Both the position numbers and the translations under genes were made by a program. A stretch of DNA of 64,000 bases from an uncultured Chloroflexia bacterium (lineage in GTDB: Bacteria; Chloroflexota; Limnocylindria; Limnocylindrales; CSP1-4): the NCBI GenBank assembly GCA_963804575.1, contig CAWDQY010000007.1, positions 144,411 through 208,410 on the forward strand. The letters are read 5' to 3'. This document shows positions 1-64,000 of this stretch, one piece after another. Each line of letters begins with the position of its first letter. Positions within the stretch are counted from its first letter, which is position 1. The notes beneath the pieces were generated by a model that saw only the letters and a program-made list of their open reading frames with translations, made no database searches and was not told the origin of the DNA.

Positions 1-1262
1 CCGCGGGCGAGATGAAGCTGGCCGCGGAGTCATTGCTCGATGACAACGCGCTCCCCTGCGTCACCGGGCGCGTCTGCCCGCAGGAGACGCAGTGCGAAGG
101 CCTGTGCATCCGTGCCAAGAAGGGTGAGCCGGTGGCGGTGGGAGCGCTGGAGCGCTTCGTCGCCGACTGGGCGCTGGATCATCTCGACGAGCTCGACACG
201 AGGATCGATCCCGATACCGGTCGCCGCGTCGCCATCGTGGGCTCCGGGCCAGCCGGCCTGACCGCGGCCGGCGAGCTGGCCAGGTCGGGTCACAAGGTCA
301 CCATCTTCGAGGCCTTCCACGCCCCCGGTGGCGTGCTCATCTACGGCATCCCCGAGTTCCGCCTGCCCAAGGACATCGTGCAGCGGGAGGTCGAACGCCT
401 GAAGGCCCTGGGCGTGACCATCGAGGTCAATGCCATCGTGGGCAAGACCTGGACGCTTCGCGAGCTGCGCCAGAACTACGACGCCGTCTTCATCGCGGTC
501 GGCGCCGGCCTGCCGGTGTTCATGGGCATCCCGGGGGAGGATCTGAAGGGGGTCTACTCGGCCAACGAGTACCTGACCCGCGTGAACCTCATGGGCGCCT
601 TCCGCAAGGACACTGACACGCCCGTGCTGCAGGGCCAGCGGGTCGTCGTGGTCGGCGGTGGCAACGTGGCCATGGACGCGGTCCGCACCGCGCGGCGCAT
701 GGGCGCCAGGCAGGCCACCATCGTCTACCGTCGCGGCAAGGAGGAGCTGCCTGCCCGCGCCGAGGAGGTCCGTCATGCCGAGGAAGAGGGAGTGGCCTTC
801 GAGCTGATGGCCTCGCCGATCCGGATCGTCGGCAACGACGATGGCTGGGTCAGCGGCGTCGAGTGCCAGATGATGGCGCTGGCTGAGGCCGACGCCTCCG
901 GCCGCCGCCGCCCCTCCCCCATCCCCGGGTCCGAGTATGTCGTCGAGTGCGACATGGTCGTGGTGGCCATCGGCACGCGCAGCAATCCGATGCTCACGTC
1001 GTCCGAGCCCGACCTCAAGATCAACGAGTGGGGCTACCTCGTCGTCGACGACAACGGCATGACCAGCGTGCCGGGCATCTTCGCCGGTGGCGACATCGTG
1101 CGCGGCGCGGCCACGGTCATCCTGGCCATGGGCGACGGCAAGCGGGCGGCACGCGCCATCGAGCGCTACCTCGACTCCGTCGCCGAGCTGCTGCCGGGCG
1201 CGGCAGCCAGGGCCAGGCTGGCCAGCGGCGCCGCCGAGGTGGACGCCAGCGCCCGCAGCTGA
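1..1262 (+). CDS. Glutamate synthase small (beta) subunit-like FAD/NAD(P)-dependent oxidoreductase (GltD/PydA family), 5'-truncated by the window edge
   Basis: ORF 12..1262 aligns from the 'CGRVCPQExxCEGxC' Fe-S region through 'VAIVGSGPAGLTAA' and the C-terminal 'IFAGGDIVRGAATV'. About 75 N-terminal residues of GltD-type proteins are missing, so the Met at 12 is internal. Confidence 0.75.
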   Translation, partial: AGEMKLAAESLLDDNALPCVTGRVCPQETQCEGLCIRAKKGEPVAVGALERFVADWALDHLDELDTRIDPDTGRRVAIVGSGPAGLTAAGELARSGHKVTIFEAFHAPGGVLIYGIPEFRLPKDIVQREVERLKALGVTIEVNAIVGKTWTLRELRQNYDAVFIAVGAGLPVFMGIPGEDLKGVYSANEYLTRVNLMGAFRKDTDTPVLQGQRVVVVGGGNVAMDAVRTARRMGARQATIVYRRGKEELPARAEEVRHAEEEGVAFELMASPIRIVGNDDGWVSGVECQMMALAEADASGRRRPSPIPGSEYVVECDMVVVAIGTRSNPMLTSSEPDLKINEWGYLVVDDNGMTSVPGIFAGGDIVRGAATVILAMGDGKRAARAIERYLDSVAELLPGAAARARLASGAAEVDASARS

Positions 1263-1288
1263 CGCTCGCTGCGGGTGACCGTGGTGGT

Positions 1289-2719
1289 CTACGCCCCCCG
1301 CGCTGCCTCCATGCGATCGAGGATGAGTCGCTTGACGTTCTCGAGCGGCACGCGCTCCTGGGCCATGCTGTCGCGGTCACGCACGGTGACGGCGCCGTCC
1401 TCCAGCGAGTCGACGTCGACCGTGACGCACCACGGTGTGCCGATCTCGTCCTGGCGGCGGTAGAGCTTGCCGATGGCCGCGGTGTCGTCGTAGACCGTCA
1501 TGACGTCCTTCTTCAGGTCCGCCTTGATGCGGTGGCAGAGCTCCACGATCTCCGGTCGCTTCTTCAGCAGCGGCAGCACCGCCACCTTGTAGGGCGCCAG
1601 GTCGGGATGCAGCCTGAGCACCACGCGGGTGCCCTTCTCCAGCTCCTCCTCGCGGTAGGCATCGATGAGGAAGGTGAAGGCCGCGCGGTCGGCGCCGGCC
1701 GCCGTCTCCACGACCCACGGGATGAAGTGCTCCTCCGAGGCCGGATCGAAGTACTCGAGGTTCTGGCCCGAAGCCCTGGCGTGGCTACCGAGGTCGAAGT
1801 CGCCCCGGTTGTGCACGCCCTCGAGCTCCTTCCAGCCGAAGGGGAAGCGGTACTCCACGTCGATGGCCTTCTTGGCGTAGTGCGCCAGCTCGTCGGCGGC
1901 GTGCTCGCGGAAGCGCAGGCGCGCGGGGCTGACACCGTAGCGCTCGTACCAGGCCCGCCGTGCGGGCAGCCACTCCTCGAAGGCCGCGGCCGCGGCGTCG
2001 CCCGGGCGCACGAAGTACTGCATCTCCATCTGCTCGAACTCGCGCATGCGGAAGACGAAGTTGCCGGGGCTGATCTCGTTGCGGAAGGACTTGCCGATCT
2101 GGGCGATGCCGAAGGGCACCTTCTTGCGGCTCGACTGCTGCACGGACTTGAAGTTGACGTACGAGCCCTGCGCGGTCTCGGGGCGCAGGTAGATGACCGC
2201 ACCCTCGTCCTCGACCGGGCCCATGTGCGTCCTGAACATGAGGTTGAAGCGGCGCGGGGCGGACAGCGGGCCACCTTCGACGGGGCACACCAGGCCCAGC
2301 TGCTCGACGATGGTCTCGTCCTGCAGCTGGGACGCCGACAGGCTCTCCGCGCCGGGCAGCTCGTCGAGCCGGTAGCGGCGGTGGCAGGTGTCGCACTCGA
2401 CGAGTGGGTCGGAGAAGGAGCCCACGTGGCCGGAGGTGACCCAGACCTGCGGGTGCATGAGGATGCCGGCATCGAGACCGACGATGTCATCTCGCTCCTG
2501 CACCATCGCGCGCCACCAGGCGCGCTTGACGTTGTTCTTGAGCTCCACGCCGAGAGGGCCGTAATCCCACACCGCGTTGATCCCGCCGTAGATCTCCGAC
2601 GACGGATAGACGAACCCGCGGCGCTTGGCCAGCGAGACGATGGTGTCGAGCTTGTCGACGGCGGGCCCGGCATCGGGCTGCTCGGCGGCGGACGTGGGGC
2701 TAGAGGGCTGGTCGGTCAC
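1289..2719 (-). CDS. glyQS: Glycine--tRNA ligase (dimeric class II GlyRS)
   Basis: 476 aa. N-terminus 'IVSLAKRRGFVYPSSEIYGGINAVWDYGPLGVELKNNV' and the rest match alpha2-type GlyRS over the full length. GC3 is high. Confidence 0.9.
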   Translation of the reverse strand: MTDQPSSPTSAAEQPDAGPAVDKLDTIVSLAKRRGFVYPSSEIYGGINAVWDYGPLGVELKNNVKRAWWRAMVQERDDIVGLDAGILMHPQVWVTSGHVGSFSDPLVECDTCHRRYRLDELPGAESLSASQLQDETIVEQLGLVCPVEGGPLSAPRRFNLMFRTHMGPVEDEGAVIYLRPETAQGSYVNFKSVQQSSRKKVPFGIAQIGKSFRNEISPGNFVFRMREFEQMEMQYFVRPGDAAAAAFEEWLPARRAWYERYGVSPARLRFREHAADELAHYAKKAIDVEYRFPFGWKELEGVHNRGDFDLGSHARASGQNLEYFDPASEEHFIPWVVETAAGADRAAFTFLIDAYREEELEKGTRVVLRLHPDLAPYKVAVLPLLKKRPEIVELCHRIKADLKKDVMTVYDDTAAIGKLYRRQDEIGTPWCVTVDVDSLEDGAVTVRDRDSMAQERVPLENVKRLILDRMEAARGA

Positions 2720-2884
2720 GGTTCGGGGCTCCTGGTGGGCGGCGCCGGCGATGGCAGAGCCGGTGCTGGCTATCGATTGTGGCAGAAATGGGACGCCCGG
2801 CCGCGGTGGGGCGCGACGCGGAGCGGGGCGGCGATGTCGGCTGCTAGCGCCCCGGCGATGTCGGCTGCGAGCGGGCCGCCCCGC

Positions 2885-3710
2885 TCAGCCCCCCGGGCGA
2901 GGCGGACGCCGCACCTCGTCGACGAAACCCAGGGAACGAGCTTCGCGCTCGAGGACGTGGCGGGTGTAGCGGCGCATGGCCGATTCCACCTCGGCCTCGA
3001 CCGACGGGGGCACGCGCAGGGCCGCCAGCGCCTCCACGTCGAAGCGGCGATAGGCTCGCAGCAGCTTGAGCGCATCGAGCGAGAGGCGCATCGATCTCGG
3101 CCGGTGGCGGTGGGTGGTCATCGCAGAGCACGCCTCCCAGCGCGGGTACCCAGCGGAAGCCATCGGTCTCCTCGAGCGTGCGGGCGCACTCGACGCAGCG
3201 ATCCAGCTCCGGGCGCACCCCCAGCGCATCGGCCAGGCCCGACTCGAACCAGCGCGCCACCCGGCCGGGGGCCATGCCGTCGTCAAGCAGCTGGCAGGCT
3301 CGACGCAGCAACCCGTAGACGGGATGCGCACCGGCGCGCTCCTCGACCGCGCGGTCGGAAAGCTCGCCCAGGTACCACGCCGTGGCGGTGGATTCGAGGC
3401 GGTCGCGCAGTCGCAGCCAGGCATGGGCCACGTCCACCTGCGTGATGACGTCCAGGTTGCGCCCACGCGCGAGCACCACGTCGAGCTCGGCGAACGGCTC
3501 GACGCTGCCCCCGATGCGGCTGCGAGGACGCCGCACGCCCTTGGCCACGGCGCGGATCTTGCCATCCTCCGGCGTGAGCAGCGTGACGATGCGATCGGCT
3601 TCACCCAGGTCGAAGTGGGCGAGGACGATGGCGCGGGTCTTGTAGGTCCGGGGACGGGGCACGCCAGCGAGCGTATCCGACGTGGGTGCCGTCTGTCGGC
3701 GAAACGTCAT
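2885..3710 (-). CDS. recO: DNA repair protein RecO, reading frame interrupted by a 1-nt indel near 3095-3115
   Basis: The N-terminal OB-fold and CxxC...C zinc motif ('LDRCVECARTLE...GGVLCDDHP') read in one frame from 3710. The conserved C-terminus ('RLSLDALKLLRAYRRFDVEALAAL...') reads in an adjacent frame and stops at 2885. The junction lies in 'ccaccgccaccggcc'. Confidence 0.8.
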
Positions 3711-3750
3711 CGGCGAATGTGCTACAGACGAGTATCATGACGCCGTGTTG

Positions 3751-4767
3751 ACCCGTATCGACCTCGAGCGCCTGATCGCCGATACCGAGCACGAGATGCT
3801 CGGCGTGATCGCGCGGGCGGAGGATGAGCGCACGCGCGAGCTGTACTCGATGGTGCGATACCACATGGGCCTGGATAGCGACGCGCCCCGCGGCAAGCGC
3901 ATGCGCCCGCTGATCGGCCTGCTGGCCTACCAGTCGATCGCCGGCGACCATGCCAAGGCGCTGCCCGGTGCCGCCGCCGTGGAGATGGGCCACAACTTCA
4001 GCCTGGTGCACGATGACATCGAAGACCGGGGCACGGAGCGCCGCCATCGGCCGGCGCTGTGGATGGTCGCGGGCATGGCCCAGGCCATCAACACCGGCGA
4101 CACGCTCTTCACCTTGAGCCGCATGGCGCTCTACCGGCTGCTGGACGAGGGTTTCGATGAGGCGCGCGTGTTGCGCCTGATGCGCCTCTATGACGAGACT
4201 TGCCTGGCGCTGTGCGAAGGCCAGTTCATGGACATCTGGACATCCGAGCATGACGAGTGGATGTCGGTCGACTACTACTTCGACATGATCGGCCGCAAGA
4301 CCGCGTCGCTCATCGCCGGGTCGGCCGAGGCGGGCGCCATCCTGGCCAGCGACGATGAAGCCGTCATCGCCGCCTACCGACGCTTCGGTTGGTCGCTGGG
4401 CCTGGCCTTCCAGCTCAACGACGACCTGCTGGGGATCTGGGGCGACGAAGCCTCCACCGGCAAGGAGACGTCCGATATCGCCACGCGCAAGAAGACGCTG
4501 CCCTTGATCTACGCCCTCGCCGAGGCCACCGGTGCCGACGGTGAGCGCCTGCGGACCATCCTGGCCCAGTCAGGCAGCGAGCCCACGCTCGCGGAGGCCC
4601 AGGAGGTGCGAGCCATCCTGCGGCGGGTCGGCGCCGAGGAGTACACACGTCGCCGTGCACAGGAGTATCGCGACGACGCCCTCGCCCAGATCGCCTCGGT
4701 GGGCGTGGTCGATGCGGCCTCGGTAGAACGCCTGGGGGATGTCGTCCGCGCTGCCATCAGCGCCTGA
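3751..4767 (+). CDS. Polyprenyl diphosphate synthase (trans-isoprenyl diphosphate synthase, GGPP-synthase family)
   Basis: First Asp-rich motif 'LVHDDIEDRG' (DDxxD) and second 'FQLNDDLLGIWGDEASTGKETSDIATRKKTLP' are present. The start was set at the GTG at 3751 because the ATG at 3682 would overlap the divergent recO start. Confidence 0.8.
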   Translation, partial: TRIDLERLIADTEHEMLGVIARAEDERTRELYSMVRYHMGLDSDAPRGKRMRPLIGLLAYQSIAGDHAKALPGAAAVEMGHNFSLVHDDIEDRGTERRHRPALWMVAGMAQAINTGDTLFTLSRMALYRLLDEGFDEARVLRLMRLYDETCLALCEGQFMDIWTSEHDEWMSVDYYFDMIGRKTASLIAGSAEAGAILASDDEAVIAAYRRFGWSLGLAFQLNDDLLGIWGDEASTGKETSDIATRKKTLPLIYALAEATGADGERLRTILAQSGSEPTLAEAQEVRAILRRVGAEEYTRRRAQEYRDDALAQIASVGVVDAASVERLGDVVRAAISA

Positions 4768-4768
4768 C

Positions 4769-4782
4769 CTCGCCGGCGAGGC
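4769..4782. terminator. Candidate bidirectional hairpin between convergent genes (perfect palindrome cctcgcc/ggcgagg)
   Basis: Sits exactly between the polyprenyl synthase stop (4767) and the CNNM gene stop (4792). It is GC-rich and has no U-tract. Confidence 0.3.
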
Positions 4783-4791
4783 GGGCAGCGG

Positions 4792-6123
4792 CTAATCGTC
4801 AGCGTCCCGGTCGCCATCATCGTCCGGCGGCGTGTAGACCACGTGGACGGTGCGGACACGACGGCCGTCGGTCGACTCCACGGTGAGCTTCAGGCCATCG
4901 ACCTCGACGGTGTCGCCCACCTCTGGCACGCCACCGATGTGGTGGTAGACGAGTCCGCCGACGGTGTCGAACTCCGCCTGGTCATCGCCGTCGAGCGAGG
5001 TGCCGAAGTGCTCCAGCATGTCGTCCACGTCGGCCCGGCCATCGATGCGCGCCTCGACGTCGCCCAGCGGGACGATCATGGGCTCCTCCTCGTCGTACTC
5101 GTCCTGGATCTCGCCCACGATCTCCTCGAGCAGGTCCTCGATGGTGATGAGGCCGGCCGTGCCACCGTGCTCATCGAGCACGACGGCGATGTGAACGCGT
5201 CGGCGCTGCAGGCTTCGCAGCAGGTCGTCCACCAGCATCGACTCGGGTACGAACAGGGGCGTGCGCAGGAGCCGGCGGATCGACGGTGGCCGGTCGTCGC
5301 CGACGAGGTACGGCAGCAGGTCCTTGGCATAGAGCATGCCGATGATGTTGTCGATGTTGTCTTCGTAGACCGGGATGCGCGAGTGGCCCTCGCTGACGAT
5401 GGTCTCGACGATCTCGCCCAATGCGGCGTCGACCGCCAGCGTGACCATGTCCACGCGGGCGACCATCACCTCGTGGGCACGCTGGTCGCCGAGCTCCAGC
5501 ACCGCCCCGATCATCTGCTCCTCCTCGGCTTCGATGGTGCCCTGCTCGGTGCCGCGCTCCACGAGGATGCGCAGCTCCTCGCTGGTGATGGCCTCATCGT
5601 TCATGTCGCGCACGCCGAGCAGGCGCGTCACCAGGTGGGTGGTGCTGGTCAGCAGCCACACCAACGGGGAGAGGATGACACCGAGCACCTCCACGGGGCG
5701 AGCCAGGGCGAGCGAGTAGCGCTCGGCGTGGGCCAGGGCGAGCGTCTTCGGCACCAGCTCGCCGAAGACGATGGTGACGAGGCTGACGACGAGGGTCACC
5801 ACGAGGAGCGCGAGGACATCGGCCGAGGTCGTGAGGGGGCCGATCTTGCGGAACGAATCGGCCAGCTCACCGGCGATGCTGGCACCGGCGAACGCGGCGG
5901 CAAGGAAGCCGATGAAGGTGATGCCCAGCTGGATGGTGGCCAGCAGGCGGCCGGGTCGTTCGATCATGCGCCCCACTCGCCTGGCCCGCCGGTCACCCTC
6001 GTCGGTGAGCTGGCGGATGCGGCTGCGGCGCACGGTGACGAGTGCGATCTCGGCCGCCACGAAGACGGCGTTGACCGCGATCAGCAGGGCGATGACGAGG
6101 ACCTCGACGACGGAGCTGCCCAT
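4792..6123 (-). CDS. CNNM/CorC-family transporter (DUF21 transmembrane domain + CBS pair + CorC_HlyC domain; 'hemolysin-like' Mg/Co efflux family)
   Basis: 443 aa. The N-terminal hydrophobic DUF21 region 'VLVIALLIAVNAVFVAAEIALV' and the domain order are typical. Its start overlaps the glmU stop by 1 nt (TGATG). Confidence 0.85.
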   Translation of the reverse strand: MGSSVVEVLVIALLIAVNAVFVAAEIALVTVRRSRIRQLTDEGDRRARRVGRMIERPGRLLATIQLGITFIGFLAAAFAGASIAGELADSFRKIGPLTTSADVLALLVVTLVVSLVTIVFGELVPKTLALAHAERYSLALARPVEVLGVILSPLVWLLTSTTHLVTRLLGVRDMNDEAITSEELRILVERGTEQGTIEAEEEQMIGAVLELGDQRAHEVMVARVDMVTLAVDAALGEIVETIVSEGHSRIPVYEDNIDNIIGMLYAKDLLPYLVGDDRPPSIRRLLRTPLFVPESMLVDDLLRSLQRRRVHIAVVLDEHGGTAGLITIEDLLEEIVGEIQDEYDEEEPMIVPLGDVEARIDGRADVDDMLEHFGTSLDGDDQAEFDTVGGLVYHHIGGVPEVGDTVEVDGLKLTVESTDGRRVRTVHVVYTPPDDDGDRDADD

Positions 6124-7523
6124 CAGCGTTCGGGAGCATCCTCCGGGCGGACCGAGTCGGGCGACGGGTGCAGCTTGCGGACGTACGGCCGAGCCGGTAC
6201 GCCCAGCACCACTTCGCCGTCGGGCACGTCGCGCGTGACCAGCGAGGCGGCCCCGGTGAAGGCGCCCTCGCCGATGCTCACGGGGGCCCGCATGATGGTG
6301 TCGGAGCCGATGAAGGCGCCGTTGCCGATGTGCGTGCGATGCTTGTGCACCCCGTCGTAGTTGGCGGTGATGGAGCCCGCACCGATGTTCACGCGCTCGC
6401 CCACGTCGGCATCACCGAGGTAGCTGAAGTGGTGGCTCTTGGTGCCGGCGCCGATGTGGCTGTTCTTCACCTCGGCATAGTTGCCCAGCTCGACATGGGG
6501 GCCGATGTGGGCGTCCTTGCGCACGTGCGAGAAGGGGCCGATGGTCACGTCTGACTCGACGACCGAGCCCTCCAGCACGCTGGCCCACACCACGGTGCGC
6601 TCGCCGATGCGCGTGTCGGAGATCTGCGAGCCGGCGCGGATGACGGCATCGCGTTCGATGACCGTGTCGCCACGCAGGATGACGCCGGGCTCGAGGGTGA
6701 CATCGGCGGCGATCTGGACCGTGGCATCGATGAAGGTGCTGGCCGGGTCCTGCATCGTCACGCCGGCGCGCATGTGCGCCTCGTTGATGCGCAGGCGCAT
6801 CTCCAGCTCGGCGTCGGCCAGCTGCACGCGGTCGTTGATGCCCAGCAGGGTGCCGTCGTCCTCGACCTCCAGGGTAGCCACCGGCCGGTCGTCCGCTCGG
6901 GCCAGCGGGATGAGCTCGGGCAGGTACAGCTCGCCCGTCACCGGGGAGGGCACGATGTCGCCGATGCGGGTTCGCAGCCAGTCGACATCGAAGGCGTACA
7001 GGCCGGCGTTGATCTCATCGATGGCAAGCTCGTCGGGCGTCGCGTCCTTGTGCTCGACGACACGGGCGATGCGCCCATCACGGCCACGCACGACGCGGCC
7101 GAGCGCCGCGGGATCGTCCATGTCCACGCTGATGAGAGCGATGGCCGCATCGTTGTCGCGACGGGCGTCGGCCAGCTCCGCCAGCAGGGAGGCGAGCCAC
7201 GAGCGGCACGTCGCCACTCAGCACGAGGATCTCGCGGACCTCGTCGGACAGCACCAGGAGCGCAGCGGAGATCGCGTCGGCGGTGCCGAGCGGCTCGGCC
7301 TGCAGCGCGAAGTCGGCGTCCTCGGCGAAGACATCGGCGATGGCCGCGACCGGCGGGCTGATGACCACGAGCGGCCTGGTCCCGGTGGCCGCGACAGCCG
7401 CGTCAAGGACGTAGGCCAGCATGGGCCGGCCACAGACGGGGTGCAACACCTTCGGCGTCATCGAGCGCATACGCGTGCCGAGCCCCGCAGCCATCACGAC
7501 CGCGGTGAGATGCTGGCGATGGT
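6123..7523 (-). CDS. glmU: Bifunctional UDP-N-acetylglucosamine pyrophosphorylase / glucosamine-1-phosphate N-acetyltransferase GlmU, frame interrupted near 7195-7210
   Basis: The N-terminal uridyltransferase part ('[14 protein letters not shown]...[10 protein letters not shown]') is in frame A (ORF 7078..7617). The rest ('[10 protein letters not shown]...GRVVRG...VVEHKDA' plus the left-handed beta-helix hexapeptide repeats) is in frame B (ORF 6123..7217). The start was guessed at the GTG at 7523. Confidence 0.85.
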
Positions 7524-7701
7524 ATGTGTTCACGTGGCGGACGGACCGCCGCAAGGTGATGGAGGCTTGTCGGGCATCAGGTAGTTGGACTGTAGGGGCG
7601 TGTCCAGCACGTGTCAAACGGTTACTGCCCGGGATGCAGCTGACCCCGCCACACCGTGGCGGGGTCAGCTGGTCGGTCTGACGATGGACCGTCAGTCGCA
7701 G

Positions 7702-8507
7702 CTAGGGAGCCGCGATGCAGATGGCAAAGGCCTGCACCGTCCAGTTGCCTGCCGGGTTGAGCCAGGTCACGTCCTCACGCACGGTCACGGACCAGGTGTC
7801 GCCATCGCTGGGCCAGTTCGAGGTGACGTTCAGCTTGGATGCGTCGTCGGCCGCGACCAGGATGTAGCCGCCTCCGATCACGTTCTTGCCGGCGGTGCAG
7901 TTCGCGACCGCGGTCTTGGGACTGCTGGTGTTGCTCGCGCTCACGGCACCAACCACACGCTCCCAACCGCTGACGCCGTCGGCGCCATCATCGCCATCGG
8001 GCCGGCAGGGCCGGCGGGGCCGGCTGGGCGCCGTCAGCGCCGGCAGGACCGGCGGGGCCTTCGGGACCGGCGGGACCCGTCAGGGCCGGCGGGACCTTCG
8101 GGGCCTTCGGCGCCGTCGGCGCCGGCAGGACCGGCGGGGCCTTCGGGGCCCTGGGCGCCATCGTCACCCGGGTTGCCCTTGGGACCCTCGGCACCGGCAG
8201 GACCGGCGGGACCCTCGGGGCCAGGGATGCCACTGGCCTCACCGGGGTCACCCTTGGGACCCTGGGGACCCATGGGGCCCTGTTCTCCACCGTTGCGGGC
8301 CCAGTGCACCGGGGTCGAGCCCGCCGGGCACTTGGCGTCGGGGTTCTGGACCGCCTTGACGTACGTCCCGCTCCCCTCCTTGATGCAGGCATGGATCAGG
8401 CTGTCGCCACCCTTGCCGGCATGCGCCAGGACGCCGGCGGCAGGCGCGACCGCGACCAGCATGGCGACACTGGCGACGACGGCGCCAACTCCTGTGATCT
8501 TCCGCAT
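7702..8507 (-). CDS. Secreted collagen-like (Gly-X-Y triple-helix repeat) protein with Cys-containing N- and C-terminal domains; reading frame broken at least twice inside the repeat
   Basis: A signal peptide '[28 protein letters not shown]' starts at the ATG at 8507. It is followed by an N-domain with two Cys and about 40 Gly-X-Y triplets ('[35 protein letters not shown]...'). Around 8030-8080 the Gly phase moves through all three frames. A C-terminal globular domain ('[38 protein letters not shown]...[10 protein letters not shown]') follows in a third frame and ends at 7702. Confidence 0.6.
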
Positions 8508-8861
8508 AGACTCGTGGACCTCACTACGGGCACCGGTCATCGAGCTGAGACGCCGATGTTTCGGGCAGGCTTGGGCAGGAGTCACTCCTGGCCAACAGCC
8601 CGCATCAAATCAGTCGCACAGATGGTGATATATAGCCGGTTCGGTGCACAGAGACGGTCGAGGCGAGCCGCCACGGTACCGCCCCCGGATCGACTGTCGG
8701 ACTCTCAGCAGCCCGATGGTCCTGTTGCAGCCGGCTGTCGCCGCCAGCGCCAACGGCTCGCATCGAGGAGCGCGGACGAGGGGCGGGCCACCGTCCCTCC
8801 GCTCAGATGCATGTGCTGCGACCCCGCTCCTCGAAACGTTGGGCCTCAGGTGGGCGGCTGT

Positions 8862-9902
8862 GCTAGACGGATCGACGGCTGGCCGTGGGTCGGCGAGGTC
8901 CACGGTCCCCGCCAGGACGTCTTCGCGGAGGATGCGCAGCATTCGCCCGGGTTCCTCGAACAGCGGGCTGTGTGCGGAGTGAGCGAAGGTGTAGAAGCCG
9001 GCCAGGGGAGCCTGCAACGACGTGGCGTACTGCCTGGCCAGCTGGTAGGAGACCGTATGGTCGTGGACGCCGTGAAGGAGATACGCCGGCAGTTCAAGAC
9101 GGGTCACCTGCTGGGTCACGTCGGTGGCCTGCATGCGGTCCCACAGGCCGGACCGTCGCGAGAAGCGCTTGCCGCGCCAGAGATCCAGCTTCTCGCGAAG
9201 CGTGTACTCGGGGGCTATCAGCGACGGCAAGAAGAGGCCAGTGACGACCGACCGCATCTGTCGCGTGGTGCCGACTCCGAGGCCATGCATGGCCTTGTCC
9301 CGCAACGCCTCGTACACAGGCGGCAGCGGAACGGTCAAGGGCAACGGCACGCTCTCCAGCCGCCTCACCATGCGCCGGTCGCCGCGCTCCCGGTAGCGCC
9401 GGAGCATGTACTCGTAGCTCAATCGCTCCGACCGGATCTGGTGCGTGATCTGGGCGACGCCGATGTAGGCGCAGAACCGGGAAGGCTCCTGAGCAGCCAG
9501 CTGGATGCCCAGGTACGATCCCCAGGAGTGGCCCATGAGGTAGATCCTCTGCTGGGCGAAACGACGGCGCAGGTAGTCGGTGACCTCGACGGCGTCAGCG
9601 ATGAAGTGCTCGAGCGTCATCGTCTCGGGCGGGATGTCAGGCCGGTACGAGATGGCTGTACCCCGCTGCTCCCACCATGCCACGGTGAAGTGTCGCTCGA
9701 GACCGGTCGGGTAACGCCGATCCAGCCAGAACGCCGGCATCCCGGGACCACCGTGCAGGAAGAGCAGGACGGGATTGGCCGAGTCACGGCTCTGGATGAA
9801 CATCCCCTGCTCCAGGCCGTTGATGAAGACGCGCAACTTCTCCAGGCGGTGCCCGCGCGCCTGCGCCCGGTTCCGCTCGACGTGCCGGCTGTCGAAGCGC
9901 AA
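8862..9902 (-). CDS. Alpha/beta-hydrolase, proline iminopeptidase (prolyl aminopeptidase, S33) family
   Basis: 'NPVLLFLHGGPGMPAF' and the nucleophile elbow 'GHSWGS' are present. The ORF runs on to 8610 without a stop, but GC3 collapses after about 8890 ('...VDLADP'), so the true 3' end is probably near 8860-8890, likely via another indel. The end coordinate is approximate. Confidence 0.7.
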
Positions 9903-9970
9903 GCCGATGCCGTGCCGTTCAGCGCGCTGCCCACCACGGGGTCCAGCAGCCCAGCAGGTGGTCGCGTACC

Positions 9971-10351
9971 TCAGCGCTTCTGGGCGATGACCTCGATCTC
10001 GACGCGGATGTCCATCGGCAGGCGCGCGGCCTCGATGGTGGTCCGGGCGGGATAGGGCTCCGTCATGAACGAGCCATAGACCTCGTTGAAGGCCTTGAAG
10101 TCGTCCATGTCCGCCAGGTAGCAGGTCGTCTTCACGACATCACCGAAGTCGAGACCCATCTCGCCGAGGAGCGCCTTGATGTTCTGCATCGTGCGCAACG
10201 CCTGGACGGTCACGTCGCCCTCGACGAGCGTATTGGTCTCGGGGTCCATGGGTCCCTGTCCCGAGCAGAAGACGAGCGAGTCGGTGACGATCGCCTGGCT
10301 GTAGGGGCCGATGGCATTGGGCGCCTTCGACGTCTGGATCCGCTCCTTCAC
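9971..10351 (-). CDS. ridA: RidA family reactive enamine/imine deaminase (YjgF/TdcF/UK114)
   Basis: 126 aa, 'NAIGPYSQAIVTDSLVFCSGQGPMDPETN...PARTTIEAARLPMDIRVEIEVIA'. Its ATG overlaps the ispE stop (ATGA). Confidence 0.9.
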   Translation of the reverse strand: MKERIQTSKAPNAIGPYSQAIVTDSLVFCSGQGPMDPETNTLVEGDVTVQALRTMQNIKALLGEMGLDFGDVVKTTCYLADMDDFKAFNEVYGSFMTEPYPARTTIEAARLPMDIRVEIEVIAQKR

Positions 10352-11275
10352 GAGTCTGCTCCCCTTCCGATGCTGGTCGTGGCCAAGATCGCAGCACCCT
10401 CGAGCTCGACCGGACGCTCGGACTGCAGCGTGGTCACGGCACGTTGGGCGGCTGCCTCGGAAGGATAGACCGCGAAGAGGGTCGGGCCCGACCCGGTCAG
10501 CAGCACCGAGCGGCCGAGGATGTCAGCGGCCGCCGCGTGCGCCGCGGCCAGGGCGGGCGACAGGCGCGTCGCGGGCGCCCACAGGTCGTTGGTGTCGCCC
10601 AGCCGCCGTGTCGCCGCCGCCAGGGCCGGACCGTCGATGCCGCGGCGCAGCAGCGCGGCGATCTCGTCGACACGAGCGCCGGCGCCGATGTCGCGGACGG
10701 GCTGGCGATCGAGCTCGGCGAAGACCGCGGCCGTCGAGAGTCGCTGCTGGGGTGTGATCAGCAGCAGCCCGGCGGGTGGCTCGGGCGGCGGCAAGCGGAA
10801 CGAGGCGCTCACCGATGCCCTCGACCAGGGCGGATCCGTGGGCGGAGGCGAAGAAGGGCACATCGGCGCCAAGGCGAAGCGCGAGGTCGAACCGCTCGGC
10901 GGGACCCAGCTGCACGCCCCACGCCTGCAGCGCGAGCTCGATGGCAGCCGCGGCATCGGAGCTGCCGCCGCCCAGGCCAGCCGCGGTGGGGATGCGCTTG
11001 CGCAGGCGGAACCGCAGCGCGGGCAACGAGGCACCCAGCGCCTCGCGCAGCAGCGCCGCGGCGCGCAGCACGAGGTTGTCAGCCGTGGCTTCCAGCTCGC
11101 CCTCGCTGATGAGCGAATCGACGGCCGAGGCGGGTTCGAGGTCGGCCTCCAGCACGTCATGCAGCGCCAAGCGAACGAACACCGAGCGCAGCAGGTGGTA
11201 GCCATCATCGCGGATGCCGCTGACGGCCAGGGCCAGGTTGACCTTCGCCGCTGCCTGCCGACGCCAGGCGCTCAT
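10348..11275 (-). CDS. ispE: 4-diphosphocytidyl-2-C-methyl-D-erythritol kinase IspE (GHMP kinase), frame interrupted near 10785-10800
   Basis: The N-terminal part ('AKVNLALAV...HLLRSVF...IPTAAGLGGGSSDAAAA...GADVPFF') is in one frame. The C-terminal part ('LLLITPQQ...TAAVFAELD...NDLWAPA...LTGSGPTLFAVYPS') is in the adjacent frame. The ATG at 11275 overlaps the rsmA stop. Confidence 0.85.
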
Positions 11276-12134
11276 GGCAGCGGTGTCAGGGCCTCGCGCA
11301 ATGCCAGCCACTCGTCGACCGAGAGCGTCTGCGGGCGACGGTCAAGGTCGATGGCGCAGGCTGCCAGCGCACGATCGACGCGTCCACGCTCGAGCCCGGG
11401 GAGCTGGCGAGCGAGCACGTTGTGGACCATCTTGCGGCGCTCGCGGAAGCCCGCCTGCACCAGGCGCCACAGCTCGTCCTCGGCAGCCGGCTCGAGGCGA
11501 CGTGGCGCGTCTCGCCGACCAGCACGGCCGAATCCACCTCCGGCGCCGGCTCGAAGGCAGCTGCGGGCACGCTGAAGGCGACCCGCACCTGCGCGTGGTA
11601 CTGCACGAACACCGACAGGTAGCTCATGCCACCCGCCGGCGCTGCGATGCGCTCGGCCACCTCCTTCTGCACCATCATCACGAACCGGCGGGGCCTCGGC
11701 TCGGTCCCCAGCACGTGGTGCAGGATGGGGCTGCTGATGTGGTACGGCACGTTGGCCACCAGGGCCCACGGGTCGGAGGCCACGCTCGCCAGCTCGACGT
11801 CGAGGAAGTCGGCCTCCAGCAGGGTCAGGTTCGGTTCGTCGGAGAAGCGAGCCCGCAGGTGCCCGGCCAGGCGTGCGTCAAGCTCGACCGCGGTCACGAC
11901 CGCACCGGCTGCCAGCAGCTGCGCCGTCAGGATCCCGATACCTGGGCCGACCTCCACGATGCGCTCGCCGGGCCGGATCGCGGCCACCTCGAGGATGTGC
12001 TCCAATACGGCACCGTCGGCGAGATGGTTCTGCGACAACGACTTGCGTGCGGCCAGCCAGTGGCGACGCAGATAGCGCTCGACCGCCTCGGGTCCGAGAT
12101 GCGCGGGATCAAGCTCATCGCCACTCGGGGGCAA
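11272..12134 (-). CDS. rsmA: 16S rRNA (adenine1518/1519-N6)-dimethyltransferase RsmA/KsgA, frame interrupted near 11485-11530
   Basis: The N-terminal SAM-MTase part ('SQNHLADGAVLEHIL...IVEVGPGIGILT...VANVPYHISSPIL') is in one frame. The C-terminus ('EDELWRLVQAGFRERRKMVHNVL...') is in another frame ending at 11272. Confidence 0.85.
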
Positions 12135-12138
12135 ACCG

Positions 12139-13206
12139 TCAGACCGCCAGCTTCAGCGATGGGCGCGCGTCGAGCGAGCGGTCAGCGCGGGCACCAGCGC
12201 GGTGCCGGTGGTAGCCGGCGGCGGCGATCATGGCGGCGTTGTCGGTGCACAGCCCAGGCCTCGGCACGACCAGGGGCACACCCAGGCCGGCGGCGCCGGC
12301 GGCGATGCGCTCGCGCAGCACGCCATTGGCCGCCACGCCGCCGCCGAGGACGATGGTCCTCGCGCCAAGCTCGCGGGCGGCTCGCAGGGTCTTGGTGGCG
12401 AGCACGTCGACGACCGACTCCTGGAAGGCCCAGGCCAGCTCGGCGACATCGGCCGCGGGGAGTTCGGCGCCGTCGACGTCACGGTCCTGCGCTGAACGGC
12501 CCAGGGCTTCGCCGACCGCGTGCCGCACCGCCGTCTTGAGGCCGCTGAACGAGAAGTCGTACGTGTCACCCATCCACGCTCGCGGGAAGCGCCGGTCGTG
12601 GGCGGTGGCGTCGGCGGCCGCCCGCATGATGGCCGGACCGCCCGGGTAGGAGAGGCCCAGCAGCCGGCCGACCTTGTCGAACGCCTCGCCGGCAGCGTCA
12701 TCGACGGTCTGGCCCAGCAGCCGGTAGCGCAGGTGGTCCTGCATCTCGACGAGGAAGGTGTGCCCGCCGCTCACCACCAGCGCCAGCAGGGGGAACTCCG
12801 GTGCCGGGCGCTCCTCCTGCTCGGGATCCAGCAACCAGGCCGCGTAGATGTGTCCTTCGAGGTGGTTCACCGGCACCAGCGGCAGGCCCAGGCTCCAGGC
12901 CAGCGTCTTGGCCATGGTGATGCCCACCAGCAGTGAGCCGGCCAGGCCGGGACCCTCGGTGACGGCCACGGCGTCCACATCGGACCAATCGTCGATGGCG
13001 GCTCGCGTGCGGGCCTCGTGCAGCACCGGGATCATCCAGCGCAGGTGCGCCCGTGCCGCCACCTCGGGCACGATGCCACCCGTGGCGGAGTGGAGCTGCA
13101 CCTGGCTGGCAACCACGTTGGCGACGATGCGGCGGCCTTCCTCGACCACGGCCACGGCGGTCTCATCGCAGGATGACTCCACCGCGAGGATGCGACCGCG
13201 GCTCAT
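12139..13206 (-). CDS. tsaD: tRNA N6-adenosine threonylcarbamoyltransferase TsaD (Kae1/YgjD)
   Basis: 'MSRGRILAVESSCDETAVAVV...' with the His-His metal motif region. The ATG overlaps the rimI stop. Confidence 0.9.
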   Translation of the reverse strand: MSRGRILAVESSCDETAVAVVEEGRRIVANVVASQVQLHSATGGIVPEVAARAHLRWMIPVLHEARTRAAIDDWSDVDAVAVTEGPGLAGSLLVGITMAKTLAWSLGLPLVPVNHLEGHIYAAWLLDPEQEERPAPEFPLLALVVSGGHTFLVEMQDHLRYRLLGQTVDDAAGEAFDKVGRLLGLSYPGGPAIMRAAADATAHDRRFPRAWMGDTYDFSFSGLKTAVRHAVGEALGRSAQDRDVDGAELPAADVAELAWAFQESVVDVLATKTLRAARELGARTIVLGGGVAANGVLRERIAAGAAGLGVPLVVPRPGLCTDNAAMIAAAGYHRHRAGARADRSLDARPSLKLAV

Positions 13207-13787
13207 GCGTCCCGCTCCCACGCCGTGTCCTCGGGGTCGGGAGCGTAGCCGGGGTCCTCGCGCAGCACGTCGATGGCGTAGCGGGCCGCCAGCCGCGACA
13301 TGCGCTGCTGCATCTCGGGTGTGTCGAGGCGCTCCGTGGTCATGATCAGGGCGTCTTCGCCGTTGTCGCTGTAGTAGCGCGGGCGGACACCGACCGGGCG
13401 GAAGCCGAAGCGCTGGTAGAGCTGCCGGGCCGCCACGTTGCCGAGGCGGACCTCCAGCGTCAGCACGGTCGCGCCGGTGTCGGCCGACAGGGCCATCAGC
13501 CCGCTCAGCAGGAGCCCGCCGACTCCGCGGCGCCGGTAGGCCGGCAGCACCGCGAAGGTGGTGACATGGGCCTCGTCGACCATCAGCCAGATACCGGCGT
13601 AGGCGATGACTCGCTCACCGGCGCGGACCACGAGGTAGTGCGCCATGCGGTTGGTCTCGAGCTCCTGGCGGAAGGCATAGGGTGGCCAGGGCGTGGGAAA
13701 GGAGGCACTCTCGATGGCATGCACGGCGGGGATGTCCTCGACGCTCATCGGCTGCAGCGTGAGCTTTACCGGAGGTCGGGCGACCAT
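13203..13787 (-). CDS. rimI: Ribosomal-protein-alanine N-acetyltransferase RimI (GNAT)
   Basis: GNAT motif 'AYRRRGVGGLLL'. The start is either 13787 or the internal Met at 13748. Confidence 0.8.
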   Translation of the reverse strand: MVARPPVKLTLQPMSVEDIPAVHAIESASFPTPWPPYAFRQELETNRMAHYLVVRAGERVIAYAGIWLMVDEAHVTTFAVLPAYRRRGVGGLLLSGLMALSADTGATVLTLEVRLGNVAARQLYQRFGFRPVGVRPRYYSDNGEDALIMTTERLDTPEMQQRMSRLAARYAIDVLREDPGYAPDPEDTAWERDA

Positions 13788-14452
13788 CCCAGGTCCTCCG
13801 CTGCCTGCCTGATGCCACGTGGCAACGCCACGTAGGCAGGCGTGAGCTCGGCGATGTCGTCGCCGTCAGCGGCATCGAGGCGGGCGCGAGCCAGTGCCAG
13901 CAGGGCCTCGGGCAGGCGCTCCATCGCCGCCACACCCAGCCGCAGGGCCTCGGCGCTCACGAGGCCAGGCTCGACATCGACAGCGACCAGGGCGCGCGTG
14001 CCGATGGCTTCCGCCAGCTCGCCCGGAGCGACGAGCACGGGATCGGCGTCGACGAGCGCGAGGTAGTGGTCATGGGCTCCCGCCGGCAGCACGACCGCGG
14101 CGTCATCGGGGCCGCCCGCAGCGATGGCGGCACGTCGCAGCGCGTCGGATGAACGCACGCCGACCAGCGGCAGCGCCAGCGCGTAGGCGATGGTCTTGGC
14201 CGTGGCCAGTCCCACGCGCAGGCCGCTGAACGATCCGGGGCCCGTCCCCACCGCCACGGCAACCACGTCGGCGAGCGTGGCATCTGCCGCCGCCAGCACC
14301 TCCTCGATCTGCTCGAGCAGGTGGGTGCCGTGGCGGTGGTGTGCCTCACGACGGCTGACCCCGGCCGGAGATGCCAGGCCGACCACCACGACGCTGCCGC
14401 GGGTGGAGGTGTCGAAGGCGAGGATGAGGCCGGACCCCGGGGCGTCACTCAT
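13766..14452 (-). CDS. tsaB: tRNA threonylcarbamoyladenosine biosynthesis protein TsaB (YeaZ)
   Basis: 'ILAFDTSTRGSVVVVG...' inactive Kae1 paralog fold. Its start overlaps the tsaE stop. Confidence 0.85.
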   Translation of the reverse strand: MSDAPGSGLILAFDTSTRGSVVVVGLASPAGVSRREAHHRHGTHLLEQIEEVLAAADATLADVVAVAVGTGPGSFSGLRVGLATAKTIAYALALPLVGVRSSDALRRAAIAAGGPDDAAVVLPAGAHDHYLALVDADPVLVAPGELAEAIGTRALVAVDVEPGLVSAEALRLGVAAMERLPEALLALARARLDAADGDDIAELTPAYVALPRGIRQAAEDLGWSPDLR

Positions 14453-14964
14453 GTTCGGTCACCGCCCGAGAGCCAGCGCCGGGCCGCCGCCAGGTACCGC
14501 TCGGCCACCTCGCCGCGACCGCGGATCTCGATGTCACGAGCGTGCTCGGCGATGGGCAGGATGACCAGCGTGAGGCGTCCCGGGTCGAGGCTCTCGTCAA
14601 GGCGATCGGCCCACTCGCTGAGCGTCACGCCGTCGTCCTGGCGCTCGTCGAGGAGCCCTCCGGCCAGCACTTCGGCCGAACCGGCAAGTCGATAGAGGTC
14701 CTGGTGGAAGAGCGGCAGGCGGCCCTCGTACTCTGCCATCAGCGTGAAGCTGGGGCTGTTGACGACTTCGTCGATGCCCAGCCCGATGGCGAAGCCCTTG
14801 GCGAACTGCGTCTTGCCCGCGCCCAGCGGACCGACCAGCGCCAGGCGGTCTCCTGGCTGCGCCGAGGATGCCAGCGCGGCGGCCAGGTCGCGGGTCTGCT
14901 CGGTCGAGGACGTGCGTAGCCGCAGCCCCGCGATGGGCGGACGCTCAGGATCGGACACGGTCAT
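14449..14964 (-). CDS. tsaE: tRNA threonylcarbamoyladenosine biosynthesis ATPase TsaE (YjeE)
   Basis: P-loop 'LVGPLGAGKTQFAKG'. The family was assigned from the motif and the operon context. Confidence 0.85.
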   Translation of the reverse strand: MTVSDPERPPIAGLRLRTSSTEQTRDLAAALASSAQPGDRLALVGPLGAGKTQFAKGFAIGLGIDEVVNSPSFTLMAEYEGRLPLFHQDLYRLAGSAEVLAGGLLDERQDDGVTLSEWADRLDESLDPGRLTLVILPIAEHARDIEIRGRGEVAERYLAAARRWLSGGDRT

Positions 14965-14973
14965 GTCGTGAGG

Positions 14974-16020
14974 CTAGCCGAGCCGCTCCAGGGTGGCCAG
15001 CGGCACGCAGTGGCGCTCGCCACGGCCGTCCTCGCCGGCCAGTTCCACGAACCCGCCGGGGGCGTAGCTGCCACCCGACCAGCGGCGCGGACCTGACAGA
15101 CCCACCAGCACGCCCTCGTGGTCGCGATGCTCCCCGCTGATGACGCGGACCGTCCCAGGCGGCCGCGATGCGGCCTCCACCAGTGGCCCCGGGTCGCCGT
15201 CGATGATGAGCGTGCGCGACGCTGGCAGGATGCCGGCGTCGCGACCGTCGGCTGCGACCAGCAGGTCCCACAGGTGCGCCGGGATGGGGACACGGCCATA
15301 GCCACCGAGCGCGAGCAGCCCGAACGGAGCGGCAGCGTGGAGGGCGGCCTGCTGCCGCGCCTCCGACGAGGTCAGCTGCCGCAGGTCGCGGCTGGCGACA
15401 CCGCCCGAGATGATGGCGGCGGCACCGATGGCACGGGCGCGTGACACGGCTTCGACATCGATCCGGGTGCCGACCACGAGGATGGCACCCGCGGCCGTGA
15501 CATCGATGCGGGAGGTCTGGATCTCGGCGTCCGGGCGCTCGACCGCGATGACGATGCGGCCCCACGAGGGACGGCCCCAACCGACACGGGCGTCCACCGC
15601 CAGCCCGTCCGCCCGCAGGTAGAGGCGGCCCGGCGTGACGGCCTCGATGACGCCAGCGGCGGGCGCGTTGAGGGTGACCGGGTTGCTCCCCGCCACCAGG
15701 TAGGTGGTGCCATCTCGCCCGTGCTCGCAGACACGCGTGCGATGGGCGGTGGCGGCCGACTTGCGACCGAGGCGGCCGGTCTGCGGCCCCGGAACGTTGT
15801 CCAGGATGTCTCCGGGGTGAAGTCGGATGAGGGCCGCGCTGGTCGGGACCTCGAGCAGCTCCTGGTCACGGAAGTGCTCGATGATCGGCTGGCCCAGGGC
15901 GACAGGCTGGCCGGGGGATACCAGGGGCCGGTCGGACAGGCCCAGGGGCAGTTGCAGCAGGCGCCCCTGCTGTGGCTGCGCAGCCGGGACCGCGAAGCGC
16001 CCGGGGTCGGGTTGGGTCAT
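14974..16020 (-). CDS. Hypothetical protein (348 aa), no family recognised; translationally coupled to the upstream ASKHA-like gene
   Basis: The ATG at 16020 overlaps the TGA of the upstream gene (ATGA). GC3 is about 85% across the whole frame. The longer 733-aa ORF in the track is an out-of-frame artefact upstream of this ATG. Confidence 0.6.
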   Translation of the reverse strand: MTQPDPGRFAVPAAQPQQGRLLQLPLGLSDRPLVSPGQPVALGQPIIEHFRDQELLEVPTSAALIRLHPGDILDNVPGPQTGRLGRKSAATAHRTRVCEHGRDGTTYLVAGSNPVTLNAPAAGVIEAVTPGRLYLRADGLAVDARVGWGRPSWGRIVIAVERPDAEIQTSRIDVTAAGAILVVGTRIDVEAVSRARAIGAAAIISGGVASRDLRQLTSSEARQQAALHAAAPFGLLALGGYGRVPIPAHLWDLLVAADGRDAGILPASRTLIIDGDPGPLVEAASRPPGTVRVISGEHRDHEGVLVGLSGPRRWSGGSYAPGGFVELAGEDGRGERHCVPLATLERLG

Positions 16021-17636
16021 CGCTCGCTGCCCACCCAGGCGGGTGCCTCCCAGTCGGCCAGCAGGGCGCGCCGCTGCTCGCCGCCGGAGGGCATCTCCAG
16101 CGGGATGCCGCGGGTGTCGACGAGCAGTCCGCCGAGGCCGCCGCGTACCTCGAGCACGAGGTGACGTCCTTCGACGCCGAGGATGGCACCTTCGCCAGGA
16201 TCGATCTCCAGGCGAGCCGTGATGCCGGGCGGCAGGTCGACCAGGCGCAGCATTCCCGGCTCGAGTTGCAGCTGCTCTTCGCCGAGGGCGCTGCTGATGT
16301 GCATCGAGCCACTGTCGGCCACCTTCCGGCTCTCCTTGCCGTTCGGGCCGGTGAGCAGGGCGCTGCCGAGGGGCAGCAGGCAGTCGTCCATCAGGTCGGT
16401 CAGCAGCCGACGCCGATCGCCCTCGACTGGAAGCGCGCCAAGAGGAGCCAGGACGCCGGCATGATCGTGCAGGATGCTCACGGCGCCGGGGCGGCGGATG
16501 CCGTCGACGACGGCCAGGGCTGATGCAGCCGGGGGCACGGCGGCGAAGGCGCCACCACTCAGCACGTACACCTCGGCGCCGTCGGGCTCCCCATCGCGCG
16601 CGTCGGCCCACGTCGTGGCCAGTCGCTCGAGGGCTGCACGAAGGGCCGCCAGCCGCAGGTGGGTGCCTTCGTCGTCGATCCGCGACCAGGGGTTCAGGGC
16701 CATCTCGCGCAGCACATCGAGACGCGCCGCCGGGTCGCCCGGGAGCGTGGACCAGCGCAGGATCGAATCCCCCAGCGCCTCGTCCTCGAGCAGCTCCGGC
16801 GGGAGCAGGCCGGCGGCAGCCACGACCGCGTGCGACGACTGACCATCCGCACCGGCCAACGTCCGCGAGGCGGCCGTGATGCCGATCTCGATGCCATCGA
16901 CACGGTTGCCCAGCATGGCCGCCAGCGATGCCACCGAGGTGCGCAGGGCGGCGCGACCATCGGCGGACGAGAGCACGCCACGTCCCAGCAGGTGGACGCC
17001 CACCTGTCGTGCCGCCGTGCGAAGCAACGACTCGGCGTTGAACGGCACGGCATCGGGCGCGGGCAGCGAGAAGAGGCGCGTGTCGGGGAGGCCGGCAGGA
17101 CGCTCGGCGAAGGGGCCACAGGCGATGACGGCGATGTCGTCGCGGAAACGCGCCAGCGAGCCGATACGGGACCACAGGCGGTGGGCGGTCTCGAGCTCGG
17201 CCTCGTCGACGCCGTCCCTGCCGCCCATGACGAGCGCGTCGACGTGCTGGTCGAGGCAGGCTTCACCCAGGGCCAGCAGGTCTGGGCTGGGCCCGAAGAA
17301 GCGCGCCACGATGGCCCATCCGGCGCCGATGAACGCACGCTCGAGCTGCTCACCGGTCTGCATCGAGGCCGCCACCAGCACGCCCCGGGGCGCGGCCACG
17401 GTGTGCACCTCCAGGCGCGACCACTCGCGCCAGCCCTCCAGCGAGCCGGCCACGGAGGCGTCGGTGCGGGCGACCCGCCAGGCGAGGTCCTCGAGGATGG
17501 ACTCGGGGGCGAGGGCGGCGGGTGCCGTCGCGGCCGCGAGCATGCGGTAGCGACCGGCCACGGGCGCGATGAGCGCCGCAGCGGTGCTGACGGTGCCACG
17601 GTCGAGCGTGAAGAACGCGGAGGTGTCCTGGGTCAC
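16017..17636 (-). CDS. ASKHA (acetate/sugar kinase-Hsp70-actin) fold ATPase-like protein of unknown function (539 aa)
   Basis: GTG start. Phosphate-1-like motif 'FFTLDRGTVSTAAALI', phosphate-2-like 'VDGIEIGITAASRTL', adenosine-like 'VYVLSGGAFA', plus a roughly 150-aa C-terminal beta-rich region. It resembles MutL/GlmL- or hydantoinase-type N-termini. GC3 is very high. Confidence 0.6.
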   Translation of the reverse strand: MTQDTSAFFTLDRGTVSTAAALIAPVAGRYRMLAAATAPAALAPESILEDLAWRVARTDASVAGSLEGWREWSRLEVHTVAAPRGVLVAASMQTGEQLERAFIGAGWAIVARFFGPSPDLLALGEACLDQHVDALVMGGRDGVDEAELETAHRLWSRIGSLARFRDDIAVIACGPFAERPAGLPDTRLFSLPAPDAVPFNAESLLRTAARQVGVHLLGRGVLSSADGRAALRTSVASLAAMLGNRVDGIEIGITAASRTLAGADGQSSHAVVAAAGLLPPELLEDEALGDSILRWSTLPGDPAARLDVLREMALNPWSRIDDEGTHLRLAALRAALERLATTWADARDGEPDGAEVYVLSGGAFAAVPPAASALAVVDGIRRPGAVSILHDHAGVLAPLGALPVEGDRRRLLTDLMDDCLLPLGSALLTGPNGKESRKVADSGSMHISSALGEEQLQLEPGMLRLVDLPPGITARLEIDPGEGAILGVEGRHLVLEVRGGLGGLLVDTRGIPLEMPSGGEQRRALLADWEAPAWVGSER

Positions 17637-17676
17637 ACCACAGATGGTAGCCCGGCGGGGCTATCGGGGTGACGGA

Positions 17677-17994
17677 TCAGGCGTACAGGTTCGCCTCGGC
17701 GTCGAGCTCCTCGAGGCGCTCGATCAGCCGCTCGATGTCGTCGTCGTCGACGAGCAGGTGGCTGGCGCCGGGGTCGTCGCCACCGAAGATGCCACGCAGG
17801 ATGGGATCGAAGAAGAGCATGCCCAGCCCGTCCAGGGTCCCGGCGCCACGGTTGGCCTCCAGGAACAGGACGGCCGGCACGGTCGCGCCGAGCAACTGGA
17901 TCTCGCGGGCCACGACTTCGATGTCGTCGCCATCGAAGGCTCCGAAGTCACGCGACCTGGCGAACTGCTCGGCGATATCGGGCGGTCGTAGCAA
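17677..17994 (-). CDS. Small acidic hypothetical protein (105 aa)
   Basis: GC3 is strongly coding. It has a 'LLVDDDDIERLIERLEELDAEANLYA' acidic tail and sits between alr and the ASKHA-like gene. Confidence 0.5.
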   Translation of the reverse strand: MLRPPDIAEQFARSRDFGAFDGDDIEVVAREIQLLGATVPAVLFLEANRGAGTLDGLGMLFFDPILRGIFGGDDPGASHLLVDDDDIERLIERLEELDAEANLYA

Positions 17995-18102
17995 CCGGAC
18001 TTCCCTCCTTCAGGCGTGCTCAACCGGCACGGCTGCGGGTTCGGGTCCCTCAACCCGGGTCCTCGCGACCGGTCGCGACATGCCTCGTCGGTGCCGGTGC
18101 TG

Positions 18103-19269
18103 TCAGTCCCTGGGGGGGGTACCGGCCAGCGGATAGTACACCCGGTCCAGACGCCGAGCCATGCCCGTGAGCACTTCCCAGGCGATGGTGTTGCGCCGAC
18201 GCGCCAGTTCCCCGGCGCTGATCCACTCGGCGCCCTGGCGACCCAGAAGCACGAACTCCTCGAGGTAGTCCAGCCCGGGCAAGTCCGTCACGTCGACCGC
18301 GACGGCGTCCATGGAGACACGCCCGACGATGGGCACTCGCCGACCTCGCACGAGTGCCATCGCCCCCGGCTGCGAGCCGCGCAGGTACCCATCCCCGTAG
18401 CCCACCGGCAGCACGGCGACGCGCGAGGGGCGTTCCGCGCGCCAGGTGCCCCCATAGCCGACGGTGCCACCGGCCGGCACGTCGCTGAAGGCAGCCGGCC
18501 GAGCCTTGAGGGCCATCGCCGGGCGCAGCCGTCCGGCGGCCTCGACGGCGTCGGGCGCGATGGGCAGGTCGGCATCCAGCACGCCGTAGACGGCGATCCC
18601 CGGGCGCACCAGGTCCAGCGACGGCTCGTCGTGCGTGAAGATGCCGCCGCTGGCGGCGATGTGGCGTGGCGGGATCGGGATGCCCGCCTCGTGCAGCGCG
18701 GTCACGGCGACCTCGAAACGAAGGACCTGGGCGTCGGACGACGGCGGGTCCTCCGGGCTGTGCAGATGTGACCACAGGCCGGCCAGCTCGATGCGTGGGT
18801 CAGCGACAGCCGCAGCGGCCACGGCGGGCACCGCCTCGGGCAACAGGCCGCCGCGACCCATGCCAGTCTCGACGCCGAGGTGGACCTTCACCGGCGGACC
18901 CGCGGTCGGGTGCCGCGGAGCGGATGGCCTCGAGGTCGGCCGCCGACATCACCGCCAGCTCCACATCGGCCGCGACCGCCTCGGCGGCGGCCGACGCCGG
19001 CGCCGGGTACAGCAGCAGGATCCGCCCGCCACGCGTGCGCGCAGCGCGATGGCCTCGTCGAGGGTGGCGACGCAGAGTGCCTCGACGTGGGGCGCCAGCG
19101 CGGGGCCGACGGCCTCGACACCGTGACCATAGGCGTCGGCCTTGACGACCGGGGCCACGGCCGCGGGGCCGACCACCGAGCGGATGACCTCGATGTTGTG
19201 GCGCATGGCGTCGAGATCGATCTCGAGCCAGGCGCCCCGGTTCCGCGGCGGCAGGAACGTGGCGGTCAT
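18103..19269 (-). CDS. alr: Alanine racemase, frame interrupted twice (near 19030-19040 and 18885-18895)
   Basis: The protein reads across three frames: the N-terminus 'AWLEIDLDAMRHNIEVIRSVV...VKADAYGHGVEAV', the middle 'GGRILLLYPAPA...VELAVMSAADLEAI', and 'VKVHLGVETGMGRGG...' through the C-terminal beta domain. The ATG at 19269 overlaps the nnrD stop. Confidence 0.85.
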
Positions 19270-20168
19270 GCCTGGCGCGCCTGGCGCGCCTGTGCCAGGC
19301 CGCGGCGCACACGCGGGATCAGTGGCAGCAGGTCGGTGGCCATGAGCCCGGCGTCACCCATGTCGATGCTGACCAACTCGCCGGCGAGCGCGTGCAGGTA
19401 CACCCCCAGGGCTGCGGCCTCGAACGGTCGCAGCCCCTGCCCCACGAGCGAAGCGACGACGCCGGCGAGGATGTCACCACTGCCGCCCGAGGCCAGCACG
19501 GGCAGCTCGAAGGGCGCCCTGACGACCTGGCCGTCGGGAGCGGCGATGACGGTGTGGGCACCCTTCAGCACGACCACCATCTGCCAGTCTCGGGCCGTCG
19601 CCGCGGCTGCCGCTGCGCGCGAGCTGTCGGTGCTGCCGGACTCGCGACCGAGCCGGCTGAACTCTCCAGGATGCGGCGTCACGATGACGGGCCGGTGCAC
19701 ACGGGTCCACCACCGGGGCAGCGTCGAGAGCGCGTCGAGCGCACCAGCGTCCACCACCGCGGGCACGCCCTCCGAGGCGAGCAGCGCCTGCACCAGGCGG
19801 GTGGTGCTGCGAGCGCGCTGCAACCCGGGCCCGAGCAGCAGTGCGTCGGCCGGCAGCGCCGCCACGTCGGCGGCAGCCTCGCGAGCGTCCAGCTCGTAGG
19901 GCGCCTGCTCCGGCAGGCCGTGCGTGATGAGCTCTGGCACCCGTCCAGCCAGCAGCGGCTGCAGTGAGGCCGGAACGGCGATGGTCACGAGGCCGCTCCC
20001 GGCGCGCAGGGCGGCCGCGCCGGCCATCAGTGCTGCGCCGGCGAAGTCGAGCGAGCCGGCCACGGCCACCACTCGCCCGAAGGTGCCCTTGTGGCCACGG
20101 GGATCGCGCTCGGGAAGCAGCTCGGCTGCGGCCGCCTGGTCGAGCAGCCTGATGGGCGCTGGCGTCAC
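19266..20168 (-). CDS. nnrD: ADP-dependent (S)-NAD(P)H-hydrate dehydratase (stand-alone NnrD / YjeF C-terminal domain)
   Basis: 'LLPERDPRGHKGTFGRVVAVAGS...LKGAHTVIAAPDG...ASGGSGDILAG'. No N-terminal epimerase domain is encoded upstream. Confidence 0.8.
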   Translation of the reverse strand: MTPAPIRLLDQAAAAELLPERDPRGHKGTFGRVVAVAGSLDFAGAALMAGAAALRAGSGLVTIAVPASLQPLLAGRVPELITHGLPEQAPYELDAREAAADVAALPADALLLGPGLQRARSTTRLVQALLASEGVPAVVDAGALDALSTLPRWWTRVHRPVIVTPHPGEFSRLGRESGSTDSSRAAAAAATARDWQMVVVLKGAHTVIAAPDGQVVRAPFELPVLASGGSGDILAGVVASLVGQGLRPFEAAALGVYLHALAGELVSIDMGDAGLMATDLLPLIPRVRRGLAQARQARQA

Positions 20169-20725
20169 CCCGGCGCTCCCCGCTCAGGCGCTCCCTCGTC
20201 GGTCGTCTCGGGTGTGGCAGCCAGTACCTGCGCCTGCAGCTCGCGCAGCTCGCGCATGCGCGCCAACAGCTGCTTCTCGCGGTCGCCCAGGCGCGCTTCC
20301 ATGTCCAGCGGGAAGACGAACTCACCACCCTCGGTGCGGATGCCGAAGGCGATGGCCACGGCGTACTCGTGCTCATGGCTGATGGACACCGCGACGCGCT
20401 GCATGCCCAGCTGGTCGGCTCGGCGCAGGGCACGATCGTGCAGTCGCACCATGGGCGCGCCGGTGGGCAGGCGGACGATCTCGATCTCGCGCCAGCCGAC
20501 GCCGCGCACACCCAGCCCGAGCACCTTGGAGACGGCTTCCTTGGCGGCCCAGCGGCCGGCGAAGTTCTCCGGGCGATCGCGCACGTAGGCATCCTCGTCG
20601 TCGGTCAGCACGCGCCCGGCGAAACGCCGGCCGTGCTTGGCGATGGCGTTGGCGATACGCTCGACCTTGACGATATCGATACCTAGCTCGGTGGTGCCCG
20701 GCGGCGCTGTCGGCAGCTCGCTCAC
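20165..20725 (-). CDS. acpS: Holo-[acyl-carrier-protein] synthase AcpS with a ~60-aa C-terminal extension
   Basis: 'ELGIDIVKVERI...AGRWAAKEAVSKVLG...WREIEIV'. The GTG start overlaps the glmS stop (GTGA). The extension contains 'REKQLLARMRELRELQAQVL'. Confidence 0.75.
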   Translation of the reverse strand: MSELPTAPPGTTELGIDIVKVERIANAIAKHGRRFAGRVLTDDEDAYVRDRPENFAGRWAAKEAVSKVLGLGVRGVGWREIEIVRLPTGAPMVRLHDRALRRADQLGMQRVAVSISHEHEYAVAIAFGIRTEGGEFVFPLDMEARLGDREKQLLARMRELRELQAQVLAATPETTDEGAPERGAPG

Positions 20726-22551
20726 TCGACCGTCACGGACTTGGCCAGGTTGCGCGGCTGGTCCACGTCGGTGCCGCGCACGACGGCCGTGTGGTAGGCG
20801 AACAGCTGCAGCGGGATGATGGCCAGGACCGGGCTCAGCATCTCCACCGTCGGCGGCACCCACAGGATGTCATCGGCGACGGCCTTCATGCGATCGTCGC
20901 CCTCGGTCACGACGGCGATGACGCGAGCGTCGCGAGCCCGTCCTTCCATGAGGTTGCTGACCAGCTTGTCGTGCACCGCCGTGCGCGTCGCCACCGCCAC
21001 CAGGGGCACCTCCGCGTCCAGCAGCGAGATGGGACCGTGCTTCAGCTCGCCGGCGGCATAGCCCTCGGCGTGGACGTAGCTGACCTCCTTGAGCTTGAGC
21101 GCGCCTTCCAGCGCCACCGGGTAGGTGATGCCGCGGCCCACGTACATGTAGCCGCGCGAGCCGACGTACTTCCGCGCCAGCACGGCTGTGGCTGCCTCGT
21201 TCATCTCGATGGTGCGCTCGGCGCTGGCCGGCAGGGCGCGCAACCCCTCCACCAGGGCCTGCTCGTAGAGCGTGTCGAAGCCGCCGCGTATCTTGGCGAT
21301 CTGGGCAGCCACCAGCAGCAGCGTCACGACCTGGGTCACGTAGGTCTTGGTGGCCACCACCGCGATCTCGGGGCCGGCCTGCAGGAACAGCACCGCGTCG
21401 GCCTCGCGCGTGATGGCTGAACCGACCGTGTTGGTCACCGCCACCACGGGGCAGCCACGCTCGCGCGCCAGGCGGGTCGGCGCCAGGGTGTCCGCCGTCT
21501 CACCCGACTGCGTGACGGCGATGACCAGCGTGCGCTGGTCCAGCGGTGGCGGATCGTAGCGGAACTCGGAACCGATGTTCCAGCGCGCCGGCAAGCCTGT
21601 CCACGCCTGCAGCGCCGTGGCCGCAACGGCGGCGGCGTAGGCGGCCGTGCCGCAGGCGACCAGCTCGATGCGCTCGATGTAGGGCAGGATGGCACGCAGC
21701 GGGTCCAGCTCGGGCACGCGGATCTCGTCCTGGTGGATGCGCCCCGCGATAGCGGCCCGGACGGCTTCGGGCTGCTCGTGGATCTCCTTGAGCATGTAGT
21801 GGTCGTAGCCGCCCTTCTCGGCGGCCTCGAGGTCCCAGTCGACCTCGTGGACGGGGCGTTCCAGCTCGCGGCCGACGAGGTCGGTGATGGAGACGCGGCC
21901 GGGATGGATGTCCGCGACGTCGCCATCCTCGAGGAAGATGACGCGGCGGGTGTGCGCCAGCACCGCCGCCACGTCCGAGGCCAGGAACATCTCGTCCTGT
22001 CCCAGCCCGACGATCAGGGGCACGTTCATCCTGGCACCGACCATGCGGTCGGGCTCGCCCTTGTGGATGACCGCCAGCGCATAGGCACCGTGGGCCCGCC
22101 GCAGGGCCGCGCGGACGGCCTCGGAGAGGTCGCCGTGGTAGGCCTCCTCCACGAGATGGGCGATGGCCTCGGTATCGGTCTCCGACCCGAACACGTGACC
22201 GGCCGCCTCGAGCTCGGCGCGCAGCTCGATGAAGTTCTCGATGATGCCGTTGTGGATGACCGTCAGCTCCCCGGTGCAGTCCACGTGGGGATGGGCATTG
22301 AGATCGTTGGGGCGCCCATGCGTGGCCCAGCGGGTATGGCCCAGTCCGGCCGTGGAAGAGGGTGCATCACCTTCGAGCGCCTCGCGCAGCACGGCGAGCT
22401 TGCCGGCCCGCTTCTTGACGAAGAGATCGCCGGTCCGGGTGATGAGGGCGATACCAGCCGAGTCGTAGCCGCGATACTCCAGGCGGGCGAGCCCCTCCAG
22501 TAGCAGCGGTGCTGCTTCATGATGGCCGACGTAGCCGACGATGCCACACAT
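20722..22551 (-). CDS. glmS: Glutamine--fructose-6-phosphate aminotransferase GlmS
   Basis: 609 aa. The N-terminal 'MCGIVGYVG' Ntn-amidotransferase start and two SIS domains are present. Confidence 0.95.
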   Translation of the reverse strand: MCGIVGYVGHHEAAPLLLEGLARLEYRGYDSAGIALITRTGDLFVKKRAGKLAVLREALEGDAPSSTAGLGHTRWATHGRPNDLNAHPHVDCTGELTVIHNGIIENFIELRAELEAAGHVFGSETDTEAIAHLVEEAYHGDLSEAVRAALRRAHGAYALAVIHKGEPDRMVGARMNVPLIVGLGQDEMFLASDVAAVLAHTRRVIFLEDGDVADIHPGRVSITDLVGRELERPVHEVDWDLEAAEKGGYDHYMLKEIHEQPEAVRAAIAGRIHQDEIRVPELDPLRAILPYIERIELVACGTAAYAAAVAATALQAWTGLPARWNIGSEFRYDPPPLDQRTLVIAVTQSGETADTLAPTRLARERGCPVVAVTNTVGSAITREADAVLFLQAGPEIAVVATKTYVTQVVTLLLVAAQIAKIRGGFDTLYEQALVEGLRALPASAERTIEMNEAATAVLARKYVGSRGYMYVGRGITYPVALEGALKLKEVSYVHAEGYAAGELKHGPISLLDAEVPLVAVATRTAVHDKLVSNLMEGRARDARVIAVVTEGDDRMKAVADDILWVPPTVEMLSPVLAIIPLQLFAYHTAVVRGTDVDQPRNLAKSVTVE

Positions 22552-22553
22552 CG

Positions 22554-23891
22554 CTACCGCTCCCTGTTGAGGCGTTCGGTGGCCAGCGCGGCCAGCCCGT
22601 CAGCCAGGCGACGCACACGATCGGGGTCACGCCCCTCGACCATCACCCGTAGAGCGGGCTCGGTACCCGATGCGCGCACCACGACACGCCCATCGCCGGC
22701 AAGCTCATGCTCGGCGGCCTCGACGGCATCGCACAGGATGCGGTCGGCACGCCACTCCTTGTTGCGGACGCGTACGGTGCGCTGCTCCTGCGGGTCCAGC
22801 GGGATGGCGGCCGCCAGCTCCGAGAGCGAGCGGCCGTTGCGGGCCAGGATGTCGAGGATCTCCAGGGCCGTGACGATGCCGTCGCCGGTGGTGGTGTGCT
22901 CGCGGATGATGACGTGGCCGCTCTTCTCGCCACCCAGACCGGCATTGGAGAGCAGCATCGAGTCGACGATGTGACGGTCGCCGACGGGCGTGCGCAGGAC
23001 GTGGCCACCGGCGTGCTCCACGGCACGGGCGAGTCCGCCGTTGGAGAGGATGCTGACGACGACCGTGTCCTCGGCGAGGGCATCGCGGGCGATGCGGTCG
23101 AGGGCGATGATGCCCAGCAGCTGGTCGCCGTCGACGACCGTGCCGTGCTCATCGATGGCCACGCAGCGGTCGGCATCGCCGTCGAGGCTGAACCCGGCGT
23201 CGCCACCCTGGCTGGCCACGATCGCCGCCAGCGCACCGGGGACGGTGGCGCCGCAGGCCAGGTTGATGTTGCAGCCGTCGGGCTGGTCGTAGTGCGGGCT
23301 CACCGAGGCACCGGTCGCGGCGAGGATCTCCGCTGCCACCGCCGACGCGGAGCCGTTGGCGCAGTCGACGTGCAGGCGCAGGTCGGACCCGACGCGCCGG
23401 GCCATCGCCAGGCGGTGCTCCATGTAGTGCCGCATGTCGGCGCGGGCGTCGACGACGCATCCCAGCTCGTCGTTGCGCGGTGAGCCCAGCTCCTCGGAGC
23501 GGATGATGAGCGTCTCGAGCTCGTCCTCCATCTTCTCGTCGAGTTTGAGGCCCTTGCCGTCGAGCACCTTGAGGCCGTTGTCCTCGGCCGGATTGTGCGA
23601 CGCGCTGACCATCACGCCGGCGGCGTAATCACCCACGGCGGTGACGTGGCAGAGCGCCGGCGTCGGACAGGTGCCCAGGACATGCACGTCGGCGCCGATG
23701 GAGGTGCCACCGGCCATCAAGGCCGCCACCAGCATGTCACCCGAGCGACGCGTGTCCTGGCCCACCAGGATGCGCCCGCCGGGCCCGGCCAGCTTGGACG
23801 CGACGGCGCGACCGAGGGCGTAGGCGAGCGTGGGCTTGAGGTCCTCGTTGGCGACGCCGCGGATACCGTCGGTGCCGAAGAGGCTGCTCAT
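22554..23891 (-). CDS. glmM: Phosphoglucosamine mutase GlmM
   Basis: 445 aa, 'LFGTDGIRGVAN...' with the active-site 'SASHNPAEDNGLK'. Confidence 0.95.
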   Translation of the reverse strand: MSSLFGTDGIRGVANEDLKPTLAYALGRAVASKLAGPGGRILVGQDTRRSGDMLVAALMAGGTSIGADVHVLGTCPTPALCHVTAVGDYAAGVMVSASHNPAEDNGLKVLDGKGLKLDEKMEDELETLIIRSEELGSPRNDELGCVVDARADMRHYMEHRLAMARRVGSDLRLHVDCANGSASAVAAEILAATGASVSPHYDQPDGCNINLACGATVPGALAAIVASQGGDAGFSLDGDADRCVAIDEHGTVVDGDQLLGIIALDRIARDALAEDTVVVSILSNGGLARAVEHAGGHVLRTPVGDRHIVDSMLLSNAGLGGEKSGHVIIREHTTTGDGIVTALEILDILARNGRSLSELAAAIPLDPQEQRTVRVRNKEWRADRILCDAVEAAEHELAGDGRVVVRASGTEPALRVMVEGRDPDRVRRLADGLAALATERLNRER

Positions 23892-25102
23892 GCTGCGGGC
23901 GCGACCGTGACGCGAACGGTCTCGGGGGTCAGTCGCACGACGCTGGTGCCGCGGGGTGTTTGGACGATGGGCATGACATCATTGTCGCCCACGGCGAGCT
24001 CGGCCACCGGAACCTCCGCGATGAGGTCCTCGATGGCGAGCTCGTCGAGCTGTTCCAGGGGGCCGGAGATGACCACGCTGATGGCGGCCTCCTCCACGCG
24101 GTACGAGTACGCGGGCTGGGCCCCCACGAGGGCCGTACCGACCTCGAACGCGCGTGAGCCGAGCGAGGGCGTCAGCGTCACCACGACCGTGACCGTCTCG
24201 TTTCCGGCGCTGGCCACGTCCTCGGGGAGGACGAGCTTCGCCTCCGTCACCAGCTCCACCGATTGGCCCGTGATGTCGACCGGCTCGGTGCTGATGAACT
24301 CGAGCTGGCGGATGGCGGGGTTCTCGCCGCTGACGGTGACCGTGCCGGGCAGCACCGAGACGTTGTCGACGCGCACGCCGCGCTCAGGCTCGCCGGTCAG
24401 CTCGGGAACGACCGGCAGGGTGGCATAGGCCAGCTGGCGGGCGACGTCTGCCTGCACCCGCACGCTGGCTGGATCGATATCCACCCCGGGCACGACCGCG
24501 CCGACCTCGTCGAACGCCTCGACGGTCACGTCCTGGTCGATGTCGATGCCGCTGGCATCGACCACGAAGCGCCCTTCGACGCTGCGCACGTTCTGCAGGC
24601 GGGAGGAAGCTCCGCTGATGGTGACGGCGCTGGGCTCGACGGCCACGGGGCCCATCTCGATGCCTTCGGGTAGCGGCCCGTGATCGGCCTGCACGGGCAT
24701 CACCCGCGAGACCACCTCGTCGACCCGGATCACCACGCCGGTCGGCTCGTGGCCGACGATGCGCACGCGCGGGTCCACCGGGAAGACGTCGACCGGTACC
24801 TCGACGGTGGTGGCCCCGATGCGCGGCTGCACCGAGGACAGATCGACGCTGGCGCGGAAGCTGTCATTGGAGATCTGCGCGGCGACGTCGTCGGGTGCCA
24901 TGTACTCGATGCGATCGACGGCGCCGGGGTCGTCCAGCAGCGCCCCGCCCGAAGGCGCGTTGAGCACCTCGATGGGCACGGGGCCAGTCCAGGTGCGCGT
25001 CGATTCGGAGATGGCGAGCCCGGCGTACAGCACGACGGCCAGTCCCAGTGCGGTCAGCTTGAGCGGCCAGTTGGAGAACAGCCAGCCGCGCAGAGCCCTC
25101 AT
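23888..25102 (-). CDS. cdaR: YbbR-domain protein CdaR (regulator of the diadenylate cyclase CdaA)
   Basis: An N-terminal transmembrane segment is followed by repeated YbbR-like beta domains. The ATG at 25102 overlaps the cdaA stop. Confidence 0.75.
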   Translation of the reverse strand: MRALRGWLFSNWPLKLTALGLAVVLYAGLAISESTRTWTGPVPIEVLNAPSGGALLDDPGAVDRIEYMAPDDVAAQISNDSFRASVDLSSVQPRIGATTVEVPVDVFPVDPRVRIVGHEPTGVVIRVDEVVSRVMPVQADHGPLPEGIEMGPVAVEPSAVTISGASSRLQNVRSVEGRFVVDASGIDIDQDVTVEAFDEVGAVVPGVDIDPASVRVQADVARQLAYATLPVVPELTGEPERGVRVDNVSVLPGTVTVSGENPAIRQLEFISTEPVDITGQSVELVTEAKLVLPEDVASAGNETVTVVVTLTPSLGSRAFEVGTALVGAQPAYSYRVEEAAISVVISGPLEQLDELAIEDLIAEVPVAELAVGDNDVMPIVQTPRGTSVVRLTPETVRVTVAPAA

Positions 25103-25944
25103 CGCTCCTCCACCGCGTCCTCGCCGCGACCGCGCCCGCCGACCCACGGCGCGCGCAGCCCCATGTCGCCCGGGGCCAGCAGGCCGTAGAGCCGCTGCCG
25201 CAGCTCATCCTCGTCAAGGTCGCGCCAGATGGTTCCACCCTGCGCCAGGCTGATACCACCGCTCTCCTCGCTCACCACGATGGCGAGCGCATCAGTCTGC
25301 TCGGAGATGCCCAGGGCCGCCCGGTGGCGCGTGCCGTACTGCTCCAGGGAACCCTCCCGGTCGGTCAGCGGCAGCATCACCGCGGCCGCGACGATCTGGT
25401 CGTCGCGGACGATGACGGCGCCGTCGTGCAGCGGGTAGCCGGGCGCGAAGAGCGATGCCAGCAGCTCGGACGAGAGCTCGGCGTTCATCATCACGCCGGC
25501 CTCGGCCATGTCCCCGAGCGCGGTGTCCCGCTCGACCACGATGAGCGCCCCAGTGCGGCGTCGCGAGAGCCTGGCCGCCGCGGACGCCAGGAGGGCAGCG
25601 ATGCGCTGGTAGCCGCCGCTGTCGGCAGGACCCAGCCAGGCCCACGAACCGACGCGGCCGAGTCGGTCCAGGCCTCGGCGCAGCTCGGGCTGGAAGACCA
25701 CCACGAGCGCCACCAGGCCGACCACGGCACCGGTCTGCAGGATGCCGGAGAGCAGCTGCAGGTCCAGCTCCTGGGCGAACACGTACACGGCATAGACGAT
25801 GGTCGCGCCGATGGCGAGGCGCACCGCACGCGTGCCCTGGATGAGTCGCAGCAACAGGTAGATCAGGATCGCGGTCAGGAAGATGTCCAGGAGCGCGTTC
25901 GGCTCGACCCTCAGGCCCGTGGCGACGTCACCTAGCAGATCCAT
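25099..25944 (-). CDS. cdaA: Diadenylate cyclase CdaA (c-di-AMP synthase, three N-terminal transmembrane segments + DAC domain)
   Basis: 'DGAVIVRDDQIVAAAVMLPLT...TRHRAALGISEQTDALAIVVSEESGGISLA' matches the DAC domain. It occupies the conserved position upstream of cdaR-glmM. Confidence 0.85.
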   Translation of the reverse strand: MDLLGDVATGLRVEPNALLDIFLTAILIYLLLRLIQGTRAVRLAIGATIVYAVYVFAQELDLQLLSGILQTGAVVGLVALVVVFQPELRRGLDRLGRVGSWAWLGPADSGGYQRIAALLASAAARLSRRRTGALIVVERDTALGDMAEAGVMMNAELSSELLASLFAPGYPLHDGAVIVRDDQIVAAAVMLPLTDREGSLEQYGTRHRAALGISEQTDALAIVVSEESGGISLAQGGTIWRDLDEDELRQRLYGLLAPGDMGLRAPWVGGRGRGEDAVEER

Positions 25945-26000
25945 CGACGGCTGAGCCTACCACCGCGGCCGGAGTGCGGCCGCCCTCGACACCGGCACGC

Positions 26001-26747
26001 TCAGCGCCAGGATGAGGCGAGCCGCTCGAGCTGCGGGCTCAGGCTCCTGAAGTCGCGCGCCAGCGCACACAGGGCAGCCCGGCGGCGCGGGTCGTCGTCG
26101 ATGTCGAGCCGGCGCTCGATGAGCAGGGCGCGCTGCTCACCGTGCTCGACCCAGCCCTGACGCAGGTACAGCATGGCCATGGTGAAGTGGACGTCGATGT
26201 TGCCGGGACGAGCCTCCAGGGCCCGCAGGCAGGCGTCGATGGCGGCATCGCGATCGTTGACGGCGGCGTAGCCGCTGGCTGCCGTCAGGTAGGCCATCAC
26301 GGCGACGTCGAGGTCACCGGCAGCACGAGCCGCCGCGCCATTGATGACGTGGCTTTCGAGCTCGAGCGCCAACGGGTCGGCCGTGGCTGTGTGGCGCTCC
26401 CCTGCTCGCGCCATGGCTTCGAGCTCGGCGGCGCGCATGCGCAAGGCGCCAGCCTCGAGGTCCCGGCCGGCGGCTTCCAGCGCAGCCGCCTTGCCGCGCA
26501 TGGCATCGCGATCGGATGGGGCGCGCTCGAGGGCCTGGTCGAAGGCCGACAACGCCTCTTCCGGCTGACGCATCTGCAGGTACACGTTGCCCATCGAGAT
26601 GAAGGGCAGCGGACGCTCGGGCACCAGGGCGCCGGCTTGCTCGTAGTGCTCGACGGCCTCGCGGGGGCGGCCCTTCACCACGGCCAGGTGGCCACGCCGA
26701 AGCGCTTCCTTGTAGCGTGTGGAGACGGGATCGCTCATCGACACCAA
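26001..26747 (-). CDS. TPR-repeat protein
   Basis: Several 34-residue TPR-like repeats ('AVEHYEQAGALVPERPLPFISMGNVYLQMRQPEEALSAFDQALE'). Confidence 0.7.
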   Translation of the reverse strand: MVSMSDPVSTRYKEALRRGHLAVVKGRPREAVEHYEQAGALVPERPLPFISMGNVYLQMRQPEEALSAFDQALERAPSDRDAMRGKAAALEAAGRDLEAGALRMRAAELEAMARAGERHTATADPLALELESHVINGAAARAAGDLDVAVMAYLTAASGYAAVNDRDAAIDACLRALEARPGNIDVHFTMAMLYLRQGWVEHGEQRALLIERRLDIDDDPRRRAALCALARDFRSLSPQLERLASSWR

Positions 26748-26832
26748 GCATCGGGCAGGAGGACCTTCAAGGACGATACCTCGAAGGTCCCGGGTCGCAG
26801 ATAGGTGTGGTGTCCGGAGGTCCGGGGCGGTC

Positions 26833-26858
26833 GGCCCATCCGCCCGGGGCGGTGGGCC
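26833..26858 (-). terminator. Candidate GC-rich hairpin downstream of rpsI
   Basis: A 'ggccca ccgcc ccg ggcgg a tgggcc' nested stem sits 30-55 nt after the rpsI stop. The U-tract is weak. Confidence 0.3.
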
Positions 26859-26889
26859 AGCCCGTCCAGGGCCGAGCGCGGGGCGTGCG

Positions 26890-27288
26890 CTAGCGCTTGG
26901 TGAACTGGGGCGCCTTGCGTGCCCGCTTGAGGCCGTACTTCTTGCGCTCCTTCATGCGCGGGTCGCGCGAGAGGAGACCAGCCTGGCGCAGCGGCAGGCG
27001 AGCGCCTTCAGGATCCGACTGCAGCAGGGCCCGAGCGATGCCATGGCGGATGGCGCCGGCCTGGCCATGATGACCACCGCCCTGCACCTTGACCATGGCG
27101 TTGTAGCGACCCTCGGTGCCGGTGACACGGAAGGGCATCAGGATGTCGGCAAGGTCGACGGCGTTGCCGAAGTGCTCCTCCAGGCTGCGGCCGTTGACGA
27201 CGACCTCACCCTCGCCGGCGAGCAGCCGGACACGGGCGGTGGCCGTCTTGCGGCGACCGGTGCCCTCGTGGAAGGTGGCCTGGTTCAT
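26890..27288 (-). CDS. rpsI: 30S ribosomal protein S9
   Basis: The C-terminal '...[17 protein letters not shown]' is typical of S9. Confidence 0.95.
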
Positions 27289-27731
27289 GCGGTAGCGCCT
27301 CCTGCCGGAGCGGGGACCGGCTGCTGTGCCTCGTGCGGATGATCCTTGCCGGCGTAGACCTTCAGCTTGCGCAGCTGCTGGGTGCCAAGCTTGGTGTGCG
27401 GCACCATGCCCTTCACCGCGCGACGCACGACCTCTTCCGGTCGGCGCGCCAGCAGGTGGTCGAGCGATTCCTCGCGCAGGCCGCCGGGATAGCCGCTATG
27501 GCGGTAGTAGCGCTTCGACTCCAGCTTGTTGCCGGTGACCCTGATCTTCTCGGCGTTGATCACGATGACGTGATCACCGGTGTCGATGTGCGTCGAGTAG
27601 GTGGGCTTGTGCTTGCCCGTCAGCAGTCGCGCCACACGCGTGGCGAGACGGCCGAGCGTCTGACCGTCGGCGTCGACGACCAGCCACTGGCGCTCGATCT
27701 CACTTGCCTTTGGCGTGTAGGTCCTGCTCAT
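27285..27731 (-). CDS. rplM: 50S ribosomal protein L13
   Basis: '[30 protein letters not shown]'. Its start overlaps the truA stop. Confidence 0.95.
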
Positions 27732-28522
27732 GGTCCCTGTCGTTCTTCCTTGTCGTTTCCTGTCCTGGGAGGTCCGATCGTCACCCGTCGCAGGCAAAGC
27801 CCCTGCGCTGGGACGACCGCCCCGTCGAAGGCCCGGCCGGGTGAGCGCAGCTCGGCGACCAGGTCTTCCGTCGTGGCCCGGCCCATCCCGATCCGGATGA
27901 GCGCCGCCACGATGCTCCGCACCATCTGCCGCAGGAAGGCGTCACCGACCAGGTCGATGGTGACCAGGCGGTCGCGCCGTTTCAGCCGGACCTCGTACAG
28001 CGTCCGGATGGCAGTGTTCTGAACGCGCCCGAAGGCCGAGAAGTCGTGCCGACCCACCAGCTCATCGGCGGCGGCCTGCATGGCCTCGACATCGAGGCGT
28101 TCATCGAGTTCGTAGTGGTAGCGGCTGCGCAGCGGGCTGCGCGGCCCCGTCCAGATGCTGTAGCGGTACTCCCTCCTCGTCGCGGCGCGACGAGGATCGA
28201 AGTCGAGTGCTACCCGCACCAGCTGCCCGATCGCGACGTCAGGGGGCAGGAGCGCCCCGATGGCCAGACCCAGCTGCTTGGCGGTCATGCTTCCCGTCCA
28301 GGTGAACGCGATCACCTGGCCGCTGGCATGCACCCCGGCGTCCGTCCGACCGGCCGCTTTGATCTGGATGCGAGGGCCACCCGACAGGTGGGCCAAGACT
28401 CGCTCCAGCTCTCCCTGGACGGTCCGACGTCCAGGCTGAGCCTGGAAGCCGGCGAACTCGGTGCCGTCGTATTCGACCCGTGCGCGGTACCGCACGGGGC
28501 CGCCCTCTCGGGCGTGCTTCAT
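27728..28522 (-). CDS. truA: tRNA pseudouridine(38-40) synthase TruA
   Basis: '[17 protein letters not shown]...[16 protein letters not shown]'. Confidence 0.9.
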
Positions 28523-28569
28523 CTTGTCCGTCCTGCCGCGGCGCTGGCGCGCCCGACCTGGCGGGTTGG

Positions 28570-28923
28570 CTAGACCAACTCGAGCTGGACCATCGGGGCG
28601 TTGTCGCCGGCGCGAGGGCCAAGCTTGACGACCCGGGTGTAGCCCGAGTTGCGATTCCCGTAACGGGGCACGATCTCGTCGTAGAGCTTCTCGATCACCA
28701 GTGGCTCGTTGGGCAGCTCAGCCACGATGCGACGTCGCTCCGCCAGCGTGCCGCCCTTGGCGAGGGTGATGACCCGCTCGACCATGCCGCGCACTTCCTT
28801 GGCGCGCGCCTCCGTGGTCTTGATCTGTTCGTAGCGCAGCACGGCCACGATGAGGCTGGCGTAGAGCGCCTGCCGCGGTGCCGTCTTGCGTCCGAACTTG
28901 CGCCCGTCGATGCGATGAGCCAT
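28570..28923 (-). CDS. rplQ: 50S ribosomal protein L17
   Basis: 'MAHRIDGRKFGRKTAPRQAL...'. Confidence 0.95.
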   Translation of the reverse strand: MAHRIDGRKFGRKTAPRQALYASLIVAVLRYEQIKTTEARAKEVRGMVERVITLAKGGTLAERRRIVAELPNEPLVIEKLYDEIVPRYGNRNSGYTRVVKLGPRAGDNAPMVQLELV

Positions 28924-28926
28924 CGC

Positions 28927-29973
28927 CTAAGAGTCCTCCCCGAAGGGCTCATCGCCCTCGTCGTCCGCGGCGTCGATGAAGTCATCGGCATCCTCGTCGA
29001 GCTCGTCACCGTCGGCGTCGAAGCCCTCCAGGGCCTCGTCCTCGGGCGGCAGGAAGCCACGCATGCGCAGGCGCTCCTTCATCTCGTCGAGGGACTTCTT
29101 GCCGAAGTTGCGCATGCGCAGCAGATCCTCGTCCTGCAGCTGCAGCAACTGGCCGACCTTCACGATGTTGTTGCGCTTCAGCGAGTTGTACGCCCGCATC
29201 GGCAGGTCGAGGTCCTCGATGGGCATGTCCAGCACGTTCGGCGGCAGCGACTCCGCGCCGGTCACCGCCTCCACCTCGCTGGTGAGCTGGCGGCCGGCGG
29301 TGGTGAACTGGCTGAACTGCTCGACCAGCAGCTCCGCGGCGCGCGAGAGTGCCTCTTCCGGCGAGATGGTGCCGTCGGTCTCGATGACCAGGGTGAGCTT
29401 GTCGTAGTTGGTGACCTGGCCCACGCGGGTGTTCTCGACGTGGTAGTCGACCTTGCGAACAGGCGTGAAGATGGCGTCGACCGGGATGACGCCGATGGGC
29501 AGGCCCTCCTTGGTGTCATCGGCGGACAGGTAGCCAGTCCCTCGCTCCACGGTCAGGTCCATCTCGATGGTCGCATCCGGTTCCAGCGTCAGGATGTGCT
29601 GGTCGGGGTTGATGATCTCGACGTCCGCGGACTCGACGATGTCGGCCGCCGTGACCGGACCGGCTCCGCTCTTGACGAGCTTCAGCTGGGTGGGATGAGG
29701 CACGTAGCTCTTGAGCCGCAGCCGCTTGAGGTTGAGGAGGATCTGGATGACATCCTCCTTGACCCCGGCGATGGTGCTGAACTCGTGACTGACGTCGCGG
29801 ATCTGCACCGACGTGACCGCGGCGCCCTCGAGCGACGAAAGCAGGACGCGACGGAGGGCATTGCCCAGCGTGACGCCGTAGCCGGCGCGCAGCGGGCTGG
29901 CCTCGTACTTGCCGTACGTCTCTGTCTCGAGCTCCTCGACGGACTCGATCTGGGCGTTCTCCAGTTCGATCAT
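28927..29973 (-). CDS. rpoA: DNA-directed RNA polymerase subunit alpha
   Basis: 348 aa with an acidic C-terminal tail. Confidence 0.95.
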   Translation of the reverse strand: MIELENAQIESVEELETETYGKYEASPLRAGYGVTLGNALRRVLLSSLEGAAVTSVQIRDVSHEFSTIAGVKEDVIQILLNLKRLRLKSYVPHPTQLKLVKSGAGPVTAADIVESADVEIINPDQHILTLEPDATIEMDLTVERGTGYLSADDTKEGLPIGVIPVDAIFTPVRKVDYHVENTRVGQVTNYDKLTLVIETDGTISPEEALSRAAELLVEQFSQFTTAGRQLTSEVEAVTGAESLPPNVLDMPIEDLDLPMRAYNSLKRNNIVKVGQLLQLQDEDLLRMRNFGKKSLDEMKERLRMRGFLPPEDEALEGFDADGDELDEDADDFIDAADDEGDEPFGEDS

Positions 29974-29982
29974 GGGCTGGCG

Positions 29983-30609
<627 letters not shown>

Positions 30610-30621
30610 GACGTGCCTCCC

Positions 30622-31017
30622 TTACACCCGGCGCCGCTTGGGGGCGCGGCAGCCGTTGTGCGGGAGAGGGGTGACGTCGGTGATGGCGCTGACCTCGAGG
30701 CCGGCGGCCTGCAGCGACCGGATGGCCTGCTCGCGGCCGGATCCGGGGCCCTTCACGAAGACCTCGATCTGGCGCATGCCATGCTCCATGGCGCGCTTGG
30801 CGGCGCTATCGGCGGCGAGGGCGGCGGCGTACGGGGTGGACTTGCGGGAGCCCTTGAATCCGGCCGTGCCGGCGCTACCCCAAGCCACGACTGCACCACT
30901 CAGGTCCGTGATCGTCACGATCGTGTTGTTGAAGGTCGCCTGGATATGAACGTGCCCCATGGGAACGTTCTTCTTCTCCTTGCGCCTGGACTTCGTGGCG
31001 CGCTTGCGTTCCGCCAT
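30622..31017 (-). CDS. rpsK: 30S ribosomal protein S11
   Basis: '[20 protein letters not shown]...'. Confidence 0.95.
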
Positions 31018-31090
31018 CGATCGAGTGTCTCTCCTGCGTGGCGCCGTGCGGTCGACCGGCTACTGGGGCCGGGCCGCCGTGGCGGTCGGG

Positions 31091-31462
31091 TTACTTCTTG
31101 CGCCGGACGCCGACGGTCTTCTTGGGGCCGCGACGCTGACGTGCGTTGGTCTTGGTGCGCTGGCCGCGCACCGGCAGGTTGCGGCGGTGCCGCAGTCCGC
31201 GGTAGGAACCGATCTCGGTCAGCCGCTTGATGTTCATGGCCGTCTCGCGGCGCAGGTCGCCCTCGACGGTGTAGCGACGGTCGATGATGTCGCGCAGCCG
31301 GTTGACCTGTTCGTCGGTGAGGTCCCGCACGCGGGTATCCGGGTTGACATTGGCCTGGGCGAGGACCTTCTGGCTGGTGGGCAGCCCGATCCCATAGATG
31401 TAGGTCAGCGCGATCTCCACCCGCTTCTCACGGGGGATATCGATGCCGGCGATACGTGCCAC
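31091..31462 (-). CDS. rpsM: 30S ribosomal protein S13
   Basis: '[26 protein letters not shown]'. Confidence 0.95.
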
Positions 31463-31470
31463 CGTTCCTC

Positions 31471-31584
31471 CTAGCCCTGCCGCTGCTTGTGCTTGGGTGT
31501 CGAGCAGATGACCATCACGCGGCCCTTGCGTCGAATCACCTTGCAGCGCTCGCAGCGCCTCTTAACCGATGCCGAGACCTTCAC
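31471..31584 (-). CDS. rpmJ: 50S ribosomal protein L36 (zinc-ribbon C+ form)
   Basis: GTG start. '[37 protein letters not shown]'. Confidence 0.9.
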
Positions 31585-31600
31585 GTCGTTCTCTACCGTC

Positions 31601-31819
31601 CTACTTGAGTCGATACGTGATGCGTCCCCGGGAGAGGTCGTAGGGCGACAACTCGACACGGACGCGATCGCCGGGGAGGATGCGGATGAAGTTCATCCGC
31701 AGCTTGCCGCTGATGTGCGCCAAGACCTGATGCTTGTCCTCGAGTTCGATCCGGAACATCGTGTTCGGCAACGGCTCGATGACCGTTCCTTCGACCTCGA
31801 TTGCATCTTTCTTAGCCAC
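31601..31819 (-). CDS. infA: Translation initiation factor IF-1
   Basis: GTG start. '[72 protein letters not shown]'. Confidence 0.9.
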
Positions 31820-31989
31820 AGGCGACCGCTGAACCCCGACTGCTGGTTGAATGAGTGAGTCTGACGCCGGATCCGACACGGTCGGCAGGGCGCCAGCAAG
31901 CGCCGGGATCGCCCCGGCGCGCGAAGAGGGATTGTATCAGAAGTCCCGGATAAGGGGCAACCGGCACTCGCGCTGCGCTCACGCGCCCA

Positions 31990-32804
31990 CCTCGATCGAC
32001 GCGGTCAGCGCCCTCGATGACCTCGCCGGCTGCGAGGGTCAGGACCCGCGGCCCGTCTGCGGTGATGGCGATGGTGTGCTCCCAGTGGGCGGCGAGGCTG
32101 CCGTCGGCGGTGGCCACGGTCCAGCCGTCCGCCTTGACCCGCGTGTCGAAGCGACCCAGCGTGAACATCGGCTCGATGGCGATACACAGGCCGACCTCGA
32201 TGCGGCGACCCTTGCGCCCGGTGCGGTAGTTGGTGACCTGCGGCTCTTCGTGCATCTCGTTGCCGATGCCGTGCCCGACGTAGCCGCGCACGATGCCGTA
32301 ACCCGCAGCCAGCCCGACGTCCTCGATGGCACCGGCGACATCCTCCAGGCTGGCGCCGGGTACCGAAGCGCGGATACCCGCGAGGAGGCCCGCTCGCGTG
32401 ACCTCGGAGAGCGCGCGCGCCTCCGCGGACACATCGCCCATCAGGAAGGTACGCGCGGAATCGCCGTTCCAGCCGTCCACCTCGGCACCGCAATCGACCG
32501 AGACGAGCTGGCCGTCGCGGATGACGCGGTCGTCGGGGATGCCATGGACGACCTCGTCATCGATGGAGATGCAGGTGGCGTGCTCGAAGGGCGCGAGGTG
32601 GCCGGGAACGCCGATGAAGTTGGGCGTCCCGCCGCCGTCCCGGATGACGGCGTCGGCGATGGCGTTCAGCTGCAACGGTGTCATGCCCGGCCTGATGGCC
32701 TCGGCCACCGCGTCCAGCGCGGCGGCGGTGAGGCGCCCGGCCACGGCCATCTTCTCGACCTGGGATCGCGACTTGAGCGTGATGCGCCGGCGGTCGAAGA
32801 GCAC
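31990..32804 (-). CDS. map: Methionine aminopeptidase type I; 3' end uncertain
   Basis: 'VHGIPDDRVIRDGQLVSVDCGAEVDGWNGDSARTF...HTIAITADGPRVLT'. The ORF overruns to 31812 with no stop, but GC3 collapses after about 32000. Alternative-frame stops lie at about 31985 and 32008, which suggests an indel removed the real stop. Confidence 0.8.
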
Positions 32805-33515
32805 CTACGCGGCGCTCCTGCTGGCGATGAGGCGGAGCAGCTCGGCGGTGACCTCCTCGGGCGGCTGGTCGCCGCGCACCGAGAAGAGCACATCGTGACC
32901 GGCGTAGTAGTCGATCACCTCGAACATCGGCGGAAGCTGCTTGTCGAGCCGATCCTGCACCGTCTCGGCGCTGTCGTCCACGCGCTGGTAGAGCTCCGCT
33001 CCGTCGATGTCGCAGATGCCCTCGGTGTGGGCCGGCATGGCGTGGACGTGGTAGACGTGCTGGTCGTCCAGGGTGCAGATGCGACGCCCGCTGAGGCGCT
33101 CCAGGAGCAGCTCCCCGGGGACCTCGATGTAGGGCACCGCGCACACGGCCGTGCCGGCACGCTGCAGCATCTTGTCGAGCGCCTCGGCCTGTGCCAGCGT
33201 GCGCGGAAAGCCGTCGAGGATGACACCGCGAGCGGCGTCCTCCTGGCGCAGGCGATCCTCCACCATCGAGACGACGATGTCGTCGGGCACGAGCCCGCCG
33301 GATTCGACGTAGCGACGCAGCTTCCTGGCCAGCGGCGAGTCACTCTTGAGCATGGCCCGGAAGAGCTCGCCGGTGGAGACGTGGGGCAGGTCCAGCTCCT
33401 CGGCCAGGCGCTCGGCCTGGGTGCCTTTGCCGGCACCGGGGGCGCCCATCATCACGATGATGCGACGATCTCCCCCTGTGCGAGCGGCGGGATCTGCGGC
33501 AGCTTGCGATGTCAC
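32805..33515 (-). CDS. adk: Adenylate kinase
   Basis: P-loop 'GAPGAGKGTQA' and a LID with Cys/His ('RRICTLDDQHVYHV...'). The exact start is uncertain. Confidence 0.9.
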   Translation of the reverse strand: MTSQAAADPAARTGGDRRIIVMMGAPGAGKGTQAERLAEELDLPHVSTGELFRAMLKSDSPLARKLRRYVESGGLVPDDIVVSMVEDRLRQEDAARGVILDGFPRTLAQAEALDKMLQRAGTAVCAVPYIEVPGELLLERLSGRRICTLDDQHVYHVHAMPAHTEGICDIDGAELYQRVDDSAETVQDRLDKQLPPMFEVIDYYAGHDVLFSVRGDQPPEEVTAELLRLIASRSAA

Positions 33516-34798
33516 CTGATGAAACCCTCGTAGTTGCGCATCATCAGCTGTGCCTCGAGCTGCTTCATCGTCTCCACCACCACCGACACGACGATCAGCA
33601 GAGCTGTGCCGCCAAGGCTGAAGGAACCGACGACGCTACCCGCGAAGAACGCGCCAACGATGATCGGACTGACCGCGACCGTGCCCAGGAAGATGGCACC
33701 AGCGAGGCTGATGCGGAACACCACCTTGGCGAGGTAGTCACGGGTCGGCGCACCCGGTCGGATGCCCGGGATGAAGCCGCCGTTCTTGCGAAGCTGGTCG
33801 GCCGTCTCATCGGGCTTGAACGTGAACGCCGTGTAGAAGTACGTGAAACCGACCACCAGCAGGAAGAAGACGATGGCATAGAGCGGGCTTCCCTGGCTGA
33901 GCCAGTCGATGATGACGTTGGCGGCGTCCTCGATGACGCCACCGGAGGCACTGAAGTACGTCGCCATCTGCACGGGGAACAGCAGGATGCTGACCGCGAA
34001 GATGATGGGGATGACGCCGGCCTGGTTGACACGCAGCGGCAGGAAGGTGGCCCCACCCTGGTACATGCGCCGGCCACGAACGCGGCTGGCGTACTGGATG
34101 GGGATGCGGCGCTGGCCCTCCTGGACATAGACGATGACCATCACGGCGGCGATGGCGAGCGCGCCGAAGGCAAGGCCTGCGGCCAGGTCGGGTGAGGTCA
34201 GGAAGGTGTTCACCGCGCCCGGCAGGCCGGCCACGATGCCGGCGAAGATGATGAAGCTGATGCCGTTGCCGATGCCGCGCTCGGTGATGAGCTCGCCGAT
34301 CCACATCACCAGGATGGTGCCGGCGGTGAGCGTGATGATCTGGGTGAGCGTGGTGAAGCTGGTCAGGTCGAAGTCCTGCACCACGCCGTTCTGCGGGGAG
34401 GACAGCAGCGCCAGGTAGCCGTACGACTGCAGGATCGCCAGCGGTACCGTCAGGTAGCGGGTGTAGGAGTTGATCTTGTTGCGGCCGTACTCGCCTTCGC
34501 GCGAGAGCTGCTGCAGGCGCGGCACGACGCCCGTCATCAGCTGCATGATGATCGACGCGTTGATGTACGGGTTCACGCCCAGGGCGATGATGGAGAAGTT
34601 CTGCAGGCCGCCCCCGGAGAAGAGGTTCAGCAGCTGCAGGAAGTCGTTCTGGCCAATGACCCCTTCGAGTGCCTCGCGGTCGATGCCGGGCACCGGGACG
34701 TGCGCCAGCATCCGCACGATGACCAGCATCCCCAGGATGAAGAGGATGCGCTTGCGGATGTCCGGCGCACGGAACGCATTGACGAGAGCCTCGAACAC
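33512..34798 (-). CDS. secY: Preprotein translocase subunit SecY
   Basis: 428 aa polytopic membrane protein in the conserved spc-operon position. Confidence 0.95.
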   Translation of the reverse strand: MFEALVNAFRAPDIRKRILFILGMLVIVRMLAHVPVPGIDREALEGVIGQNDFLQLLNLFSGGGLQNFSIIALGVNPYINASIIMQLMTGVVPRLQQLSREGEYGRNKINSYTRYLTVPLAILQSYGYLALLSSPQNGVVQDFDLTSFTTLTQIITLTAGTILVMWIGELITERGIGNGISFIIFAGIVAGLPGAVNTFLTSPDLAAGLAFGALAIAAVMVIVYVQEGQRRIPIQYASRVRGRRMYQGGATFLPLRVNQAGVIPIIFAVSILLFPVQMATYFSASGGVIEDAANVIIDWLSQGSPLYAIVFFLLVVGFTYFYTAFTFKPDETADQLRKNGGFIPGIRPGAPTRDYLAKVVFRISLAGAIFLGTVAVSPIIVGAFFAGSVVGSFSLGGTALLIVVSVVVETMKQLEAQLMMRNYEGFIR

Positions 34799-34801
34799 GG
34801 C

Positions 34802-35389
34802 TTACTCGGTCGCCGTCTGGTCGTCAGCAGTGTCGGTCACGTCCGCTTCCGCAGCTGCAGCCGCGGGCTCGACGGCCTGAGCCTCTTCGGAGGCGTCGGA
34901 TGCGGGCTGGGGAGCAAGCAGCTGCACGAAGCCGCCGGCCGCCTCGATCTTGGTCCGGGCCGTCGCCGTGAAGGCATCGGCGGCGACGAAGACCTTCACC
35001 TCGAGGTCTCCCGAGCCGAGCACCTTGACGGGACGATCGGCGTGGCTGATGAGCCCGGCGGCCGCGAGCACCTCGCCGTTGACCGTCAGCGGCTCGGAGC
35101 CAGCCTCGGCGCCGAACCGGCCAGCCGCCGCGTACTCCGAGATGCGACCGACGTTCACCACCTGGTACTCGATGCGTCCGCGACGCTTGAAGCCGCGGAG
35201 CTTGGGGACGCGAACATGGACCGGCGTCTGGCCGCCCTCGAACCAGCCCGGGATGCTGGCACCGGAACGGGACTTCTGCCCCTTGGTGCCCCGACCGGCG
35301 GTCTTGCCCTTGCCGGCCGCGATACCGCGGCCGACGCGGATGCGCCGCTTGGTCGAGCCGGGCGCCGGCTTCAGATCATGGAGCTTCAC
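34802..35389 (-). CDS. rplO: 50S ribosomal protein L15 (with an acidic C-terminal extension)
   Basis: '[38 protein letters not shown]'. Confidence 0.95.
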   Translation of the reverse strand: MKLHDLKPAPGSTKRRIRVGRGIAAGKGKTAGRGTKGQKSRSGASIPGWFEGGQTPVHVRVPKLRGFKRRGRIEYQVVNVGRISEYAAAGRFGAEAGSEPLTVNGEVLAAAGLISHADRPVKVLGSGDLEVKVFVAADAFTATARTKIEAAGGFVQLLAPQPASDASEEAQAVEPAAAAAEADVTDTADDQTATE

Positions 35390-35625
35390 GCCTCAGCCTC
35401 TTCCTTCTGCTTGGGTGCGGCCTTGGACCTGGCCGGCGCCGCCGCGATCTCCTCGCAGTCGACGAGGTATCGCACGGCGCGGATCTGGCCCCGCACCGCG
35501 GGATCGTCGGGCAGCTCGGCCGTCTGTCCGATGCGCCGCAGGCCCAGGGCGCGCACGGTGCCGCGAGCGCTGGGGTTGGTGCCTACCATCGACTTCTTCA
35601 GCGTGACGCGGAGCCTAGCGGCCAT
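35386..35625 (-). CDS. rpmD: 50S ribosomal protein L30
   Basis: '[34 protein letters not shown]'. Confidence 0.85.
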
Positions 35626-36175
35626 CGACGGCCTCCCTGCCCACGATGGCGCCGTCCGCGCCCGGCATGGGCTGGCCGGGGATGACGCTGCGCAGCTTCT
35701 TGCCACGCCACTCCGACAGCTCGGCGGCCGAGCGCATGTTGCGCAGGCCCTCGAGCGTGGCCCGGGTGACGTTGACCGGGTTGTTGGAGCCGAGCGACTT
35801 GGACAGGATGTCGTGGATGCCCGCCGCCTCGACGACGGCTCGGACGGAGGCGCCGGCGATGACGCCGGTACCCTGCGAGGCCGGCTTCAGGAGCACGGTG
35901 CTGGCACCGAACTGCTGACGCACCTCGTGGGGCACGGTCGTGCCGACGAGCGGCACCTTGATGAGGTTCTTCTTGGCATCCTCGACGCCCTTGCGGATGG
36001 ACTCCGGCACCTCGCCGGCCTTGCCAAGGCCGACACCGACGTGTCCTGCGCCGTCTCCCACGACGACCACCGCACTGAAGCTGAAGCGTCGTCCGCCCTT
36101 GACCACCTTGGCCACGCGGTTGATCTGGACGACGCGCTCCTCGAGCGTGAGCTTGTTGGGATCGATCCGAGCCAT
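35615..36175 (-). CDS. rpsE: 30S ribosomal protein S5
   Basis: '[23 protein letters not shown]'. Confidence 0.95.
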
Positions 36176-36186
36176 GGGCGCTCCTC

Positions 36187-36549
36187 CTAGAACTCCAGGC
36201 CGGATTCGCGCGCGCCTTCGGCGAGCGCACGGACCCGTCCGTGGAACTTGAACCCGGCGCGGTCGAACACGACACGCTCGACACCAGCGGCCTTGGCACG
36301 GTCCCCCACAAGGGAACCCACCTGCTTGGCGCGCTCGGTCTTGGTGCCACCGGCACCCTTCACGCTGGCCTCCATCGAGGAGGCTGCGGCGAGGGTGTGC
36401 CCGGTGGAGTCGTCGATGACCTGGGCGTAGATCTGGTTGATACTCCGGAAGACCGCCAGGCGCGGTCGCTCAGTGGACCCCGCCACACGAAGGCGGAGCC
36501 GCGAGTGACGCTTCTGACGTGCGGCGGAGCGGCTTCGTGCCGTTGGCAT
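36187..36549 (-). CDS. rplR: 50S ribosomal protein L18
   Basis: Arg-rich N-terminus and the conserved position after rplF. Confidence 0.9.
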
Positions 36550-36634
36550 CGCGGTCGTCGGTCTCCTCTATCGGCCGGGGCGCCGCTCGGGCGCCGCGAC
36601 CAGGGTTGCTCTTGATATGGCTCGGTCGGGGTGC

Positions 36635-37180
36635 CTAGCCGCCGATCTTGCCGGCCTTGCCGGCCTTGCGGCGCACGACTTCGCCCGCGTAGCGGACACC
36701 CTTGCCCTTGTAGGGCTCGGGCTTGCGCGTGCCGCGCACCTGGGCGGCGATGCGCCCGACCAGCTCCTTGTCGATGCCGGTCACGGCGACCTTGGTGGGG
36801 GTGTCCACGGCGAAGGCGATGCCCTCGGGTGGGTCGATCTCGATGGGGTGGCTGTAGCCCAGGTTGAGCTGCAGCTTCTGGCCCACCAGCTGCGCGCGGT
36901 AGCCCACGCCCTGGATCTCGAGGTTGCGGGTGTAACCCTCGGTCACGCCGACGACCATGTTGCTGATGAGCGTGCGGGTCAGGCCGTGGAGCTCGCGCGA
37001 GCGCTTGTCCTCGTTGGGGCGCACGACACGCAGCTGGCCATCCTCGGTGACGACCGACAGCACGGGCGTGAGGTCACGCTCGAGCGTGCCCCGGGGGCCC
37101 TTGACCTTGATACGGGTGCCGGTGATGTCGATATCGACACCTGCCGGGATGGTGATGGGTAGCTTGCCGACTCGTGACAT
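36635..37180 (-). CDS. rplF: 50S ribosomal protein L6
   Basis: '[19 protein letters not shown]'. Confidence 0.95.
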
Positions 37181-37189
37181 GGACGCCGC

Positions 37190-37585
<396 letters not shown>

Positions 37586-37589
37586 GTGA

Positions 37590-37775
37590 CTACCAGCTCG
37601 ACTTGGTGACCCCCGGCAGCTCACCCAGCAGGGCGCGCTCCCGGAAGCAGATGCGGCAGAGGCCGAAGCGGCGCATGTAGGCGCGCGATCGACCGCAGAC
37701 GAAACAGCGGTGGTAGGAGCGCACCTCGAAGCGCTGCTTGCGCTTCGCCTTGGCGATCATCGACTTCTTGGCCAT
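37590..37775 (-). CDS. rpsN: 30S ribosomal protein S14 type Z (zinc-binding, 61 aa)
   Basis: '[20 protein letters not shown]'. Confidence 0.95.
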
Positions 37776-37790
37776 TCGGCTGTCGCTCCT

Positions 37791-38333
37791 CTAATTCTCG
37801 AAAGGCATGCCGAGGAGCGCCAGCAGCCGCTGGCCTTCCTCGTCGGTCTTGGCGGTGGTGACGACCGTCAGCTCGAGGCCCCGCAGGCGATCGACCTTGT
37901 CGTACTCGATCTCGGGAAACGCCAGCTGCTCACGCAGGCCCAGCGAGTAGTTGCCGCGTCCATCGAACGAGCGGCTGGGTACACCCCGGAAGTCGCGGAT
38001 GCGAGGCAGGGCCACGCGCGTGAGCCGCTCCAGGAAGTCCCACATGCGCTGGCCACGCAGGGTGACCTTGGCGCCGATGGTGTTGCCCTCGCGGATCTTG
38101 AACTGGGCGATCGATCGCCGGGCCTTGGTGACGACCGGCTTCTGACCCGTGATGGCGGTCATGTCGGTCACCGCGGCATCGACGGCCTTGGCGTTGGTGA
38201 GTGCCTCGCCCAGCCCGATGTTGACGGTGATCTTGGTGAGGCGGGGAACCTGCATGGGGTTCTGGTAGCCGAACTCCTTCACCAGGGCCGGCACCACCTC
38301 TTCCTCGTAGCGCTGTCGCAGTCCACTGCTCAC
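37791..38333 (-). CDS. rplE: 50S ribosomal protein L5
   Basis: '[21 protein letters not shown]'. Confidence 0.95.
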
Positions 38334-38795
38334 TTACCTGGCCTCCGCTCTGGTCACGGACTCGCTGCAGTGCGTGCAGGTGCGGATGCTGCGGCCGTCG
38401 CCGGTGCGCTCATGGCGGACGCGGGTCGGGCGCGAGCAATGCGGACAGACGAGCATGACGTTGCTGACGGCGATGGGCTGGGGGATGTCCAGGATGCCGC
38501 CCTGCTGGATGCGTGGCTGGCGCTCCGTCCGGCCTGCCACCTGCCGCGGCTTGGTGTGCCGCTTGGCGATGTTGAGGCCCTCGATGACGACGGCCGCGCC
38601 GGACAGCGGCGCCTTGTCCTGCCAGCCGGCCCCGAAGCGCGCCGATGAGCGCGCCCAGCCCTGCTGGTGGCGAAGCACCTTCTGGATGACACCACGCCGC
38701 CCGGCGTCCTTGCCCTTCAGGACCACCACCTCGTCACCCGAACGCAGGTCGGGCACACGGGTGTGGCGGCTGGGCTTGGCGATCGGTGCCATCAC
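38334..38795 (-). CDS. rplX: 50S ribosomal protein L24 (KOW domain) with an internal ~18-aa insertion and a C-terminal CxxC-x17-CxxC zinc-ribbon extension (153 aa)
   Basis: KOW '[21 protein letters not shown]' and '[15 protein letters not shown]...[10 protein letters not shown]', then '[28 protein letters not shown]'. The extension is bounded by the rplE start at 38333 and has coding GC3. Confidence 0.9.
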
Positions 38796-39160
38796 AGCAC
38801 CTCCGGGGCGAGCGAGATGATCTTCATGTAGTTGCGATCACGCAGCTCGCGGGCCACGGGGCCGAAGATGCGCGTGCCGCGCGGGTTGCCCTGGTTGTTG
38901 ATGAGCACAGCCGCGTTCTCGTCGAAGCGGATGTAGCTGCCATCAGGACGTCCGTACTCCTTGGCCGTCCGCACGATCACGGCCTGGACGATGTCGCCCT
39001 TCTTCACCGCGGCGTTGGGGATGGCCTGCTTGACGCTGGCGACGATGACATCGCCGACACCGGCCGTGGGCTTCTGCGAGCGACCCAGGATGCGGATGCA
39101 CTCCACGGTGCGCGCGCCGGTGTTGTCGGCCACGCGCAGCCGGCTGCTGGGCTGGATCAT
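38792..39160 (-). CDS. rplN: 50S ribosomal protein L14
   Basis: '[17 protein letters not shown]'. Confidence 0.95.
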
Positions 39161-39597
39161 GCCGACACCCCCTCGTCCTGAAGCGGCGCCTCGGCAGCAG
39201 CCGCGGCCACCGGCGCGTCAGCCGTGGCCTCTTCGAGCGGTGTCTCAAGGCGACCCGGATGGGCCGCCATGTGGATGGCCTCGGCGGTCTCGGGTTCCTC
39301 GGAGACGACGCCCTCACCCGCGCCCAGGCCGGCCTTGGCCACGATCTCGGCCAGCCGCCAGCGCTTGGTCGCCGAGAGCGGCCGCGCCTCCTCGATGCGA
39401 ACGGTGTCGCCGACGTGGGCCTCGTTGTTCTCGTCGTGCGCCTTGAACTTGGTGGTCAGGCGGATGACGCGCTTGTAGATACGGTGGCGGGCAAGACGCT
39501 CGACGGAAACGACGATGGTCTTGTCCATCTTGTCGGAAACGACCCGGCCGACCTTGGCCTTGCGCTTTCCGCGCTCGGGTGCAGAGGCGGCGCTCAT
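39157..39597 (-). CDS. rpsQ: 30S ribosomal protein S17 (with a ~60-aa Ala/Glu-rich C-terminal extension)
   Basis: '[36 protein letters not shown]'. Confidence 0.9.
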
Positions 39598-39836
39598 CTA
39601 CTCTCCTCCGGCAGTCGCCGCGAACCGCTGCCCGCTGACCCAGCCACGAGCTGGCGCTCGGTCTGCACGGTCAGCAGGCGCGCGATGTCCCTGCGCGTCT
39701 GCGAGATCTGGTTGTAATCGGTGAGCTGGCGCGTGGCCAGCTGGAAACGCAGGTCATAGAGATGACGTCGTGCCGACACCAGCTCCTCGTCGAGCTCCCG
39801 CTCGGAGAGGCTGCGGGCCTTAGCGATCTCCATCAT
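39594..39836 (-). CDS. rpmC: 50S ribosomal protein L29
   Basis: '[25 protein letters not shown]'. Confidence 0.9.
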
Positions 39837-40248
39837 GGACCCCCTCTCTGATCAGGACCTTGACGCTGGTGGGCAGCTTGTGGCTGGCCAGGCGCATGGC
39901 CTCGATGGCATCCTCATGCGGGACGCCGGCCATCTCGAACAGGATCCGGCCCGGCTTGACGACGGCGACCCAGTGGTCGGCTGCGCCCTTGCCCTTGCCC
40001 ATGCGGACCTCGGCGGGCTTCTTGGTGACGGGCTTGTCGGGGAAGATGCGGATCCAGATCTTGCCGCCACGGCGGACGTAGCGGGTCATGGCGCGACGAG
40101 CGGCCTCGATCTGGCGGCTGGTGATGTAGCCGGGCTCCTGGGTCATCAGCGCGTAGTCACCGAAGGCGATGGACGAACCGCCCTTGGCGATGCCGCTCAT
40201 GCGACCACGCTGCTGCTTGCGGTGCTTGACGCGACGGGGCATCAACAT
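39820..40248 (-). CDS. rplP: 50S ribosomal protein L16
   Basis: '[24 protein letters not shown]'. Confidence 0.95.
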
Positions 40249-40251
40249 GGT

Positions 40252-40923
40252 CTAGGCCCCTCCCCCGGCAGCGACTGCCTCCTTGGGCGCGGTCTTCTCG
40301 GGGATGATGTCCCCGCGGTAGATCCAGACCTTGACACCGATGGCGCCGTAGGTCGTGCGCGAGAGGACCTGGCCGTAGCTGATGTCGGCGCGCAGCGTGC
40401 CCAGCGGGATGCGGCCTTCCTTGTCCCACTCGCGGCGGGCCATCTCGGAGCCGCCGAGGCGACCGGAGACCTGGATCTTCACGCCCTTGGCGCCGGCCTT
40501 CATGGTCCGCTGGATGGACTGCTTGATGGCCTTGCGGAAGGCGATACGCCGGGTCAGCTGCTGGGCGATGTTGGTCGCGACCAGCACGCCGTCGAGCTCT
40601 GGCTGGCGGATCTCGCGGATCTCCAGCTTGACCTTGCGGTCGGTCAGCTTGCCCACGGACTGGCGCAGCGATTCGACGTTGGCCCCGCCCTTGCCGATGA
40701 CGATGCCCGGCTTGGCGGTGTGGACGGTGACGGTCACGTGGTTGATGCCGCGCTCGATCTCGACCAGCGAGACGCTGGCGTTGGCCAGCCGCTTCTGCAC
40801 CAGCGAGCGGATGGAGATGTCCTCGCGCAGCAGGTCGGTGTACTCCTTGTCCGAGTACCACTTGGCGTTCCAGGTGCGCGAGACACCCAGCCGGAAGCCG
40901 TTGGGGTGGACCTTGTGTCCCAT
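40252..40923 (-). CDS. rpsC: 30S ribosomal protein S3
   Basis: 'MGHKVHPNGFRLGVSRTWNAKWY'. Confidence 0.95.
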   Translation of the reverse strand: MGHKVHPNGFRLGVSRTWNAKWYSDKEYTDLLREDISIRSLVQKRLANASVSLVEIERGINHVTVTVHTAKPGIVIGKGGANVESLRQSVGKLTDRKVKLEIREIRQPELDGVLVATNIAQQLTRRIAFRKAIKQSIQRTMKAGAKGVKIQVSGRLGGSEMARREWDKEGRIPLGTLRADISYGQVLSRTTYGAIGVKVWIYRGDIIPEKTAPKEAVAAGGGA

Positions 40924-40925
40924 GC

Positions 40926-41264
40926 CTAGGCCTCCCGGTTCTCGACCACGACCGTGACATGGGTCATGGGCTTGTTGATGGGGAATGCACGCCCCTGGGC
41001 GCGCGGTCGCCAGCGCTTGATGGTGGGTCCCTCGTTGGCAGTGGCCTCCGCGACGAACAGCTCGTCGGCGGGCAGGTCATGGTTGTTCTCGGCGTTGGCG
41101 GTGGCGCTCTTGAGCACCTTGGCGACGTCCCGAGCCGCACCCTGCGGCATGAACTGCAGCAGGGCGGCGGCCTCTTCCACGGGGCGCCCGACGATGGCCC
41201 GCGTGACCAGGCGGGTCTTGCGGGTGGAGCGGCGGATGTACTTGGCGGTGGCGGAAACTCGCAT
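40926..41264 (-). CDS. rplV: 50S ribosomal protein L22
   Basis: '[37 protein letters not shown]'. Confidence 0.95.
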
Positions 41265-41272
41265 CGCGGCCC

Positions 41273-41557
41273 CTACTTCAGCGATGTCGACCGCTCGGTG
41301 TGACGCCCGTGACCGCGGTAGTTGCGGGTGGGGGCGAACTCACCGAGCCGGTGGCCGACCATGTTTTCGGAGATGAACACCGGGATGTGCTTCTTGCCGT
41401 TGTAGACGGCGACGGTGTGGCCGATGAAGTCGGGGAAGATGACGCTGGCACGCGACCAGGTCTTCAGCACCTGCTTCTCGTTCTTGCTGTTCATCGTCTG
41501 CACACGGGCCAGGAGCCGCTGCTCGACGTACGGTCCCTTCTTGAGGGATCGCGACAT
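41273..41557 (-). CDS. rpsS: 30S ribosomal protein S19
   Basis: '[16 protein letters not shown]...[15 protein letters not shown]'. Confidence 0.95.
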
Positions 41558-41572
41558 GACGCTCCTCCTTGC

Positions 41573-42401
41573 CTACTTGCGGTGCCGGGAGGTCGCGATG
41601 AGCCTCCCGCTGTTCTTGTTGCGTCGGGTGCGGTGGCCCATGGCGGGCTGGCCCCAGGGGGTCTTGGGCGGCATGCCCGTGGGCGACTTGCCCTCACCAC
41701 CACCATGGGGATGGTCCCGCGGGTTCATCACCACGCCACGCACCTCGGGGCGCTTGCCGATGTGACGGGCACGACCGGCCTTGCCCAGGCTCTGGTTCTC
41801 ATGATCGATGTTGCCCACCTGGCCGACCGTGGCCATGCAGCGCAGGTCGACGCGACGGACCTCGCCCGAGGGTAGGCGCACGAGGGCGTAGGCACCCTCC
41901 TTGGCCATCAGCTGGGCAGACGCACCGGCGGAGCGGACGATCTGGCCGCCCTTGCCCGGGGTGAGCTCGATGTTGTGGAGCTGGGTGCCCGAGCGGGATG
42001 GCCTGCAGCGGCAGGGCGTTGCCCACGCGTGCCTCGGCCTTGGCGCCGGCGATGACGGCGTCACCCACCTGCAGGCCGTTGGGCACGAGGATGTAGCGCT
42101 TCTCGCCGTCGGCGTAGTGCAGCAGGCCGATGCGGGCCGAGCGGTTGGGGTCGTACTCGATGGTGGCGAGCTTGGCGGGCACGTCCCACTTGTCGCGCCG
42201 GAAGTCGATGCGCCGGTAGTTGCGCTTGGCGCCGCCACCGCGGTGACGCACGGTCAGGCGACCCTGCGAGTTGCGGCCAGAGCCGCGCTTCTTGGCTTCG
42301 ACGAGCGGCTTGTGCGGGGTGTCGGTGGTGATCTCCTCGAAGGTCGACCGCGTCATGAAGCGGCGGCCCGGGGAGGTCGGCTTGTAGCCTCGGATCGGCA
42401 T
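41573..42401 (-). CDS. rplB: 50S ribosomal protein L2, frame interrupted near 41988 (extra g in a ctcggg run)
   Basis: The N-terminal frame runs '[14 protein letters not shown]...[12 protein letters not shown]'. The C-terminal frame runs '[21 protein letters not shown]...[10 protein letters not shown]'. Removing one G from 'ctcggg' restores 'IPLGTQLHN'. Confidence 0.9.
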
Positions 42402-42404
42402 CGT

Positions 42405-42707
42405 CTAGACCCCTTCGAAGAATTCGATCGAGTCGCCGGACTTGACGGTCACGACGGCCTTCTTCCAGGGGGTGGTGTAGCCGACCTGGCGCCCGCGACG
42501 GCGATTGCGGGACTTCTCCTTGCGCTTCGAGGTGAGCACGTTGACGTCGAGCACGGTGACCTTGAAGAGCTCCTCCACGGCTGCCTTGATCTGCAGCTTG
42601 TTGGCCTGGTCGGCGACCGCGAAGGTGTACTTGCTGATGGTGGTCTGGTCCATCGACTTCTCGCTGATGACCGGTCGGAGGATGATCTGCGTGGCGGCAA
42701 GGGTCAT
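42405..42707 (-). CDS. rplW: 50S ribosomal protein L23
   Basis: 'ILRPVISEKSMDQTTISKYTFAV'. Confidence 0.9.
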   Translation of the reverse strand: MTLAATQIILRPVISEKSMDQTTISKYTFAVADQANKLQIKAAVEELFKVTVLDVNVLTSKRKEKSRNRRRGRQVGYTTPWKKAVVTVKSGDSIEFFEGV

Positions 42708-43336
42708 GCGTACACCTCCGACATGGTCGGGATCGACGGCTTGGTGATGACGATGGCGTCAGCATCAAGGACATCGACGATGTTCAGCGAGTCGGCACGG
42801 ATGACGACCAGGTTGGGCACGTTGCGAGCCGACAGCTCCAGCGCCTCGTTCTTGCCGTCCTCGACCACCAGCACCTTGCCCGCCGCTTCGAGCGACGAGA
42901 GATGGCTCAGCAGCTGCTTGGTCTTGATCTCGTCGAGGGCGAGGTCGTTGACGATCTTGATGACGCCGTCATCGAACTTGCTGGTGAGCGCACCCACCAG
43001 CGCCAGCCGGCGCATGCGCTTGGGCAGGCGCTTGTCGTACTTGCGCGGGCTGGGGCCGAAGACGACGCCACCGCCCGCATAGTGGGGCGCTGAGCGTGTG
43101 CCCTGGCGCGCGCGGCCGGTGCCCTTCTGGCGATAGGGCTTGCGACCGCCACCGCGCACCTCGGCGCGAGTCTTGGTCTTGGCCGTGCCGGTGCGACGGC
43201 CGGCCAGCTGCGCCACCACGGCCTGGTGCATGACCGCCGTGTTGACCGGCGCGGCGAACAGCGCGTCGGGAAGGTCGATGGTGCCGGTCTCGGCGCCGGA
43301 CTTGTCGAAGAGTGGTGTCGTTGGCATCGGCCTCAA
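42704..43336 (-). CDS. rplD: 50S ribosomal protein L4
   Basis: 'RTGTAKTKTRAEVRGGGRKPYRQKGTGRARQG'. Confidence 0.95.
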   Translation of the reverse strand: MRPMPTTPLFDKSGAETGTIDLPDALFAAPVNTAVMHQAVVAQLAGRRTGTAKTKTRAEVRGGGRKPYRQKGTGRARQGTRSAPHYAGGGVVFGPSPRKYDKRLPKRMRRLALVGALTSKFDDGVIKIVNDLALDEIKTKQLLSHLSSLEAAGKVLVVEDGKNEALELSARNVPNLVVIRADSLNIVDVLDADAIVITKPSIPTMSEVYA

Positions 43337-43941
43337 GCCTTCCTGACCACGACGAGCGCGTTGCGCGGTCCGGGGACCGGGCCCTTGACGAGCAGCAGGT
43401 TGCGCTCGCTGTCGGTGCGCAGGATGGTGGCGTTCTTGACGGTCACCCGCTCATGGCCCATGTGGCCCGCCATGGGCGTGCCGCGGAAGACCTTGCCCGG
43501 GTACGTGCCGCCACCGATCGAGCCGGGGGCTCGGTGGGAGTCGGAGCCGTGTGTCTCCGGTCCGCGGCGGAAGTGGTGGCGCTTGATGGTGCCGGCGAAA
43601 CCCTTGCCCTTGGAGGTACCGGTGATGCTGACCGCCTCACCGTCCTCGAAGATGCCCACGTCGAGGGTCTGGCCGATGCTGTACTCGGCCACGTCGTCGA
43701 CGCGGAACTCGCGCACGTCGCGCACTCGAGGCAGGCCCTTGAGCTGGCCGGCCCTGGGCTTGCTGGTATGGCGGGCCGTACCGGCGCCGACCTGCACGGC
43801 GGTATAGCCGTCCCGGTCGAGCGTACGCAGCTCGGTCACCGTGTTGGGTTCGACGGCCACGACGGAAACCGGCACCATCGTGCCGTCCTCCGCGAAGACC
43901 TGTGTCATTCCGACCTTGCGGCCGATCACGCCGATTGACAT
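43333..43941 (-). CDS. rplC: 50S ribosomal protein L3
   Basis: '[23 protein letters not shown]'. Confidence 0.95.
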
Positions 43942-44251
43942 CTACATCCTGATCTCGATGTCGACGCCCGCGGCAAGCGAGAGCCGCATCAGGGCATCAA
44001 CGGTCTTGGACGAGGGGTCCAGGATGTCGATGAGCCGCTTGTGGGTGCGGATCTCGAACTGCTCCCGGCTGTCCTTGTCGATGAACGGGGACCGCAGGAC
44101 CGTGAACTTCTCGATCCGGGTCGGCAACGGTACCGGGCCGACGACCTCGGCCCCGGTACGCTGGGCCGTCTCCACGATCTGGAGCGCGGACTGGTCCAGC
44201 AGAGCGGTGATCGTATGCCTTGAGGCGGATCCGGATCCGCTGCCGTGCCAC
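43942..44251 (-). CDS. rpsJ: 30S ribosomal protein S10, frame interrupted near 44205
   Basis: '[16 protein letters not shown]' (GTG start at 44251) is in one frame. '[28 protein letters not shown]...HKRLIDI' is in the next frame. An extra t after 'gatcaccgc' explains the shift. Confidence 0.9.
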
Positions 44252-44254
44252 CGG

Positions 44255-45451
<1,197 letters not shown>

Positions 45452-45528
45452 TGCCGTCGTCCTCTACTACGTCCTTGAGTTGCTGTTTCTGGATGGGTCG
45501 CTGTGTCTCTGTCTGTGGCTTGCCGTGG

Positions 45529-47601
45529 CTACACCGCGGCCTTCTGGACCAGCTCGGCCGCGACGGCCTTGGGGACCTCGGCGTAGTGCGAGAACTCCAT
45601 CGAGGAGGTCGCGCGCCCCTGGGTCATGCTGCGCAGGTCGGTCACGTAGCCGAACATGGAAGCCAGCGGCACGAACGCGCTGACCACCTGGGTGCCGTTG
45701 CGGTTGTCCATCCCCTCGATGTGGCCGCGGCGGCTGTTGAGGTCGCCGATGACGTCGCCCATGAACTCCTCGGGCATGACGACCTCGACGCGCATGATGG
45801 GCTCCAGGATGGCCGGGTCCGCCTTCTGGACGGCGAGCTTGGTGGCCATGGAGCCGGCGATCTTGAAGGCCATCTCCGAGGAGTCCACCTCGTGGAACGA
45901 GCCGTCGAAGAGGGTGGCCTTGACGTCCACCATGGGGTAGCCGGCGTAGACGCCCGTCTCCAGCGCCTCGCGGATGCCCGCGTCCACGGACTTGATGTAC
46001 TCGCGCGGGATGACCCCGCCGACGATCTTGTCCACGAACTCGTAGCCGCTGCCCTTCTCGCCTGGCTCCAGCTTGATGATGGCGTGGCCGTACTGGCCAC
46101 GGCCGCCGGTCTGGCGCACGAAGCGTCCGTTGCCCTCCGCCACGCGGCGGATGGTCTCGCGGTAGGACACCTGCGGCTTGCCCACGTTGGCCGCGACCCT
46201 GAACTCGCGGACCATGCGGTCGACGAGCACGTCGAGGTGCAGCTCGCCCATGCCCGCGATGAGGGTCTGGCCCAATTCCTCGTCGGTGTGGACGCGGAAG
46301 GTGGGGTCCTCCTCGGCGAGCCGTTGCAGGGCCACCGCCAGCTTGTCCTGGTCAGCCTTGGTCCTGGGCTCGATGGCGACTTCGATGACGGGCTCCGGGA
46401 AGACCATCGACTCGAGGATGACGGGGTGGTCAGGGTCGGTCAGGGTATCGCCGGTGTAGGTGTCCTTGAGCCCGACGGCCGCGGCGATGTCACCGGCGCT
46501 CACCTCGGCGATGTCCTCGCGCGAGTTGGCGTGGAGCTCGACGATGCGACCGATGCGCTCCTTCTTGCCCTTGCTGGCGTTGTAGACGTACGAGCCGGTC
46601 TTGAGCTTGCCGCTGTAGACACGGAAGAAGGCCAGCTTGCCCACGAAGGGATCGGCCGCGATCTTGAAGGCCAGGGCCGCGAAGGGCTCCTTGTCATCCA
46701 CCACGCGCACGACCTCGTTGCCCTGGGGGTCGATGCCGGTGATGGGGGGCACGTCCAGCGGCGAGGGCAGGAAGTGCACCACGGCGTCGAGCATCGGCTG
46801 GATGCCCTTGTTCTTGAGGGCCGTGCCGGTGAGCACGGGCACGACGCGGTTCTGCAGCGTGCCCAGGCGCAGGCCGTGACGGATCTCCTCGGGCGTGAGT
46901 TCCTCGCCCTCGAGGAACTTCGTGGTCAGCTCGTCGTCGAGGTCGGCCACGGACTCGATCATGACCGCGCGCTGCTTCTCGGCTTCCGCCTGCATGTCCT
47001 CGGGGATGGGCACGATCTCGGGCTTGGTGCCGAGGTCATCGTGGTACACGATGGCGTGCATCTCGATGAGGTCGACCACGCCCTCGAACTTGTCCTCGCG
47101 ACCGATGGGGATCTGTACCGGCACGGCGTTGGCGCCGAGGCGCTCGCGGATGGACTCCACGCAGCGCCAGAAGTCGGCGCCGGTGCGATCGAGCTTGTTG
47201 ATGAAGCAGAAGCGGGGCACGCCGTAGCGATCCGCCTGCCGCCAGACCGTCTCCGACTGCGGCTCCACGCCGGCGACGCCGTCGAACACGACCACCGCGC
47301 CATCGAGCACGCGCAGGCTCCGCTCGACCTCGACGGTGAAGTCCACGTGTCCGGGCGTATCGATGATGTTGATGCGCGTGTTGTTCCAGAAGCAGGTCGT
47401 GGCCGCGGCCGTGATGGTGATGCCGCGCTCCTGTTCCTGGGGCATCCAGTCCATCGTGGCCGCGCCCTCGTGGACCTCGCCGAGCTTGTAGATCTTGTCC
47501 GTGTAGAACAGGATGCGTTCGGTCACGGTCGTCTTGCCGGCGTCGATATGCGCGATGATGCCGATGTTCCGCGTGCGTGCGAGCGGGAACTTCCTTGACA
47601 T
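45529..47601 (-). CDS. fusA: Elongation factor G
   Basis: 690 aa, '[22 protein letters not shown]'. Confidence 0.97.
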
Positions 47602-47636
47602 CTAGCGGGGCCTCGTGGTGGGGACGATGACTGGGT

Positions 47637-48100
47637 CTACCAGCGGAAGTGACTGAACGCCCGGTTGGCGTCGGCCATCTTGTGGGTGTCTTCGCGACGC
47701 TTGACCGCGGCGCCCAGGCCGTTCATGGCGTCGACCAGCTCGAAGGCCAGCTTCTCGCTCATCGACTTGCCGTTGCGCCGGCGGGCCGCCTGCACCAGCC
47801 AGCGGACTCCCAGCGAGGTGCGGCGGTCGCCACGGATCTCGACGGGCACCTGGTAGGTGGCGCCACCGACACGGCGGGGCTTGACCTCGATGATGGGGGT
47901 GGCGTTGCGCAGGGCGAGGTCGAGGACCTCCAGGCCGGGACGGCCGGCCGAAGCCTCGGCACGGGCGAGCGCCTGGCGCAGGATCTTCTCGGCCAGGCCC
48001 TTCTTGCCGTCCGTCATCAGCTTCACCACGAAGCGATCGGTGGTGCGAGCCAGCGGCGGCGAGTACTTGAGCTTGCGGGGGATCTGTGCGCGTCGGGGCA

Positions 48101-48101
<1 letters not shown>
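47637..48101 (-). CDS. rpsG: 30S ribosomal protein S7
   Basis: 'MPRRAQIP...'. The ATG overlaps the rpsL TAA (TAATG). Confidence 0.9.
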
Positions 48102-48514
<413 letters not shown>

Positions 48515-48794
48515 GGAGCTGTCGTCTCCCCTATCGGTAGGCGTCGTGGTGACGCGCTTGGAGAGGCGTGCGGAGCGCACGCGTCCCTGTCTATCGTGTC
48601 TGAATGATGTGGCGGCTACCGGGGTCCCGGGGCACGGGCCCCATCGACGGGGCCCCCTCACGGGAGTGCCGCCCGGTGTGCGCATCGACCGCTGGCCGAC
48701 GCACACCAAACCGATGCGGCCAATTCAGCCGCGACCGCGAAGTCTAGCAGCGGGCCGCGAGGTCGTCAACGACGCCTGGGCGGCCCACCGCGCG

Positions 48795-53391
<4,597 letters not shown>

Positions 53392-53471
53392 TCAACCACA
53401 CCGTCGTCAGCGGTGCGGGATGCGCGGGTTGGACCGGAGCGGACTCCGGGTCGGTGGCCGCGACTGCTGGT

Positions 53472-56939
<3,468 letters not shown>

Positions 56940-57080
56940 GGGGCACTCCTGGCCTCAGGGAGAGGCTTTCAAGGCACGGGAATCCGACCACATGGGTCGT
57001 TGAAGGAAAAGGGGCCGCGCTCACCGACCGTGTATGGTATCGCGTCGTCCGCGGCCCGTCAACGGCGGGGAGGTCACGAA

Positions 57081-57105
57081 GAGGGAGGTCGAAGCGACCT
57101 CCCTC
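57081..57105 (-). terminator. rplL-rpoB intergenic attenuator hairpin (10-bp perfect stem gagggaggtc/gacctccctc, 5-nt loop)
   Basis: It lies 20-45 nt downstream of the rplL stop in the 185-nt rplL-rpoB spacer. This is the classic position of the partial terminator that sets the L10/L12 to RNAP ratio. Confidence 0.45.
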
Positions 57106-57124
57106 TTCCCTGAGCGGCGGTGCG

Positions 57125-57514
57125 CTACTTGATGTCGACCTTGGCGCCCTGCTCCTCGAGGGCGGCCTTGATCTTCTCCGCCTCGTCCTTGTCCACGCCT
57201 TCCTTGACCGCCTTGGGAGCGGCATCGACGAGGTCCTTGGCTTCCTTGAGGCCCAGGCCCGTCAGCTCTCGCACGACCTTGATGACGGGGATCTTGTTGG
57301 GGCCGACCTCGGACAGCACGACCTCGAACTCGGTCTGCTCTTCCTCGGCTTCGGCTGCGCCGGCATCCGCCGGGGTCGCCGCCATCGCGACCGCCGCGGG
57401 GGCAGCCGCGGTGACGCCGTAGCGCTCCTCGAAGGCCTTGATGAAGCCGGAGAGCTCAAGCACGGTCATGCCGTCGATGGCTTCGAGGATGTCTTCCTGT
57501 GTGAGTTTGGCCAT
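57125..57514 (-). CDS. rplL: 50S ribosomal protein L7/L12
   Basis: 129 aa with an Ala/Glu-rich flexible hinge. Confidence 0.95.
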
Positions 57515-57570
57515 TGGGGTGTCGTTCCTTCCGTATCGATCGTGTTGGTAGTGGTGTCGAGGGGTGCGTG

Positions 57571-58098
57571 CTAGCCGGCCTGGGCCGCTTCGCGTCGCTG
57601 CTGCAGCTGCGTCAGGCCGTAGCCCAGGTTTCGCAAGGGGGCGGCGAAGAGACCGGCCATCGTGCTCAGAGGCGCAGCCATGCCACCGGCCAGCTGGGCC
57701 AGCAGCACGTCGCGGCCGGGCAAGCGGGCAAGCGCCATGACGGCGGCGGCATCGAACGTCTGGCCGTTCATGGCAGCCCCGCGGATCTCCACCGAGAAAG
57801 GCTTGGTGGCATCCAGCAGGCCCTTCGCCAGCGAGGACTCGTCCTGGCCGCCGATGGCGATGGCGCTGGGGCCGGTGAGCAGCGGGATGAGCTCCGTGCG
57901 GCCGGCCTGTTCGGCCGCGATCCTCGCCAGTCGGTTCTTGATGACCCGGTACTGGATGTCCTTCGCGCGCAGCTCGCGGCGCACCCTGTGCAGATCAGCC
58001 ACCGACAGGCCCCGGTGATCGGAGACGATCGTCGTGGTCGCCTCCTTGAGGAGCTCGGTGAGCTCCGCCACGGTCGCCTGCTTGGCTTGTGTGGGCAT
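57571..58098 (-). CDS. rplJ: 50S ribosomal protein L10
   Basis: The ATG at 58098 is preceded by a strong SD 'GGAAAGGAGG'. '[43 protein letters not shown]'. The upstream in-frame extension in the ORF track is non-coding leader. Confidence 0.9.
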
Positions 58099-58411
58099 GT
58101 GACCTCCTTTCCCTGGGAGCGACGCGGATGCGACGATCCCCTGTGTGTCCCGCACAGGAGCATCGTTCGCTGCGACGCGCAGCTCCGGACGGAGGTCCGG
58201 TTCGACACCTGCCTTGGCGTGCCCGTCGTCGTCCCCGCACGAGGCGGTCCGTGCGACGATTTCGGTCCGGTCCGACGAGCCGATACGCTCGGCTCGCGGC
58301 GCGGAAGCCTCCTGGCTTCCCGGACGCATCGCTGTCTCTGGCGGAACTCTCTTCGTTTCGACGGGAAGCGCCCCGTCAACGCTGTGATGCGGGCCTGGCA
58401 GCCCGCGGCCC
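58099..58411 (-). promoter_or_regulatory. rplJ 5' leader region (candidate L10(L12)4 autoregulatory leader + promoter)
   Basis: A 313-nt non-coding spacer lies between the rplA stop and the rplJ start. L10-leader elements are known at this position in actinobacteria. The structure has not been folded here. Confidence 0.45.
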
Positions 58412-59116
58412 TCAGGCGGCGAGCGCCAGCAGGCCCGGGACGTCCACGCGGATGCCGGGGCCCATGGTGGACGCGACGGTGAGGCTCTTGAAGTACTGGC
58501 CCTTGACCTCCTTGGGTCGGGCGCGGTTGATGGCGTCGGTCAGGGCGGCGAGGTTGTCGAGCAGCTGGGCCGGCTCGAAGCCGGACTTGCCGAAGGCCAC
58601 GTGGATGATGCCGCCCTTGTCGACCTTGAACTCGATGCGGCCGCCCTTGAGCTCGTTGACGACCTGTTCGATGTCGAAGGTGACGGTGCCGGCCTTGGGA
58701 TTCGGCATCAGGCCACGACGGCCGAGGATGCGGCCGAGCTTGCCCACGCGGCCCATCATGTCGGGCGTGGCCACGGCCACGTCGAACTCCAGCCAGCCAC
58801 CCTCGATCTTCTCGGCGAGGTCATCCGCGCCCACCACGTCGGCGCCGGCGGCACTGGCCTCGGCCGCCTTGTCGCCCTGGGCGAAGACGGCGACCCGGAC
58901 GACCTTGCCGCTGCCGTGCGGCAGCGAGACGGTGCCGCGCACCATCTGCTCGGCATGCCGGGGGTCGACACCCAGGCGGATATGGGCCTCGACGGAGGAC
59001 TCGAACTTGGTGGTGGCGGTCTGCTTCAGCAGCGCCATCGCCTCCTCGGGCAGGTAGGTCCTGCCATCCTCGACGAGTGCGGCTGCTTCCTGGTATCGCT
59101 TTCCGTGTTTGCCCAT
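58412..59116 (-). CDS. rplA: 50S ribosomal protein L1
   Basis: The ATG at 59116 has a 'GAAAGGGA' SD. '[38 protein letters not shown]'. Confidence 0.9.
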
Positions 59117-59248
59117 GTGGCGGATCCCTTTCACTGCGGCCGCGAGCGGCCTGCCCCTGGCGACGCGGGGTCGACGTGCCGGTGAGTGCGGCGCGCGGCC
59201 GCGCTCAGCTCCGTCCGGCCCGGCTGGCGGGCGGAGCCTGCGCTGGTG

Positions 59249-59677
59249 CTAGTCGACGATCTCGATGCCCATGGAGCGGGCGGTTCCGGCGATGACGCGC
59301 GCCGCCATCTCGGGATCGTGGGAGTTGAGGTCGGACTTCTTGATCTCGGCGATCTCGAGCAGCTGGGCTCGCGTGACGCTGCCAACGTAGGTTCCCCGGC
59401 CGGTCGCGCCGGAGCCGCGTTCGACACCGGCTGCCTTGCGCAGCAGGTCGGCTGCCGGTGGCGTCTTGAGGATGAAGGTGAAGCTGCGGTCCTCGAAGAT
59501 GGTGATCTGGGCAGGGATGATCTGTCCGCTCTGGGCAGCCGTGCGCTCGTTGTAGGTCTTGGTGAACTCGACGATGTTGATGCCATGGGGACCCAGCGCG
59601 GTGCCCACGGGCGGAGCCGGCGTGGCCTTTCCGGCGGGCAGCTGCAGGGTCAGGACGGTGCGGATCTTCTTGGCCAT
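59249..59677 (-). CDS. rplK: 50S ribosomal protein L11
   Basis: '[35 protein letters not shown]'. Confidence 0.95.
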
Positions 59678-59725
59678 CGGTTCGTCTCGTTCTACCTCGT
59701 TGTCGTCAGGGTGCCGGTCGCGTGG

Positions 59726-60307
59726 CTAGAGCTTCTCGACCTGCAGGAAGTCCAGCTCGACGGGCGTCTCGCGCCCGAAGATGCTGACCAGGACCTTGAG
59801 CTTGTTGCGCTCGGGATTGACCTCGTCGACGGTGCCGATGAACTCGGCGAAGGGACCGTCGGTGACGCGCACGGACTGGCCCTTGGTGAAGGCGACGCGG
59901 TACTTGGGCGTCTCGACGCCCATCTGGCGCAGGATCTGCTTGACCTCGTGCTCCTCGAGGGGCACCGGCTCGTTGCGGGAGCCGGGGATGTTGCCGCCTC
60001 CGACGAAGCTGGTGACGCCGGGCGTGTTGCGCACCACGAACCACGATTCGGGGTCGAGGATCATCTCGACGAGCACGTAGCCGGGGAAGACCTTCTTCTG
60101 CACGGTGACACGCTGGCCGCCGCGGATCTCGATCTCATCCTCTTCGGGCACGAGGACCTGGTAGATCTTGTCTTCCATGCCCATCGTCTCGATGCGGTGC
60201 TCGAGGTTGGTCTTGACCTTCTTCTCGTAGCCCGAATAGGTGTGGATGACGTACCAACGCTTCTCCGGCTGCGCCGATTCGGTCAGGTGCTCCAGGAAGC
60301 TGGTCAT
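59726..60307 (-). CDS. nusG: Transcription termination/antitermination factor NusG
   Basis: NGN domain '[16 protein letters not shown]' plus a C-terminal KOW. Confidence 0.95.
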
Positions 60308-60498
60308 CTAGAAGATGTCCGTGATGAGGCGCAGGACGGTGGTCCAGACCAGTCGAAGAACGCGATGTAGACCCCGAAGATGCCGCTGATCACGAAGACC
60401 AGGACGGTCAGGTTGCGGACATGCTCCCGCGTGGGCCATGTCACCTTCTTCAGTTCTGACCAGGACTCGGTGAAGTATTGGCGGATCCGTCGGATCAC
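60304..60498 (-). CDS. secE: Preprotein translocase subunit SecE
   Basis: GTG start at 60498 (the longer ORF would run into tRNA-Trp). '[49 protein letters not shown]'. Confidence 0.85.
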
Positions 60499-60537
60499 AG
60501 TTCTCTTCGGTGCCTCATCTGGGGCTGGTTGCGGGGG

Positions 60538-60614
60538 TGGCAGGCGCGGCGGGACTCGAACCCACAACCCCTGGTTTTGGAGACCAGTGCTCTGCCAAAT
60601 TGAGCTACGCGCCT
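60538..60614 (-). tRNA. tRNA-Trp (anticodon CCA), CCA end encoded
   Basis: Manual fold: acceptor AGGCGCG/CGCGCCT, D-arm GCTC...GAGC, anticodon loop CTCCAAA, T-arm GGTTCGAGTCC. Confidence 0.85.
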
Positions 60615-60631
60615 ACGTTCTTGCTTCGGCT

Positions 60632-60796
60632 CTACTTGCTCTCGCGGTGAAGTGTATGACTTCGACAGCGAGGGCAGTAGCGGCGAAGCTCGATGCGGCT
60701 GGGATCGTTCTTCTTGTTCTTCTCCGTCGTGTACGTGCGCTCCCGGCATTCGGTGCACGCGAGCGTGATGACGGGTCGATTTACGGCTTTTGCCAC
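60632..60796 (-). CDS. rpmG: 50S ribosomal protein L33 (zinc-ribbon C+ form, 54 aa)
   Basis: GTG start. '[54 protein letters not shown]'. It falls below the ORF-track size cutoff. Confidence 0.9.
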
Positions 60797-60802
60797 TTCA
60801 GT

Positions 60803-61999
<1,197 letters not shown>

Positions 62000-62064
62000 C
62001 CTGCTAATCCGCTTGGCCCCCGGACACGCGCACCGAGCTGGCGGGCGAGTCGGAGGTGATCAGA

Positions 62065-62139
<75 letters not shown>

Positions 62140-62182
62140 GCGCTGGGCGATTGTGGGCTCTGCAAGAGGACGCCGTTGGTGT

Positions 62183-62267
62183 TGGTGGGCAGGGAGGGAA
62201 TCGAACCCCCACAGTCGAAGACGGCTGATCTACAGTCAGCGGAGCTCACCACCTGCTCAACCTACCC
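62183..62267 (-). tRNA. tRNA-Tyr (anticodon GTA), long variable arm, CCA encoded
   Basis: Acceptor GGGTAGG/CCTGCCC, anticodon loop CTGTAGA, a roughly 14-nt variable arm. Confidence 0.8.
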
Positions 62268-62333
62268 ATGTTTCCGTGCGCCCCTCGAGACCGAAGCCCC
62301 TGTGGTGAGGGAGGACACAGCATCCTCTTCAAT

Positions 62334-62409
62334 TGGAGCCGACGACGGGACTCGAACCCGGAACCGGTGGTTTACAAAACCACTGCTCTACCAATTGAGC
62401 TACGTCGGC
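62334..62409 (-). tRNA. tRNA-Thr (anticodon TGT), CCA encoded
   Basis: Acceptor GCCGACG/CGTCGGC, anticodon loop TTTGTAA. Confidence 0.85.
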
Positions 62410-62469
62410 GGCGACGCCGAATGGTACCGCAGGAACGACAAGATCCGCAAGCGTCGGGCCTGTGCCCGG

Positions 62470-63720
62470 TCAGGCGGGCTCGCGCGGCTCCGGCGCCGGC
62501 GCCACCTCGGGTAGCAGGTCGTCGTCCTCGGGTGCGGCGGACGCGGGTGCCGCGGGCTCGCTGGACGGGCCTGCGGGCTCGGCCGGGAGCGCCGCTGCCA
62601 CCGCCGGCGCCGTCGGCCACTCGGCGGGCGCGTCGCCCTGCTCGGCGGACGCGTCGACCGCCTCGGGCAGGTCGCGCTGGGCAGCCGCTTCGAAGAGGAA
62701 CACCGAGCCCGCCACCGAGGCGTTGAGCGAGGCGACCTTGCCGCGCATGGGGATGCGCGCCATGAGATCGACGCGCTTGCGTACCTTGGCGTTGAGACCG
62801 CGCCCCTCGGAGCCGGTGACGATGACGATGGGGCCACGCATGTCGACCTCGCGCACGGTCATGGAGGCGTCGCCGTCGGCGCCGATGACGCGAACGCCAC
62901 GTGCGTGCAGATCGACCAGGCCGGCGGCCAGGTCGGGCAGCGGCACCAACAGCAGGTGCTCGACAGCACCGGCAGAGGTCTTGATGGCAGCCGGGCTGAT
63001 GGGTGCCGCTCCACGCGTGGGGAAGATGACCCCGTGCACGCCGCAGGCCTCGGCCGAGCGCAGCAGCGTGCCCACGTTCTGCGGATCCTCGAGGTGGTCC
63101 AGCGCCAGCAGGAAGGGGGGTTCATGGCGCGAGCGAGCCAGCGCCAGCACCTCGTCGAGCGTGGCCCAGCGGCGGGGCGCCACCACCAGCGCGATGCCCT
63201 GGTGGCCGTCGAAGCCGCTGATGGCGGTGATGGTGCCGCCCTCGACCTCGACCACGGGGATGCGCAGCGTGGTGGCATGCAGCACCAACTGGTCCAGCGC
63301 AGCGCGACGCTCCGGTACCACCAGCAGCCGCCGGGCCTCGCGGCGGGCAGCGAACGCCTCCTCCACCGGCCGACGGCCGGCCACGATCTCCTCGCCCTCG
63401 GCGAGCACCTCGACCGGGACGGGACCCATCCCGGGTCCAGCCGCCAGGAGGACGGTCGCGTCGCTCCCAGTCACCGCGCCGATCCCCACCGCCACGCGGG
63501 CCACGCGGGCCGGCGTCGCGAGCCCACGGGCCGCGGGCAGGCGGAGGTCCGGGTCTGCGGTCGCGATGGCTGTACTCGACATGTCGCGGCGGGCCGTCGG
63601 ATCGGCGACGCTCCGGGGGCCCTGCATCGCGGCGCGGACGGTCATCGCGGTAGCCGCCCGTGCGGGGACGATCATCGCGTGGATAGGGGCGCTCGTCCGG
63701 GCGTCCCGTCCCGCCCCCAC
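62470..63720 (-). CDS. rlmB: 23S rRNA (guanosine-2'-O)-methyltransferase RlmB-like (SpoU/TrmH family), with a Pro/Ala/Glu-rich C-terminal tail
   Basis: SpoU_sub_bind-like 'VPVEVLAEGEEIVAGRRPVEEAF' and SPOUT motifs 'LLALDHLEDPQNVGTLLRSAEACGVHGVIFP', 'IVIVTGSEGRGL', 'IPMRGKVASLNASVAGSV'. The start is uncertain (several upstream Met). Confidence 0.8.
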   Translation of the reverse strand: MGAGRDARTSAPIHAMIVPARAATAMTVRAAMQGPRSVADPTARRDMSSTAIATADPDLRLPAARGLATPARVARVAVGIGAVTGSDATVLLAAGPGMGPVPVEVLAEGEEIVAGRRPVEEAFAARREARRLLVVPERRAALDQLVLHATTLRIPVVEVEGGTITAISGFDGHQGIALVVAPRRWATLDEVLALARSRHEPPFLLALDHLEDPQNVGTLLRSAEACGVHGVIFPTRGAAPISPAAIKTSAGAVEHLLLVPLPDLAAGLVDLHARGVRVIGADGDASMTVREVDMRGPIVIVTGSEGRGLNAKVRKRVDLMARIPMRGKVASLNASVAGSVFLFEAAAQRDLPEAVDASAEQGDAPAEWPTAPAVAAALPAEPAGPSSEPAAPASAAPEDDDLLPEVAPAPEPREPA

Positions 63721-64000
63721 CGTAGGGCCGACCCGGGAGGCTTGGCACCGTAGGGTCGCTGGCTCGGCGGCGGGCCACTGCGTGATCCTGCGCCACGGTA
63801 GGACCCCGCAGGCTTGCCGCCATACGGTCGTGACGCGGGTCGGCTGGTGGAGGCCGGCCGACCCGGCGGCGGGCCACTGCGGGTACGAGCTGACCGTCGG
63901 GCTCGTGGGGAACGGGCTTGTCGCCGGCAGGCGGGCCGACTCGGTCCTGGCCCGCGGTCCCTCCGGGTCCTGGCTGGCTGGCTGTCGCGCCTTCGCGTGG

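Follow-up and report, generated by a model that had tools for sequence, protein, structure and literature searches.

In Bacillus, the C-terminal domain of BclA is a C1q/TNF-like jelly roll. Among the streptococcal collagen-like proteins, Scl2 is frame-switched by CAAAA repeats located just after its start codon (PMC5005324). Small-indel frameshifts are also a documented artifact of long-read genome and metagenome assemblies (10.1101/2021.08.23.457338; PMC9262707), and their correction is the purpose of proovframe and similar tools (10.1101/2021.08.23.457338; PMC9262707; PMC12007338). Here, we analyzed a collagen-like gene whose Gly-X-Y repeat is spread over three reading frames, within a window of 64 kb (the whole stretch of DNA that was analyzed). 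As judged by comparison with related sequences, its three frame jumps are very likely small indel errors in the assembled consensus.

The locus is a single gene on the minus strand and encodes a secreted collagen-like protein of ~267 amino acids. From the ATG at 8507 to the TAG at 7704 to 7702, it spans 806 nt (2 mod 3), and it was resolved into the following features:

8519 to 8522, minus strand: Shine-Dalgarno-like GAGG, 11 nt 5' of the ATG (sequence reading)
8418 to 8507, minus strand: predicted signal peptide, M1 to A30, with cleavage after AHA (read by eye)
8289 to 8417, minus strand: two-Cys N-module, G31 to N73 (~43 aa), with C41, G47, C60, and W69 invariant in alignments
8079 to 8288, minus strand: collagen segment 1, frame 1, with 6 + 17 Gly-X-Y triplets around GEA-S-GIP
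8024 to 8077, minus strand: collagen segment 2, frame 2 (sequence reading)
7999 to 8021, minus strand: collagen segment 3, frame 1, GPAGPAG and a truncated codon (CC-)
7705 to 7998, minus strand: final collagen triplets (GDD GAD GVS), then the all-beta C-domain with its two Cys, frame 0
7702 to 7704, minus strand: stop codon TAG (sequence reading)

The anatomy proposed in an earlier note on this DNA, namely, a signal peptide, a two-Cys N-domain, a collagen tract, and a two-Cys C-domain, was recovered in full at these coordinates. For the tract, which had been put at ~40 triplets, we count ~36 Gly-X-Y triplets after repair of the frame. Two homologues with the full architecture, one in an Illumina-based MAG of Ca. 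Limnocylindrales (L010) and one in a Chloroflexia MAG (L006), occupy single open frames of 295 and 326 codons, respectively. Their N termini (MQKLTRAGAVV in L010 and MKRLGSAAAVL in L006) back ATG 8507 as the start. Both also conserve the AHAG motif of the signal peptide. In the window gene, this peptide was recognized by eye: the n-region is basic, the hydrophobic core spans ~20 residues, and A-H-A, with G next to it, forms the motif for cleavage. The collagen run contains one natural 1-residue interruption (GEA-S-GIP), and the form GEASG(I/V)PG is common to the window gene and L010. The C-domain comprises ~85 aa with two Cys, and the protein terminates in AICIAAP.

On the basis of a long Gly-X-Y run that scores above the threshold of Pfam PF01391, we classify the product as a bacterial collagen-like protein; the repaired protein reached 56.1 bits and the unrepaired frame-1 ORF 38.7 bits, against a cut-off of 27.2. 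Scores for the NCBIfam equivalogs of Scl1/Scl2 (NF038329, 67.2 bits versus 325; NF038330, 58 versus 400) and of Legionella Lcl (NF046116, 56 bits versus a cut-off of 500) fell well below the values required, and an LPXTG sorting signal is absent from the protein sequence.

Read on the minus strand, the Gly-X-Y register lies in frame 1 from 8288 to 8079, in frame 2 from 8077 to 8024, once more in frame 1 from 8021 to 8001, and in frame 0 from 7998 onward. This A to B to A to C pattern reproduces exactly the three phase shifts that had been reported for the tract. The register is lost at three sites:

8076 to 8078, minus strand: break 1, GGG for the expected GG in GAC-GGG-TCC, +1 nt
8022 to 8023, minus strand: break 2, a stray CC between CAG and GGC, -1 nt or +2 nt
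7998 to 7999, minus strand: break 3, a base absent from GGC-CC^GAT, -1 nt

Breaks 1 and 3 amount to the wrong length of a G run and a C run, respectively, and repair by three single-site edits yielded a complete ORF with a clean protein of 267 to 268 aa. Alignments of three relatives (L003, L004, and L005) show one surplus window base at break 1, the only in-frame references for breaks 1 and 2 being relatives at ~86% nucleotide identity or less. TRF gave a 46-nt period over 8008 to 8150, where the expected collagen unit is 45 nt (15 aa). A GC3 frame plot was too noisy to place frameshifts, and profile-coverage tests were used in its stead. Three breaks within 85 nt, compared with at least five other indels in ~63 kb, correspond to a Poisson P of ~5e-8 when a uniform background is assumed. 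As this density is far above uniform chance, the clustering is real, and the collagen tract is an error hot spot.

Profile coverage further showed that four housekeeping genes are frame-broken within the 64 kb. In glmU (6123 to 7617, minus strand), which lies directly downstream of the collagen-like gene, NCBIfam positions 2 to 106 are encoded by the ORF at 7078 to 7617 and positions 108 to 447 by the ORF at 6123 to 7217. For rpoC (48798 to 53391, minus strand), TIGR02386 positions 1 to 532 fall in 50551 to 53391 and those from 546 onward in 48798 to 51167, with a break at ~51100 to 51200. The gene for rsmA/ksgA (11289 to 12152, minus strand) matches profile positions 2 to 184 in one frame and has its C-terminal 60 residues (195 to 255) shifted, the break lying at ~11510. 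Finally, alr (18106 to 19269, minus strand) covers profile positions 2 to 71, then a shifted middle (RILLLYPAP...), and then positions 120 to 367 back in the first frame; the frame thus hops twice within ~110 nt of nonrepetitive DNA, near 19030 and 18930. RpoC and GlmU are indispensable for cell survival; therefore, the frame breaks in their genes must be technical. Both of these breaks lie outside homopolymers, so that the error profile is not purely homopolymer linked. The alr gene shows that indel errors in this assembly form local clusters even without repeats, and the clustering of breaks in the collagen tract reflects clustered errors of the same kind rather than biology.

Two other cases were also considered. 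The missing N-terminal half of nnr/yjeF was rejected as a further frameshift, since it proved to be a separate acpS gene. The alpha/beta-hydrolase ORF at 8610 to 9902 (minus strand) has a C-terminal extension of ~100 aa past its Pfam domain that is of low complexity and looks noncoding, and another indel may have deleted its true stop codon.

An independent view of this region was provided by a Logan short-read contig (L002), which is 96.5% identical to window positions 8018 to 6770 over 1,238 nt. The extra C that breaks glmU is missing from this contig, and its position at ~7194 coincides with the shift site predicted from the profile hand-over:

7193 to 7195, minus strand: glmU control break, +1 C, window GGCTCGCC versus GGCTGCC in L002

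The short-read contig ends at window position 8018 and so reaches break 3 but not breaks 1 and 2; across the site of break 3, it reads from the collagen run into the C-domain in one frame, and the window differs from it there by one extra triplet minus 1 nt. We favor assembly error because housekeeping genes of the same window are broken and because L002 carries neither the glmU break nor break 3. Essential genes on this contig thus share in the breaks, which a near-identical independent assembly lacks, the pattern of an assembly artifact, and the first of two explanations offered by the earlier note is borne out by glmU, rpoC, rsmA, and alr together with the intact short-read contig. Indel errors of this type are typical of long-read or poorly polished assemblies, in which they tend to concentrate in GC-rich tandem repeats. 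The 9/45-nt repeat, whose copy number may in addition vary in the sampled population, is a classic site of consensus errors.

More distant relatives were consistent with this explanation. In L003, L004, and L005 (83 to 86% nucleotide identity), up to 95 residues of uninterrupted Gly-X-Y lead straight into the C-domain. A scan of species-representative genomes returned 19 homologous loci, and full-architecture homologues were found as single ORFs in L010, L006, and more than 10 others. Every short-read homologue lies in a single frame. One homologue is itself broken, in the order 0 to 2 to 0 to 1; its Gly-X-Y triplets are divided into groups of 27 and 19 that differ in frame, and gene calls nearby are fragmentary. 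This homologue is located at 9250 to 10441 of a Flye-style contig (L001, ERZ25039555 contig_999). With short-read relatives in frame and the long-read-style L001 broken, the frame breaks track assembly type and not lineage.

Database entries for these relatives raise a different reading, according to which the locus would comprise two or more small genes, a secreted collagen-like peptide (8507 to 8034) and a separate 84-aa C-domain protein (7956 to 7702). Many homologues are indeed called as C-domain-only ORFs of 70 to 90 aa with an upstream ORF that overlaps by 4 nt, and the C-domains of L002 to L005 are deposited in this way, as separate proteins of 80 to 90 aa with the same 4-nt overlap. 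When L002 to L005 are translated directly, however, the collagen run passes into GVSGWERV without leaving its frame, which refutes this reading for these contigs. Full-length single ORFs exist in many MAGs, and the reading is the least credible of those weighed here. The frame being continuous on direct translation, the split calls were also rejected as a conserved frame break. In L002 to L005 and many relatives from the word search, they are a gene-caller artifact of GC-rich DNA that is open in all three frames. Split C-domain calls typically appear as a "hypothetical protein" of 70 to 90 aa whose GTG start overlaps the TGA of the wrong-frame upstream ORF.

The other explanation put forward in the earlier note, an inactivated or phase-variable surface protein, gained no positive support, as the tract carries three separate lesions of ~1 nt and no switchable tract, and the short-read relatives are single frame. 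A genuine strain-specific pseudogene, in which real 1-nt indels in the collagen tract inactivated a dispensable surface protein independently of any errors in other genes, appears unlikely. Repeat tracts are prone to indels, accessory surface proteins are often lost, and three lesions per 85 nt exceed the window background by orders of magnitude. However, alr has like clustering (two hops) in nonrepetitive DNA, and since rpoC, glmU, alr, and rsmA are broken in ways that cannot be real, a technical cause is already shown and suffices. If true slippage had acted on a 9- or 45-nt repeat, one would expect the gain or loss of whole units, in frame, and not of single bases. The start, signal peptide, N-module, C-domain, and stop are undamaged, and the C-domain behind the breaks is still ~94% identical to P0001 (from L002), apparently the intact copy of the closest relative. 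Although the broken homologue in L001 could be read as recurrent loss, that contig is a long-read-style assembly in which many adjoining genes are fragmentary. A further and less likely reading takes the collagen tract for a true hot spot of mutation by which such genes have been repeatedly inactivated, as in the window and L001.

Regulated frame switching, whether at a phase-variable locus of the Scl2 type or by programmed ribosomal frameshifts, is very improbable. Scl2 sets a precedent for frame control of a collagen-like adhesin (PMC5005324), but the present tract lacks a simple-sequence stretch whose unit length is indivisible by three: TRF gave periods of only 9 and 45/46 nt, and no phase-switch tract was found. 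Three separate lesions, moreover, would not be reversible by one slip. No slippery heptamer was noticed when the break sites were read by eye. The frame changes are not conserved, the short-read homologues all being single ORFs, and since programmed frameshifting requires conservation, it is excluded. Small indel errors in the consensus are the explanation that we adopt in what follows.

The repaired gene was then considered in its surroundings, where two signals separate it from glmU:

7637 to 7671, minus strand: perfect 16-bp GC-rich hairpin past the stop codon, RNA fold of -48.9 kcal/mol, z = -5.45
7589 to 7617, minus strand: sigma-70-like promoter match TTGACA-17-TACAGT, glmU's own, beyond the hairpin

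The hairpin is terminator-like without a U-tract and sits between the collagen-like gene and glmU; for want of a T-run, a scan for consensus terminators gave no match. With this hairpin and a promoter match belonging to glmU itself, the gene resembles an independent transcription unit surrounded by housekeeping genes and not part of a prophage. Chloroflexota MAGs supply the closest homologues of the gene; flanking synteny of the window with L010 and L006 was not seen outside the gene. As a side observation, an Actinomycetota MAG locus (L017, 1 to 19854) carries a collagen-like homologue inside an rplA/rplJ/rplL-rpoB-rpoC neighborhood, and the corresponding cluster of the window (51652 to 60929) lies ~45 kb from the collagen-like gene.

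The N-module directly precedes the collagen run. In 11 full-length members, its residues C41, G47, C60, and W69 do not vary, and the same holds for the MAG loci, where L010 and L006 share the pattern H-A-C-I...K-C-P. The AF2 model of the module was poor (pLDDT 58), with three short beta-strands predicted. A word-based homology search with the N-domain returned no homologue, and its conservation emerged through full-length relatives recovered with the C-domain. A metagenome scan with the N-domain found two partial loci only (L025 and L026) and no close-relative assembly spanning the whole tract. In L026 (1969 to 2448 of Ga0137390_10134876), the two-Cys N-module (GLIHACYKDGNGDLRVVSDPSSCRAHETPI) stands directly ahead of a noncollagen domain, from which it follows that the module is independent and not merely a collagen cap. 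In the other locus, L025 (2201 to 2392 of Ga0316578_10052338), which is L006-like, the frame changes after the signal-peptide end (AHAGKGGSG), and the next element resembles the start of a C-domain, AWSADDESDKSVTAVCPA, without an intervening collagen run. The locus may represent a variant that lacks the collagen run or one more broken copy located where a contig ends.

The C-domain was modeled with confidence by AF2 (pLDDT 93.2, pTM 0.82) as a fold of six beta-strands. Its profile, seeded with the window sequence, follows the pattern GVSGWE...C..G....GGG...P...TW...AYA.C. A word search retrieved at least 165 related proteins. The closest members are 94%, 81%, and 76% identical; the best match in a species-representative genome was 60% identical. 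An exhaustive profile search returned 5,916 cluster representatives at an E value of <=1e-3, of which 973 were at <=1e-10, and the domain ranges over Chloroflexota, Actinomycetota, Acidobacteriota, and CPR. Given these numbers and the recurrence of the tripartite architecture in at least four phyla, the view that such collagen-like proteins are uncommon was not upheld, whereas the statement that they are poorly characterized held: no Pfam or NCBIfam family model matches the C-domain, and a PDB sequence search found no solved relative. Loss of the signal peptide or the C-domain from homologues had been named as a point against the call, and both are retained in them. The gene thus belongs to a widespread family of bacterial collagen-like proteins for which the C-domain has no family model.

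In a fold search of the PDB, the C-domain model had no significant match, the best being the tailspike of phage phi297 (E = 0.087); other matches included the R2 pyocin and AP22 tail fibers, and the entries 4ru5, 6ct8, and 4mtm were at E values of >=0.087. Matches in BFVD were to distal domains of phage tail fibers and to H-type-lectin-like domains (E values of 4e-4 to 1e-2, TMq 0.45 to 0.64); these model-based matches are marginal but consistent. A relationship to Dr-family adhesins (PF04619) was rejected because the scores of 22.2 and 20.9 bits fall short of the cut-off (23.6) and because the 50 best PDB fold matches listed include none of the Dr/Afa adhesins. Similarity to a Kelch blade in the PDB sequence search was weak and repeat-summed and was judged spurious. 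The window C-domain matched no PHROG family; PHROG matches that arose in the family search each came from a single member, probably via its collagen sequence and not its C-domain, and were set aside. Elsewhere, the domain occurs as 3 to 7 tandem copies in proteins of 300 to 550 aa without Pfam annotation (P0124, P0159, and others), P0124 consisting of six consecutive Cys-bracketed modules with no Pfam match, and it follows collagen stalks that carry CBM96 or CBM5/12 heads (P0147 and P0164).

A working model of the protein can be proposed from these parts. The precursor would be exported by the Sec pathway and cleaved after AHA, and three chains would then join, with the ~36 Gly-X-Y triplets forming a triple-helical stalk. 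Collagen geometry allots ~0.29 nm to each residue, so that ~108 residues give a length of ~30 nm. Lacking hydroxyproline, such a stalk would be stabilized by the high content of Pro at the X position and by pairs of Glu/Asp with Lys. It would present the six-strand beta-sandwich, presumably bracketed by a disulfide, as a distal knob for binding or for trimerization and nucleation, and the small two-Cys N-module may cap or register the opposite end. Trimerization, the disulfides, a role at the surface or in a fiber, and the binding of any ligand are inferred only. We would go one step further only tentatively, and with considerable doubt: the gene could be part of a large, uncharacterized class of secreted fibers, built from a collagen stalk and a disulfide-bracketed knob of tail-fiber or lectin-like type, that serves as a widespread apparatus for adhesion or glycan binding in Chloroflexota, Actinomycetota, Acidobacteriota, and CPR.

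The main value of the locus is one of caution, in that a collagen repeat read in three frames points to a problem of assembly quality and not to biology; in the same window, rpoC, glmU, alr, and rsmA would likewise be mistaken for pseudogenes. Gene callers, in turn, routinely split high-GC collagen-like genes, and many "hypothetical proteins" of 70 to 90 aa are C-domains of longer proteins. The C-domain is a confidently predicted, widespread fold that could be made into a family model. If the family were characterized, bacterial collagens would be extended beyond Firmicutes and pathogens to uncultured lineages of soil and freshwater.

Compared with known cases, the frame jumps resemble long-read assembly artifacts in that scattered 1-nt indels split conserved genes into adjacent ORFs, some of them in homopolymers, and differ in that two housekeeping-gene indels of the window lie outside homopolymers. 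With the streptococcal proteins Scl1 and Scl2, the product shares secretion and a collagen-like region, the weak profile similarity being confined to the Gly-X-Y part; unlike them, it has no LPXTG motif, wall-spanning region, V-domain, or CAAAA-type switch tract. The plan shared with proteins of the Bacillus BclA type is a short N-terminal part followed by a Gly-X-Y stalk and a compact, distal, all-beta C-domain. Here, however, two Cys bracket a C-domain that forms a sandwich of six strands, and neither C1q nor BclA structures were among its top 50 PDB fold matches listed; the gene also lacks an exosporium context, and its Gly-X-Y triplets are rich in Pro, Ala, Glu, and Asp and not in Thr. Collagen-like phage tail fibers are likewise built from a collagen-like shaft and a small tip of beta-sandwich fold and supply the best, if marginal, fold matches of the C-domain, whereas the window gene has a Sec signal peptide and is neighbored by glmU, a hydrolase gene, and RidA in place of phage genes. 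The protein is a member of none of these groups, and its layout is analogous to that of BclA, C1q-type proteins, and collagen-like phage fibers.
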